Shown: piece after piece, positions 1-64,000 of the stretch
Layout of the letters: each line of letters opens with the position of its first letter
Position numbering within the stretch: position 1 is the first letter of the stretch
Assembly: GCA_038227875.1 (NCBI GenBank)
Contig: JBBRPR010000015.1
Location: 64,001 to 128,000 of the forward strand
Length of the DNA: 64,000 nucleotides
Direction: 5' to 3'
From: Planctomycetota bacterium
GTDB lineage: Bacteria > Planctomycetota > SZUA-567 > H5-PLA8
The notes under the pieces: generated by a model
Databases searched by the model: none
What the model was told of the DNA's origin: nothing
The model's input: the letters and a program-made list of their open reading frames with translations, nothing else
Program-made: the position numbers and the translations under genes

Positions 1-59
1 TCCCGATTCCCGCAGTTGCAGTTCTTTGCGTCTTTGCGGCTTTGCGTGAGATAAAAAAC
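1..59. repeat. Composite dispersed repeat (MITE/REP-like), copy cut by the window edge
   Basis: 21-59 matches 10431-10469 at 38/39 nt (gttcttt[g/t]cgtctttgcggctttgcgtgagataaaaaac); preceded by tcccgattcccg as in that copy. Confidence 0.8.
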
Positions 60-65
60 CTCATC

Positions 66-947
66 TTAAGCTTCGCGCGCCGACTCCGACTGCTTCCGGT
101 ACTGCAGCGGCGTCATTTTGAAGCGTTCGCGGAAGCTGCGGTGGAAATGCGAGATTTCGCCGAAGCCGCTGCGCAGCGCGGTGTCGAGAATCGAAACGTT
201 GGTGTGCTGCAGTAGTCCGGCGGCGGTGCGCAGGCGGGCTTCGACCAGGAGTTTGAGAAAAGTTTTCCCGCATGCTTCCTTCACGGCGTGGCCGGCGCGG
301 CTTTCGCTAAGATGGAGAACCTCCGCGAGATCTTCCAGTCGGACCGGCTGTGTATGCCGCATGTGGATGAAGCTGCGGATCAGCGAGCGGCGGGTGGACA
401 GGTCGTCGTGGAACTTGTCGCGGTGGAATGGCGAATCGGTGCCGACGACGGCCATCTCGGTGCTCCAAAGTCGCAAGCGCGCGGCGAGTTGGCGCAAATT
501 TTCGAGCACTGATTGCGCCTCGTCGTCGTCGATGGGTTTGGCCGTCGCGGTGCCGCGTGGCCAGGGCGATTTTCCAGGCATCGGTTGCGTGTCGCGGGCG
601 GCGATGCTTAAGCCCGATCCGGCGCTGCGCGGACCGGCGAAGAAAATCCATTCCAGTTCGTGCGCCTGAAAGACCGGCACGACGAATTCGACGATCCCCG
701 CGAAGCACACGTTGACGCGGCCCTCGGGCAGTCCGGAAATCTCGCGGCGTAGACGGCGTACATCGAAGTTCACGCACGCTTCGCCGTGATTCACTTTCAT
801 CGCCGCGCAGAGCGGGTGAATGTGCGTGGCACGCTCGGGCGGCAGGAACGGGATTAGCGATCCACGCAAGTCGTGAACCGTCACCCGCATCTGGGTAAGG
901 CGCTCAAATGCCTCGATGGCCTGCTCCGGAACCGCGAATTTGTCCAT
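66..947 (-). CDS. AraC-family transcriptional regulator with N-terminal PocR-like sensor domain
   Basis: C-terminal AraC double HTH (LEDLAEVLHLSES...SGFGEISHFHRSFRERFKMTPLQYR); N-terminal C...C...CFAGIVEFVVPV pattern. Confidence 0.88.
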   Translation of the reverse strand: MDKFAVPEQAIEAFERLTQMRVTVHDLRGSLIPFLPPERATHIHPLCAAMKVNHGEACVNFDVRRLRREISGLPEGRVNVCFAGIVEFVVPVFQAHELEWIFFAGPRSAGSGLSIAARDTQPMPGKSPWPRGTATAKPIDDDEAQSVLENLRQLAARLRLWSTEMAVVGTDSPFHRDKFHDDLSTRRSLIRSFIHMRHTQPVRLEDLAEVLHLSESRAGHAVKEACGKTFLKLLVEARLRTAAGLLQHTNVSILDTALRSGFGEISHFHRSFRERFKMTPLQYRKQSESAREA

Positions 948-1069
948 AGCTCAAACGATAGCAGAATTTGCAACGTTTTCAACTTTTTGCACAACTCCCC
1001 CCGGCGCAACCAGTGATAGATTACGTGCGATTGCTCGAAGACGAGCTTTCAACCAGAGGACCCACCGCC

Positions 1070-1915
1070 ATGGAATTCACCGCCATCACCGCCGAACAGC
1101 GCAAACAATTTTACGAACAAGGCTACATGATCGTGCGCAAGGCGCTCGACGTAGACCAGATCGCCCGCCTGATCGACGCTGGCGACCGGCTTGTCGCGAC
1201 GGATCGCCTGCGCGACCGCCAGCGCAGCAACGATGGCCAGTACGACGGCTTCCGCAACGTTATTGCGCTCGACGACGCGTACATTCCACTGCTCACGCAC
1301 AACAAAACCGTGCCGCTGATCGCGCAGCTCTTCGGGCCCAACATCCACCTCGCCACCAGCCACCTCATTTACAAGCAGGCCGACAAACCCGGCACGCCTC
1401 TCAATCGCCGACTACCCGGCTGGCATCGCGACGTCTCGGGCACGCCGGAAGATCTCGGCCACGCGTACCTGCCGCGCCTGGAAATGAAGTGCGCGTATTA
1501 CCTCACGGATTTAAGCGAACCGAATTCCGGCGCGACGTTGCTTTCGCCGGGCAGCAATCAGCTGAAGAAGCCGTTGGTGATCAACAAAGAGACCGGCGAT
1601 CCCGACAATGTGCTCGAACCCTTGTTGCAGCCTGGCGACGCGGTGTTTTTCGAGAACCGCACGTGGCACGCCGGCGGCCTGAATTTGACCGGCCGCATGC
1701 GCAAGGCGGTGATGTTTGGCTACGCGTATCGCTGGATGCGCCCGATGGACTACCTGATCCAGCCGAAGGAACTCGTCAGCAAAGTCGATCGCATCGGCCA
1801 GCAGCTGCTTGGCGCGACGGAAGATCCGGACGGCAAGTTCGTCGCCGGCGGTGGCGCGGAACCGCTGATCGAGTGGTGCACGAAGCACGGCGTGAAGTAC
1901 GAGCCGGTCGCGTGA
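1070..1915 (+). CDS. Phytanoyl-CoA dioxygenase (PhyH) family Fe(II)/2OG oxygenase
   Basis: QFYEQGYMIVR start, WHRD (HxD) and distal WHAG..N...R; ATG 1070 after gagga. Confidence 0.88.
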   Translation: MEFTAITAEQRKQFYEQGYMIVRKALDVDQIARLIDAGDRLVATDRLRDRQRSNDGQYDGFRNVIALDDAYIPLLTHNKTVPLIAQLFGPNIHLATSHLIYKQADKPGTPLNRRLPGWHRDVSGTPEDLGHAYLPRLEMKCAYYLTDLSEPNSGATLLSPGSNQLKKPLVINKETGDPDNVLEPLLQPGDAVFFENRTWHAGGLNLTGRMRKAVMFGYAYRWMRPMDYLIQPKELVSKVDRIGQQLLGATEDPDGKFVAGGGAEPLIEWCTKHGVKYEPVA

Positions 1916-1933
1916 AAGTGGTAGTTTTTAACA

Positions 1934-1979
1934 TTCAGGCCAATTGGCCTGAAGGTATACCCTGTGCCAATTGGCACAG
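1934..1979. repeat. Three abutting perfect palindromes (20 + 8 + 18 bp) between convergent genes
   Basis: ttcaggccaattggcctgaa, ggtatacc, ctgtgccaattggcacag. Confidence 0.9.
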
Positions 1980-1986
1980 CGGTCGG

Positions 1987-3813
1987 CTACTTGCCCGCCG
2001 CAATCTCGCTCACGTCGAAGCACGCGGCTTCTTCGCCGTTGCGCACAAAAAGTTTGCCGTGCGCGACGACCGGGTGGTTCCAGGTCTTGCCTTCGATGCC
2101 CGGAATCTTTCCGCGTTCGGTGTACGACGCGGGCTTGGCGTCGACGAGCGCGATCTCGCCTTTTTCGGAGAGGATCAGCAGCAGATCCTGATCGGCCAGG
2201 AGCAGCACCTGTCCGTTGCCGTAGCCGGTCGTGCGCCAGACGCTGCTGCCGTCGTCGAGTTTCACGCAGGTGAGGATGTTGCCGTCGAAGCCGTAGAGAT
2301 AGTCGTGATGGATGACCAGATCGTTGTAGTAGGGCTTGATCGCGGTGGTCTTCCACACCACGTCCGTCGACCACGTATCGCCCTCGTGCTTCACGCGCAC
2401 GCGCTGTGTGCCCATGCCGAAGCCCGTTCCCAGCAACAGATCGGTGTCGCTGACCACGGCCGGCTGCACCACGCGGCTCATTCCCGGAATAACCCATTTG
2501 TGCTGCCAGAGCACTGTGCCGGTCTTCATTGCGTACGACGAGATCCCGCGGTCGGTGGCGATCACGGCCTGCTCGACGCCGCACAGTTTCACCGACTGCA
2601 GCGAGCAGTAGCTCTGCGTCCCGTCGCCGCCCAACCATTTCGGCTCGCCCTTCTCGATGTCGTAACCCTGCACGCTCTTGCCGCTGGGACCGCCCACGAA
2701 TACGGCGACGATGCCGTCGGCAATCAGTGGCGAGGCAGCGAAACCCCACTGCGGAACTTTCGCACCGGAATCCGCGGCGACATCGCGCGTCCAGATTACG
2801 CTGCCGGTCAGCGCATCCAGGCAATTGAGTTTCCCGGTCGCGCCCTGCACGTAGAGCCGTCCGTCATGAAATGTGGGCGTGGCGCGCGGCCCCGGACCGG
2901 CCATGTTTTCCGTGAAACGCACCGGGTCGGCGTGCGCCCAGAGTTCCGTGCCGGTCGCCGCGTCGTAGCAGATCACGAGTTCGTTATCGCCGCGCTGCTC
3001 CTGCGTGAAGACGTGCGAACCAATCACCGAAAACGAAGACCAGCTCGGCCCGACGCGGTGTTTCCAGAGCAGCTTCGGTGGATGCGCGGCCCAGTCGGCA
3101 TTGATCTTCACGCCCGTCAGCCTGCCGTCGCGCTGAGCGCCGCGGAACGCCGGCCAGTCGCCAACGGACAATTCGAGTTTCGCCGGCTGAGCGGGGGTCA
3201 CAGGCGCGGCCGCTGGAGTTTTTTCCGTGGCCAATTCCGCGAGGTAGCGTTCTTCCGCCGTGGGGATCCAGCGCAACGTGAACTCCGCGGCAATGGTTCC
3301 GGTCGTGCCCTTCATGCGGAGTCCGTCAAGCCAGAACCACGCCAATACGGTGACCACCAGCAGGCCGGTGCGCCGTGTATTCCAGCTCAACGACGGCGTC
3401 AGCGCCATCCATGCGACTACCGCAGTGTTCGCAATCGGCAGCCCGTACATGATAATGCCATACAACCCGACGGTCGGATGCGACGCCAGCAGCGCTCCGA
3501 CGGCAGAGACTACGAATACCAGTACGACCAGCCAGCGTCCCTCGCGCGGCGCGCGGCTGGCGAACAACCACCAGATCAGCAGCCCAATCGTTCCCAACAC
3601 CGGTCCAAAAAACCAGCCCAGGAACTGTGTCATAGTCAACGGCGAAATCCGACCGGGAATCACGGTGATCAACCATTGCAGCACTACAATCAGAATGGCC
3701 GGCCAGAGTCGGAACGCCGAGCCGTCCGCAGGAACGACTTTGGATCGCGCCGACGACGGAGTAGGGGAGGTGGGTGTGCCCGAATCGAGGGACGCGGGAT
3801 TGGCGGTGCTCAT
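1987..3813 (-). CDS. Membrane-anchored PQQ-like beta-propeller (BamB-like) repeat protein
   Basis: About five N-terminal TM helices, then DWPAFRG..RDG, GPRATPT, CLDALTG..IW, TWNHPVVAHGKLFVR motifs; start could be 3825. Confidence 0.85.
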   Translation of the reverse strand: MSTANPASLDSGTPTSPTPSSARSKVVPADGSAFRLWPAILIVVLQWLITVIPGRISPLTMTQFLGWFFGPVLGTIGLLIWWLFASRAPREGRWLVVLVFVVSAVGALLASHPTVGLYGIIMYGLPIANTAVVAWMALTPSLSWNTRRTGLLVVTVLAWFWLDGLRMKGTTGTIAAEFTLRWIPTAEERYLAELATEKTPAAAPVTPAQPAKLELSVGDWPAFRGAQRDGRLTGVKINADWAAHPPKLLWKHRVGPSWSSFSVIGSHVFTQEQRGDNELVICYDAATGTELWAHADPVRFTENMAGPGPRATPTFHDGRLYVQGATGKLNCLDALTGSVIWTRDVAADSGAKVPQWGFAASPLIADGIVAVFVGGPSGKSVQGYDIEKGEPKWLGGDGTQSYCSLQSVKLCGVEQAVIATDRGISSYAMKTGTVLWQHKWVIPGMSRVVQPAVVSDTDLLLGTGFGMGTQRVRVKHEGDTWSTDVVWKTTAIKPYYNDLVIHHDYLYGFDGNILTCVKLDDGSSVWRTTGYGNGQVLLLADQDLLLILSEKGEIALVDAKPASYTERGKIPGIEGKTWNHPVVAHGKLFVRNGEEAACFDVSEIAAGK

Positions 3814-3926
3814 GATTGACTCCAAACAGTTTGGGCAAAAATGTTAGCACGCAACGCTGGCGTCTCTAATTGATTTATGCGGGGCGGGCATTCAAGATCA
3901 TTGGAATCTTAAAAAGGAGCAATTTC

Positions 3927-4688
3927 ATGCGCATTAATCTCGACAAACGTGTGGCCGTGGTGACCGGCGCTTCCGGGGAGCTCGGCCGCGTTATCGCTCG
4001 AACGCTGGCGCAGTGCGGCGCAGATGTCGCCGTTCACTACCTCAATTCCAAAGACAAGGCCGAGCGCGTCTGTGCGGAGATCAAGCAGCTTGGCCGCCGC
4101 GCGATCACCGTCCAAGCCGACGTCACCGACAAGAAATCCGTCTTCGCGATGCGCGATGCCATCGCCAAAGATCTCGGGCACCCCAACATCATCGTCAACA
4201 ACGCCGTGATCCAGTACACGTGGACCAGTGTGCTGGAACAGGAACCTGCCGACTACGAGAGCCAGTTCAAATCCTGCGTGCTTCATAATGTGCTGATGGC
4301 CAAGGCCTTCGTCCCTGCGATGGTCGAAAGGAAATGGGGCCGCGTGATCGGGATCAACACCGAATGCGCGATGCAGAATTTCCCGTCGCAGTCCGCGTAT
4401 GTTGCCGGCAAACGCGGCATGGACGGCGTGCTGCGCATCCTCGCCAAGGAAGTCGGCGCGCACCAGATCACCGTCAACCAGGTCGCCCCCGGCTGGATGA
4501 TCAGCGAGCGCTTCCGCGAAGCCGGCACCGAACGGCAGGAAGCCTACGAGAAAAACGTCCCTCTTAAGCGGCGCGGCACCGACCAGAACATCGCCGACGC
4601 CGTCGCGTTCCTGGCCTCGGATCTGGCGGAGTTCATCACGGGAGCGTACCTGCCTGTTTGCGGCGGAAACGTGATGCCGGCGATATAA
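3927..4688 (+). CDS. SDR family NAD(P)-dependent oxidoreductase (FabG-like)
   Basis: VVTGASGELG, NNA, YVAGK (YxxxK), VNQVAPG; RBS aggag at 3915. Confidence 0.9.
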   Translation: MRINLDKRVAVVTGASGELGRVIARTLAQCGADVAVHYLNSKDKAERVCAEIKQLGRRAITVQADVTDKKSVFAMRDAIAKDLGHPNIIVNNAVIQYTWTSVLEQEPADYESQFKSCVLHNVLMAKAFVPAMVERKWGRVIGINTECAMQNFPSQSAYVAGKRGMDGVLRILAKEVGAHQITVNQVAPGWMISERFREAGTERQEAYEKNVPLKRRGTDQNIADAVAFLASDLAEFITGAYLPVCGGNVMPAI

Positions 4689-4697
4689 AGGGCGGTC

Positions 4698-4727
4698 TAA
4701 CAGAGTCATTGACCAATGACTCTGTTA
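4698..4727. repeat. 30-bp inverted repeat (14-bp arms, 2-nt centre)
   Basis: taacagagtcattg-ac-caatgactctgtta. Confidence 0.85.
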
Positions 4728-4770
4728 AGCTCAAACTCCAGTTCTACGAAATTCCGCCGATACAGTACTC

Positions 4771-5349
4771 ATGAACCTCTTCCGCAAGAAGAAACTGTTC
4801 GTGGTGGTGTTGATTGCTCTGCTGACCGTTTCGCTGGTCGGCCTGACCGGTGTGGCGATTGTCGTGGATGGGCTGCACGACCGCATCGAGTCGGTCGACG
4901 TTGCCATCGTGCTCGGCAGCGCGGTCGACGAACATGGTGAGCCGTCGATCCGGCTGCGCGCGCGGTTGGACAAGGCGGCGGAGCTCTATCAGCGCAAACT
5001 TTTCAAGAAAGTGCTCGTCAGCGGCGGCGTCGATTGGCGCGGTTTTGATGAAGCGAAGATCATGGCGCACTACCTGTCCGTTCACGGTGTCGCCGACTCC
5101 GATATTCTCACCGACAGCGGCGGCCGCACGACGTGGCACACAGCTCAGAACGCCGTCGGAATTCTGCGCGCCAACGACCTGCATAGCGCGATGGCGATCA
5201 CGCAATACTTCCACATCTCGCGCACTCGGCTGGCGCTCCGCCACTTTGGCATCGATTGCCCTGCCAACGCGCACGCCGATCTCTTCGAACCGCGCGACGC
5301 TTACTCCACGCTGCGGGAGATTGTCGGGTACTACGCGTATTGGTTGTGA
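4771..5349 (+). CDS. YdcF/DUF218 (SanA/ElyC-like) family protein
   Basis: N-terminal TM, IVLG...L.ARLDKA, VSGG, EA..M, ITQYFHISR, RE motifs. Confidence 0.88.
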   Translation: MNLFRKKKLFVVVLIALLTVSLVGLTGVAIVVDGLHDRIESVDVAIVLGSAVDEHGEPSIRLRARLDKAAELYQRKLFKKVLVSGGVDWRGFDEAKIMAHYLSVHGVADSDILTDSGGRTTWHTAQNAVGILRANDLHSAMAITQYFHISRTRLALRHFGIDCPANAHADLFEPRDAYSTLREIVGYYAYWL

Positions 5350-5370
5350 GGTTGGTGGATTCTAACCCTG

Positions 5371-5384
5371 TGACCAATTGGTCA
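5371..5384. repeat. Perfect palindrome centred on CCAATTGG
   Basis: tgaccaattggtca between convergent stops, with imperfect extended arms. Confidence 0.75.
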
Positions 5385-5407
5385 TATGGTCCGTGCATAG
5401 AATTTAG

Positions 5408-6769
5408 TCATACGGTTCTGGCCAACGTATCCTTGATCGCTCCGACCAGATACAGCGAGCCCGTGATCAGAATCAGTCCGTCAGATCCGGTGAGTTTCCG
5501 CGCCGCCGCGAGTCCGGACGAGGCGTCGGCAGATGTATGTACGGGAAGCTTTGAGAGCGTGCTCCACAGCTGCGCCAGATCAGCAGGCTCGCGACCGCGG
5601 ACGTTGCCGGAGTGCGTGAAGACGATCGCGTCGGGCTTGGCGTCGGCGAGCGCACGGAGCATCGCGCCGTGGTCTTTGTCTTTGGCGCACGCGAAGAGGA
5701 CGACGAACGGGCGGCTTGCGGGTTTCACGCGCGCCAGCAGTTCGTTGCAGACGAGTTTGATCGAGTAATCGTTGTGCGCGCCGTCGAGAATGAGGCGCGG
5801 CGCGGCGCTGACCTCCTCCAAGCGGCCCGGCCAGACGACGTTGCGTGAGCCGCTTTCGACTGCCGCTTGCGGGAGCGGACGGCCGCGGAGGTTGGCGTGC
5901 AGAATGTCGGCCATGCGCACGGCGGTGGCCCAGTTCTCGATCTGAAATGGGCCGTGCAAACCCAGCGTTGCGGTAAACGTGCGGCTGTCCGGCAGCGTGA
6001 TGGTGGCGCGCGGCAGCGGCCACGCGGTCGCCGTGTCTTCGGAATTGAGCGTGGTCACCTTCAGATCCGCGCCGACGAGTTCGAGCGGCGCGCCGACAGC
6101 CGTTGCTTTCTCCCGGATCGAACGCAGGGCTTCATCGCACTGCGGCGCGACGACGGCGGTGACGCCTTTTTTCAGAATGCCGGCTTTTTCGCCGGCGATC
6201 TCAGCGAGCGTATTGCCCAGAATCGCCATGTGATCGAAACTGATGCTCGTGATCGCGCAGACCACCGGCTGGACGATGTTGGTCGCATCCAGTCGTCCGC
6301 CGAGACCCACTTCCACCACCGCGCAGTCGACGTTCTCTTCGGCAAAGTGCGTGAACGCCAGATGCGTCAGGATTTCGAAGTACGTCGGCCGGCGTTCACC
6401 CGGCGGACGGTTGCGGAGTTCGTTCAACACCGGATGCGCAGCGGTGAGAATGCGGGCGAACGCGGATTCGGGGATCAGAGCGCCGTTGATCGAAATGCGT
6501 TCACGAATGTCCTGCAGATGCGGTGACGTGTACAGCCCCACGCGCAGGCCGGCGGCGGAGAGAATCGAGGCGGCGAAGGCACAGGTCGAGCCCTTGCCTT
6601 TGGTTCCGGCCACGTGGAGCGCCGGAAATTTTAGCTCGGGATTGCCCAGTCGACCGGCGAATTCGCGCACGCTGTCGAGCGTGATGACGGCGCGCGTCGC
6701 GGCGGTCTGAGCGCTGCGTTCCAGGTTGATGAAACTGTCGAGGTACGCGAGCGCTTCGGTGTAATTCAT
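5408..6769 (-). CDS. folC: Bifunctional folylpolyglutamate/dihydrofolate synthase
   Basis: HVAGTKGKGST, YTSPHL, EVGLGGRLDATN, WPGRLE, LDGAHN, TGSLYLVG. Confidence 0.96.
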   Translation of the reverse strand: MNYTEALAYLDSFINLERSAQTAATRAVITLDSVREFAGRLGNPELKFPALHVAGTKGKGSTCAFAASILSAAGLRVGLYTSPHLQDIRERISINGALIPESAFARILTAAHPVLNELRNRPPGERRPTYFEILTHLAFTHFAEENVDCAVVEVGLGGRLDATNIVQPVVCAITSISFDHMAILGNTLAEIAGEKAGILKKGVTAVVAPQCDEALRSIREKATAVGAPLELVGADLKVTTLNSEDTATAWPLPRATITLPDSRTFTATLGLHGPFQIENWATAVRMADILHANLRGRPLPQAAVESGSRNVVWPGRLEEVSAAPRLILDGAHNDYSIKLVCNELLARVKPASRPFVVLFACAKDKDHGAMLRALADAKPDAIVFTHSGNVRGREPADLAQLWSTLSKLPVHTSADASSGLAAARKLTGSDGLILITGSLYLVGAIKDTLARTV

Positions 6770-6790
6770 CGGTGGCGGGCAAAGTCCGTT

Positions 6791-7720
6791 TTACTTGTCG
6801 AGCTTCGGTGCGCTGCCAGGAACCACGGGCGCAGGAACGCTCACGGTCAGACCCCGGCTGAGCTCGATGCGTGGCTCCACGTTTTCGCTCTGCACCGTTG
6901 CGCGGACCAGCTTATCGATGCTCTGCAGCAGGATCAGCAATTCAGGCAGCGAATCGATCGTGACCATGTTGGGACCATCGGACAGCGCCTTGTCAGGATT
7001 GGGATGCGCTTCCAGGAAGACACCGTCGACGCCCGTCGCCACGGCAGCTCGCGCAAGCGCCGGAACGTACTGACGTTCACCGCCGGACTTGGTGCCCTGG
7101 CCGCCGGGAATCTGGACGGAATGCGTGGCGTCGAAGATCACCGGGTAGCCCAGGCGCCGCATCGCGGGGAGGCCGCGCATGTCGTTGACCAGGCAATGGT
7201 AGCCGAAGCTGGTGCCGCGTTCAGTCAGGAGGATGTCGTCGTTGTCGGTGGAGCGGATTTTCTCGACAACGTTGCGCATATCGTTGGGCGCAAGAAATTG
7301 TCCCTTCTTAACGTTCACCACGCAGCCGGTCTTGCCCGCGGCAATCAGCAGGTCGGTCTGGCGGCAGAGGAACGCGGGAATCTGGATGATGTCGACCACC
7401 GCCGCAGCGGCTTCACACTGATCGGCTTCGTGCACGTCGGTGAGGATCGGGACATTCAGATCCTTTTTGATCTTGGCCAGAATTTCCAGGCCCAACTTGA
7501 GACCCGGGCCGCGGAAGCTCTGCGACGACGACCGGTTGGCTTTGTCGAACGAGGATTTGAAGATAAATGGAATGTTGGCGCGTGCAGCGGCTTCCTTGAT
7601 GCCGATGGCCGCTTCGTAGCAGGCTTCCTGGCTTTCGATCACGCAGGGACCGGCGATCAAAACCAGACCATTGCCTCCGCCGATGTTGACGGATCCAACT
7701 TTAATCTCTCGAGTCAGCAC
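6791..7720 (-). CDS. kdsA: KDO 8-phosphate synthase
   Basis: IAGPCVIES, KSSFDKANRSS, PAFLCRQTDL, KKGQF, DATHSVQ, SDG; GTG start 7720 after agaggga. Confidence 0.95.
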   Translation of the reverse strand: MLTREIKVGSVNIGGGNGLVLIAGPCVIESQEACYEAAIGIKEAAARANIPFIFKSSFDKANRSSSQSFRGPGLKLGLEILAKIKKDLNVPILTDVHEADQCEAAAAVVDIIQIPAFLCRQTDLLIAAGKTGCVVNVKKGQFLAPNDMRNVVEKIRSTDNDDILLTERGTSFGYHCLVNDMRGLPAMRRLGYPVIFDATHSVQIPGGQGTKSGGERQYVPALARAAVATGVDGVFLEAHPNPDKALSDGPNMVTIDSLPELLILLQSIDKLVRATVQSENVEPRIELSRGLTVSVPAPVVPGSAPKLDK

Positions 7721-8193
7721 GGAACTTCCCTCTGGTTTACATAGCGACGACCTACTATTTAAGACATGGCGTGGCAATTACCAGTGCGGGCTGTTGCTTG
7801 CGTGGTTTTTTTGCGGCTAAGGAGTCTTGTAGCGAAGTCGATTTCAGTCTGGGTAAAAGTTGTCGGTTCTACAGGCCTAACGAAAGACCCAACGAACGAA
7901 TTGTATTCTATTGTGCATTGCAGCAATGGCATTGACTGTCTTTCGTCGCCGCTACCGACAACTTTTAGCCGGACTGATTCTAAGAACGACATAAGTTATT
8001 TCGCTCCAACATCGTTGCACTCGCCGGGAGCTGACCACTGACCCCTTTTCGCCGGACAGATAAGGAATACGTTGAAAGCGCATTCGCTCTCGACGCTTCG
8101 CACTGGCGGAGAGCCCAATTTTCATTCCCAAAAACCCGCTAAGTACGTTACACTCATGTGCGTCTTAAATTTTTGAACCTGGAGACCACGTCG

Positions 8194-9372
8194 ATGGCTT
8201 TGAAGGCGCGCCGCCCGATCGTCAAGAAGGCACCTGGTGAAGTTCAGAAGGCAGGATTGTTCACAGGCATCGCTCAGAACGGTGCCGCCCGGCAGAAGCG
8301 CGCTCACGCGCTGGCCGAAGAACTGCTGGCCCGCGGATGTCTCTACATCCAGAGCCAGGTGTGGGACGAAGCCGCGCGCGAGTTCCGCAAAGCGATCAAG
8401 ATGGAAGAAGATTACGCCGAGGCGTACAACAATCTCGGCCTGGCGATGCTCTACGCTAACAAGCCTTCGGAAGCGGTGGAAGCGCTCGAAACAGCGCTGA
8501 ATCTCTTCCCGAACTGGCACATCGCCGAAGTCAATCTGGCTCTGGCGCTGCAGCGCGTCAACCGCCTTGAAGAAGCCTGCGAATACTACCGCAAGGCGCT
8601 GAAGAAGAAGAACGCGCAGCCGACCGTCTGGTTGGCGCTCGGCGATACGCTGATGAGCTTGAACAAGACCGACGAAGCGCTCGAAGCGTTCAACACCGCC
8701 GTCGAACTGAATCCGAAGTACGACATTGCCTTCCACCGCATCGGCATGATCAATGCCAAGCGCAACAACATCGACGAAGCTCAGGCCGCGCTGACGAAAG
8801 CGCTGGCGATCGATCCTGACAACGCCGACGCGGCCGCGGTGCTGGGCGCCATCTCCGCGCGCCAGGGCGAACTGAACTCCGCACGCGATTACTTCGCGCA
8901 GGTCCAGGACCTCGATCCAATGCCGGCAGTCGCGCGCCGCGGCATGCACCGCCTGCAGGTTTTCCGGCAGGGCTTGCGCACCGCGTTCGACGAATGGAAG
9001 ACGGGGATGCCCCAGCCGCCGACGCTGGCGGTCTGTTATTATAATCTCGGCTTGGCGCAGTTGGCCGCCGAAAACGATCATGAAGCGAAGGAAGCGTTCC
9101 AGCGCGCGGCCGACCTACAGCCGGATTGGGCGGAGCCTGTAATCTGGTTCGGCTTCTTCGCGGCGCTCGACGGCGACGCCAATTCCGCGCGCAAGTACTG
9201 GGAAAGCGCGGTCAATCTCGAACCCGAAAACGGCATGCTCCGCGAACAGCTCGGCTACCTGGCCATCGCCATGGGCCTGCAGAAGGAAGCCGACGCGCAC
9301 TTCCAGGCCGCGATCGATCTGGGCCGCGAGATTCCGGAAGAAGACCTCAAACCGGATGCGAATGCTGGATAA
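8194..9372 (+). CDS. Tetratricopeptide repeat protein
   Basis: Many TPR units (AEAYNNLG, WLALGD.L, AF..AVELNP); ATG 8194 after ggag. Confidence 0.9.
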   Translation: MALKARRPIVKKAPGEVQKAGLFTGIAQNGAARQKRAHALAEELLARGCLYIQSQVWDEAAREFRKAIKMEEDYAEAYNNLGLAMLYANKPSEAVEALETALNLFPNWHIAEVNLALALQRVNRLEEACEYYRKALKKKNAQPTVWLALGDTLMSLNKTDEALEAFNTAVELNPKYDIAFHRIGMINAKRNNIDEAQAALTKALAIDPDNADAAAVLGAISARQGELNSARDYFAQVQDLDPMPAVARRGMHRLQVFRQGLRTAFDEWKTGMPQPPTLAVCYYNLGLAQLAAENDHEAKEAFQRAADLQPDWAEPVIWFGFFAALDGDANSARKYWESAVNLEPENGMLREQLGYLAIAMGLQKEADAHFQAAIDLGREIPEEDLKPDANAG

Positions 9373-9377
9373 CGGAG

Positions 9378-9417
9378 CCATTGGTCATCGGGCATTGGTC
9401 ATGTTTCATTTGTCATT
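9378..9417. repeat. Degenerate heptamer array (TTGGTCA-type)
   Basis: cattggtcatcgggcattggtcatgtttcatttgtcatt. Confidence 0.65.
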
Positions 9418-9472
9418 TTTAACGGCAACGGCAACAACGTTCCGCCAAAGGCGGGGCGCGGGATCTGAGCGA

Positions 9473-9628
9473 TGTGTCAAGGAGCAAGCGGCTGTTTGCT
9501 TGCTCCTTGCTTAGATCATCGAACACGGGAAGGACGCTGCTCTCCGATCCATTTAATCGAACCGCTTGCGCGTAAGACGCGAGCGTCACAGCAAGGAGCA
9601 AGCATAGGGCCGCTTGCTCCTTGACACA
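9473..9628. mobile_element. REPIN-like doublet: two 39-nt palindromic REP units in inverted orientation around a ~78-nt spacer
   Basis: tgtgtcaaggagcaagcggctgtttgcttgctccttgct at 9473-9511 and near-identical reverse complement at 9590-9628. Confidence 0.8.
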
Positions 9629-9688
9629 CAGGTTTGCTTGAACGCTTCACTCGTCAATGCATAAAGGCTCGCGACAATTGTTTCGTTT

Positions 9689-10354
9689 ATGAAAACCCGC
9701 GCGCCGTCTCCTCAAAAAATTGAGCAAGCCAAACGCGTCGATGCGCTGTTGAACGCGTCGTATCCGAACGCCAAGTGCGCGCTCATTTATTCCAATCCGC
9801 TGCAACTGTTGATCGCGACGATTCTCTCCGCGCAGTGCACGGACGCGCGGGTCAACATGGTTACTCCGATCCTTTTCGCGAAGTATTCCAACGCGAAGGC
9901 GTTTGCGGATGCGACTCAGGGCGAGATCGAGAAGGTCGTGCAGTCGACGGGATTCTTTCGGAGCAAAGCGCGTTCAATCCGCGAAGCGTGCCGGGACATT
10001 GTCGAGAAGCATGGCGGCGAGGTCCCGCGGACGATGGATGAACTCTTCGCGCTGCGCGGCGTCGGGCGGAAGACGGCGAACGTAGTTTTGGGCAACGCGT
10101 TCGGGACGCCCGGGATGGTCGTCGACACGCACATTGGCCGAGTCTCGCGACGACTGGGCCTGACCAAGCAGACCGACCCGGTGAAAGTGGAGGCCGAGTT
10201 AATGAAGCTCGTCCCGCCGGACCGCTGGACGCAACTGGGGCACGAAATGATTCTCCACGGCCGCAAACACTGCAAAGCGCCGACGCCGCGCTGCGGTGGG
10301 TGCCCGTTGTTGGAGATCTGTCCGTATTCAAAGAAAAACCTTGTCGCGCCGTAG
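9689..10354 (+). CDS. nth: Endonuclease III
   Basis: LLIATILSAQCTDARVN, HhH LRGVGRKTAN, VDTH, Cx6Cx2Cx5C Fe-S motif. Confidence 0.96.
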   Translation: MKTRAPSPQKIEQAKRVDALLNASYPNAKCALIYSNPLQLLIATILSAQCTDARVNMVTPILFAKYSNAKAFADATQGEIEKVVQSTGFFRSKARSIREACRDIVEKHGGEVPRTMDELFALRGVGRKTANVVLGNAFGTPGMVVDTHIGRVSRRLGLTKQTDPVKVEAELMKLVPPDRWTQLGHEMILHGRKHCKAPTPRCGGCPLLEICPYSKKNLVAP

Positions 10355-10359
10355 TTTTT

Positions 10360-10469
10360 AACGGCGGGATTCGGGATTTGGGATTCGTCGCGCGTCCGTG
10401 TTCGGCGAATCCCGAATCCCGATTCCCGTTGTTCTTTTCGTCTTTGCGGCTTTGCGTGAGATAAAAAAC
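10360..10469. repeat. Composite dispersed repeat (GGGATTC heptamer hairpin + CTTTGCG tail)
   Basis: cgggattcgggatttgggattcg...cgaatcccgaatcccgattcccg followed by the tail shared with 21-59; core also matches the reverse complement of 40730-40806. Confidence 0.8.
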
Positions 10470-10482
10470 GCAATTTTCCCGC

Positions 10483-10509
10483 GCACTTCCTCCCACAACA
10501 ACGTTCTAA
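10483..10509 (+). promoter_or_regulatory. Candidate ECF (sigmaE-like) autoregulatory promoter
   Basis: GCACTT-N16-TCTAA, one mismatch from GAACTT-N16-TCTRA, just upstream of the ECF gene. Confidence 0.45.
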
Positions 10510-10530
10510 TCATCGTGAGGTTACTTCGCG

Positions 10531-11184
10531 ATGCTTGAATCGAATGCTATCAGTGCTTCCAATATCAGCTTGGCGCCTGCTCGGAGTGAGCCCGAGGTGG
10601 TGGTAACTGCTAAGCCTGTAGAGAGTTGCAGTGACGAGGTGCTGGTGTCTCGCAGTCGTAAGGGCGAGCGAGCGGCGTTTGAGGAACTGGTGCGCCGTAC
10701 GAGCAGATTGATTTACGCGCATCTGCTACTGGAGCTCGGCGACACGCATCGCGCGGAAGATTTGACGCAGGAGACGTATCTAAACGCGTACCGGGCGATC
10801 GGGCAGATGACCGACGCGGCCGGATTTCGCGCGTGGTTGTTGAAGATCGCGCATTCGGTTCTGGTCGATCACCTGCGGCGAACCGGCCGCAAGAAGCGTG
10901 CGGGAAAACATGCGGCGCCAGAGATGCTGGAGCAGGTTCCAGACGACGCGTCGGTGGATCCCGCGGCGCAGAGCGAATTGTCGGAAGCGCGTGCGCGGGC
11001 GCTGGAGTTGCTCCGCACGCTGCCGGAAGAGTACCGCCAGCCGTTGATGCTGCGGTACCTGGGCGGCGCGGATTACGAGACGATCGGCAAACAACTTGGA
11101 CTCACCAGCGGATCGCTGCGCGGCCTCCTCAGCCGGGGCCTGGCGCTGCTTCGAGCCGAATTTTTTAAGGAAAGCAAATCATGA
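10531..11184 (+). CDS. ECF RNA polymerase sigma-70 factor
   Basis: AFEELVRR, AEDLTQETYL, F.AWL..IA, region 4 LPEEYRQPL.LRY...Y..I. Confidence 0.93.
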   Translation: MLESNAISASNISLAPARSEPEVVVTAKPVESCSDEVLVSRSRKGERAAFEELVRRTSRLIYAHLLLELGDTHRAEDLTQETYLNAYRAIGQMTDAAGFRAWLLKIAHSVLVDHLRRTGRKKRAGKHAAPEMLEQVPDDASVDPAAQSELSEARARALELLRTLPEEYRQPLMLRYLGGADYETIGKQLGLTSGSLRGLLSRGLALLRAEFFKESKS

Positions 11185-14100
11185 AGAAGTCTGAACAGGA
11201 TTCCGATCACGCGTGGTTCAAGGAGCGCATCGGCGCGTTTGTCGTCGGAGCGCTGGAAGCCGACGAATCCGAACGCTTCAGTGCACACCGCACCGATTGC
11301 CCCGAATGCGCGACGCGTTTGGAGAAAATCGAACGCACGGACAAGGCGATGCAGGATGCCTTCGCCGGCATGCAGCCGGGCGGGCACATGGATGCCCGGA
11401 TCATTCAAGCTCTGCGCAAAGAAGACGCGAAGCGCTCGCGCTTTTCGCCTTTTTTTAGAAACGCCGCAGCCGCGTGCGCGGCGTTGGTGATGTGCGGAGC
11501 GATGGGGTATGTGATCGATGGGATGCAACGAGGGAAGTTTGATCATAAAGGTGATACTGTTGTGATGGTGACGGAGTTGGCGCGGCAAAAGGAAAAGCTG
11601 GAGACGACACCAACGGCTCCGGCGATTCCAAAGGCGGGTTACGTGTTTACGCCGACATCGCGGGCTCCGACTGATGCAAAATCTCAAATGACCTTGGGCT
11701 TTGCCGCAAATGCAGATCCGGGCAAGTGGGATAGCTCGGGCCGCGATCAGTTTGTCATCAACAACAACGGAACGATTTTTCAGAAAGAAGGTGCGGCGAT
11801 CAAGACGCCGGATGAAATGGCGCGCGACTTCAACGAGAAAATAACTTTGGGTGGGATCGGAAATGCTCGGACGCGTGATGTATCCGGGAAGGACGCGATA
11901 AATATGAACGACGTCAACGACGTGGTCGTTCCGTCAGACGTTCTCGCCAAGGCCGAACTGGGCGATCACTTCGAAACAATTGATCCAGACAAACCGGATT
12001 CGCATACCGCACAGGGGAATCCCGACGCTCTAACGTTCCACAGTGTAGCGGGAAAAGAGATAGCTGGCGGTGGCGGTTCGGATGGCTTGCGCATGGAGGA
12101 CATCATTGGCGTCGGTGGCCAGGCGAGTCCGGGCACCGGGGGCGGATGGGGTGGGGGAAGTGCAAGTTATGCGGACTTTACTTCACGAAACGGCGGCGGT
12201 CGCAAGCTGATGGTTAAGCGTCAACACGGTAGTGAGGATGTTGAAAAGAAGACAGATTCTTCCGTCTATTACACTTATCAGGATCAACAAAAGAATGCCG
12301 GCGAAGGTCAACAAGCGCAACAGGGCCAGCGCTTCAAGCCCACGGATCTGAATGCGAAGAAGGTGGTCGAAGATTCGGAAGCCAAGCGCCCTGCCGCCAA
12401 GACCGATCCAAAATCTTCTGCTGGTAAGCCGGTGGAGACCAAGGCCGACGGCGAGCAGCCGAAGAACGATCCGGCACCATCGCCCGCGCTGACCGCTGAA
12501 AAGGCCGCGCCGCGCTTCATCATCCGCAATGGCGAAATGGAATTCGAAGTCGACAGCTTCGACAGCGCGTACGTGCAGATCAGCAAAATCGCCGCGGAAG
12601 AAAGCGGCCTGATCGCGACGACCAACTCCGAGAAACTCGCCAACGGCAAAGTTCGCGGTTCGATCACGCTGCGCGTGCCGCCAGAGCACCTCGACGTCCT
12701 CGTCCTGAAACTCCGTGCGCTCGGCGAACTCAAGAATCAGCGCATCACCTCGCAGGACGTCTCGAAGCTGTACACCGACACAGAAAGCGAACTGCGCGCC
12801 GGCCGTGCGATGGAAGTGCGCCTGCTGGAAATGATCAAGACCGGTAAGGGCGACGTCTCCGATCTGCTCAAGGCCGAGAAGGAACTGGGCGTCTGGCGCG
12901 AGAAAATCGAGAAATTGGAAGGCGAGATCCGCTACTACAACAATCTCATTTCGCTCTCGACGCTGACGTTGACGCTCTCTGAGCGCGACATCAAGACGCC
13001 GACCTCGGCGACCGAACAGCAGACGGTCAACATGGGCATCGAGATCGACGACGTTGAGAAGGCGTACAACGACGCGCTGAAGGCGATCTCCGAACTCAAA
13101 GGGCGCGTGACGGCGTCCGAACTGAAGAAATACGAAGCCGGCCAGTTCGGCGCGTCGATCACCTGCTCGATCACGCCGGAAGCGGCGGGCCCGCTCCAGG
13201 ACCGCTTGAAGCAGCTGGGCCGCGTGGCACGGTTGAACGTCGAACACAAGCAGACGACGCTGGGCGGAACGGGTGCGCCGGCAGTGAAAGTGGAGCGCAA
13301 AGAGACGGAGTTCGTGATCTCGATCTACAATCTGGCCAACGTCGCGCCGCGGCTGACGCACCATATCAACCTCGCCGCTGCCGATCCGGAAGTCGCCTTC
13401 CAGGCGATTCTGGCGAGCATCGAAAAAGCCGGCGGCCGCGTCGTGACCTCGGCGCTCAACCGCGACAAGCCAGAGCAGACCACCGCGAATTTGAGCTTTG
13501 AAGTCAAGCGCGCTGACGTCGACGCGGTGCTCACCGCGGTCAAGAGCGGCGGTGAAGTGATGCAGCTCAATCGGACCGAAAACCCCGACACCAATAACGT
13601 TACGGAAGTGAAGGAAGGCTTTGTCGTGCAGATCTTCGCGCAGAGCCAGGTGCCGCCGCGAGAAAGCGCTCAGTTGCAGGTCGCGACGCTGCAGGTTGCG
13701 GAGTCCTACAGGAAACTGGCCGACGCGGTGCTCGCCGCGAAGGGACGCGTGCTGGTCTCGCAGCTCGATGAGAAGGACCGCCAGAACGTGGTCGGCCGCC
13801 TCGAATTCGAAATCGCGCGCACGGAAGTTCAGGCCATCGAAAAGCTGATCGGCACGCTGGGCGATCTGAATTCGAACGCCGTGCAGCGTTCGCCCGACAC
13901 GACCAGCACCATCGACAGCAAGAAACGCTACGACCTCACGCTCTTCAACGCCGAACGCCTGGCTCCGCGCGAGACCACGACGCTGGCGATTGAGCTCAAC
14001 GATGTCGACAAAGCCGCAACGGAGATCGCCGCACTGGCAGTGACCGCCAACGGCCGCACGATCGAATCCCACGTCTCGAAAGACCGCAGTGGCCGCGTGG

Positions 14101-14444
14101 TGGGGAAAGTGATCATCGACGTTCCGATGAGCAAGGGTGCGGAAACCGTCAGCGCCATCCGCGGGCTCGGCACGCTGCGCATGATCGAAGCCTCGCGCAA
14201 TTCGCAGGTTCCCGAAGGCCAGCTCACCCGCGCGCGCATCGACATTACGCTGGCCAACGCCGACTCCATCGTCCCCGACGACAAAGGCCTCTCGACGACG
14301 CTCCGCGGTTCGATCTCGACGACGGTGACGGGACTGCTCTGGAGTTTGCAGCTCATCATTGTCGGCCTCTGCTTCGTCGGACCGTGGGCGCTGATCATCT
14401 GGTTGGTGGTCCGCTGGTATCGGAAGTCGGCGGCGAAGGCGTAG
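11181..14444 (+). CDS. Putative anti-sigma factor: ZAS (zf-HC2) + TM + long linker + DUF4349 domain + four related repeats + C-terminal TM
   Basis: HRTDCPEC (Hx3Cx2C); ATGA overlap with the sigma gene; IIRNGEMEFEV...LRVP...SQDVS..YTD DUF4349 pattern; hydrophobic C-terminus. Confidence 0.8.
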   Translation: MKKSEQDSDHAWFKERIGAFVVGALEADESERFSAHRTDCPECATRLEKIERTDKAMQDAFAGMQPGGHMDARIIQALRKEDAKRSRFSPFFRNAAAACAALVMCGAMGYVIDGMQRGKFDHKGDTVVMVTELARQKEKLETTPTAPAIPKAGYVFTPTSRAPTDAKSQMTLGFAANADPGKWDSSGRDQFVINNNGTIFQKEGAAIKTPDEMARDFNEKITLGGIGNARTRDVSGKDAINMNDVNDVVVPSDVLAKAELGDHFETIDPDKPDSHTAQGNPDALTFHSVAGKEIAGGGGSDGLRMEDIIGVGGQASPGTGGGWGGGSASYADFTSRNGGGRKLMVKRQHGSEDVEKKTDSSVYYTYQDQQKNAGEGQQAQQGQRFKPTDLNAKKVVEDSEAKRPAAKTDPKSSAGKPVETKADGEQPKNDPAPSPALTAEKAAPRFIIRNGEMEFEVDSFDSAYVQISKIAAEESGLIATTNSEKLANGKVRGSITLRVPPEHLDVLVLKLRALGELKNQRITSQDVSKLYTDTESELRAGRAMEVRLLEMIKTGKGDVSDLLKAEKELGVWREKIEKLEGEIRYYNNLISLSTLTLTLSERDIKTPTSATEQQTVNMGIEIDDVEKAYNDALKAISELKGRVTASELKKYEAGQFGASITCSITPEAAGPLQDRLKQLGRVARLNVEHKQTTLGGTGAPAVKVERKETEFVISIYNLANVAPRLTHHINLAAADPEVAFQAILASIEKAGGRVVTSALNRDKPEQTTANLSFEVKRADVDAVLTAVKSGGEVMQLNRTENPDTNNVTEVKEGFVVQIFAQSQVPPRESAQLQVATLQVAESYRKLADAVLAAKGRVLVSQLDEKDRQNVVGRLEFEIARTEVQAIEKLIGTLGDLNSNAVQRSPDTTSTIDSKKRYDLTLFNAERLAPRETTTLAIELNDVDKAATEIAALAVTANGRTIESHVSKDRSGRVVGKVIIDVPMSKGAETVSAIRGLGTLRMIEASRNSQVPEGQLTRARIDITLANADSIVPDDKGLSTTLRGSISTTVTGLLWSLQLIIVGLCFVGPWALIIWLVVRWYRKSAAKA

Positions 14445-14452
14445 AGTGGCTC

Positions 14453-14530
14453 GTGGCTCTTGGTGGTCCTGTCGGGCTAGTATTGGTGCCAGTGGCGCCA
14501 AGTTATCCCGAAGGGACTTCCAAGAGCCAC
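14453..14530. repeat. Long imperfect hairpin downstream of the anti-sigma gene
   Basis: gtggctcttgg/ccaagagccac outer arms, gtcc..tcggg/cccga..ggac, inner ttggtgcca/tggcgccaa. Confidence 0.7.
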
Positions 14531-14569
14531 CCCTCTTGCAACTGACCTCGCAGTCTCTACTCTAAGTCC

Positions 14570-15169
14570 ATGTCTTCTCCATCTGCTCCATCTTCCCCAC
14601 TCACTCGCGGCGCGATCATTCTCTGTGGTGGGGAATCGTCGCGCATGGGGTCGCCCAAGGCGCTCTTGCTGTGGCGCGGGGTGCCGATGATTTCACACGT
14701 CGTCGGCGTGGTCTCGACAGTGGTTCCCGAAATCGTCGTGGTGTCCAGCGCCGGGCTGAAACTTCCGGCGCTGCCGGCGCACGTTCGAGTCATCTACGAC
14801 AGTGAGCCGGGCCGCGGGCCGCTGGCTTCGTTGCGTGACGGACTGAACTCGATCCGCGCGGAACTGGCGTTTGCGACGAGCACCGACGCGCCGTTTTTGT
14901 CGGCGGCATTCATCGAAACGATGCTCTCCTTTGGCGGCGCGGCGGCACCGGAGATCGATGGATTTCTTCAGCCGCTGGCGGCGACGTATCCGAAGTCACT
15001 GAGCGGACTGGCGACATCGCTACTCGCCGAGCCACGCGCGGGGCTCACGGATCTGCTGAAGCGCGCGAACGCCCGGCGCGTGCAGGCGACGGAACTGCCG
15101 GATCTAAAGTCGCTCCAGACGTTTAACACGCCCGACGAATATCGCGCGGCGCTGGAAGCAGCGGGATGA
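14570..15169 (+). CDS. mobA: Molybdenum cofactor guanylyltransferase
   Basis: IILCGGESSRMGSPKAL, D...GRGPL, D.PF, QPL.A.Y, NTPDEY. Confidence 0.88.
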   Translation: MSSPSAPSSPLTRGAIILCGGESSRMGSPKALLLWRGVPMISHVVGVVSTVVPEIVVVSSAGLKLPALPAHVRVIYDSEPGRGPLASLRDGLNSIRAELAFATSTDAPFLSAAFIETMLSFGGAAAPEIDGFLQPLAATYPKSLSGLATSLLAEPRAGLTDLLKRANARRVQATELPDLKSLQTFNTPDEYRAALEAAG

Positions 15170-15240
15170 AGTGGACTTTTCTAAAATCTCTATTAAATTG
15201 CTGAATAGAGTTTGACAACCGCGGCGGGAATGGTATTAAT

Positions 15241-15265
15241 CTACCAACCCGATAGGGTAAGTAGT
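15241..15265 (+). promoter_or_regulatory. Candidate Rrf2 operator (two overlapping CKAY-N7-RTAG boxes), downstream of TTGACA at 15212
   Basis: ctac-caacccg-atag (15241-55) and cgat-agggtaa-gtag (15250-64); same layout at 15742-15766. Confidence 0.6.
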
Positions 15266-15267
15266 AT

Positions 15268-15723
15268 ATGTTGTCGAAGAAAACGCAGTACGCGCTAAGA
15301 GCGATGATCTCTCTGGCGCATGAACAGCCAGGCCAACCGATCATGATCGCGGCGCTGGCGGAGAAGGAACAGATTCCCAAGAAGTTTTTGGAGCTGATCC
15401 TGCTCGACCTGAAGAGTATCGGGGTGGTTCAAAGTAAGAAGGGCAAGCAGGGCGGGTACTACCTAAGTCGAAAGCCTGCTGAGATTAAGCTCGGCCATAT
15501 CATGCGGGGAATCGAAGGACCGCTGGCGCTGTTGCCCTGCGTCAGTTTGACGGCATACGAACGCTGTGAAGGGTGCAAGGACGAACGGACCTGCGGATTG
15601 AGGTTGGTCATGAAAGACGTGCGAGACCAGACCGCAAAGATCTTGGACAACACCAGCTTGGCGGACGTGATGGATCGAGTCGAAGCAGAGAAGTCAAAGC
15701 CGGACATGATGTTCCACATCTAA
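15268..15723 (+). CDS. Rrf2 family transcriptional regulator (four Cys, possible Fe-S)
   Basis: YALRAM..LA, IPKKFLELIL, SKKGKQGGYYL, CVSLTAYERCEGCKDERTC. Confidence 0.93.
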   Translation: MLSKKTQYALRAMISLAHEQPGQPIMIAALAEKEQIPKKFLELILLDLKSIGVVQSKKGKQGGYYLSRKPAEIKLGHIMRGIEGPLALLPCVSLTAYERCEGCKDERTCGLRLVMKDVRDQTAKILDNTSLADVMDRVEAEKSKPDMMFHI

Positions 15724-15741
15724 TTTTTTTAACACATAAGA

Positions 15742-15766
15742 CGACTAAAACTATAGGCATAATAGT
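15742..15766 (+). promoter_or_regulatory. Second candidate Rrf2 operator upstream of the YezD gene
   Basis: cgac-taaaact-atag (15742-56) and ctat-aggcata-atag (15751-65). Confidence 0.6.
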
Positions 15767-15780
15767 TAAGGATGAGACCC

Positions 15781-15969
15781 ATGAGTGCCACCAACGGACA
15801 TGCGATACACGAAAGCAAGAACGTCGACGAGCCGCTGGAGATCGTCCGTCGCGCGCTGCAAGGACTGCGCTTCGGATCCATCGAGATCATTGTTCACGAC
15901 TCGCGCGTCGTGCAGGTCGAGCGCAAAGAAAAGGTGCGCTTGGTCTCGGACGCGCCGGGACGGAGATAG
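15781..15969 (+). CDS. YezD/DUF2292 (OscA-like) small protein
   Basis: ALQGLRFGSIEIIVHDSRVVQVERKEKVRL signature; sulfate-uptake context. Confidence 0.88.
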   Translation: MSATNGHAIHESKNVDEPLEIVRRALQGLRFGSIEIIVHDSRVVQVERKEKVRLVSDAPGRR

Positions 15970-15984
15970 AAACGTGTTTTCCCC

Positions 15985-16002
15985 GGGGACCAATTGGTCC
16001 CC
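15985..16002. repeat. Perfect 18-bp palindrome centred on CCAATTGG
   Basis: ggggaccaattggtcccc. Confidence 0.85.
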
Positions 16003-16131
16003 AGGTTAAACAGCGCTGCCTCCCTTATTAGAGGCAGCTTGGAGCTGACTGCGATGACAGAAGCATTTAACGAATGGACTCAAGTAAGCCGACCCGTGCG
16101 CGGAGGTTTGCGAACAGAGGAACGCAAACGT

Positions 16132-16551
16132 ATGAGCCAGTCATCTGAAATCGTACGCGTGTTTGGAGCGCGTGTAAATCCGGCGGTCATGGTTGTGGAA
16201 GCGGACACCGACACTCCGCATTCCCTGACGCAGACCTTGAAGGCGCGCGGCTTCCGCGTGGCGCTGGCGCAATCGGTGCGCGAAGCCGAAGAGATGCTCC
16301 ACGATCTGCGCGACCTGCACCTGCCGGTGGACGGGTTGCTGGCCGACTACCGGCTGAGCGACGGATTCGGCTGCCGGATTCTGCGCCGCTTCCAGGACGA
16401 ATTTCCGAATCTGCCGGCCGCGGTGATGGTCGACGGTGAAGACGTCAGCATCGAATTGTGGGCGCGCTCGCGCAACATTCTGCTGCTGCGAAAACCGCTG
16501 GCACTGCCGGCGTTGAGTCCCTGGCTGGAGCAACTACCCGTTCCGGCCTGA
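16132..16551 (+). CDS. Stand-alone, atypical response-regulator receiver domain protein
   Basis: VMVVEAD, DGLLADYRLSDGFG, LLRKPL; lacks the beta4 Thr/Ser. Confidence 0.75.
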   Translation: MSQSSEIVRVFGARVNPAVMVVEADTDTPHSLTQTLKARGFRVALAQSVREAEEMLHDLRDLHLPVDGLLADYRLSDGFGCRILRRFQDEFPNLPAAVMVDGEDVSIELWARSRNILLLRKPLALPALSPWLEQLPVPA

Positions 16552-16646
16552 TGCAAAAACGCCGACCGCCAATGCACGGAGGCTCAAAACAAATTTTCCG
16601 AAGGCCACCAGACTGCTGGGCTTTCGCAGGGAGAGGGGAAACCGAC

Positions 16647-17627
16647 GTGGATGTAAGACGGACGTTAATGGCGCCAATCGTGTTGGCGCTCATCGCAAGC
16701 GCAACAACCGCATTTAGTCAGGAGGGCTTGGAAACACCGGAGGCAGGCCATCGAGCGATCGCGTTGACGCCGAGCGTCTCCGGCGCATCGTTGTTCCCGC
16801 TGAAGAATCCGGGCATCGTGACGCTGGGCACACTTTCGATTCAGAACCGCATCGACTTTGCCATCAGCGCGAGTTCGACGTCGAATGGCAATCTTGCCTA
16901 CTCGTGGAATTGGGGCGACGGCACCCCCAATGGCACGGGCCCTTTTCCAAATCACACGTACATCGTCGCCGGAATCTACAACGTCACAGTGACGACGACC
17001 GAGACAATTAAAGGCGCCGTGGCCAACACTCGCACCGACACGATTGTGACCACGGTGACCGACGCAGTGAAGGCCAACAAGCTTCAGACCAATGAGAACT
17101 GGGCGACGGCCAGCGGCAACGACTCGTTGCGCTTTCAGGGCACGCTTCACATTCCATCCGGGGCGAAACTTGCCGGACAGGTCGTGCAAATCAGCCTGGG
17201 AAATCTGAATCTGCCATTCAACCCTGCCAGCCTGGGCACCAACGACGGCGTAGTGTTCACCTTTACCCTCAACGACAAGGGTATCGCGACGTTCACCACA
17301 AACGCCAATGCCATCTACGATCCCACCACCGGTTCCAGCCCAACGACTGGCACCAGCGCGTTGAGTCAGGCCAGCGGCAAGGGCCAGTTCAAGCTCGCCT
17401 ACCGCGCTCGCGCCGGCGGTACGGCATTCGTTGACGCGCCGTTCCTGCTGACGCTCAAGGGCGGCACGTTTGCGAAGGCGCTGGCCAACGAAGGCGTCAC
17501 CAACGTCGACGCCAGCCGCGAAAACGTGCGCATCACGGCACGTGTCCTGGCTTTCAACATCCTGTACCAGTCCGGCATCAATTCTCTGTTCTCCTCCACG
17601 AAGGGTGGAAAGGGGAAGACGCGATGA
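16647..17627 (+). CDS. Secreted PKD-domain protein, Cys/Met-free after the signal peptide
   Basis: GTG 16647 after ggagagggg (alternative ATG 16668); signal peptide ending ATTAFS; YSWNWGDGT...HTY..AG.YNVTVT PKD motif. Confidence 0.85.
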   Translation: MDVRRTLMAPIVLALIASATTAFSQEGLETPEAGHRAIALTPSVSGASLFPLKNPGIVTLGTLSIQNRIDFAISASSTSNGNLAYSWNWGDGTPNGTGPFPNHTYIVAGIYNVTVTTTETIKGAVANTRTDTIVTTVTDAVKANKLQTNENWATASGNDSLRFQGTLHIPSGAKLAGQVVQISLGNLNLPFNPASLGTNDGVVFTFTLNDKGIATFTTNANAIYDPTTGSSPTTGTSALSQASGKGQFKLAYRARAGGTAFVDAPFLLTLKGGTFAKALANEGVTNVDASRENVRITARVLAFNILYQSGINSLFSSTKGGKGKTR

Positions 17628-17713
17628 CCAAATACATGCAGCGTTTTCACCCGCGCGCGGAATTGTTCCGCGTGTCTCCGCCGACGACAAAATTCCAATT
17701 CCTGGAGGGGAAG

Positions 17714-19304
17714 ATGAATTCACGACTGAAAGTTAATGCCTTGAGATTCCTGACTGCCATGCTGTTCGTGGCGACGATTGGCTCCGCCGTCCGCGCCGCC
17801 GATGGTGCGGCCGCGGACTTCGAATCGCTGAAAAAGGAGATCGAGGAGCTCAAGAAAGACAACGCCGACATCAAGAAAGCCAACTCCGATCTCGCTGCGA
17901 AAATTGCGCCGACGAAATCCAGCTCTGCCGAGAAGGCGCTCGATACCAAGTACGGTCCGAATGCCTCAGTGATCACGAAGACCGGCAAGCTGCGTATCGG
18001 CGGACTGATTCAGGTCTGGTACTACAATGCTCAGAAGGACAACAACGGGCTCTTCCAGGACGCGGCGGGCAATGGTGTTTTCGATACCAACGAAGCGTCC
18101 GACAACAGCAGTTTCCGCATCCGCCGCACAGAAATGCGGTTTACGATGGACCTGACGGACAACATCACGTCGGTGGTGATGATCGACCCGGCGCGTGAAG
18201 CGCAGAGTTTTCCCGGCGTGCCGGACAATCAGTTTACGCAGAGTATTTTCAAGCGCACCGTCAACGCCAATCTGGCCAACGTTCAGAGCGGCGCGGGCAG
18301 CGCTCCACGCTTGCTTCAAGACGCGTACACCAACTTCCACAATTTTGTGCCGCACCATGATTTTCAGATCGGACAGTTCAAGCCGTTCATCGGCGAAGAA
18401 GGCATTCGCGCGAGCGCCGAACTTGATTTCGCGGAACGTTCGATGGTGGGCCAGCTGGCCGACAACCGCGACCTGGGCGCGGTCGCACACGGCGAATGGT
18501 GGCACGCCGATGGCAAGGGCGGCGGGCAGGTACAGTATTGGATTGGACTCTTCGATGGCGCGGGAAATCTGTATCAGTCCGGCGGCCAGGCGCAAAATCG
18601 AGCCGACGACAACGATCAGAAAGACTTTAACTATCGCTTCCTTGTTCGCCCATTCTGGAAACGCGACGCGTGCGATCAGTGGTGGGGCAGTTCTGGAACT
18701 GGGCGTCTCCGGCGAATTCGGCAAACACGGCGAAGCCGGCGGTCCGGATCCGGTCGACGCACCCGTCAATGGTCTCAACCGTCGCCGCACGTGGGCCAGC
18801 CGCCAGGATGCGTGGGGTTATTACGCGCCAGCCGGCGCGGTCAGCGGGCTGTGGTTCCGCGGTGAGTGGGAATGGCAGAAGGACCGCAACGCTCCGTCAT
18901 CGGTGATCGATCTGCTCGGCCAGGCTAACGCGGGCGATGGCACGCTGCAGACGAATGGGAAACCGTTCGCGTCGCAGGGCTTCTACGTGTCGACGGGCTA
19001 CAAGCTTTCACAGAGCAAACTGTTCTCGTGCGAATGCCCGGCCTGGTACAAGAATCTGGAATTCCTCTTCCGCTACGAGCAGTACCAGAACGTGGAAATC
19101 GCAGACCCGGCGAATCCCAGCCGCACGAATGTCTTCGAAACCAAGCTCTACACGGGCGGCATCAATTACTACATCGAGGGCAACACAAAGATTCAGTTGA
19201 ACTACAGCTCGATCCGCAATCCCGATGGTGGTTCGAGCGCGCCGTACACGTTTCACAATCCGCGCAACAATTTGTTCCTCGTGAACTTTCAGGTGGCTTT
19301 CTAA
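17714..19304 (+). pseudogene. Outer-membrane porin (OprO/OprP-like, anion-selective), split by a single-base frameshift near 18691
   Basis: Signal peptide + coiled coil, FRIRR.E, LLQDAY, IGQFKPF, F.ERS, RDLG in frame 1; FRYE, YTGGINYY and C-terminal NFQVAF in the next frame; removing one T at 18691-92 gives WWGSLELGVSG. Confidence 0.8.
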
Positions 19305-19362
19305 GCCTCGACCGCCGGGATGGCTGATTCATCCGTGGCCTAGTTAAACCAAGGAGTGTCCC

Positions 19363-20370
19363 ATGAAATCCCTGTCTTTGTTTCTCGCTACGCTGGCCCT
19401 CGTCGCGCTCACGCCTGTTCTGACGCGCGCTGCGGAGGTCACGCTGCTCAACGTTTCTTACGATCCGACCCGCGAGTTGTATCAGGATTACAACGCGGCT
19501 TTTGGCGCGTACTGGAAGAAAAAGACTGGCGACACGGTTGCCGTCAAGCAGTCGCACGGTGGCTCGGCCAAACAGGCGCGGTCGGTGATCGACGGCTTGG
19601 AAGCCGATGTCGTCACGCTGGGTTTGGCGTACGACATTGATGTCATCGCCGAAAAAGCGCAGTTGCTGCCGGTCGACTGGCAGAAGCGCAATCCCAACAA
19701 CAGTTCGCCGTACACCTCGACCATCGTGTTCCTGGTGCGCAAAGGCAATCCCAAGCAGATCAAGGATTGGGATGACCTGGTCAAGCCGGGGATTGAAGTG
19801 ATCACGCCGAATCCGAAGACGTCCGGCGGCGCGCGTTGGAACTATCTCGCCGCGTGGGGCTTCGCAGTCAAAAAGCAGGGCGCAGATGATGCGAAGGCGA
19901 AGGATTTTGTCACCGCGCTCTATAAAAACGTGCCGGTGCTCGACTCCGGCGCGCGCGGTTCGACGACGACGTTCACCGAACGCGGCATCGGCGACGTGCT
20001 GATCGCGTGGGAGAACGAGGCGTATCTGGCGCTGAAGGAACTGGGCAAGGACAAGGTTGAGATCGTCATCCCCAGCATCAGTATTCTCGCCGAACCTCCG
20101 GTGAGCGTGGTCGACAAGATCGCTCAGAAGAAGGGCACCGAAGCGGTCGCCAAGGCCTATGTCGAATACCTCTATAGTGAAGAAGGCCAGGAGATCGCCG
20201 CGCGCAATTTCTATCGTCCGCGCAACGAAGGCATCGCCTCGAAGCATGCCGATCAGTTCGCGAAACTGACGTTGTTCACGATCGACGATCTCTTCGGCGG
20301 TTGGCAGAAAGCGCAGAAGACGCACTTCGCCGATGGTGGACTGTTCGACCAGATCTATCAGCCAAAATAG
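19363..20370 (+). CDS. sbp: Sulfate ABC transporter substrate-binding protein
   Basis: [52 protein letters not shown]. Confidence 0.96.
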
Positions 20371-20400
20371 GAGCAAAAGGACCGCGGAGGTTTCTCGGTT

Positions 20401-20443
20401 TTGAGCCTCGAGTTTTGACTGCGCAAGCAAAACGCGAAGCTCA
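20401..20443 (+). other. Stem-loop after sbp (possible mRNA stabiliser)
   Basis: ttgagc.tcg.gttttg ... caaaac.cga.gctcaa. Confidence 0.5.
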
Positions 20444-20541
20444 AGATACTCCTCGCCTCCGCGGCCCTGCCCGTCTTAAGTGCGATGTTTTTCGTGGCAT
20501 AAAAAGATCCATCAGACCGCACCCGCGGATGAGGCAAGGAC

Positions 20542-21387
20542 ATGAAACTGAAAGACCGCAGCATTCTTCCCGGTTTTCGTTGGACGTTGGCGTTCACGTT
20601 GTTTTATCTCTCGCTGATCGTCCTGATTCCGCTCTCCGCCACGTTTTTGAAGTCCATGACCGGCACGTGGGCGCATTTCTGGGACGCCATTTCCAACGCG
20701 CGCGTTGTGGCCTCCTTCAAAATCAGTTTCATCTGCTCGTTCGCTGCGGCGATCATTAATCTGATCTTCGGACTGCTCGTAGCGTGGGTGCTCGTCCGCT
20801 ACAAATTTCCCGGCCGCGCGATCGCCGATGCGATCATCGATCTGCCATTCGCGCTGCCCACCGCGGTGGCCGGCATCGCGCTGGTCACGCTCTACGCGCC
20901 GAAAGGTTTGATCGGCAGCCGATTGCAACCGCTGCTCACGCCGTTGGGCTGGAAGCTCGCCTACTCGCCCATCGGGATCACGCTGGCGCTCGTCTTCATC
21001 GGTCTTCCATTCGTGGTCCGCACAGTCCAACCGGTGCTGCAGGATCTCGATCTGGAAGTGGAGGAAGCCGCATCCAGTCTCGGCGCGACGCGCTGGCAGA
21101 CATTCTGGCGCGTAATCATTCCGTCGCTGACGCCTGCGCTGCTGACGGGCTTCGCGCTCTCGTTTGCCCGGTCGCTGGGTGAGTACGGTTCGGTCGTCTT
21201 CATCTCCGGCAACATGCCGATGAAGACCGAAATCGTCCCGCTGATCATCATCACCAAGCTGGAGGAATACGATTACACCGGCGCGACAGCGATCGCCGTG
21301 GTGATGCTCTTGATTTCATTCGTGCTGCTCCTGCTGATCAATTATTTGCAGGCTTGGAGCGGCCGCCACTTAAGCGCGAAGAACTAG
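20542..21387 (+). CDS. cysT: Sulfate ABC transporter permease CysT
   Basis: DLPFALPTAVAG, LPFVVRTVQP, EEAA.SLGA, RSLGEYGSV. Confidence 0.95.
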   Translation: MKLKDRSILPGFRWTLAFTLFYLSLIVLIPLSATFLKSMTGTWAHFWDAISNARVVASFKISFICSFAAAIINLIFGLLVAWVLVRYKFPGRAIADAIIDLPFALPTAVAGIALVTLYAPKGLIGSRLQPLLTPLGWKLAYSPIGITLALVFIGLPFVVRTVQPVLQDLDLEVEEAASSLGATRWQTFWRVIIPSLTPALLTGFALSFARSLGEYGSVVFISGNMPMKTEIVPLIIITKLEEYDYTGATAIAVVMLLISFVLLLLINYLQAWSGRHLSAKN

Positions 21388-21397
21388 GAGCCCAATC

Positions 21398-22264
21398 ATG
21401 CACGGAGGTTCACTCACTTCGGCGGCGCTGGGCTCAGGCAAGCGTCGTACCACGACTGAAAGCGGCCCGATCAAATGGCTGCTGATCACCATCGCCATGC
21501 TGTTCTTGTTAATCATTCTGGTGCTGCCCATCGGCATCGTCTTCAGCGAAGCGCTGGCGAAAGGATTTTCCACTTACACCAAGGCGTTGCAGGACGCAGA
21601 CACGTGGTCGTCGATCCGTCTGACGTTGATCGCGGCGGGCATCGCCGTTCCGCTGAACCTGGTCTTCGGCGTCGCGGCGGCATGGGCGATCGCCAAGTTC
21701 AATTTCTTCGGCAAGAATTTTCTGCTGACGCTGATCGATCTTCCGTTCTCCGTCTCCCCGGTGATCTCCGGACTGATCTACGTGCTGATGTTCGGCCTGC
21801 AAGGCTGGATGGGCGGTTGGCTGCGCGATCACGATTTGAAGATCATTTTCGCGGTGCCGGGCATCGTGCTGGCCACGATCTTCGTCACGTTTCCCTTCGT
21901 GGCGCGCGAGCTGATTCCGCTGATGGAAGCGCAGGGCAAGGAGGAAGAGGAAGCGGCGATCGTGCTCGGCGCGAATGGCTGGCAGACGTTTTTTCGCGTG
22001 ACGCTGCCGAACATCAAATGGGGGCTGCTCTATGGCGTGATCCTTTGCAATGCCCGCGCGATGGGTGAATTCGGCGCGGTGTCGGTGGTCTCCGGCCACA
22101 TCCGCGGGCTCACCAACACGATGCCGTTGCATATTGAAATTCTTTACAACGAATACAATTTCGCCGCCGCGTTCGCTGTCGCGTCGCTGCTGGCATTGCT
22201 GGCTGTCGTAACCTTGATCTTGAAGAAAATCGTCGAGTGGCGCGCTGGAGAGAGCGAACAATGA
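21398..22264 (+). CDS. cysW: Sulfate ABC transporter permease CysW
   Basis: [37 protein letters not shown]. Confidence 0.95.
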
Positions 22265-23349
22265 GTATCGAAGTCGCAAACATTACCAAGACGTTTGGCG
22301 CGTTCTCAGCGCTCAACAATGTCAGCCTGACCGTGCCAACCGGAGAGCTCGTCGCGCTGCTCGGTCCGTCGGGCTCCGGCAAGACGACGTTGCTGCGCAT
22401 CATCGCGGGGTTGGAACATCAGGACGCTGGCTCCGTCAATTTTTACGGCGAAGATACGTCCAACGTTCACGTGCGCGACCGCAATGTCGGCTTTGTCTTT
22501 CAACATTACGCGCTCTTCCGCCATATGAGCGTCTTTGAGAACATCGCTTTCGGTCTGCGGGTCCGGCCCCGCGACCGGCGACCGTCGGAGGCGGAAATTC
22601 AGGAGCGGGTGATGAAGCTCCTGCGGCTGGTCCAACTTGAAAATCTCGCGCAGCGCTATCCTTCGCAGCTCTCCGGCGGGCAGCGGCAGCGCGTAGCGCT
22701 CGCCCGGGCACTGGCCGTCGAGCCGAAAGTGCTGCTGCTCGACGAACCCTTCGGCGCGCTCGACGCAAAAGTGCGCAAGGAACTGCGCACCTGGCTGCGC
22801 CGGTTGCATGATGAGATCAGCGTCACCAGCGTGTTCGTCACGCACGATCAGGAAGAAGCTCTCGAAGTTTCCGACCGTGTCGTGGTAATGAACGCGGGAA
22901 AAATCGAGCAGGCTGGAACGCCGGAGGAGGTCTACACGCATCCGGCGACGCCGTTCGTCTACAACTTCCTCGGCAATGTGAATATTTTTCACGGCCGCGT
23001 CGCCGACGGGAAAGTTCAGATCGGCGAAATGTCCGTGCCGCTGACGTCCAGTGCGCACGGCGCGCTGCAGAATGGCAACAGCGGGGAGGACAAAGCCGCG
23101 GTCTTTATCCGGCCTCATCTGCTGGACCTGACGCGCGTGCCTGACGGCAAGACCAACTTCAAGGCGACGGTTTCGCACATCAACCCCGCCGGGCCGCTGG
23201 TCCGCGTGGAGTTGACCAGCGATGGCAAGGATTCGATTCTCGTCGAGCTGCCGCAGGACCGGTACCGCGAATTGAGCGTCAAAAAGGGCGACGAAATCTA
23301 CGTGCGGCCCAAGGAGATGAAAGTCTTCTCGGAGGATTATTCGATTTAG
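22261..23349 (+). CDS. cysA: Sulfate ABC transporter ATPase CysA
   Basis: [34 protein letters not shown]-terminal TOBE. Confidence 0.95.
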
Positions 23350-23445
23350 GCGCAGGCAAATTCCAGTTGTCGTCACGCTTGAAAGGCACTATCCCTTAGC
23401 GCTTCCAAAAAGCGCATTTTAATAATTAAGGGAGCGACGCGAACG

Positions 23446-24552
23446 ATGAGTGCTCTGCCTCCGAAAGCGGAATTAAAGGCCAGGCTCAACGGATTTCGGG
23501 AGATCATGCACCGCCGCAACATTTCGTCGGCGCTGATCACCAACGAAGAAAACGTCCGCTACCTTTCCGGTTTCACCGGCGGCGATAGCGCCCTGCTGAT
23601 TACCAAGAATAAGAAATTCATTCTCACCGATTTCCGCTTTATCGAAGAAGCTCAGAACACCGCCAAAGGCTTCAAGATCACGCTGGAACCGCGCGGCATC
23701 ATGGAAAAGGCCGCGGCACTGGCGAAGAAACTGCGCCAGCGGCGGCTGGCCGTCGAGCCTGGCAATCTGCGCATGGTCGATGTCAAAGCACTGCGCAAAT
23801 TCGCGCGTGGCATCAAGATCGTGCCTGAAAATGCAATGGTCGGAGAACTGCGGCTTTTCAAGAGCCCCTGGGAAGTCGCACAGATCGAGAAGGGCGTGCG
23901 CATCCAGGAATTGTGCTTTCAACAGCTGTGCGAGGGCCTTCGGGACGGCATTTCGGAACGCGAAGCCGCCGCGTACCTGCGCTTCTTAATGGTAAAGGCG
24001 GGGGCCGACGACCAGGCGTTCCAGGTCATGTTTCAGATCGGCAACCACTCCAGTTTGCCGCATGGACGGCCTACGATGCGCACCTTAAAGGGGGATGCCA
24101 TCATCCTCTGCGACTGGGGCGCGAAAGTAAACGGCTACCACTCCGACTTGACGCGCACATTCTTCATCGGTAGGATTCCGCCTCAATTACGCCACATCCA
24201 CGGCCTCGTGTTGGAAGCGCAACGTCAAGCCATTGAACGGATTGCGCCGGGTGTTGAATTCGTGACCGTGGACAAGGCGGCGCGGGACGTGATCGCCAAG
24301 GCCGGATTTGGCAAGCAGTTCGGGCACTCAACAGGGCATGGCGTGGGATTGGACATCCACGAGCAGCCGTCCCTGTCGATGCGCGCGGAAGGCGTGCTGC
24401 AACCGGGGATGGTAGTGACCGTTGAGCCGGGGATTTACCTGCCCGGCGTCGGCGGCGTGCGCATTGAAGACGATGTGCTCGTCACCGAAAACGGGTACCG
24501 GGTTCTGAGCCGACTCAGCCGGAACCTACGCTGGAACGGCGAAAACAGCTGA
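23446..24552 (+). CDS. Xaa-Pro aminopeptidase (M24 family)
   Basis: RYLSGF.G, D.G....GY.SDLTRT, HSTGHGVG, EPGIY, GVRIEDD. Confidence 0.93.
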   Translation: MSALPPKAELKARLNGFREIMHRRNISSALITNEENVRYLSGFTGGDSALLITKNKKFILTDFRFIEEAQNTAKGFKITLEPRGIMEKAAALAKKLRQRRLAVEPGNLRMVDVKALRKFARGIKIVPENAMVGELRLFKSPWEVAQIEKGVRIQELCFQQLCEGLRDGISEREAAAYLRFLMVKAGADDQAFQVMFQIGNHSSLPHGRPTMRTLKGDAIILCDWGAKVNGYHSDLTRTFFIGRIPPQLRHIHGLVLEAQRQAIERIAPGVEFVTVDKAARDVIAKAGFGKQFGHSTGHGVGLDIHEQPSLSMRAEGVLQPGMVVTVEPGIYLPGVGGVRIEDDVLVTENGYRVLSRLSRNLRWNGENS

Positions 24553-24660
24553 CGTGCAGTACTGGACTAAGAGTTGGGCGGGAACCACCCGAAGTCTCCT
24601 GACGTGCTGTAATGGAGAGGGCAGGGTGGAGGGACTACGCAGAGGCTTGCCAAGGATCGC

Positions 24661-25113
<453 letters not shown>

Positions 25114-25205
25114 GGAATTAAAAATCAAAAGTTAAACGTGGCGCGCCCTGTGTCCGCGCCGCGAAAAGGTTTAATTTTTAATTTTTAGTTTGGAATCCAT
25201 TCACC

Positions 25206-26570
25206 ATGTTCTCCAGAATTCTGATCGCCAACCGCGGCGAAATCGCGCTGCGCATCATCCGCACCTGCAAACGGCTCAACATTGAGACCGTCGTCGTCTA
25301 CTCGCAGGCCGACAAGGACGCCGTCTACCTCAAGCTCGCCGACCGCGCCATCTGCATCGGACCGCCGCCGGCGCGCGAAAGCTACCTCAAGATCAACAAC
25401 ATCATCGCCGCCGCGGAGATCACCGACGTCGAAGCGATCCACCCCGGCTACGGATTCTTAAGCGAAAACGCGCATTTCGCGGAAGTCTGCCGCGCGTGCA
25501 AAATCGCCTTCATCGGACCGCCGACGCAGGCGATCGAAAAGCTCGGCGACAAGATCAGCGCCAAGCAGATCGCCAAGCTCGCCGGCGTGCCGACCGTGCC
25601 CGGTTCTGAAGGCGCACTCGACAATGTCGATGCGGCGCTGAAGATCGCCAACCAGATCGGCTATCCCGTGCTGCTCAAAGCCGCCTCCGGCGGCGGCGGA
25701 CGCGGCATGCGCGTGAGCCACACCGAAGTTTCGCTGCGCGCCAATTTCTCCCAGGCGAAAAACGAAGCCGAGGCTGCGTTTGGCGACGGCACGCTGTACA
25801 TGGAGAAGTTCATCGAATCGGCGCGCCACATCGAAGTCCAGATCCTGGGCGACGACAACGGCACCGTGCTCCATCTCGGTGAGCGTGATTGCACGGTCCA
25901 GCGCCGCAACCAGAAATTGATTGAAGAATCGCCGTCGGGCGCGCCGGGTTTCGACAAGCGACTGCGCTACGACATTCAGATGGCCGCGGTGAAACTGATG
26001 AAGGCCGCCAAGTACACCAACGCCGGCACGGTTGAATTCATCTTCGACAACAAGCAGCGCAAATTCTATTTCATGGAAGTGAACACGCGGCTGCAGGTCG
26101 AACATCCGGTGACCGAAATGGTGACGGGGCTGGATCTGGTCGAAGAACAGTTGCGCATCGCCAGCGGCGAAAAGCTGCGCTGGCGCCAGAAGGATATCGA
26201 TCAGCGCCTGAAGATGGGCGGACACGCGATCGAGTGCCGCATCAACGCCGAAGATCCGCGCCGCAAGTTCGCGCCATCGCCGGGCAAGATCGGCATGTTC
26301 TCCTCGCCGGCCGGTGAACGCATTCGCATGGATTCGCATATCTATTCCGGCTACACCGTGCCGCCGAACTACGATTCGATGCTGGCCAAGCTGATCGTCC
26401 ACGGCACTGACCGCCTGGATGCCGTCGGCCGCATGCGCGGGGCGCTCGACCAGCTGGTGCTCGAAGGCGTTTCGACGACGGTTCCGTTCCTGCGCGAGAT
26501 TTTCGGCCACGTGAAGTTTGTCGCCGGCGCGTACGACACCTCGTTCGTCGCCAGCGAGATGGGGCTGTAA
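25206..26570 (+). CDS. accC: Biotin carboxylase
   Basis: LIANRGEIA, HPGYGFLSEN, GGGGRGMR, EVNTRLQVEHPVTE, YDSMLAKL. Confidence 0.97.
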   Translation: MFSRILIANRGEIALRIIRTCKRLNIETVVVYSQADKDAVYLKLADRAICIGPPPARESYLKINNIIAAAEITDVEAIHPGYGFLSENAHFAEVCRACKIAFIGPPTQAIEKLGDKISAKQIAKLAGVPTVPGSEGALDNVDAALKIANQIGYPVLLKAASGGGGRGMRVSHTEVSLRANFSQAKNEAEAAFGDGTLYMEKFIESARHIEVQILGDDNGTVLHLGERDCTVQRRNQKLIEESPSGAPGFDKRLRYDIQMAAVKLMKAAKYTNAGTVEFIFDNKQRKFYFMEVNTRLQVEHPVTEMVTGLDLVEEQLRIASGEKLRWRQKDIDQRLKMGGHAIECRINAEDPRRKFAPSPGKIGMFSSPAGERIRMDSHIYSGYTVPPNYDSMLAKLIVHGTDRLDAVGRMRGALDQLVLEGVSTTVPFLREIFGHVKFVAGAYDTSFVASEMGL

Positions 26571-26603
26571 AGCCGCTCACGAAAATTCCGGAAGAAATAA
26601 AAA

Positions 26604-26633
26604 CGGCGCCGCGGATCGAAATCCGCGGCGCCG
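26604..26633 (+). terminator. GC-rich hairpin after accC
   Basis: cggcgccgcggat-cgaa-atccgcggcgccg; no long U tract on the + strand. Confidence 0.6.
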
Positions 26634-27045
26634 AGTCATTTAACTTCATCGCCGCCGTTCACACTCTTCACGTTCAAGACGACTAGGTCCAAACAATCGT
26701 TCACGGTTTTGACGTGGCGTTCTCGCAGATCGCGGAGTTGGTGCACTTCCATGAGATAAATGCGGTTTTCTTTTTTTCGCGACGGTGGGTTGCTTCATCG
26801 AGCGTGCGGCCTGATCGCGGCAGCGCCGCGGCAAGAATCCCTTTTTGATACAAGGTTGGAAATAAAAGCGCGCGATTTTTCAAAGCGTGGCGGGTGCAGT
26901 TGCGAAGTGCGACGAGCGTGCTATGTTAGCGAAAGGTTTGGGGCGAAAAGTTCTCGCAACAGACTCATGAGATTCGAGCGGAATGAGTCGGTGAAACGCA
27001 GGAAAAAAGAATGTGCGTAAATTGCGCGCGTTTTTTGATCCATGC

Positions 27046-27073
27046 TTGACACACACGCCGGGTTCCATATAGT
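27046..27073 (+). promoter_or_regulatory. Sigma70 promoter for tRNA-Thr/tuf
   Basis: TTGACA-N16-TATAGT, 22 nt upstream of the tRNA. Confidence 0.65.
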
Positions 27074-27095
27074 CATCGCCTTGCCCTTGCCGGGC

Positions 27096-27171
27096 GCTGC
27101 GATAGCTCAGCTGGTAGAGCACGTCCTTGGTAAGGACGAGGTCTTGGGTTCAATTCCCAATCGCAGCTCCA
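27096..27171 (+). tRNA. tRNA-Thr(GGT)
   Basis: GCTGCGA/TCGCAGC acceptor stem, CGTCC-TTGGTAA-GGACG anticodon arm, GGTTCAATTCC, encoded CCA. Confidence 0.97.
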
Positions 27172-27406
27172 TTTGCTTCCGCGACGCAATGCATCAACGC
27201 GGAATTGGATGGAAGGACAGTGGCGAGACGGCAAAAGAACGCAACGCGCTTTGCCGCGCGAAGTACTCTCGGCATCCAGTAGCTTGCGACTGGGATGCGG
27301 AGGGGGCTTTGTCCAAAATGGGACAAAGCTTTTGTCATTTTAACATCGATCCACTTGCGGACTCGTCGGGAAAACGGCGCAGACTGTAGAAAACAGGAGA
27401 GCAGAG

Positions 27407-28627
<1,221 letters not shown>

Positions 28628-28640
28628 ACACCAACGGTGT

Positions 28641-28668
28641 GCGGAGTCCGGATCAATCCGGACTCCGC
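28641..28668 (+). other. Perfect 13-bp hairpin after tuf
   Basis: gcggagtccggat-ca-atccggactccgc, no U tract. Confidence 0.6.
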
Positions 28669-28702
28669 GCCAACCGTGCAGAACAGATGAACGGACAGGA
28701 CG

Positions 28703-28852
28703 ATGAGAGAAGCGATTATTCTGGAATGTTCCGAGTGCAAAGGTCGTAACTACATGACCACTCTGGACACGCGCGGCGGCAAGAAGCTGGAACTGAAGAA
28801 GTACTGCAAGCGCTGCTGCAAACACCAGCCGCACAAGTCGCGCAAGACCTGA
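28703..28852 (+). CDS. rpmG: 50S ribosomal protein L33 (zinc-binding form), absent from the ORF track
   Basis: Hand translation MREAIILECSECKGRNYMTTLDTRGGKKLELKKYCKRCCKHQPHKSRKT; position between tuf and tRNA-Trp/secE. Confidence 0.95.
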   Translation: MREAIILECSECKGRNYMTTLDTRGGKKLELKKYCKRCCKHQPHKSRKT

Positions 28853-29019
28853 GGCGCCTGCTGTTGCTGGGTAGGTTGTAGATGTACAATTTTGGAAATT
28901 GTTTTTGGATTCTGGCCGGGAGTCGGTAAGCTTTACGTCCGTTTTGAGTTGGAATGATGCGGACGCTGTAAAGCTCATCTGAATTTTCGGACTTCCCGGA
29001 ATGCACACTCAATTCATAC

Positions 29020-29095
29020 AGGAGCGTAGCTCAATTGGCAGAGCAGCCGTCTCCAAAGCGGCAGGTTGGGGGTTCAAGTCCCTCCGCTCCTGCCA
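29020..29095 (+). tRNA. tRNA-Trp(CCA)
   Basis: AGGAGCG/CGCTCCT acceptor, GCCGT-CTCCAAA-GCGGC anticodon arm, TTCAAGT T loop, encoded CCA. Confidence 0.97.
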
Positions 29096-29167
29096 ATAGC
29101 CGAAGTTAGGCGACGCTACGCAGCGCATTTTGGTATCTTCGAAAAGAGATCTGTGAAAGAAGACAAG

Positions 29168-29743
29168 ATGTCAACAGCCGTTACAGCAGCCGGAACCACC
29201 GGCACCGGTGGCGATGCACGCAAGACATCGCCCTCACCCGACGGGCCTCAGCCGGAAGGCTTCCAGGTCTACAAGCCGGGTGAAGGTTACACCACGCGCA
29301 TCGGAATGATGGGCGTTGTGGCGGCCTACGTCGGCTTCGCGGCCTGGCACTGGTACTACAACTGGGTGTTCGTCCGAGATTTCGTCGACGACATCTTCAC
29401 CGGCATGAATCTGGCCAAGCTCACGCGCTGGATGCTCGATCCGGGTGCGTCGTCGGTGCTGGGCATCGGCGGCACGATCCTGATTGTGGCACTGGGTGCG
29501 CTGTCGGGGTTCTTCCTGATCTACGTCAAGAAGGGCACCGCCGAATACCTGATCAAGACGGACACGGAACTCCACAAGGTCACGTGGCCCAAGATTACGC
29601 CTTGGTTCAAGTCCGACACGCTGGTCTGGGGTTCGACCTACGTGGTGTTGATTGTCGTGGTGGCGATGACCGTGTACGTCTTCGGTGTCGACATGATTTT
29701 GCAGCGAATCAGTCAGTGGCTCTTCTACGGAACGTCCCGTTAG
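29168..29743 (+). CDS. secE: Preprotein translocase SecE (long, three-TM form)
   Basis: YLIKTDTELHKVTWP core before the last TM; YKPGEG..TR N-terminal motif; synteny. Confidence 0.9.
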   Translation: MSTAVTAAGTTGTGGDARKTSPSPDGPQPEGFQVYKPGEGYTTRIGMMGVVAAYVGFAAWHWYYNWVFVRDFVDDIFTGMNLAKLTRWMLDPGASSVLGIGGTILIVALGALSGFFLIYVKKGTAEYLIKTDTELHKVTWPKITPWFKSDTLVWGSTYVVLIVVVAMTVYVFGVDMILQRISQWLFYGTSR

Positions 29744-29806
29744 GCCAGGTCTGAGACAGTTTGGAATGGCCGGATAACCGGCAATCGGCGGGTGTGATTG
29801 ATACGA

Positions 29807-30361
29807 ATGGCCAATAAAGCATGGTACGCGCTGCGGGTGCAGTCGGAGCGGGAAGAAAAGATCAAGGAAAGCCTGGTCGCCCGGATTCGCGCCAAGGGTT
29901 TGGAACAACACGTTTCGCAGATCGTCGTTCCGGCTGAAAACGTGTCGGAAATCAAGGAAGGAAAGAAGCGGGTCTCCCAGCAGAAGATGTTCCCTGGGTA
30001 CATCCTCATCGAGATGGCGCTCAACGATCAGGGCGAGGTTCCGGAAGGAATCTGGTTCGCGGTCATGGAGACGCCGGGGATTAGCGGGTTTGTGAGCCCC
30101 GATCGCCGGAAGCCCGAGCCCCTCGACGAAACGGAAGTGCGGCGCATCCTCAACGACATCGAGTCGCGCAAGGAGAAGCCCAAGCCCAAGGTTGAATTCG
30201 AACCGGGCAACAAGGTTCGCATCAAGGAAGGCCCGTTCGAGAACTTCGACGGCACGGTGGAATCGGTGGATTCGACCAAGTGGATGCTCAAAGTGAAGGT
30301 CTCCATCTTCGGCCGCGATACCTCGGTTGAAATGGAATACGGCAAGGTCGAGAAAATCTAA
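29807..30361 (+). CDS. nusG: Transcription termination/antitermination factor NusG
   Basis: [40 protein letters not shown]. Confidence 0.97.
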
Positions 30362-30417
30362 CGACGCCACAGGCAATGCCCGTAAAACCGGGCCAGACAA
30401 GCAAGGGTACGACGGAA

Positions 30418-30846
30418 ATGGCAAAGAAAGAAATCAAGGCGAAGGTCAAGCTGCAGTGTCCCGCGGGCGGCGCCAATCCGGCCCCGCCGGTCGGCCCGGC
30501 GCTTTCGCAGCACGGCGTGAACATCGGCGAATTCGTCAAGCGCTTCAACGGCGACACCGCCAAGCAGAAGGGGATGATCATCCCCGTGATCGTAACGGTT
30601 TATATGGACAAATCGTTCGATCTGATGTACAAGACTCCGCCCGCGAGCGTGTTGCTGTGCAAAGCCGCCGGGATTGAGAAGGGTTCGGGCGAACCGAACA
30701 AGAACAAGGTCGGCAAGGTGACCCGCGCGCAGGTAGCGGAAATCGCCAAGGTAAAGGCCAAGGATTTGAACGCCGCCTCGCCGGAAGCCGCCAGCCGGGT
30801 AATTGAAGGAACGGCTCGCAGCATGGGAATTGAAGTGGTAGGATAA
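30418..30846 (+). CDS. rplK: 50S ribosomal protein L11
   Basis: [25 protein letters not shown]. Confidence 0.97.
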
Positions 30847-30893
30847 GAAGAAGTTGCGCGACGAGTGATTCGTCGCCTGGACATAAGACAAAC

Positions 30894-30930
30894 GGAGGAG
30901 AGCGGATTGAAATCCGCTCGCTCGAACTCC
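30894..30930 (+). promoter_or_regulatory. Candidate L1-binding autoregulatory RNA site between rplK and rplA
   Basis: GGAG-GA-(9-bp stem)-GCTCGAA-CTCC asymmetric loop resembling known L1 mRNA targets (G-GA-G...C-GCGAAA-C). Confidence 0.6.
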
Positions 30931-30947
30931 AGAAAGAGCAAGCCTAA

Positions 30948-31649
30948 ATGCCGCGCAAAACCGGCGTCTCCATTCCGTCGCGTCGTTACCGTGAGTTGGC
31001 TGCCAAAGTCGAACCCACGAAGTCGTACAGCATCGACGATGCAATCGGGATTCTCAAATCCGGCCAGAAGAAGTGCAAATTCGACGAATCTGTCGACCTG
31101 GCCATCAAGCTCGACATCGACACCAAGCAGGCCGATCAACTCGTTCGCGGTTCCTTCTCGCTGCCCAAGGGCACGGGAAAGAGCATGCGCGTGATCTGCT
31201 TCGCCGACGGTGCGATGGCTGAAGCCGCGCGGCAGGCCGGTGCGCTCGAAGCGGGCGGTGAAGACCTCGCCAAGAAAGTGGAAGCTGGCTGGCTCGATTT
31301 CGACGTCGCTGTCGCGCATCCCGCGACCATGCGTTACGTCGGCCGCCTGGGTAAGGTGCTCGGACCGAAAGGCCTGATGCCCAGTCCCAAGTCCGGTACG
31401 GTGACCACCGATGTTGCCAAGGCCGTGCAGGAATTCAAAGCCGGCAAGATCGAGTTCCGCAACGACTCGTTCGGCAATGTTCACGTCACGGTTGGCAAGC
31501 TCAGCTTCAGCAAGGAAGACCTGCAAGTGAACGTGAAGGCGATGTTGGAACACATCATCGCCATCCGCCCGCAGGCGGTGAAGGGCAATTACCTGCGCAA
31601 GGCCTCGCTGACCAGCACGATGGGACCGGGCCTGCGCCTGGCCATGTAA
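30948..31649 (+). CDS. rplA: 50S ribosomal protein L1
   Basis: [31 protein letters not shown]. Confidence 0.97.
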
Positions 31650-31692
31650 CAATTGGATTTTGGATTCGGATTTTGATTCTGGAGTTTTAAAC

Positions 31693-32349
31693 ATGGCCGA
31701 CCGCAGACCGCAAGACAAGAAGCCAAAGGGATCAGGCAATCCCAACCGCATCAACCGCCTGCTCGTGAAGAAGGTGGAAGCGGATTACAGCAAGATGACC
31801 AACATGGTCCTCCTGGTGAACTTGAAGGTCACCAGCGAAGAGAACCAGGAAATCCGCAACACGCTGCGCGAGAGCAAGATCAAGCTGCGCATGGTCCGCA
31901 ACCGCCTCTCAATGAAGGCGTTTTCGGAACTGGGCCTGAAAGACGCGCAGAAGCTGTTCCTCGGACCGACCTGCATCGTCGATGCGGACGATCCGGTGAC
32001 GGCCGCGAAGGTGGCCTGCGACCTGGTCGGCAAGTACAAGAACTCGCTCAAGCTGGCGGGCGGAATTCTCGAAGGCAAGCTGCTGGACGCGAAGGAAGTC
32101 GAAGCGCTGGCGAAGTCGAAGACCAAGCCGCAACTGCTGGCCGATGTCGTCAGCATGACCAAGAGCCCCGGCGCGCGCATCGCGGGAGCCCTCAAGGGAC
32201 CCGGCGGACGCCTGGCCGGAGCGATCAAGGCGCTGGTCGAGAAGTTGGAGAAGGGCGAAGCGGCCGTGGCCGTAGCGGCGGCTCCGGCCGAAGCTGCTCC
32301 GGCGGCAGCAGCACCGGCGGCGCCTGCGGGCGACGTTAAGCCGGCGTAA
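31693..32349 (+). CDS. rplJ: 50S ribosomal protein L10 (divergent, Ala-rich tail)
   Basis: RMVRNRL, FLGPT, GGILEG..L...V.ALAK; position between rplA and rplL. Confidence 0.9.
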   Translation: MADRRPQDKKPKGSGNPNRINRLLVKKVEADYSKMTNMVLLVNLKVTSEENQEIRNTLRESKIKLRMVRNRLSMKAFSELGLKDAQKLFLGPTCIVDADDPVTAAKVACDLVGKYKNSLKLAGGILEGKLLDAKEVEALAKSKTKPQLLADVVSMTKSPGARIAGALKGPGGRLAGAIKALVEKLEKGEAAVAVAAAPAEAAPAAAAPAAPAGDVKPA

Positions 32350-32536
32350 GTGTTGGACACAATCTTCTGGTGAAGGCTGCGTTGGCGTGGTGTCAACGTG
32401 GGAATGACGGGGATATTGACCGGGGGCAGGGCTTACGCCGACTGACCGGAACGACCCGAGGTAATGTACGCAAGCTTTGCTTGCGAAGAGGCAACAAGCT
32501 AAAGCTTGTTCTACGTGGAAAAGGGAGGTTACAGTC

Positions 32537-32938
32537 ATGGCGGATTTCGCCCCCGAAATCAGTGAATTGGGTGACAAAATTGTCGGTCTGAGCTTGCTTC
32601 AGGCCAAGTCGCTGGCCGACTACCTGAAGGAAAAGCACGGCATTGAAGCCGCGGCGGGCGTTGCGGTTGCCGCTGCTGCACCGGCTGCTGCTGGTGGCAA
32701 GCCGGCCGAAGCCGAAGCCAAGGCCACGCTCGACGTGATCCTGACCAAGGTTGCCGATTCGACCAAGAAGATCTCGGTCATCAAGGTTGTCCGCGAGATC
32801 ACCGGCCTGGGCTTGAAGGAAGCCAAGGACGTGGTCGACAAGGCACCGCAGGTCGTCAAGCCGGGCGTTCCTCGCGAAGAAGCAGAAGCGATGAAGGCCA
32901 AGCTCGAGAAGGAAGGCGCCACGATCGATCTGAAGTAA
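32537..32938 (+). CDS. rplL: 50S ribosomal protein L7/L12
   Basis: KISVIKVVREITGLGLKEAKD; RBS gggagg. Confidence 0.97.
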   Translation: MADFAPEISELGDKIVGLSLLQAKSLADYLKEKHGIEAAAGVAVAAAAPAAAGGKPAEAEAKATLDVILTKVADSTKKISVIKVVREITGLGLKEAKDVVDKAPQVVKPGVPREEAEAMKAKLEKEGATIDLK

Positions 32939-32973
32939 GATCGTTCGCCGCACTCCTGCTCGTACCACAAAAC

Positions 32974-33025
32974 AAAGACTGGAGACGCATCGGCATCCTG
33001 CCGTGTGCGTCTCCGTCTTTTTGTT
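32974..33025 (+). terminator. Intrinsic terminator after rplL
   Basis: aaagac.ggagacgcatcggca-tcc-tgccgtgtgcgtctccgtctttttgtt. Confidence 0.8.
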
Positions 33026-33087
33026 CACCGTTTCAGCGCAACTTTACGCCTTCCCGCGTCGAATCCCGGCGTTAAGATGGCCATTGC

Positions 33088-34035
33088 ATGCGCGCCTTTA
33101 TCCTTCTCCTATTTTTGACGCTGCTCTCCACCATGGCGCTCCACGCCGCCGACGACCTCGCGCCGGGAGCCGTTGCCGCGCCGTTTGAAATCATCGGCGA
33201 TCGCCTCTTCATTCCCGCGACGCTCAACGACGACGCCAGCTGCTCCTGCCTGCTCGATACAGGGTCTGAAGTCACGCTGCTCAACCGGGCGCGCGTCACC
33301 GTCAAGAATCTGCGCTACGGCGCGTTTGATCAGCTGCAAGGCGCGTTCGTGGGGAATTTCCGTTCGCAGCCCGCTACGCTTAAAAAATTCGCGCTGGGCA
33401 AGGACGGCAAGCAGCAGTTCGAAAGCTGCGCCATTGGCGTGATCAACCAGGGCAAAGGCACGCAGCTCGAACAGATCGACATGATTCTCGGCATGGACCT
33501 GTTGAGCCACGCGCGCTTTACCATCGACTTCAAACACAGCCGCGTGATTTTCTGGCCGCCGAACTCGGTCCTGACGAAACCCGCCGACGGCATCGAGCGC
33601 ATCCAACTCGCCACGCATCGCGGCCTGAAAGAGGAAGGCACACGTCCGCGCATCCTGGCGCGCCTCAACGGCAAAACCGCCGCGGAGTTTTTGGTCGACT
33701 TCGGCGCTGACACCCCGCTGTATGTGGCGACGCATGATTTCAAGGAGCTCGGTTTCGATCCCGCCGGCGAAGCCAGCGGCTCGATGGAACTCGCCACGCC
33801 CGCGCCGATGACGCTATTTTTTTACCGCCAGTTCTGGCCGAAACTCGAATTCAGCACGATGGCCTTCGAACGCGTCGAGGGCCGCATCATCGCCGCCGCT
33901 CAGGCGCCCGCGAGCGTCCGCAACGACCTGCAGACGATGTACAACATCCTCGGCACGCCGTTCCTGAAAACGCTCGATGCGGTCCACATCGATATGCCGG
34001 GAAAGCTGGTCTCGTTCGATCGGGCGAAGAAGTAA
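33088..34035 (+). CDS. Secreted retropepsin-like aspartic protease, two tandem domains
   Basis: Signal peptide; LLDTGS...ILGMD.L..TIDF; second domain LVDFGA...ILGTPFL..HID. Confidence 0.8.
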   Translation: MRAFILLLFLTLLSTMALHAADDLAPGAVAAPFEIIGDRLFIPATLNDDASCSCLLDTGSEVTLLNRARVTVKNLRYGAFDQLQGAFVGNFRSQPATLKKFALGKDGKQQFESCAIGVINQGKGTQLEQIDMILGMDLLSHARFTIDFKHSRVIFWPPNSVLTKPADGIERIQLATHRGLKEEGTRPRILARLNGKTAAEFLVDFGADTPLYVATHDFKELGFDPAGEASGSMELATPAPMTLFFYRQFWPKLEFSTMAFERVEGRIIAAAQAPASVRNDLQTMYNILGTPFLKTLDAVHIDMPGKLVSFDRAKK

Positions 34036-34036
34036 A

Positions 34037-34170
34037 AGATGGGATCGGGGATCGGGCATCAGGCATCGGTCGTTAGGAAGTCGCTGTTTTCAAACTTGGC
34101 GCAGTGCCGATGAGAACAGTTTCAATTCTCACGAATGAATTCACCCGCTGACCGATGCCCGATCCCATCT
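34037..34170. repeat. Inverted-repeat element built from GGCATCG/GGGATCG heptamers between convergent genes
   Basis: agatgggatcggg...ggcatcggtc pairs with gaccgatgcccgatcccatct. Confidence 0.75.
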
Positions 34171-34172
34171 GT

Positions 34173-35357
34173 TCAGAACTTCCCGACCACCGCGCCGCCG
34201 CTGGAGTTCAACAGACGTGATCCGCCCTTCGCCAGCGACTTCAATGCTTTGGCGTAACGGGGGAAGGCGGAGGTTTTCATCAGAGCGACCACCGCGCCGC
34301 CGAAGCCGCCGCCGGTCATGCGCGCGCCGGGGCAGGCGCCATTTTTCTTGTTGAGCTCCGTGCAGCGCTCGACGATGGCATCGAGTTCCGGGCAGCTCAC
34401 TTCGTAGTCGAGCTGCAGGCTGGCGTGGCTGAGTGAGAGGAGGCGGCCGAGTTCCGGGATGTCGCCGCGCGTCAGGGCTGCGGCGAACTGCGCGACGCGC
34501 TGGCTTTCAGTAACGATGTGGCGCACGCGCTTGCTCTCGTTGGCGGTGAGTTTGCCCGAGAATTTGAGCAGGTGATCGACGGTCACGGTGCGCAGCGATT
34601 TCTGGCCCATCAACTTCGCCGCGTGTTCGCATTCCGCGCGGCGCTTGTTGTATTCGCTCGAAGCGAGCTTGTGGCGCACGCCGGTATCAAAAAGTGCGAA
34701 GCTGTAACCGGTCAGCGAAATCGGAATGTTGATCACGTCCAGCGAGCGGCAGTCGAGCAGCAGCGCGTTGCCGGGTTTGGCGCGGGCGACGACGGTCTGA
34801 TCCATGATCCCGCAGCGCACGCCGGCGAATTTGTGTTCGGCTTCCTGGCCGACGAAGGCGAGCTTCTGACGGTCCATGGTTTTTCCAGCCAGGGTCAGCA
34901 GCGCTAGACCGGTGGAAATCTCCAGCGCCGCGCTGCTCGAAAGGCCTGCGCCCTGCGGCAGATTGCCGGTGACAAACAAATCGCCGCCGGCGAGCTTGAT
35001 GCCGCGCCGTGTCAGCGCCGCCGCGACGCCGCGCACGTAATTGCTCCAATGGAGCGCCGCGTTTTTTACCGGTGTAATATTTTTGAGCGGAAATTCATCG
35101 CGGGGCGTGCCGTGTCCGCTGGCGGCGATGACATCGGAGTAGACCGCGATTCGCGGCGCAGCATTGGCGCGGAAGAGGACCGTGGTGTGTTCGGAGACCG
35201 CGATCGGCAGCACGAGCCCGTCGTTGTAGTCGGTGTGCTCGCCGATCAGGTTGCTGCGTCCAGGCGCGCGTGCGGCGCGGATGGCGGAACCTTTGCCAAA
35301 TTGCTTTTCAAACGCCGCAATGAGCGCTGCACGGTTGGAGCTCGAATTTTTTGTCAT
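34173..35357 (-). CDS. galK: Galactokinase
   Basis: APGR.NLIGEHTDYN, GAGLSSSAA, CGIMDQ, ARMTGGGFGG. Confidence 0.96.
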   Translation of the reverse strand: MTKNSSSNRAALIAAFEKQFGKGSAIRAARAPGRSNLIGEHTDYNDGLVLPIAVSEHTTVLFRANAAPRIAVYSDVIAASGHGTPRDEFPLKNITPVKNAALHWSNYVRGVAAALTRRGIKLAGGDLFVTGNLPQGAGLSSSAALEISTGLALLTLAGKTMDRQKLAFVGQEAEHKFAGVRCGIMDQTVVARAKPGNALLLDCRSLDVINIPISLTGYSFALFDTGVRHKLASSEYNKRRAECEHAAKLMGQKSLRTVTVDHLLKFSGKLTANESKRVRHIVTESQRVAQFAAALTRGDIPELGRLLSLSHASLQLDYEVSCPELDAIVERCTELNKKNGACPGARMTGGGFGGAVVALMKTSAFPRYAKALKSLAKGGSRLLNSSGGAVVGKF

Positions 35358-35401
35358 GCGCTATCCATTAACATGGAGCGCGCGGAAAGGAAAGAGTGCT
35401 T

Positions 35402-35568
35402 TTGCAGGCGGGACGCCTGCCCCACAATTGCAGGCGTCCCGCCTGCAAGTGCTGACCTCTGGGCCCCGGGGCCCAGAGGTCGTGCGAAAATTTTTGCACA
35501 GGTCAAAATGACCCTGGTGACCATTGTCACTAGGGTTGGGAACCTGGTATTAAATTTAATACCTGGTT
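35402..35568. repeat. Train of palindromes, including a GCAGGCGGGACGCCTGC REP doublet
   Basis: REP doublet 35402-35448; perfect 28-bp palindrome 35454-35481; further arms at 35482-99, 35501-13, 35511-36; perfect 18-bp palindrome 35546-63. Confidence 0.88.
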
Positions 35569-35584
35569 AAAACCAAGCACTCAC

Positions 35585-36508
35585 TCATTTCGCGTGCGTC
35601 GTTACAGCTGACTTCGCGTTTAAGAACGATTCGAGATCCGATTCGTTTACGGCTGGCTCGCCGGGGCTGACGTTGTTCAGCTTGCCGCTCTTCATCCACT
35701 CTTCCAGGCGGTCGATTTCGCGGAAGAGGTGATCGAAGCTGTCGGCGACGAAGAGCAGCGGCTGGAAATGATCGATTTCGAAATACTGATTCACAACCCA
35801 TTCGAGCTGAAACGGATAGCGCTGCACCAGCGGCGATTCGATCGCGTGCTCGATTTCCCCGAAGGAACTGAGCAGACCGCTGCCATACACTTTGAGGTCG
35901 CCGTTGTCCTTCATTAGCCCAAATTCAATCGTGAACCAGAAGAAACGCGCCATCGCCTTGATGATGCTTTCGACGTGACGGACCTGATCGTGCTTGTCGT
36001 CTTTGCCGGCGACGATGTCGGCGGCCGTGTTCGCGACCTCGCCGAAGCGGACCAGCACGTCGGCGAAACGGCGGTGCGTATGCATCGGCACGTGGCCGGC
36101 GACGTCGTGGAAAATATCGGGTTCAGGGAGGTAGTCGAGCGTCTGGTTGTCACGGATGGTGATCGTGGTCGGGAATTCGCGGTTGCGCAGGCAATCGAAA
36201 AATAAAAACGCCGGGACGTAGCCGCTCACGGCTTTGGCTTTAAATCCACTGAGCGGTTCGAGGAATTTGTTGATCTCGTCGAGGTGCGGGATGTTGTTGG
36301 GATTGAGCGCGAGGTTGTTGACGCCTTCGAGAAACTGCGAGTGCGCGTACTTTCGCCACTTGGGCAGAATACGCGCGTAGAGTCCGCGCCACGCCTCCTG
36401 ATTCGCTTCGCTGTAGAGTTCGTACGGCTGCCGGATGAACAGTGCGCCGTGTTTGCGCTCTTCTTCGATGAACGGCGCTTTGGTGGTCGTGAGGCCGGGG
36501 GCGGTCAT
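35585..36508 (-). CDS. phhA: Phenylalanine 4-monooxygenase (pterin-dependent aromatic amino acid hydroxylase)
   Basis: DYLPEPDIFHDVAGHVP, FWFTIEFGL, YGSGLLSSFGE. Confidence 0.92.
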   Translation of the reverse strand: MTAPGLTTTKAPFIEEERKHGALFIRQPYELYSEANQEAWRGLYARILPKWRKYAHSQFLEGVNNLALNPNNIPHLDEINKFLEPLSGFKAKAVSGYVPAFLFFDCLRNREFPTTITIRDNQTLDYLPEPDIFHDVAGHVPMHTHRRFADVLVRFGEVANTAADIVAGKDDKHDQVRHVESIIKAMARFFWFTIEFGLMKDNGDLKVYGSGLLSSFGEIEHAIESPLVQRYPFQLEWVVNQYFEIDHFQPLLFVADSFDHLFREIDRLEEWMKSGKLNNVSPGEPAVNESDLESFLNAKSAVTTHAK

Positions 36509-36512
36509 GAAG

Positions 36513-36553
36513 TTGGCTCCTGGCTTTTAGCTCTTGGCTCTTGGGCGCAAGCG
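36513..36553. repeat. GGCTCTT heptamer array directly upstream of phhA
   Basis: ttggctcctggcttttagctcttggctcttgggcgcaagcg; last 20 nt identical to 39836-39855. Confidence 0.8.
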
Positions 36554-36628
36554 GCGGGGCGAGCCTCGTCACTAGTACTCTACTACACGACTGGGGCTCG
36601 GGGCAACTTCGTACTTGGTGCGAGGACG

Positions 36629-37567
36629 TCAACGCCGTTTGGCTTTGCGTTCTTTGAGCTTTTCGAGCACGGAGTAGGGGATCTTGAGATTGTTGGCGAC
36701 GCCGGAGGCCAGTTCCACGGCGGTGTTTCCGCGGCCGGGTTCGGCGTGGAAGTCACTGCCGCCGGAGATGGCCAGGTCGTACTTCGCCGCCAGGCGCGCG
36801 CACAGTTCCGTGTCCTGGGGCGTGTGTAAACTGTAATGGACTTCAATGCCATCCATGCCCTTTTTCTTCAGATCGGCGACGAGTTCATCGAGCTCCGCTT
36901 CGTCCTTCGCTTTCAGGTACGGTGGGTGTGCGAGAATCGCCAGGCCGTCGGCGCTGTGGATCTGCTGGATCGATTCCTCTGGGCTGGCTGCGAAGCGCGT
37001 GAAGTACGCGGGGCGGCCCTTGGAGAGAAACTTGTCGAACGCTTCCTGCTTGTTCTTGACGTAACCCTTCCGGATCATCACCGCGGCGATGTGGGGGCGG
37101 CCGACGCTCTTGGTATCCAGCGCACCGCCGCCGTCGCCGTTGTCGACGCAACCGGCTTCCTCTTCCACTTCCTGCATGGTGATGGGCATGCCCAGTTCGT
37201 TGAGACGCTGGACGATCTGCGGATTGCGGATCTTGCGGCCGTCGGAAAGTTTCTTCAAGAACGAACGAAACGCCTGGCTGGATGGATCGACGAACAGTCC
37301 AACGATATGCATCGTGCCGCGCGCGTACTCGGCCGAAATTTCCACGCCGGAGATTGTTTCCACACCGTGGAGCTTGCCCATGTCGTGAAACGTGCGTAAA
37401 CCCGCAACTGTATCGTGATCGGTCAATGCGAGTGCACGGAGTTCGAGTTGCTTGGCGAGTTCGATGAGCTTAACGGGGGTCATTCTGCCGTCGGAGGCAG
37501 TGGAGTGGCAATGGAGGTCGATCCAATCTTTCGGCAAAGATGTGACCCTCAGTGGATGCCACCTCAC
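36629..37567 (-). CDS. PHP-domain phosphoesterase (TrpH/YciV-like); start uncertain
   Basis: DLHCHSTASDG, ALTDHD, GVEIS, GRPH, LAHP, GGSDFH. Confidence 0.9.
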   Translation of the reverse strand: MRWHPLRVTSLPKDWIDLHCHSTASDGRMTPVKLIELAKQLELRALALTDHDTVAGLRTFHDMGKLHGVETISGVEISAEYARGTMHIVGLFVDPSSQAFRSFLKKLSDGRKIRNPQIVQRLNELGMPITMQEVEEEAGCVDNGDGGGALDTKSVGRPHIAAVMIRKGYVKNKQEAFDKFLSKGRPAYFTRFAASPEESIQQIHSADGLAILAHPPYLKAKDEAELDELVADLKKKGMDGIEVHYSLHTPQDTELCARLAAKYDLAISGGSDFHAEPGRGNTAVELASGVANNLKIPYSVLEKLKERKAKRR

Positions 37568-37678
37568 TAGATAAGTGATTACCCGAGAAACGCCAGCGAA
37601 AGCGAAGGGTTTCGAGAGTGTAAATTCGATCTTTTCGAGGAGAGCGGCTGAATTTGAGCGGAATGAAATATATACAGC

Positions 37679-38077
37679 TTAAGACTCGGAATTTTCTTCC
37701 AATCTGTATGCATCGTGAAACAGTTCGCGGATACAAAATGAGCCGTTCAAGCGTTCTCCACTTAGCATGAATTTAAAGAGACGGTCGGTCGAGCGCAACC
37801 AATGCAGACTGCCCTGATCCACGCGCACGACTGAACCGCGATCGCCGGAGACTGCGCCTTCAACATTCAAATACGTGCGGCGATGGTCCGCGTTCAGTTT
37901 CAGCGTCGATCCCGATGACGGAAAAACGTCTTCGCAGGTCGTGAACGCTTTGAGCACGCGGTCGTTCTCGTCGCGGCCGTCGTTGAGTTGCAGCAGCAGA
38001 TCGTAGTGATCGGGATGGCCGGACCATCCCGTGTGGTGGAGAACAACGAAGCGCAATCCGGGCGGATTGGAACTCAC
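37679..38077 (-). CDS. Small protein resembling the LigD N-terminal 3'-phosphoesterase domain
   Basis: RFVVLHH...DHYDLLL...ADHRRTYL..EG.VSGDRGSV.RVDQG; GTG start overlaps the proA stop (GTGA). Confidence 0.7.
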   Translation of the reverse strand: MSSNPPGLRFVVLHHTGWSGHPDHYDLLLQLNDGRDENDRVLKAFTTCEDVFPSSGSTLKLNADHRRTYLNVEGAVSGDRGSVVRVDQGSLHWLRSTDRLFKFMLSGERLNGSFCIRELFHDAYRLEENSES

Positions 38078-39366
38078 GTGCGGAGCTGGCCCGAGCCGTC
38101 GCCGAGCCACTTGTACGTGGTGAGCTCTTCCAGGCCCATCGGTCCGCGTGCGTGGAGTTTGTCGGTGGAGATGCCGATTTCCGCGCCGAGCCCGAATTCG
38201 AAGCCGTCGTTGAGACGCGTCGACGCATTCACGAAAATGCAGGCGCTGTCGATCATGTTCTGGAAACGCCGGCCGTGTTCGGGATTGGTGGTGACGATCG
38301 TCTCGGTGTGGCGCGAGCCGTGCTTTTCGATGTGGTCGGCGGCATCTTCGAGCGAGTCGACGACTTTCACAGAGAGGATACGGTCGAGGTATTCTGTGTC
38401 GTAGGTGCTCTCGTCGGCATCCTTGATCGCCGCGCCGGCAAGTCCCGCGGCCGCGAGTATGCGGCGCGATTCCGGACAGACGCGGAGCTGGCAGCTTTTT
38501 TCGATCAGCAGGCGTCCGGCATCGGGGAGAAAACGTTCAGCGACGGCTTTGTGGACGAGCAACGTTTCCGCCGCGTTGCAGACGGAGACGCGTTGGAGCT
38601 TGGAATTGAGTGTGATCGTTCTGGCCAGATCGAGATCGGCTTCATTGTCGACGTAAACGTGGCAGACGCCCTTGTAGTGCTTGATCGTGGGAATCGTGGA
38701 GTTCTCGGCGACAGCGCGGATCAGGCTTTCGCCGCCGCGGGGAATCGCCAGATCGATCTGTGCGTTCATCTTCAGCAGCGCGTTGACCGCGGCGCGATCG
38801 GCGGTTTCGACGACATTCACCGCCGCTGCCGGGACGCCGGCCTTGGCGATACTGGCACGAAGCACTTTGGCCAGTGCGCGGTTGGTGGAGAGCGCTTCAC
38901 TGCCGCCACGGAGGATGCTGGCGTTGCCGGCCTTCAGGCAGAGCGTGGCGGCTTCGACGGTGACATTGGGGCGCGATTCAAAAATGATCAAGATCACGCC
39001 GATCGGCACGCGCACGCGGCGGAGCACCAGGCCACTGGGGCGCGTCGAGCGCGAGAGCTCCTGGCCGACCGGATCGGGGAGCGCGATTACCTGCTGGATA
39101 CCTTCGGCGAGTTTCTCCAGGCCGCGCGAATCGAGCTTCAAGCGGTCGAGCATCGGACCGGCGAGCCCCTTTTCGCGGCCGCGGGCAAGGTCTTCGGCAT
39201 TGGCCGTTTCGATCGCGGAGCGTTCCTTGATCAGCGCTTCGACACAATACTGCAGCGCGGCGTTTTTCTGTTCGGTCGACACCGTGGCAAGCGTCCGCGC
39301 GGCTGTGCGGGCTTCACGGGCGAGCTTCAGCATGTCGGCGGCGATATCGGTGACGGCTTCAGGCAT
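38074..39366 (-). CDS. proA: Gamma-glutamyl phosphate reductase
   Basis: FESRPNVT, LRGGSEA, CNAAETLL, NASTR, EIGIST.KLHARGPMGL. Confidence 0.96.
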   Translation of the reverse strand: MPEAVTDIAADMLKLAREARTAARTLATVSTEQKNAALQYCVEALIKERSAIETANAEDLARGREKGLAGPMLDRLKLDSRGLEKLAEGIQQVIALPDPVGQELSRSTRPSGLVLRRVRVPIGVILIIFESRPNVTVEAATLCLKAGNASILRGGSEALSTNRALAKVLRASIAKAGVPAAAVNVVETADRAAVNALLKMNAQIDLAIPRGGESLIRAVAENSTIPTIKHYKGVCHVYVDNEADLDLARTITLNSKLQRVSVCNAAETLLVHKAVAERFLPDAGRLLIEKSCQLRVCPESRRILAAAGLAGAAIKDADESTYDTEYLDRILSVKVVDSLEDAADHIEKHGSRHTETIVTTNPEHGRRFQNMIDSACIFVNASTRLNDGFEFGLGAEIGISTDKLHARGPMGLEELTTYKWLGDGSGQLRT

Positions 39367-39401
39367 GGCGATCCGGTTCTTTCCTCTGACTCGATTGACG
39401 C

Positions 39402-39803
39402 TTACTCGTGGTAATGAAGTACGACCAGTAAACACGCGTTTCCGGGAATCACATTTAACCCGGCCTTGCGCGCCTTATCAACCGCAGCCTTGCTTTCCGC
39501 GCCGGGCTGCATCCAGACGTTCTTGACGCCCGCCGCGATCGCGTCGTCCATCACTTTTTCCGTGACGGTCGGCGGAGTGATCACGGAGATCGATTCGACT
39601 TTTTCCGGAAGCGATTTCAGGTCCGGAAACGCCGGGTGACCGAGAATCTCTGTCGCGCGCGGATTGACCGGATACGCCGTGCGTCCGTCCTGGAGCAGGC
39701 AGCGGTAACATTTGTGCCCGTATTTTTCCGGATCGTTGCTGGCCCCGACGACGGCGAAGGACGGCGCGGCGAGGAACTGCTTGATTTGTTTGTCGATGGA
39801 CAT
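39402..39803 (-). CDS. CoA-binding protein (YccU-like)
   Basis: AVVGAS.DP.KYG, YPVNP, VWMQPG, CL. Confidence 0.9.
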   Translation of the reverse strand: MSIDKQIKQFLAAPSFAVVGASNDPEKYGHKCYRCLLQDGRTAYPVNPRATEILGHPAFPDLKSLPEKVESISVITPPTVTEKVMDDAIAAGVKNVWMQPGAESKAAVDKARKAGLNVIPGNACLLVVLHYHE

Positions 39804-39808
39804 GGTCG

Positions 39809-39855
39809 TGGCTCTTAGCTCTTAGCTCTTGGCTGTTGGCTCTTGGGCGCAAGCG
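39809..39855. repeat. GGCTCTT heptamer array directly upstream of the CoA-binding protein gene
   Basis: tggctcttagctcttagctcttggctgttggctcttgggcgcaagcg. Confidence 0.8.
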
Positions 39856-39892
39856 TTAGTCGCTTCGCCTGGAGTGGAGGGTTGACGGTTGG

Positions 39893-40639
39893 TTAAATGG
39901 AGAAGTCCTGCGCTGGGCGCTTCATACCGACCATGTGGATACCGCACTCGCTCTTGCCTGTGCCAGTCCAGCGGCCGGCGCGTTCTGGCGCGTTCTCGCC
40001 GACGGGAACCGTGCAGCAAGTTGGCGAGCAGCCGATGGTCTTGTAGCCCAGAGCGTGCAGTGGATGTTGCGGAACCTTGTGTTCCTTCAAGTACGCGATG
40101 GTCTGCTCGCGCTTCCATGTGGCCAGCGGATGGACCTGGAAGACGCCGTCGAGACGCCGGTCAATGATGCGCGTGTTGGCGCGGTCGGCCCCCGCGTCGC
40201 GCCGCAAGGCGGAGATGCGCGCGCCGTAGCCTTTCAGCGCCTGTTCAATCGGTTCGACCTTGTTGATGCGGCAGCATTCCGTCTTGTTGCGCTCATACAA
40301 TTTGTCGTCGCCATAAAAGCGAATGAAATCTTCGCGCGTGATCGGCGACTTGGCCGTGATCAGATTGACCTTGTAGCGCTCCATCACCTGATCGCGGAAG
40401 TCGAGCGTCTCTTTGAAATGAAATCCGGTGTCGACAAAGATCAACGGCACTGTCGGATCGATTTTGCTGAGCATATCGATGAGCAGCATGCCGCCGAGCT
40501 GAAACGAGGTGCTCATACACAACGTCCCGCGAAACTGTTCGACCGACCAGCGCAGAATTTCTTCCGGCGTGGCGGATTCAAACGCGACGTTCTGCGCTTC
40601 GAGATCGAATGACTTTTCGGGTTCGGCGATGGCACTCAT
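39893..40639 (-). CDS. cysH: APS/PAPS reductase; Cys pattern suggests the 4Fe-4S APS-type enzyme
   Basis: DTGFHFKET, ECCRINKVEP, IGCSPTCC, RAGRW, ECGIH. Confidence 0.92.
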   Translation of the reverse strand: MSAIAEPEKSFDLEAQNVAFESATPEEILRWSVEQFRGTLCMSTSFQLGGMLLIDMLSKIDPTVPLIFVDTGFHFKETLDFRDQVMERYKVNLITAKSPITREDFIRFYGDDKLYERNKTECCRINKVEPIEQALKGYGARISALRRDAGADRANTRIIDRRLDGVFQVHPLATWKREQTIAYLKEHKVPQHPLHALGYKTIGCSPTCCTVPVGENAPERAGRWTGTGKSECGIHMVGMKRPAQDFSI

Positions 40640-40704
40640 GGATCAGCTCCGTTCTTCCCTCTATCGTACAATATGGGAACGCAGGCGCAAGAAAGAGCCT
40701 CTAA

Positions 40705-40847
40705 ATCTCACGCAAAGATGCTAAGAACGGCGGGAATGGGGTTTAGGGAATCGGGATTCGCGATGCGGAAGCGCGACGAGTCCCGAATCCCCATTCCCGA
40801 ATCCCGGTCGTTAGCTGTTCTTGGCGACTTTGCGGTGTTGCGTGAGT
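40705..40847. mobile_element. MITE-like copy of the composite repeat, with terminal inverted arms
   Basis: ctcacgcaa...ttgcgtgag ends enclosing a cgggaat/attcccg heptamer hairpin; core matches 10365-10428 in reverse. Confidence 0.7.
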
Positions 40848-40854
40848 GAGCAGT

Positions 40855-41640
40855 TCAGGGCGCGTCGGGCTTCCAGAATTCCACCCACGTCGTGTTCGTG
40901 TGCCGGATCCGCACGTCTTCCTTGGGCAGCGGAATCTGGCCTTTGGGGTGGGGGACGACTTTGGTGGTGCCGGCGACGGTCTTGGGCAGCGGCGGCTGGA
41001 ACTGCCAGAACCAATTGCTCTGCTGGTACGGAGCCAGGCGGTGCGCGCGGTAGTAGTTCAGCCACGTGCGCTGATCGGGCGGCAGGTCGACGGCCATCAT
41101 CTTGACCAGCTCGCGGTGAGCGATGCCGGCGATTTCGGGGAAGTCTTCGTCGACGCGCAGCTTCATGATCAGGCGCGGTACGTACGAATCGTCGCCGAGG
41201 TCCCAGAGTGCTCCAACGGCTTCGATGCCCACGCGGGTCTGATCCCAGCGGGCGATGTGGCGCAGCGTCGGCACGGCACGGACGTCGCCGGCGGCGGAGA
41301 GCGCCTGCATCACGCGGATCTGCAGAAAGCGGTCGTCTTCTTTCTTCAGGCGTTCCATCAGGAAGTCGAACATCGCCGGATCGTTGGAGCGCTGGATAAC
41401 GTCGAGCGCTTCCAGACGTTCGGCGCGCGAACCGAGCGTGGCCTTGCGCATCAGGTATTCGCGGTCGGAAAGTTGCGCGGTGTCGCGGGGCGTGGTGGTC
41501 AGAATGCGGTCACGGTCGCCCAGCACCACCTTGGGCTTGCCGCTGGAATCCGGAGCGGAGCCGACGTAGGCGGTACTCGGCGCACACGACGGCAACAAAG
41601 CCAGCGTGGCGGCGGCAACAAACAGGCGAATCGGGTTCAT
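40855..41640 (-). CDS. HEAT-repeat lipoprotein
   Basis: Lipobox LLPSC; helical repeats (AL...GD.RAVP.L, AVGALWDLGD). Confidence 0.75.
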   Translation of the reverse strand: MNPIRLFVAAATLALLPSCAPSTAYVGSAPDSSGKPKVVLGDRDRILTTTPRDTAQLSDREYLMRKATLGSRAERLEALDVIQRSNDPAMFDFLMERLKKEDDRFLQIRVMQALSAAGDVRAVPTLRHIARWDQTRVGIEAVGALWDLGDDSYVPRLIMKLRVDEDFPEIAGIAHRELVKMMAVDLPPDQRTWLNYYRAHRLAPYQQSNWFWQFQPPLPKTVAGTTKVVPHPKGQIPLPKEDVRIRHTNTTWVEFWKPDAP

Positions 41641-41760
41641 TGGGAACAGAGTCTAACCCCTACGCAAAAATCCTCAAGGAACTGTCGCACCGCATGCTTT
41701 CAACGGCGTAACCTGCGATACGGTATCGGCAAAGTACAGACGCCGCTGGCGCGAATCTTA

Positions 41761-42972
41761 TCAATCGACTTTGGAGAGATCTTTCATGGCCTTGAGAAGT
41801 GAGTCGACTTCGTGCGCGGTGTGCGAGGCGCTCATACTGATCCGCAGGCGCGCCTGGCCGCGTTTGACTGTCGGAAAGCGGATTGCCGGGACGTAAAATC
41901 CCGCCTCGAAAATGCGCCGCGACCATTCCACGGCGCGCTGTTCGGACTCGGTGATCACGGGCACAATCGGGCCGCTGCCTTCCGGGCACATCAGGCCGAT
42001 TTCTTTGAGACCCGCGCGGATTTTCACGGCCAGTTCCAGCACGTGCGTGCGGCGCTGCGGTTCCTTGTCGATCAGTTCCAGCGCGGCGTTGGCTGACGCC
42101 GCGGAGACCGGCGAGAGCGCCGTAGAGAACATGTACGGCCGGCCGGCGTGGAGGATCGTCGAAATGATTTCGTGGCGCGCGCAGATAAAGCCACCCTGAC
42201 TAGCCAGCGCCTTGGAGAGCGTGCCCAGCGCGATGACGTGACGCGGCAGGCCGCGGTTGGCGGCGGTCATCTCTTCCAATCCGCCGCGGCCGTTGGGTCC
42301 GAGAATGCCGGTGGCGTGCGCTTCATCGAGCAGCAGCAGGGCGCCGGCGGCGTCGGCGATCTCGACGAGGTCCTCCAGCGGGGCGGTGTCTCCGTCCATC
42401 GAGTAGATCGATTCGGCGATGATCAGACAGCGGTTGCCGCGCTCTTTTTCGAGCAGCTTATCGAGGTCTTCCATATCGTTGTGCTTGAAGACGCGCAGCC
42501 GCGCACCGGATAGTTTCGCGCCGTCGAGCAGCGAGGCGTGGCAGAGCCGGTCGACGAGAATCGTGTCGGCTTCGTTGGTCAGCGCAACGATGGTTGCGAC
42601 GGAGGCTTGGAATCCAGACGGGAAGACGAGCGCGCCTTCGCTCTGCTTAAACGCGGCGAGGCGGTTTTCGAGCCACTGGTGTTCGCTCTTGTAACCGGTG
42701 ATCAGCGGACTGGCGCCCGAGCCGCTGCCGCTGGCGTGGAGCGCTTTTTCAGCGATCTCCGCGATGTGTGGGTGGCCAGCGAGGCCGAGGTAATCGTTGC
42801 TCGCAAACGAGACCACCGACGCGCCGTTGATCTTCAGGTGGACGCCGTGGCCTTCCACCATTTTCAGTTCGCGCGCGAGGCCCTCATCGGACCACTGCTG
42901 CAGGCGCTCCAGAAGGTACTGGTCCCAGGGGTGAGGTTGATCGGGTTGCGTCATGTTGGTTTTCAGCTCCAT
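41761..42972 (-). CDS. bioF: 8-amino-7-oxononanoate synthase
   Basis: FASNDYLGL, GSGAS, HASLLDG, SMDGD, DEAH, GTLSKA, IRFPTV. Confidence 0.9.
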   Translation of the reverse strand: MELKTNMTQPDQPHPWDQYLLERLQQWSDEGLARELKMVEGHGVHLKINGASVVSFASNDYLGLAGHPHIAEIAEKALHASGSGSGASPLITGYKSEHQWLENRLAAFKQSEGALVFPSGFQASVATIVALTNEADTILVDRLCHASLLDGAKLSGARLRVFKHNDMEDLDKLLEKERGNRCLIIAESIYSMDGDTAPLEDLVEIADAAGALLLLDEAHATGILGPNGRGGLEEMTAANRGLPRHVIALGTLSKALASQGGFICARHEIISTILHAGRPYMFSTALSPVSAASANAALELIDKEPQRRTHVLELAVKIRAGLKEIGLMCPEGSGPIVPVITESEQRAVEWSRRIFEAGFYVPAIRFPTVKRGQARLRISMSASHTAHEVDSLLKAMKDLSKVD

Positions 42973-44127
42973 TTATTCACAGGGGACCCAGGCGTCCTTG
43001 CAGTAAACAACATCTCGAATGGTCGGTGCGATTGCGCGGGCCAGCGCCGCGTAGCCGGCGTCGTTCATGTGGACGCCGTCGATGAACAGGGAGGGATCGC
43101 TGGGCAGATCTTCGGGCGTGATGTAGCGCGACGAGGCCGTGGCAGAAGCTGTCTGCAACAGACATTTATCGAAGTCGAGAATTCCGCGATAAAGATCGGC
43201 GCGCGACGCCGCTGGAAAAGCGTGTAGGCGGTTAGCAGCTTGCTTGCGCGCAAGCGGTGACAGGTTTTGCGGTTCCGCGCGAAGCGGAGTAGCCAGGCCT
43301 AGTACTACCGGCGATACGCCGCTGTCCTGGCAGAGCTTCAACTCTTGCGTCAGAGTGGCGGTAAATTTGTTGATGACGTCGACGCGGAATGTTTTCAGGC
43401 CTTTGCGCTGGTCCAATTCTTCGTCGGATGGCGGGGAAGGGCGGGGGGTGACCAGGTCGCGAATGTACTCCGCCACGCGGCAACTGCCGGTTTTTTGATA
43501 CGTGTTGGCGAGATTCGCGAGGAGCTTGTTCTTCTTTGATTTCTTCGCCGGCTGCGACATGTAGTGGCCCCAGTCGGGCCAGCCGCTCCAGATGATGACG
43601 ATGTCGGGATTCAGGCGCGGCAGATCCTCTTTTAAGATCTGGAGTTCGTTCTCGGAATTGTTGCCCGGCACGCCGGCGTTGATCACTTCGATTCTCGTGC
43701 CGGGGAGCAGCGTCGTCAGCTCCGCCTCAAGCTGCGCGGGATAAGCCTTTCCGTCCGTCGATGCGCCCCAGCCAAACGTGGTCGAGGAGCCGAGGCAGTA
43801 GACGCGGAGCCGTCCCGGCTTGCGTTCGTTGCCGAGCGTGGGTTCCGGGCCGCGGAAACCGAGGCTGTTGACGGAGAGTTTTCCCAGGCGCGCGCCACGG
43901 CCTTCGACGGTGTCCGCGTAATCAATGTCGCTCAGCGGCTGAGGCGCCATGCGGCTGTTGTCGAGCTTGGCCCACTTGCGCGGGATGATGTACGTCTTGA
44001 CCGCTTGCGCGCAGAGTTCGAGCAGGACCATCGCGAGCAGCAACGCGATGCCGGAACGGACGATCCGTTTCAGCGGAAACGCTGGCACTGCAGGCGCAGC
44101 AGGCAAAGCGGTGGCGGCAGAAGTCAT
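42973..44127 (-). CDS. Membrane-anchored SGNH/GDSL hydrolase
   Basis: N-terminal TM, NSLGFRG, CLGSSTTFG, INAGVPG, DGVHMN; block-III Asn replaced (GWPD). Confidence 0.85.
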   Translation of the reverse strand: MTSAATALPAAPAVPAFPLKRIVRSGIALLLAMVLLELCAQAVKTYIIPRKWAKLDNSRMAPQPLSDIDYADTVEGRGARLGKLSVNSLGFRGPEPTLGNERKPGRLRVYCLGSSTTFGWGASTDGKAYPAQLEAELTTLLPGTRIEVINAGVPGNNSENELQILKEDLPRLNPDIVIIWSGWPDWGHYMSQPAKKSKKNKLLANLANTYQKTGSCRVAEYIRDLVTPRPSPPSDEELDQRKGLKTFRVDVINKFTATLTQELKLCQDSGVSPVVLGLATPLRAEPQNLSPLARKQAANRLHAFPAASRADLYRGILDFDKCLLQTASATASSRYITPEDLPSDPSLFIDGVHMNDAGYAALARAIAPTIRDVVYCKDAWVPCE

Positions 44128-44172
44128 GGAGTGCGCGTTATATCACGCGGCGGAGCGGGGTCGATGAAGACT

Positions 44173-45048
44173 TCACTTTTTTCGGCCGAGAAAATAGACG
44201 TTCGACGCCGTGCGGTCGACGTTGCGCGAACGGGCGGCGAAGAAATCCAGAAACTTGTACGGCCACAGCAGCCACCCCAGCGTGAAGCGGACCGCGTTGT
44301 AGAGGACGAAACTCGAGAACGCCGATCCGATCAGCGTCGGCGTGATCGCGACGTAGGCCGAGAAGGGTCCACCGCACGCGCCGGATTCGAGCGTCTCGAA
44401 TCCGGAGAATTCGGCCTGCAGACCTTCGCGCGTCCAGCGTTTTCGGTCGAGCGGGTCGGGATGCGTGGGAAACATGAACGGCACAGAGATGTACGCGATG
44501 CCGCCGGGTTTGAGTACACGCGAAATCTCCGCGATGCAGGCGTGCGCATCGCCGACATGTTCCAGCACGGACGTGCAGATGACGCCGTCCACGGACGCGT
44601 CAGCGAAGGGCAGGTTCTGGATGTCGGCGATCAAGTCGATGCTCGGATTTGACGCCGTGTGATCGGCGGGGAGCATCAGATCCACGTTCACGACCCTGTC
44701 GCCCCAGATTGAGGCTTTCGAGCCAAGATTCAGCACCAGCGGCCCGGTTAGCAGTTCACGGACCTTGGCGTGGCGTGTGGATTCGAAGGGATCGTAAATC
44801 GGGTTGGGCGGAATGAGCGCCCGGGCGAGGCGATTCTGCCGCAGGCCTTCGTGCGGCGCTTTGAATCCCGCCACGCGCGCATCGAGTGCCGCGACGCGCT
44901 CCGGCTTGAGCATCCGCGGGACGCCTTGCAGAAATTCGAAATTCGCGCCGCACGCCGCGCATTTGACGCGGTTCGCTTCGGACACGATCCGGCCGTGGCA
45001 GGCAGGGCAGGCGAGCTGTGGAGTCAAGGCATCGGGGGCCGTGGGCAT
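44173..45048 (-). CDS. Class I SAM-dependent methyltransferase with N-terminal Trm112-like Zn knuckle
   Basis: LACPAC...CAAC...GVP; VLNLGS, LPFADASVD, VLEHV, RVLKPGG. Confidence 0.88.
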   Translation of the reverse strand: MPTAPDALTPQLACPACHGRIVSEANRVKCAACGANFEFLQGVPRMLKPERVAALDARVAGFKAPHEGLRQNRLARALIPPNPIYDPFESTRHAKVRELLTGPLVLNLGSKASIWGDRVVNVDLMLPADHTASNPSIDLIADIQNLPFADASVDGVICTSVLEHVGDAHACIAEISRVLKPGGIAYISVPFMFPTHPDPLDRKRWTREGLQAEFSGFETLESGACGGPFSAYVAITPTLIGSAFSSFVLYNAVRFTLGWLLWPYKFLDFFAARSRNVDRTASNVYFLGRKK

Positions 45049-45168
45049 GCGCCAAAGATGATATGAGCAGGCGGGAAATGTTGCGAGCTTCGAAATTCCT
45101 AAGACTGCAAAGACGGCATGAAGTGCGGCTTGCAAAAACGGGATAGATGGAAGATAAGGTGCCATCTT

Positions 45169-47268
45169 ATGGCAGAACCGGAAACGAAATCCCGCGACGG
45201 CGAAACTGCGCCTGCAGAGAAGGACACGCCCAAGCGCAGCCTGTTTTCTTACGCGGGATTCAACACGCTATTCGCCGGTTCGCTGTGCGGCACGCTGGCC
45301 GACCGGCTCTACCAGATGTCGCTCGTCGCCGCCGCGCTGATCATTTTCGCCGATCCTACCGAACAATCGAATATTGGACCGCAGAAGGTCGCGCAGATTC
45401 AGATTGTCGGCACCATTCCGGGGTTGTTGTTGTACGCCGCCACCGGGTCGCTGGTCGATTCCTACGATCGCCGCCGCCTGATGATGTTCATTAAGGGCTT
45501 GAAAGTATTCGCGGTGCTGCTGCTGGTTCCGCTGCTCTGGAGTGTCATTCAACTCGACCCGAAAAATCCCAACCAAGCCTTGCAGGCGCTGCTGAAGAGC
45601 AAATGGATCTGGTGTCTGGGTACGGTGGTGCTGCTGAATTTCATCTCCGTGCCGTTTTCACCCTGCCGCGCTGCCGCCATTCCCGATGTCGCTCCGGACG
45701 AACACCGCTCGCTCGGTGCGAGTTTGATGGCGACGACCGGTCTGATCAGCTTACTCGTAGGTACGTTTGTCGGTGGCGAACTGGCGGCCAGTTCACTTGG
45801 TCCCGCGCGCACGGTTCTGATCGCATCGGGCCTCTATGCCGTGGCTTCGTTTCTGTTCTCACGTTTGCCTGACGCCGTCGCGGTTCCTGGAAACAAGCGC
45901 CCGAAGCAGGGCGATCCTAAGGAAGCGGTTCCCGAAAATGCGGGCCTTGCCGGCTATTTGGCCGGAATGTGGGAAGGCATTGTCTACTGCGCGAAGCGGC
46001 CGGCTGTGCTCGGATTGATCTATTTTGAGACGGCGTTCTGGACCGTCGGATCCGCGTTTTACGTGCTGGTTCTGTTTCACGCCGAGAACGTGTTGAAGCT
46101 CGTCGGCAAGGAAGAGACGCTCTTCTTCAGTCGCGCGCTGGGGTGCGCAGGCGTGGGATTGTTCGCCGGAGCGATCGGGATCGGGAAAGTGTGCCGCAAG
46201 GTCAGCCCGATTGTCACGTACACGCCGGCGTTCATCTTGATCTCCTGCGGGCTGTATGGCGTGTTCCACTCCCAACCGGAACCGGGCGTGGGCGGAGCGC
46301 CGGGCTGGGTCTATCCCCTGATGTTCGGACTGGGACTGGGTGGCGGGCTGGTGCTGGGCCGCGTCGACGCCGATGTGCTGGCGACCGCCGATGCCGAAAT
46401 CCGCGGCCGTGTGTTCTCGCTGAAAGCGATGGCGTTCGCTGCAACGATTTTGATCACGATGCTGACGATTACCGAAGCGGGCCTGCCGAAGGAAGACATC
46501 GCAAAAATTATCAAGTGGATGCCGCGCGCGCTTTTCCTGTCGCTGCCGCTCGTGTTTCTCTTGAGTTGGATCATCGACATCGCCATCTGGTCCAAGCGCG
46601 GTGATTCGGAGTTGCCCGGGCCGGTGCATCGCTTTGGCTATCGTGTGCTGCGTCTGATCGGGCGGATTCTGTTCAAGATTTTCTTTCGCTACGAAGTTCA
46701 AGGGCGCGAGAATGTTCCGCTGACCGGGCCGCTGGTGCTCGCCGCCAACCATGCCAGTTTCATCGACCCGATTCTGCTTGGCTGCACCACCGACCGGCTG
46801 GTGCAGTACATCATGTACGCCTCGTATTACCGCTCATTCGCCCATCCGATCTTCCGCTTCCTGCGCTGCATCCCTGTTGACGAAAAGGACAGCCTTGGCG
46901 CGTTGAAGGCGGGCGTTCATTCGTTGAAGGAAGGTGCGTGCATCGGGATTTTCCCGGAAGGCCGCGTCTCTGCCGACGGCAAGCTCAACCCACCGATGCG
47001 CGGCGCGCTGTTTCTGGCGCAGCGTTCCGGAGCTCAGGTCGTCGTCGTGGCATTGAAGGGCAACCACGACGGTCTGCCGCGTGGCGCGTGGTTTCCGCGC
47101 TTTAAAAAGATCATGCCAATCATCGGCAAGCCGTTCACAGTGGCCAAGACGCTCTCGAAAAAAGAGACCGCGGAACTCACCGACAACATGATGGCCGAAC
47201 TTGCCACAAAGCTCGGCACCGAGCCGCCCGAGAAAACTGCCGATAAGATTCCCGAAAAAGGTGAATAA
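45169..47268 (+). CDS. MFS transporter (LplT-like) fused to a PlsC-type acyltransferase
   Basis: About 12 TM with DSYDRRRL loop; NHASFIDP (HxxxxD) and IFPEG. Confidence 0.88.
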   Translation: MAEPETKSRDGETAPAEKDTPKRSLFSYAGFNTLFAGSLCGTLADRLYQMSLVAAALIIFADPTEQSNIGPQKVAQIQIVGTIPGLLLYAATGSLVDSYDRRRLMMFIKGLKVFAVLLLVPLLWSVIQLDPKNPNQALQALLKSKWIWCLGTVVLLNFISVPFSPCRAAAIPDVAPDEHRSLGASLMATTGLISLLVGTFVGGELAASSLGPARTVLIASGLYAVASFLFSRLPDAVAVPGNKRPKQGDPKEAVPENAGLAGYLAGMWEGIVYCAKRPAVLGLIYFETAFWTVGSAFYVLVLFHAENVLKLVGKEETLFFSRALGCAGVGLFAGAIGIGKVCRKVSPIVTYTPAFILISCGLYGVFHSQPEPGVGGAPGWVYPLMFGLGLGGGLVLGRVDADVLATADAEIRGRVFSLKAMAFAATILITMLTITEAGLPKEDIAKIIKWMPRALFLSLPLVFLLSWIIDIAIWSKRGDSELPGPVHRFGYRVLRLIGRILFKIFFRYEVQGRENVPLTGPLVLAANHASFIDPILLGCTTDRLVQYIMYASYYRSFAHPIFRFLRCIPVDEKDSLGALKAGVHSLKEGACIGIFPEGRVSADGKLNPPMRGALFLAQRSGAQVVVVALKGNHDGLPRGAWFPRFKKIMPIIGKPFTVAKTLSKKETAELTDNMMAELATKLGTEPPEKTADKIPEKGE

Positions 47269-47274
47269 CGCTGC

Positions 47275-48399
47275 TTACTTCCGTCCCGCCAGCAGCGGCT
47301 TCAGCGCTTCGAATTCGGTCTCTGCAATCAACTGCACGCCGTACGCGCTGGGGTGCATGTCGCCAGGTGACTTGGCAGTCTTGTCGCTGTTCTCGGTTTC
47401 CAGGCGCTTTTCCACATCAGCCAGCGGAATCTTGCGTTCTGCGGCGACATCGCGATGCGCCTGCCAGTAGGCACCGTATTGTTTCTGTAATTCCGGATGG
47501 CCGCTAACGAACGTGCCTGTGCCGAGCACGATCTGAATGCCAGGATAGTCGCGCTGCAGGTTGTCGCAGAGCGTGCCGATCAGCTTCTTGAATTCGTCCG
47601 CGGGATAAAAGCGCGAATCGTTCCCGCCGTACCGGATCACGGCGATGTCCACCTTCTTCAGGTTTTCGTGGATGACCTTGTCGTAGCGCTTGGAATCGAG
47701 CAGGTCCTTGATGTACTCGCCGTCCGCTCCGACATTGAGGTTGCGCACTTTCAGGGCGGGGAATTCCTTGACGATACGGGCATCCAGCAGCGCGTTGACT
47801 CGTTCCGTGAACGGCAAGTACGACGTAATCGTGATGCTGTCGCCGATATGCAGGATGACAGTCTCGGACTTGTCCGGCGCCGATGAACCCACGGACGTTA
47901 GTGCGATAGTGCGGAATGCGCACGAACCGGGAGCCTCGCCGTCGAGCCGCACCGCGACAAACGCGTTGTCGGGAAGTTCGCCCGCATCAAAGACCAGCGT
48001 TTCCGTGCGCCATTCTTTCGATGCTGGCAGCGGGCAGCACGATGTCGCCCAGCTTTTCGAGACCTCCGCGAATTTTGGATCGGTTGAGGCGGCGGGCTTG
48101 AATGTCATTGCCGCTGCGTCGCCTTTGTACTCCACCGACAGATGGTAGAGCGTCTCGTGTTTCAGTTTAAGATTGTATTGCGTTGCGCCCGCCGCCGCTT
48201 TTGGGGTCTTGCGCGTCAACACCAGCGCTTTCTTGCCATCCACATCGGCCACAACCGCGGTCCGGTCATTGTCATTGGCCAGATCTGACCAGCCATTTAC
48301 GCCGTCCGCGAAATCCCCGTTCTTTATGACATTTTCGCCGGCGGCAGCGAAACGCATGGAAACAACTATCACGCTTAAACAATAAAGAACGCGGTACAT
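47275..48399 (-). CDS. Secreted SGNH/GDSL hydrolase with N-terminal CBM-like domain
   Basis: Signal peptide, NVIKNGDF..G..GW, IGDSIT, YGGND, DMHPS..G. Confidence 0.85.
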   Translation of the reverse strand: MYRVLYCLSVIVVSMRFAAAGENVIKNGDFADGVNGWSDLANDNDRTAVVADVDGKKALVLTRKTPKAAAGATQYNLKLKHETLYHLSVEYKGDAAAMTFKPAASTDPKFAEVSKSWATSCCPLPASKEWRTETLVFDAGELPDNAFVAVRLDGEAPGSCAFRTIALTSVGSSAPDKSETVILHIGDSITITSYLPFTERVNALLDARIVKEFPALKVRNLNVGADGEYIKDLLDSKRYDKVIHENLKKVDIAVIRYGGNDSRFYPADEFKKLIGTLCDNLQRDYPGIQIVLGTGTFVSGHPELQKQYGAYWQAHRDVAAERKIPLADVEKRLETENSDKTAKSPGDMHPSAYGVQLIAETEFEALKPLLAGRK

Positions 48400-48731
48400 G
48401 GAACCTCCAATTTGCTGCAGGGCGTACGTAAGAGGGGTTAACACTGATATAGCCTTTTGAGATAATGAGAACGAGTGTAAATAAAAGGTCGCGCGGCCAA
48501 TCCCTTTTCCCCTTGACTTCACTCACCTTGCGCGATTTAATAGCCAACGTTGGGCTGATTGGCACTCGGGCGTCGATGGGTTTCCCCCTGCTTGCCGCAA
48601 GCCTAAACCCTCAGGGAAACCCTCGCAGTACGAGTTTTCACCTGCGCCGTCGAGGCCCGGGACGAATGAAAACTCGAAAAGAAAGAGTGCGACCATTAGC
48701 AGGTCGGTAGACTGTTTTAGCAGAAAAGCTT

Positions 48732-48782
48732 AGGGACTACAGAGCGTGCTTAAACGAGCACTCTTCTGTATAGTCCCTTTTT
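48732..48782 (+). terminator. Terminator-like hairpin in the rpoB upstream region
   Basis: agggacta/tagtccct outer stem, gtgctt/gagcac inner stem, then a T tract, about 140 nt before rpoB. Confidence 0.5.
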
Positions 48783-48919
48783 GTCATTTCTGAATTTTGT
48801 TTTTTGTTAGTGTTTCGGCGCAGTGCAGTGCGTACAAGCGGATTCGTCCAAGTCGAAAAACGGTTGAACTTGAAGTTCAAACGTGTAACGAAATAGAAAA
48901 CAGGAGCGCAAAGAGCCTC

Positions 48920-52633
<3,714 letters not shown>

Positions 52634-52728
52634 GCGGCATCGCAAACCGGCAATCTGTAAAGATGTGCAGTACCTGTGACATTGAACACTGAATAATAAA
52701 TGGAAGATGGCAGCCAGGAGACATTCTG

Positions 52729-56976
<4,248 letters not shown>

Positions 56977-56986
56977 GTAAAGCAAC

Positions 56987-57003
56987 GCAGGCATCCAGCC
57001 TGC
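56987..57003. repeat. Single REP unit of the GCAGGC-N5-GCCTGC family
   Basis: gcaggcatccagcctgc, compare 35404-35446. Confidence 0.6.
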
Positions 57004-57014
57004 ATAAAGAACTC

Positions 57015-57048
57015 GGGCGGGAGATTCGCAAGAATCTCCCGCCCGTTT
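57015..57048 (+). terminator. Terminator after rpoC
   Basis: gggcgggagattc-gcaa-gaatctcccgccc-gttt. Confidence 0.8.
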
Positions 57049-57070
57049 CATTAGCGGCCTTACGGCCGAG

Positions 57071-57098
57071 GGGCCAGGGGTCAGGGGCCAGGGGTCAG
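57071..57098. repeat. GGGGYCA heptamer array
   Basis: gggccaggggtcaggggccaggggtcag. Confidence 0.75.
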
Positions 57099-57190
57099 AA
57101 TAGAGCGGCAGCAAGGCGAGCTTGCCCGCGCTGAGTCATTTGGAGGGTCTACCTCAGCCGGATGCGTATCTTCACTTCCGCACGCTACCT

Positions 57191-57982
57191 ATGCTTATCC
57201 TCTTCCTAAAACTCCTCGGCGCGCCGATCCTAATCGCCCTCGCCAGTCTGATCGGTAAATCACACGGCCACCGCGCAGCGGGATTGATTAGTGGACTCCC
57301 CGTGATCGGCGGCCCGGTAATTCTCTGCGTCTGGATGCAGCAGGGCCCGGAGTTCGCCATGAACTCCAGCTACGCGCTTCCCGGCGGACTCTTCGCCCTT
57401 AGCGCGCACCTGCTCGTCTTTCAGCGGCTCTCGAAGCGTTGTAACTGGGTCGTCTGTCTGCTCAGCGGCTGGGCCGCGTTCGTCCTCGTCGGCGCGATGA
57501 TCGCGTACGTGAAGTTATCCGCGCCCGTGGCTTCCGTGCTCGGATTGAGCTCCATCTGCGTGCTTGACCTGCTTCTGCCGCGCGTGAATGTGAAGACCAC
57601 TTTGCCGTCGCTGGGAAAAATTGAACTGATCGGCCGGATGCTCGCCGGATTGACGCTGGTGGTCTTGATCACGGGCCTGGCGCGCCAGGTCGGCCCGCTG
57701 CTGACGGGACTGTTCACGGTCTCTCCCGTCACGGGCTCGGTGATGCCCGCGTTCACTCTCGCCAACGCCGGACCGGACGCAATGGTCGTGCTGTTGCGCG
57801 GCTATCTCTCCGGGCTCTTCGGACTCGGAGCGTGCTTCATCGTCCTGGCACCGCTGATCCCCATCATGTCCTGGTGGTCGCTGCTCCCTGCCGCCGCCGC
57901 CTGCATGCTGGCGAGTCTGGCCTTCTCCACAATCATTCAACGCAACCGCACTGAGCCCGCGATTCCCAACGCAGTGGACTAA
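57191..57982 (+). CDS. Uncharacterised multi-TM membrane protein with internal duplication
   Basis: About eight TM; halves resemble each other (G...AGLISGLPV.G vs GP.LTGLFTVSPV.G). Confidence 0.75.
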   Translation: MLILFLKLLGAPILIALASLIGKSHGHRAAGLISGLPVIGGPVILCVWMQQGPEFAMNSSYALPGGLFALSAHLLVFQRLSKRCNWVVCLLSGWAAFVLVGAMIAYVKLSAPVASVLGLSSICVLDLLLPRVNVKTTLPSLGKIELIGRMLAGLTLVVLITGLARQVGPLLTGLFTVSPVTGSVMPAFTLANAGPDAMVVLLRGYLSGLFGLGACFIVLAPLIPIMSWWSLLPAAAACMLASLAFSTIIQRNRTEPAIPNAVD

Positions 57983-58168
57983 TCGCATTTAGCTTCCACA
58001 CGTGTAGGAATCGATATATTTGCGGGCTCGGTGGAGTATCAGCACCGAATGCTGCGGCGCGACGGCTGAGAAGTTGATTACGTGGACCAAAGGATGGACT
58101 TCATTCGGGCGCTGTGGTTACTATAGTGAGGCACCATCTGGTTTGAAGATTGCTCCCCGGAGTAAGCG

Positions 58169-59488
58169 ATGACCGAGATTTCTCCAGCCCGCGCCAGAGA
58201 GGATGAAAAGGCTTCCGACGCGGAGCTCAACAAACTGCAGTGGTCCACGCTCGCGTACTATTTACACGAAACGAATCCTGACAACGGGCTCGTGCGCGAC
58301 AAAACCGATCCCAATGCTCCGTGCAGTATCGCCGCGATTGCGATGGCGTTGGCTACGTTGCCGGTGGTCATCGAACGTGGCGCTTACTTTCGTCCATTCG
58401 CGGCTAAAATTGCGCGGCGCCGGTTGAAATTTCTCTACGAACTTCCACAGGGTCCAGAGCCCGATGCCGCCGGGTACAAAGGATTTTTCTATCACTTTCT
58501 CGACATCGAGACCGGGCGGCGCGCCAACGGGTGCGAGTTGTCCACCATCGATTCAGCACTGCTCTTCGCGGGTATGTTGACGGCCGCGACGTATTTCGAT
58601 CAGGACACGCCGGTGGAGGCCGAAATTCGATTTCTCGCCGATGCAATCTACCGCCGCGCAGATTGGGATTGGGCGCGCGATGGCGGCGCCACGCTCACGC
58701 ACGGCTGGATGCCGGAATCCGGATTTCTGCCGTACCGCTACCAGGGCTACGACGAAGGCATGCTGCTGTATATCCTGGGCCTGGCATCGCCGACCTTTCC
58801 ATTAGCGCCGGAAAGCTACACGGCGTTCTGTTCCACTTATGAATGGAAGACGCTGTACGGCCGCGACGTGCTCTATTCCGGACCCTTGTTCACGCATCAA
58901 CTTTCGCAACTGTGGATCGATTTTCGCGACATCCAGGATGCCGCGATGCGTGAACGAGGAAGCGACTATTTCAAGAACTCGCGCGAGGCCACGTACGTTC
59001 AGCAAGCGTACGCGATTCATAACCCTCAGCAATTCGCCGGTTACGGGGAGCATTGTTGGGGCATTACGGCGTGCGATGGCCCTGGCCCGGTCACGCGAAT
59101 AATTGACGGCGTCGAGCGGCGCTTTTTCGAATATGTCGCGCGCGGCGCTCCGTTGGGACCTGACGACGGCACGGTCGCACCGTGGGTCGTGGCGGCGTCG
59201 CTGCCGTTCGCGCCGGAAATCGTCATGCCCACTCTCCGCAACTTTGCCACATTGAAACTCGGCGGCGATGACAGGCGTTACGGCTTTATGCCCTCGTTTA
59301 ACCGCACCTTTACTATGGACAATGCGATTGGCTGGTGGGTGACGCCCTATTTCTTTGGCGTCGATCAGGGCCCCGTCGCTTTGATGATTGAGAATTATCG
59401 CAGCGGACTGATTTGGAATATCATGCGCCGCTGCCCGTATATTATTACCGGTTTGCGCAAAGCCGGTTTCAAAGGCGGATGGTTGTAA
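58169..59488 (+). CDS. Glucoamylase-family (GH144-like, putative beta-1,2-glucanase) protein without signal peptide
   Basis: GFFYHFLD, ELSTIDSAL, GW.PE.GF, YDE, LFTHQ, WGITA.DGP, DQGP. Confidence 0.85.
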   Translation: MTEISPARAREDEKASDAELNKLQWSTLAYYLHETNPDNGLVRDKTDPNAPCSIAAIAMALATLPVVIERGAYFRPFAAKIARRRLKFLYELPQGPEPDAAGYKGFFYHFLDIETGRRANGCELSTIDSALLFAGMLTAATYFDQDTPVEAEIRFLADAIYRRADWDWARDGGATLTHGWMPESGFLPYRYQGYDEGMLLYILGLASPTFPLAPESYTAFCSTYEWKTLYGRDVLYSGPLFTHQLSQLWIDFRDIQDAAMRERGSDYFKNSREATYVQQAYAIHNPQQFAGYGEHCWGITACDGPGPVTRIIDGVERRFFEYVARGAPLGPDDGTVAPWVVAASLPFAPEIVMPTLRNFATLKLGGDDRRYGFMPSFNRTFTMDNAIGWWVTPYFFGVDQGPVALMIENYRSGLIWNIMRRCPYIITGLRKAGFKGGWL

Positions 59489-59545
59489 ACGAAACACTTT
59501 TTAAACACTCCTCGCAGCATCAAGCAAGAAATCTCAAGTCCTCCA

Positions 59546-59579
59546 GCAGTTCTTTGCGTCTTTTCGTCTTTGCGAGAGA
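59546..59579. repeat. Partial copy of the CTTTGCG tail repeat
   Basis: gcagttctttgcgtcttttcgtctttgcgagaga vs 18-51. Confidence 0.65.
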
Positions 59580-59609
59580 ATAAGGAACCACTTCAAAAAC
59601 GGAGCGTCC

Positions 59610-61709
59610 ATGATTCCAGCCGCAGTTCTTCTCACCGCGTTGCTTGTCCTCTTTTCCGTCGCACACGCGGCCGACTATCCGCCGTCCAAAGTCGATTCTG
59701 CATCAGACGACTTTCACGGCGTGAAAGTCCCCGATCCCTACCGCTGGCTCGAAGACGCTAAGTCTCCGGACGTTCAAGCGTGGATGAAAACGCAGAACGC
59801 TTTTGCGCGTGAGCGGCTTAAGACGCTTCCCGGCCGCGATGCCATCGCCGACCGGCTGCGCAAGCTCTACTACGTCGATGATCTCGGCGTGCCGCAGCAT
59901 CAGGGGAGCCGTTACTTCTATTGGCGCCGCCACGCCAATAAGGAAAAGATGATCGTTTATTGGAAGGAAGGCAAGGATGGCGCCGAGCAGGTGCTCTTTG
60001 ATCCCAACGGTTGGTCGGCCGATGGCAGCGTCTCGCTCGGCGCGTACTCGATCACCGAAGACGGCCGCACGGTCGCTTATACCATTCACCAGAATAACTC
60101 CGACGAAGCCACGCTTTACGTCATGGACGTCGCGACGGGAAAGAAATCCGACGTCGACGTGATCGAGGGCGCGAAATACGCGCACGCCTCGTGGACGCCC
60201 GACGGCAAAGGCTTCTACTACACATACCTGCCCAGCGGCCCGGAGATCAAGACATCCGAACGCCCCGGCTTTGCCGAGGTTCGCTTTCACAAACTCGGCG
60301 ACAACCCGAAGACTGACAAACTCGTTCACGAACGCACCGGCGATCCGACCAAATTCATCGGCGCTGGGCTCTCCCGCGACGGCCACTGGCTCACGCTCTC
60401 GATTCAGAACGGCTGGACCAGCAACAAGGTCTACTTTAAGGACGCGCGCGACGAGAAGGCCGATTGGAAACCGCTCGCCACGGACAAGCCGTTCCTCTAC
60501 CACGTCTTCGATTGGAAGGACCAGTTCTATGTTGTCACCAACGAAGGCGCGGCGCGCTCACGAGTCTTTAAAGTCGATCCCCAAAATCCCGCCCGTGACC
60601 AGTGGCGCGAAATCGTAGCCGAACGGCCCGACGCTACGCTCGAAGAAGCCAGCATCGTCGGCGAATGCCTCTCGCTGCGTTACCTGATCAACGCCACGAC
60701 CGAACTCCAGGTTCGCGATCTCGAGGGCAAAGTCATCCGCAACGTCGCGTTGCCTGGCGTCGGCACGGCCGGCGGTCTCTATGGAAAAGAGGACGAAGAC
60801 GAAGCGTACTACGTCTTCGTCTCGTTCACGACACCGCGGCAGGTCTACCAGACCAGCGTGAAAACCGGCGAGTCCAAGCTCTGGACGAAGCTCGAAATCG
60901 ACGTCGACCCTGCGCCGTTCACGGTCGATCAAGTCTGGGTGACGTCCAAAGACGGTACGAAGGTCTCCATGTTCCTGGTTCATCGCAAGGATTGGAAAAA
61001 GGACGGCGATAATCCCACCTTGCTGTACGGTTACGGCGGCTTCAACGTGGCGATGACGCCGAGCTTCAACTCCGGCATCTATCCGTGGCTGGAGAAGGGC
61101 GGTGTCTACGCGGTCGCCAATTTGCGCGGCGGCAGTGAATACGGTGAAGAGTGGCACCGGCAGGGCATGCTGGAGAAAAAGCAGAACGTCTTCGATGATT
61201 TCGCCGCGGCCGCGCAGTATTTGATCAATGAGAAGATCACGCGTCCCGAACGCCTCGCGGTCAACGGCGGTTCGAACGGCGGACTGCTGGTCGGTGCGTT
61301 CACCGTCCAGCATCCGGATCTTTGCAAATGCGTGGTCTGCGAAGTGCCGCTGCTCGACATGGTCCGCTACCATTTGTTCGGCTCAGGCAAAACGTGGGTT
61401 GCCGAATATGGTTCCGCGGACGACGCGAAGTTGTTCCCGGCGATCCTCGCCTACTCGCCGTACCATCACATCGTGGCCGGCACGAAGTACCCGTCGCTAC
61501 TGATGCTCTCCGCCGACAGCGACGACCGCGTCGACCCGATGCACGCGCGGAAATTTGTTGCGGCGCTTCAAGCTGCGAGTACGGGCGGCCCGGTGCTGAT
61601 CCGCATCGAGACGAATGCCGGACATGGCGGTGCCGACCTGGTGAAGGCGGCCGTCGAAAAAGGCGCCGACAAGTTTGCGTTTATTTTTGAGCAACTCGGC
61701 GTGAAGTAG
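59610..61709 (+). CDS. Prolyl oligopeptidase (S9A), secreted
   Basis: Signal peptide, [30 protein letters not shown]. Confidence 0.95.
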
Positions 61710-61715
61710 CACCGC

Positions 61716-63548
61716 CTACTTGGAAGCGTCGCGAATCTGCAGGCTGTAGATCGTTGATCCGGAACGGTTGGTGCCGATGCCGAGTTTCGTGGCATCGAGA
61801 ACGCGCCACGGAAATTCCTTGCTTTCCGGCGCGGCCTGTTCGAATATCCAGGTCGCTTGAGCGTCGTGAAAGTTATCGAGGAACAGCCGCGCGGAGTCGT
61901 TGCGGATTTCCACGATGGCCGTGTGCCGCTTGCTGAAGTCGAAGGAGCCCAAATTGGTCCAGCGCGGCGCGCGGTCCAAGGGTGAGCCAAGCAGGCAGCC
62001 GTGGGTCAACGCGCTGATCATCAGCACGACGGGCCGGCCGTGCGACGGGAACATCAGCGCCAGTTCTCCGCCGACCGCGCCGAATTCGAACTTCACGTCG
62101 TAATCTTTCGGCAGGTCGTACGGCACGCCAATCCGCGCGAACCGGGACGGTTCCGAAATCAGCGCGCCATTCACCACTTTCCATTCGCCAGCCACGCTCT
62201 TTCGCGGATCGACAAGCTGCAGAATGTCTTTAAAGCCGGCCTTATCTTTCTCGACCGGTTTCGCAACTGGACCTTCCGGTGCGCGCGCCACTTGAGTTGG
62301 TACGGCCGGCGCTGCCGCGGGAACTTCTGAGGGCAGGGGCGGGGGAAGCTCCTTGCTGGTCCACTGCGGAACTGTCTCCTCGCTGGGTATCTGCGCAGTG
62401 ACGGGAATGTCGGTTGGCGCAATCACTTCCGCCGGTTTCGAAAGCACCGCGCGTACGACAAACAACAGCAGCAGCAGCGCGCATCCGCCGCAGACCGCCA
62501 GCACCTTCGCGCCGAAGGAGACGCCGCTCAGTTTTTCCGAGAGCGAAATTGAGCCCTCCGGACCCGAGGGCACGGCCGGATTCAGGCCCGAGCGCGGCAG
62601 AATGCTGGTCATCTCCGCCGGCAGTTCGCCCGCCGCAGGATCCTTGCCCGCGGCCAGCGCTTCGAGATCTTCGAGCAACTCCGCACAATTCGCGTAGCGG
62701 CTGTCGGGTTCCTTGGCCATCATGCGTTGAATCACGCGGACAACATTGTCCGGAATCCCCGGCGTGATGTCCTGCGGATTGGGCAGCTTTTCTATCAGGT
62801 GTTTGCTGACGACCACCGCCGCCGTCGACCCGCTGAATGGCGTCTGTCCGGTGACCAGGTGATAGAGCGTCGCGCCCAGCGAGTAAATGTCCGTACGGCC
62901 ATCGAAATCGGTTTTGCCCATCGCCTGCTCGGATGAGATATAATACGGCGTGCCCAGCACCGTCCCGGTGCCCGTCAGAAACGATTGTTCGTGATCGGCG
63001 GCGATGTCCTTCGACAAACCCAGATCGAGAATCTTGACCACGCCCTCGCCCGTGACGAACAGATTCCCCGGTTTGATGTCGCGGTGGATGATGTCGTGCG
63101 CGTGAGCGTGCTCCAGCCCGCGCGCCGCCTGCGTGATGTAAGTCAACGCGCGTTCACACGAGAGACGCTTCTTCTTCTCCAGGATGGAATCCAGCGGCTT
63201 GCCGTCGCAGCGTTCCATGGCGTAGAAATGGAAGCCGTTCTCTTCGCCCAGCGCGTACGCCTGAATGATATTGGGATGATTGAGCTTCCCGATCGCCTTC
63301 GCTTCGCGCTGAAACCGCGCCACCGCGTTGGGGTGGTTGACCTTGTCCAGCGGCAGCACCTTCAGCGCGACGATTCGCTGCGCGATCACGTCCTCCGCCA
63401 GGAAGACAGCGCCCATACCGCCTTCGCCGATCTTCTTGATCAGCGAGTAGTTCCCGAGTTTCTTGAGCTTGCTGAGGTTGGAACTCTGTGACGATGCGCT
63501 CAGCTTGGACAGGTCCAGCGCGCTCATCGCATCGGGTTTCGGTTCCAT
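61716..63548 (-). CDS. Membrane-anchored Ser/Thr protein kinase
   Basis: IGEGGMGAV, VALK, HRDIKPGN, DLG, GTPYYISSEQ, DIYSLG; TM; extracytoplasmic C-terminal domain. Confidence 0.93.
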   Translation of the reverse strand: MEPKPDAMSALDLSKLSASSQSSNLSKLKKLGNYSLIKKIGEGGMGAVFLAEDVIAQRIVALKVLPLDKVNHPNAVARFQREAKAIGKLNHPNIIQAYALGEENGFHFYAMERCDGKPLDSILEKKKRLSCERALTYITQAARGLEHAHAHDIIHRDIKPGNLFVTGEGVVKILDLGLSKDIAADHEQSFLTGTGTVLGTPYYISSEQAMGKTDFDGRTDIYSLGATLYHLVTGQTPFSGSTAAVVVSKHLIEKLPNPQDITPGIPDNVVRVIQRMMAKEPDSRYANCAELLEDLEALAAGKDPAAGELPAEMTSILPRSGLNPAVPSGPEGSISLSEKLSGVSFGAKVLAVCGGCALLLLLFVVRAVLSKPAEVIAPTDIPVTAQIPSEETVPQWTSKELPPPLPSEVPAAAPAVPTQVARAPEGPVAKPVEKDKAGFKDILQLVDPRKSVAGEWKVVNGALISEPSRFARIGVPYDLPKDYDVKFEFGAVGGELALMFPSHGRPVVLMISALTHGCLLGSPLDRAPRWTNLGSFDFSKRHTAIVEIRNDSARLFLDNFHDAQATWIFEQAAPESKEFPWRVLDATKLGIGTNRSGSTIYSLQIRDASK

Positions 63549-63731
63549 AGGCGCACTTTCAAGCGAGGCTCAAACTGCTGCGTTTTCACTAGCTCGCAAA
63601 TAAAATACCGCATTGTGCATATGTTTACAATATAAATCGTAGAAAGGAGTTAGGAGAATGATATCAAGAGTGACAAAACACCATAAAGCGTCGGATTTCG
63701 CGCCCTGTGTCGTGAATCACAACCTTACATC

Positions 63732-64000
63732 TTATTGAACTTGTTTAGGCTGTTCGACGCTGGCCGGAACTGCCGCTGCGGGAGCGGGCGCGCCGTGCGT
63801 GGCATTATGAGCCTCGGCGTGAGCAACGACTTCGGCCTTCGACGCTCCCGTGAACGCGATGAACAACGCGATCGGCCAGAAGGTGAAGAGGAAGACGAAA
63901 CCCAGCGGACCAATGCCGCTCTCGAGCACCTTCTGCGCCTTGGCGTCGTGGCTGTCGCCAAATCCGACCGCTGCTTCGTGGTAGCTCATGTGAACGCAGA
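63732..64000 (-). CDS. 3' end of a hypothetical membrane protein, probably cut by the window edge
   Basis: Frame open to the edge; one TM (GFVFLFTFWPIALFIAF) and an Ala/Pro-rich tail. Confidence 0.5.
   Translation of the reverse strand, partial: CVHMSYHEAAVGFGDSHDAKAQKVLESGIGPLGFVFLFTFWPIALFIAFTGASKAEVVAHAEAHNATHGAPAPAAAVPASVEQPKQVQ

Follow-up and report, generated by a model that had tools for sequence, protein, structure and literature searches.

Putative diverged copies of a yezD-linked regulatory RNA hairpin in a planctomycete sulfate-transport gene cluster

The gene cluster described here lies in a window of 64,000 nucleotides (the whole stretch of DNA that was analysed) and, as assigned by Pfam, runs in the order Rrf2, YezD (DUF2292), receiver protein, PKD protein, porin, Sbp, CysT, CysW and CysA (Table 1). 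The Rrf2-family regulator is matched by the NCBIfam model rrf2_super and scores 79.6 bits against CymR, below the cut-off of 195. An additional in-frame ATG for yezD is located at 15772. A homologue of the receiver gene occupies the equivalent position in G012 and L017, the PKD-domain protein starts at a GTG codon and has an N terminus resembling a signal peptide, and Porin_O_P is matched in both frames of the porin gene (17624-18865 and 18195-19304). The sulfate-binding protein is 67-70% identical to the Sbp of relatives, and the cysT-cysW-cysA genes encode two BPD_transp_1 domains together with ABC_tran, CysA_C_terminal and TOBE.

Table 1. Genes and RNA features of the cluster, in window coordinates.
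Feature	Position	Strand	Remarks
Rrf2-family (CymR/IscR-like) transcription regulator gene	15268..15723	+	First gene of the cluster; Pfam Rrf2, E 2.7e-36
yezD (DUF2292/OscA-like) gene, 62 aa	15781..15969	+	Pfam PF10055, E 2.9e-16
Two strong hairpins directly 3' of yezD	15985..16038	+	Outside the GA/A family
Copy 1: GCU-GA-CUG-cgauga-CAG-A-AGC	16044..16064	+	21 nt 5' of copy 2
Copy 2: AAGCC-GA-CC-cgugcgc-GG-A-GGUUU	16086..16109	+	Putative diverged type I hairpin preceding the receiver gene
Helix GUUUGCG/CGCAAAC, Shine-Dalgarno GAGGAA in loop	16106..16129	+	2 nt upstream of ATG 16132
Receiver-domain-only protein gene, 139 aa	16132..16551	+	Pfam Response_reg, 28.3 bits, slightly below the cut-off of 30.2
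Copy 3 (hairpin A): GCC-GA-CCG-ccaaugca-CGG-A-GGC	16561..16583	+	Type II hairpin
Hairpin B: GGC-CA-CCAG-acug-CUGG-GCU	16603..16622	+	'Degenerate copy' of the preliminary description
PKD-domain secreted protein gene	16647..17627	+	Pfam PKD_4, E 3.2e-12
Phosphate-selective-type porin (Porin_O_P) gene	17714..19304	+	Over two reading frames
Sulfate-binding protein gene (Sbp/CysP type)	19363..20370	+	Pfam SBP_bac_11, E 4.4e-38
Long imperfect hairpin 3' of sbp	20379..20472	+	Outside the GA/A family
Copy 4: UCA-GA-CCGC-accc-GCGG-A-UGA	20512..20532	+	2 nt before cysT Shine-Dalgarno
cysT, cysW, cysA sulfate ABC transporter genes	20542..23349	+	Pfam

The spacers of this operon contain five short hairpins, all on the sense strand, which a preliminary description had read as one covarying family with a constant GA/A internal loop and as a candidate target of YezD. 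Rereading the letters confirms all five at the positions described. The interpretation as a whole is partly supported, and most of that support comes from a wider hairpin family found in other lineages. In at least 10 phyla a canonical hairpin (type I) lies just after yezD and before genes for porins, sulfate- or sulfonate-binding proteins or the cysteine pathway. It consists of an outer stem, GA, CCGG, an AYNA loop, CCGG, A and the returning outer stem, which is 4-5 bp long and covarying, with one bulged G. The core is nearly two-fold symmetric, ACCGGA standing opposite ACCGGA with two loop letters free, and comprises four invariant C-G/G-C pairs with facing A's on each flank; A12, A17 and A25 are invariant and A20 is conserved in at least 90%. 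A looser hairpin (type II, GCC-GN-4 bp-loop-4 bp-A-GGC) is often found 21-44 nt upstream of type I and precedes it in 21 of 97 cases.

The spread of the canonical hairpin was established from two directions. A metagenome scan seeded with YezD gave 35 loci, 22 of which carry it within 260 nt after yezD (E≤3.4e-5 under R1, a canonical-hairpin model from other lineages); no hairpin was found near yezD in 12 of the 35, nor near several second yezD copies. A pattern scan of genome contigs that was blind to yezD returned at least 121 stretches, about 17 being expected by chance arithmetic, and the matches listed include Verrucomicrobia, Nitrospira, Cellvibrio, Methylococcaceae, Lachnospiraceae and Sporosarcina, as well as Chloroflexia, Planctomycetia, Kiritimatiellia, Deltaproteobacteria and others. 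Among 72 downstream open reading frames tested, 28 encode outer-membrane channels (15 Porin_O_P, seven Porin_4/Porin_1, three Alginate_exp and three DUF3034), eight SBP_bac_11, two NMT1, and one each PAPS reductase, Cys_Met_Meta_PP and PALP; 23 were assigned to no family. In 85 sequences, pair 7-29 is AU 34 times, GU 18, GC nine and CG eight, and pair 6-30 is GC 27 times, AU 11 and UA five; the covariation score was reached by none of 500 shuffles, and pairing stands at 92.7% versus 22-55% in slid controls. The four CCGG pairs are invariant and show no covariation. Compensatory CG/UA and GC/CG pairs are also present in the type II hairpin of 15 Nitrospira-type leaders. The covariation originally claimed compares paralogous copies within the window and not homologous sites; true covariation is that of the wider family. 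No Rfam 15 family matched at the hairpins, and no published description of the canonical form was found in the literature; the family appears to be a conserved and so far undescribed RNA element.

The 3' arm of the canonical hairpin is shared with a second structure. In nine of ten Firmicutes/Chloroflexi-type loci a terminator employs this arm, and in the 15 Nitrospira-type leaders RNAalifold joins CCGGAAGUUC to codons 2-5 in a helix around the Shine-Dalgarno sequence and AUG; these terminators and Nitrospira helices are the ones read in detail, and at least five of ten arm letters are paired in 75 of 78 loci, a count made without a shuffle control. Since the letters of the 3' arm also serve as the 5' side of a terminator, or of a helix masking the start site, the element would operate as an ON switch. 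The antiterminator or translational activator proposed in the preliminary description is in keeping with this overlap across the family, but the antiterminator mode is not supported in the window, whose spacers gave no predicted intrinsic terminator, so that translational control alone is plausible there. Here the GUUUGCG/CGCAAAC helix overlaps the 3' arm of copy 2 by 4 nt (16106-16109) and appears in the centroid fold and in a further fold.

Genomic position and cross-phylum co-occurrence both tie the family to YezD, the protein whose involvement had been suggested from the window. Among the matches listed from the yezD-blind scan, 54 of 80 loci have a same-strand yezD that ends within 150 nt before the hairpin, with a median gap of 56 nt. 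Of 19 tested genomes without yezD at the hairpin locus, 16 carry DUF2292 elsewhere and in three none was found; the background is five of 151 phylum-sampled genomes and one of 14 control genomes. Binding of YezD to the hairpins is plausible, and the co-occurrence could instead reflect a shared regulon. We give an even chance to the reading that the window's hairpins are diverged members of a cis-regulatory RNA family attached to yezD, forming a YezD-stabilised feed-forward ON switch; the hairpin probably turns on sulfur-uptake genes. Its stabilisation would block the competing helix, which is an intrinsic terminator in Firmicutes-/Chloroflexi-type loci and encloses the ribosome-binding site and start codon in Gram-negative loci, allowing expression of the downstream sulfur-uptake or assimilation gene. 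The most likely stabiliser would be YezD, encoded just upstream on the shared transcript and induced under sulfur starvation. In the window, control would be exerted at translation, copies 1 and 2 acting on the receiver gene, hairpins A and B on the PKD-porin-sbp genes and copy 4 perhaps on cysT.

This arrangement has partial parallels in known systems. In the BglG/SacY/LicT group of antiterminators, the RAT hairpin is held in shape by a small RNA-binding domain, a dimer with some 55 aa per domain, and transcription reads through; RAT hairpins are short and imperfect with internal loops, overlap the 5' arm of a terminator, and are highly conserved in sequence rather than covarying. The yezD-linked hairpin is likewise short, contains an internal loop and overlaps a terminator's 5' arm, but differs in that its Gram-negative loci target a start-site helix and not a terminator, and its binding by YezD is putative. 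YezD is unrelated in sequence to these proteins, matching Pfam DUF2292 only and lacking PTS regulation domains. CsrA/RsmA is a small β-rich dimer that reads GGA in the loop of hairpins near the Shine-Dalgarno sequence and usually represses. The 3' arm of the yezD-linked hairpin similarly reads CCGGA(A/G)G, but here GGA falls in the stem and internal loop, the design predicts activation, and YezD lies outside the CsrA family in Pfam. An AlphaFold model of the window's YezD consists of a helix and a β hairpin (pLDDT 79); Foldseek with this model returned no significant structural neighbour and no RNA-binding relative (best E 0.97), and no YezD relative of solved structure was found. The window's YezD shares a protein family with Pseudomonas OscA (NCBIfam NF033785, sulfur_OscA), and scores 55 bits where the cut-off is 85, which makes it a relative rather than an equivalog. 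In Pseudomonas, according to PMC2996968 (citing Viti 2009), OscA/YezD belongs to the response to sulfur starvation and its gene accompanies sbp; oscA immediately precedes sbp and the genes of the sulfate ABC transporter and is induced by sulfur starvation and chromate; the literature, as far as it was accessible, yielded no proposal of an RNA role for OscA.

An alternative that we regard as unlikely, and as the strongest competitor, is that the hairpin is a small riboswitch for a metabolite of sulfur status (O-acetylserine, N-acetylserine, sulfate, sulfite or APS being candidates) and that yezD simply heads the operons under riboswitch control. Its layout, a small conserved hairpin whose 3' arm lies within a terminator or start-site sequestor, resembles small aptamers embedded in terminators. 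The HMP-PP (thiS motif) and guanidine-II (mini-ykkC) elements are very small hairpins that share their 3' side with the expression platform and act as ON switches, and riboswitches of the guanidine-II type sometimes occur as two similar tandem hairpins; the yezD-linked hairpin is comparably tiny, is placed in the same manner and is sometimes tandem, but its conserved letters and loops differ from theirs. Five instances in sulfur contexts (L058, L060, L070, L075 and L105) have no yezD within 2.5 kb, and the three hairpin genomes in which DUF2292 was not found point the same way. Against this, 16 of 19 genomes retain DUF2292 away from the hairpin locus, compared with a background of about 3%, riboswitches are not known to be attached to a single family of small proteins, and some 15 conserved letters are very few for a selective aptamer. 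The invariant CCGG helix and the dyad-symmetric core also speak more for a dimeric protein that recognises particular bases than for a pocket that binds a ligand. Two candidate cis-regulatory RNAs are known before sulfate transporter-type genes, the sul1 motif (PMC5737381) and the dauA motif, a three-stem junction in Streptomyces (PMC11109978); in the portions of these papers available, they differ from the yezD-linked hairpin in that sul1 precedes sulfate transporters and dauA the gene of a STAS-domain protein.

It is also conceivable, and in our view quite improbable, that the hairpins of the window are of the ordinary kind found between cistrons, serving mRNA processing, stability or translation coupling; their likeness to the family would then be due to chance or decay, and they would lack a specific partner in this organism. 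The in-genome statistics bear on both sides. A strict form (three Watson-Crick pairs, GA, at least three pairs, a loop of 3-9, A and three pairs) has five + strand and two - strand occurrences in the 64 kb; three of those on the + strand fall within the 631 nt of operon spacers, where the antisense strand has none, and the mean over all 64 NN/N internal loops is 0.06 matches there. In a loose form (G-U permitted, inner stem of at least two), GA/A has four spacer matches, and GC/C likewise four. Genome-wide, the 626 strict matches are at chance level, and five same-strand clusters (at least three strict matches in 4.6 kb) were seen against about seven expected from Poisson arithmetic, the other four lying within long open frames. 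Since the strict form is neither rare nor unusually clustered, these statistics are merely suggestive and give only moderate support; comparison across genomes decides.

In that comparison, the top matches of two independent models coincide exactly with copies 2 and 3; the spacers make up 0.5% of the positions searched. When both strands of the entire window are searched, copy 2 is the best match to R1 (16081-16115, 14.2 bits, E 0.098); copy 3 is the best to R2, a type II model built without the window's own family (16556-16588, 15.6 bits, E 0.015). These scores, at 14-16 bits and roughly calibrated E values of 0.1 and 0.015, are weak, and the window copies have neither the CCGG stem nor the AYNA loop of the canonical form. 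No canonical copy was found in G000, despite its canonical YezD sequence, so the window copies may be decaying or read differently. Hairpins A and B are, however, retained at equivalent sites in three relatives and L017, with changes limited to loops or G-U to G-C. Homologues of hairpin A in G010, G012 and L017 score 12-20 bits, that of L017 differing in loop letters only, and copy 2 differs from L017 in the loop, with stems unchanged. Hairpin B, matched by neither model, lies 24 nt before the GTG of the PKD gene (family median 26) and is homologous by position to GCC-(G/C)A-CCAG-NNNN-CUGG-A-GGU in G010, G012 and G004, 25-27 nt upstream of the porin start; these counterparts score 26.4, 18.4 and 10.9 bits, respectively, under R2 and that of G010 21.5 bits under R1, and against L017 the outer stem of hairpin B changes from G-U to G-C. 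Copies 2, 3 and B thus rise above chance through comparative evidence, whilst the case for copies 1 and 4, not convincingly recovered by either model, is weaker. Copy 1 belongs to the minimum-energy fold and is unchanged in L017, but is absent from R1 and R2 matches at E≤10; it may be the upstream partner in a tandem pair, its membership being uncertain. Copy 4, equally uncertain, is part of the minimum-energy fold and ranks sixth in the window under R2 (9.8 bits, E 1.5), its site reading UCC-GA-CGCG-aaaa-CGCG-A-GGA in G012 and holding a hairpin without GA/A in G004.

That the conserved letters form a DNA operator rather than RNA, for example for the Rrf2/CymR-like regulator whose gene adjoins yezD in the window and many loci, is highly improbable despite the CCGG palindrome and the direct repeat ACCGGA-NN-ACCGGA of the core, given that the site lies inside the operon, 3' of yezD and, with few exceptions among 80 loci, in the same orientation as the gene that follows, that outer-stem covariation maintains pairing and the 2-by-1 asymmetry stays with a single strand, and that the 3' arm is incorporated in terminators and start-site helices.

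Strong hairpins unrelated to the family also occupy the spacers, a further point in favour of ordinary mRNA hairpins, as is the unremarkable fold of 16545-16655 (z +0.46). The fold of 20365-20550, downstream of sbp, reaches -73 kcal/mol (z -4.9), with none of 200 shuffles equally stable. The minimum-energy fold (z -3.25) contains both structures found after yezD, a perfect palindrome of 18 nt (15985-16002) and a stem of 8 bp (16015-16038); no T run comes after either of them, and terminator prediction made no call at 15985-16038. In comparison with L017 the letters of this segment diverge and its pairing is maintained.

All five hairpins claimed in the preliminary description are found, on reading the sequence, on the sense strand of the window and within the spacers of an operon. 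The genes concerned form a single co-directional row on the plus strand (15268-23349), as delineated by open reading frames together with Pfam and NCBIfam matches; genes and hairpins are collected in the table below. A GA/A internal loop, closed by three to five outer pairs, is present in copies 1-4, and in hairpin B a CA takes the place of GA and the opposing A is absent. The hairpins are not kink-turns: in place of a bulge of three letters and then tandem sheared G-A pairs, their internal loop sets two letters against one (GA vs A). Searches of Rfam 15 gave no hairpin match in the window at the gathering score, and none at E<=10 over 15600-20700.

Genes and hairpins of the yezD row, in window positions
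Feature	Position	Strand
Rrf2-family regulator	15268-15723	+
yezD (DUF2292)	15781-15969	+
Hairpin copy 1	16044-16064	+
Hairpin copy 2	16086-16109	+
Receiver-domain-only protein	16132-16551	+
Hairpin copy 3 (hairpin A)	16561-16583	+
Hairpin B	16603-16622	+
PKD-domain protein	16647-17627	+
Porin_O_P porin, split across two frames	17714-19304	+
Sulfate-binding protein (sbp)	19363-20370	+
Hairpin copy 4	20512-20532	+
cysT, cysW, cysA	20542-23349	+

The strict GA/A pattern as such is not enriched; only its placement in spacers is unusual. In this form (three Watson-Crick pairs, GA, at least three pairs, a loop of 3-9, A and three pairs) it occurs in the window five times on the plus strand and twice on the minus strand. 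Three of the five plus-strand matches fall in the operon spacers (631 nt), in which the antisense strand has none, and, averaged over the 64 possible NN/N loop types, the same spacers contain 0.06 strict matches; with a loose form, GA/A gives four matches there and GC/C also gives four. The judgement that the pattern is not enriched follows from its genome-wide behaviour: the 9.3-Mb assembly contains 626 strict matches, which form five same-strand clusters (at least three within 4.6 kb) against approximately seven expected by Poisson arithmetic, and the four remaining clusters lie inside long open frames. A cluster of three matches within 4.6 kb, being nothing unusual on its own, was rejected as evidence. 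Folding of the individual spacers gave z-scores of -3.25 between yezD and the receiver gene, where copy 1 is part of the minimum-energy structure, +0.46 between the receiver and PKD genes, and -4.9 between sbp and cysT, the last arising mainly from a long unrelated hairpin.

Comparison with relatives is more informative as to which elements are maintained. YezD is present in four of 41 related genomes, that of the window included, and the gene order (Rrf2)-yezD-(receiver)-porin-sbp-cysTWA is conserved in G004, G010 and G012. Each of these three genomes has two tandem hairpins before the porin gene, at the sites of window hairpins A and B. In the upstream member, CCGG arms on either side of a loop are joined to the outer stem by two letters on the 5' side and one on the 3' side, and the downstream member, 25-27 nt before the start codon, reads GCC-(G/C)A-CCAG-NNNN-CUGG-A-GGU. 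In G010, an arm of B lies, by reading, within a GGUUCCC/GGGAAUC helix over the porin Shine-Dalgarno sequence, and G012 has a further copy in the spacer between yezD and the receiver gene as well as a strict GA/A hairpin directly before cysT. In L017, a metagenome contig with 95% protein identity, all stems of copies 1, 2, A and B are intact and the differences fall in loops, in the B bulge, or replace G-U with G-C; divergence is far higher in the 80 nt that immediately follow yezD. A search of the class (62 genomes) with CCSACCAGNNNNCTGGAG returned nine matches against two control matches, of which only three are at yezD loci; the other six, lying in coding-like DNA with no operon proteins nearby, were set aside as chance.

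The hairpin has a much wider distribution in a canonical form (type I), in which an outer stem of 4-5 pairs, GA, CCGG, an AYNA loop, CCGG, A and the other half of the outer stem follow one another. A metagenome scan seeded with YezD yielded 35 loci, and in 22 of these, with a G+C content of 44%-64%, a canonical hairpin lies within 260 nt after yezD and is matched by R1, a covariance model of type I built from 85 sequences of other lineages, at E<=3.4e-5. When a 20-letter pattern describing the hairpin alone was searched in genome_contigs, at least 121 stretches were recovered against approximately 17 expected by our own arithmetic. The matches listed come from Verrucomicrobia, Nitrospira, Cellvibrio, Methylococcaceae, Lachnospiraceae, Butyrivibrio, Ruminococcus, Sporosarcina, Chloroflexia, Planctomycetia, Kiritimatiellia, Deltaproteobacteria, Actinomycetota and others, and nearly all of those listed lie between genes, in the sense orientation relative to the gene that follows, at a median distance of 26 nt from its start. 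Among 72 downstream reading frames tested, 28 encode outer-membrane channels (15 Porin_O_P, seven Porin_4/Porin_1, three Alginate_exp and three DUF3034), eight sulfate-binding proteins, two NMT1 (SsuA-like) proteins and one each a PAPS reductase, a Cys/Met PLP enzyme and a PALP enzyme, with 23 having no Pfam family. Rfam 15 gave no match to the hairpin in ten canonical loci at E<=1, nor in L033:6100-6300 at E<=10. The one additional Rfam match, on the metagenome contig L046, which has an Rrf2-yezD-hairpin-sbp arrangement, is a sub-threshold one to the c-di-GMP-I-GGC riboswitch (1095-1251, minus strand; 56.9 bits against a gathering score of 59, E 8e-11).

Pairing in type I was assessed on 85 distinct sequences, using the two outer-stem pairs that the search pattern had left free. 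Pair 7-29 occurs as AU (34), GU (18), GC (9) and CG (8), and pair 6-30 as GC (27), AU (11) and UA (5); the covariation score of the outer stem was reached by none of 500 shuffles, and the paired fraction is 92.7% in register compared with 22-55% in slid registers. The inner CCGG pairs are formed in 83-85 of the 85 sequences at each of the four positions and, because they are invariant but for two U-G, are by themselves uninformative on pairing. Double changes of the inner stem that keep pairing do occur, as CCAG/CUGG in the window's family and as UCAG/CUGA in some type II hairpins of Nitrospira. Three adenines, A12, A17 and A25, never vary, and conservation at A20 is at least 90%; the core accordingly reads ACCGGA on each strand and forms a two-fold symmetric duplex from which one extra G bulges. 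In 21 of 97 distinct canonical instances, a further hairpin, GCC-GN-(C/U)C(A/G)G-NNNN-...-A-GGC, lies 21-44 nt upstream, and the same test found none downstream in the 97. This looser upstream partner (type II) shares its shape with copy 3 of the window.

Membership of the window copies in this family was examined with R1 and with R2, a model of type II built from 18 sequences with the window's family excluded. The best R1 match over both strands of the window is copy 2 (16081-16115; 14.2 bits, E 0.098, compared with 27-48 bits for family members), and the best R2 match in the window is copy 3 (16556-16588, 15.6 bits, E 0.015); since the spacers make up 0.5% of the positions searched, the fall of both top matches on named copies is unlikely to be due to chance. 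With R2, copy 4 ranks sixth in the window (9.8 bits) and copy 2 37th, the relatives' A and B score 12-26 bits, and B of G010 reaches 21.5 bits with R1. The invariant CCGG/CCGG inner stem of type I is absent from the window copies, whose inner stems are CUG/CAG, CC/GG, CCG/CGG, CCGC/GCGG and CCAG/CUGG; likewise, the AYNA loop is absent, the loops being cgauga, cgugcgc, ccaaugca, accc and acug. Copy 3, GCC-GA-CCG...CGG-A-GGC, fits type II in its GCC/GGC outer stem, G-N/A loop and C-rich 5' inner arm, with three inner pairs and an eight-letter loop where the type II seeds have four and four. Copy 2 ends 22 nt before an ATG and B 24 nt before a GTG, compared with the family median of 26 nt, and the 3' arm of copy 2 has 4 nt in common with a 7-bp helix, GUUUGCG/CGCAAAC, whose loop holds the Shine-Dalgarno sequence of the receiver gene. 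The tandem gaps of 19 nt (A to B) and 21 nt (copy 1 to copy 2), set beside 21-44 nt in the seeds, agree with the tandem layout. Although they fail two defining features of type I, the CCGG stem and the AYNA loop, copies 2, A and B are filed as probable diverged family members; copies 1 and 4 are candidate members of uncertain standing.

Elsewhere in the window's own genome, R1 detected no canonical copy, only local core matches at E>=1.9, five of six inside long open frames. CCGGAC(U/G)A-like units are repeated between genes on contig C35 of that genome (~3200-3290, minus strand; L188), beside the start of a divergent gene, and contain a core-only canonical match (17.1 bits, E 1.9); they may represent another type of repeat or an array of operators. 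The exact pattern TGACCGGAYNACCGGARG is found in two of 401 genomes of the phylum, and the canonical form is therefore rare there, which is no argument against the family. R1 gave no match among 45 candidates scored, out of thousands, from 151 genomes of the phylum, too few for the result to be informative.

The position of the hairpin with respect to alternative structures suggests how it may act. In nine of ten loci of Firmicutes or Chloroflexi type (L054, L058, L059, L065, L066, L075, L105, L109 and L115; L088 is the exception), the 3' arm of the hairpin is also the 5' arm of an intrinsic terminator. In 15 Nitrospira-type leaders, RNAalifold favours a long helix in which the 3' arm CCGGAAGUUC pairs with codons 2-5, enclosing the Shine-Dalgarno sequence and AUG, and a type II hairpin with compensatory pairs lies upstream. 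In Cellvibrio-type loci, a GUGAUAUG/CAUGUCAU helix over the AUG, identified by eye, begins within the 3' arm. Hairpin and OFF helix are mutually exclusive, so that any factor stabilising the hairpin would switch the gene on. The antiterminator mode previously envisaged for the window is not supported there, no terminator being predicted in the spacers: a promoter and terminator scan of 15100-20700 gave about as many predictions as shuffled sequence, with none in the spacers. The hairpins of the window are best read as a tandem variant, diverged in sequence, of a conserved ON-switch hairpin linked to yezD, acting here on translation.

The preliminary description had also proposed YezD, a small protein of the DUF2292/OscA type, as the binder. 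Among 80 pattern-seeded instances, yezD has its end no more than 150 nt upstream, on the same strand, in at least 54 (median gap 56 nt), lies elsewhere in the 5-kb locus in six and was not seen in 20, these adjacency counts being lower bounds, as the YezD HMM missed at least L117. Of the 20 genomes with no yezD seen at the locus, 19 were tested, and DUF2292 is encoded elsewhere in 16 and was not found in three; the background is five of 151 genomes of the phylum sample and one of 14 control genomes. The tie between yezD and the hairpin is not absolute, and no hairpin was found near yezD in 12 of the 35 YezD-seeded loci or near several second yezD copies. In low-GC metagenome contigs (L034-L040, L047 and L048), an Rrf2 gene directly follows yezD, and neither inspection of the first 260 nt after yezD nor R1 revealed a canonical hairpin; these represent either a yezD subgroup that lacks the RNA or one with an undetected variant. 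In a record of Cellvibrio fibrivorans (L099), two whole yezD-hairpin-porin units, each with a separate yezD copy, lie 1.7 kb apart in one genome (755-774 and 2501-2520, minus strand).

That YezD is the putative binder of the hairpin is put at about an even chance. In the proposed mechanism, a YezD dimer would recognise the symmetric duplex formed in the RNA by the two ACCGGA strands and the bulged G, just after its own gene, and the bound hairpin would free the downstream sulfur-uptake genes from a terminator or start-site helix. The main rival holds that the hairpin is a small-ligand riboswitch. The type I hairpin is short and nearly invariant and, if no protein is needed, would rank with the smallest candidate riboswitches and be the first linked to the supply of inorganic sulfur. 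Known motifs differ in context: as described, the sul1 motif (PMC5737381) and the dauA motif (PMC11109978), the latter a three-stem junction found in Streptomyces, lie upstream of genes other than those of the yezD-linked hairpin. No description of the yezD-linked hairpin was found in the literature searched, where one confined to a supplement could have escaped notice.

The broader proposal, that YezD/OscA proteins constitute a new family of small RNA-binding regulators forming a putative sulfur-starvation switch in more than 10 phyla, the window holding a diverged tandem form of it that would work at the level of translation, is considered a real possibility, somewhat short of an even chance. 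The DUF2292/YezD/OscA family is widespread, has no known mechanism and matters for resistance to chromate as well as for sulfur starvation; a conserved RNA partner, if true, would give it a testable function and would add a new post-transcriptional layer to the control of sulfate and sulfonate uptake, beside the DNA-binding regulators CysB, CymR and Rrf2. According to an excerpt of PMC2996968 citing Viti 2009, OscA of Pseudomonas corrugata is a small protein of unknown function encoded with sbp, required for chromate resistance and induced with sulfur starvation. The window YezD passes the Pfam DUF2292 model (59.2 against a cut-off of 22) and scores 55 bits with the OscA equivalog NF033785, under its curated cut-off of 85 bits. 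Its AlphaFold model places a helix at 13-26 and a beta hairpin at 32-50, with a mean pLDDT of 79 and a core above 90. Sequence searches of the PDB identified no relatives at E<=1, and Foldseek returned nothing from the PDB at E<=0.001; its best rows, the AbrB N-domain and the coronavirus N dimerisation domain (E ~1-4), were too weak to use.

Several further features of the row may be recorded. The receiver-domain-only gene (also at L006 ~2131-2481) is inserted between yezD and the transport genes in the window, G012 and L017, and is preceded by its own hairpin copy. The Porin_O_P gene (17624-19304) is divided between two frames that overlap (17624-18865 and 18195-19304) and that each account for part of the Pfam model, owing to either a frameshift or an assembly error within 18195-18865. 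Directly 3' of the yezD stop, 15985-16038 contains a perfect palindrome of 18 nt (GGGGACCAATTGGTCCCC) together with a hairpin of 8 bp, and a T run is absent; the segment is strongly diverged from L017, with pairing kept. Directly after sbp, an imperfect hairpin of ~95 nt occupies 20379-20472 (region fold z -4.9, with none of 200 shuffles equally stable) and looks like the intercistronic stem-loops of ABC operons, which set the ratio of binding protein to permease.
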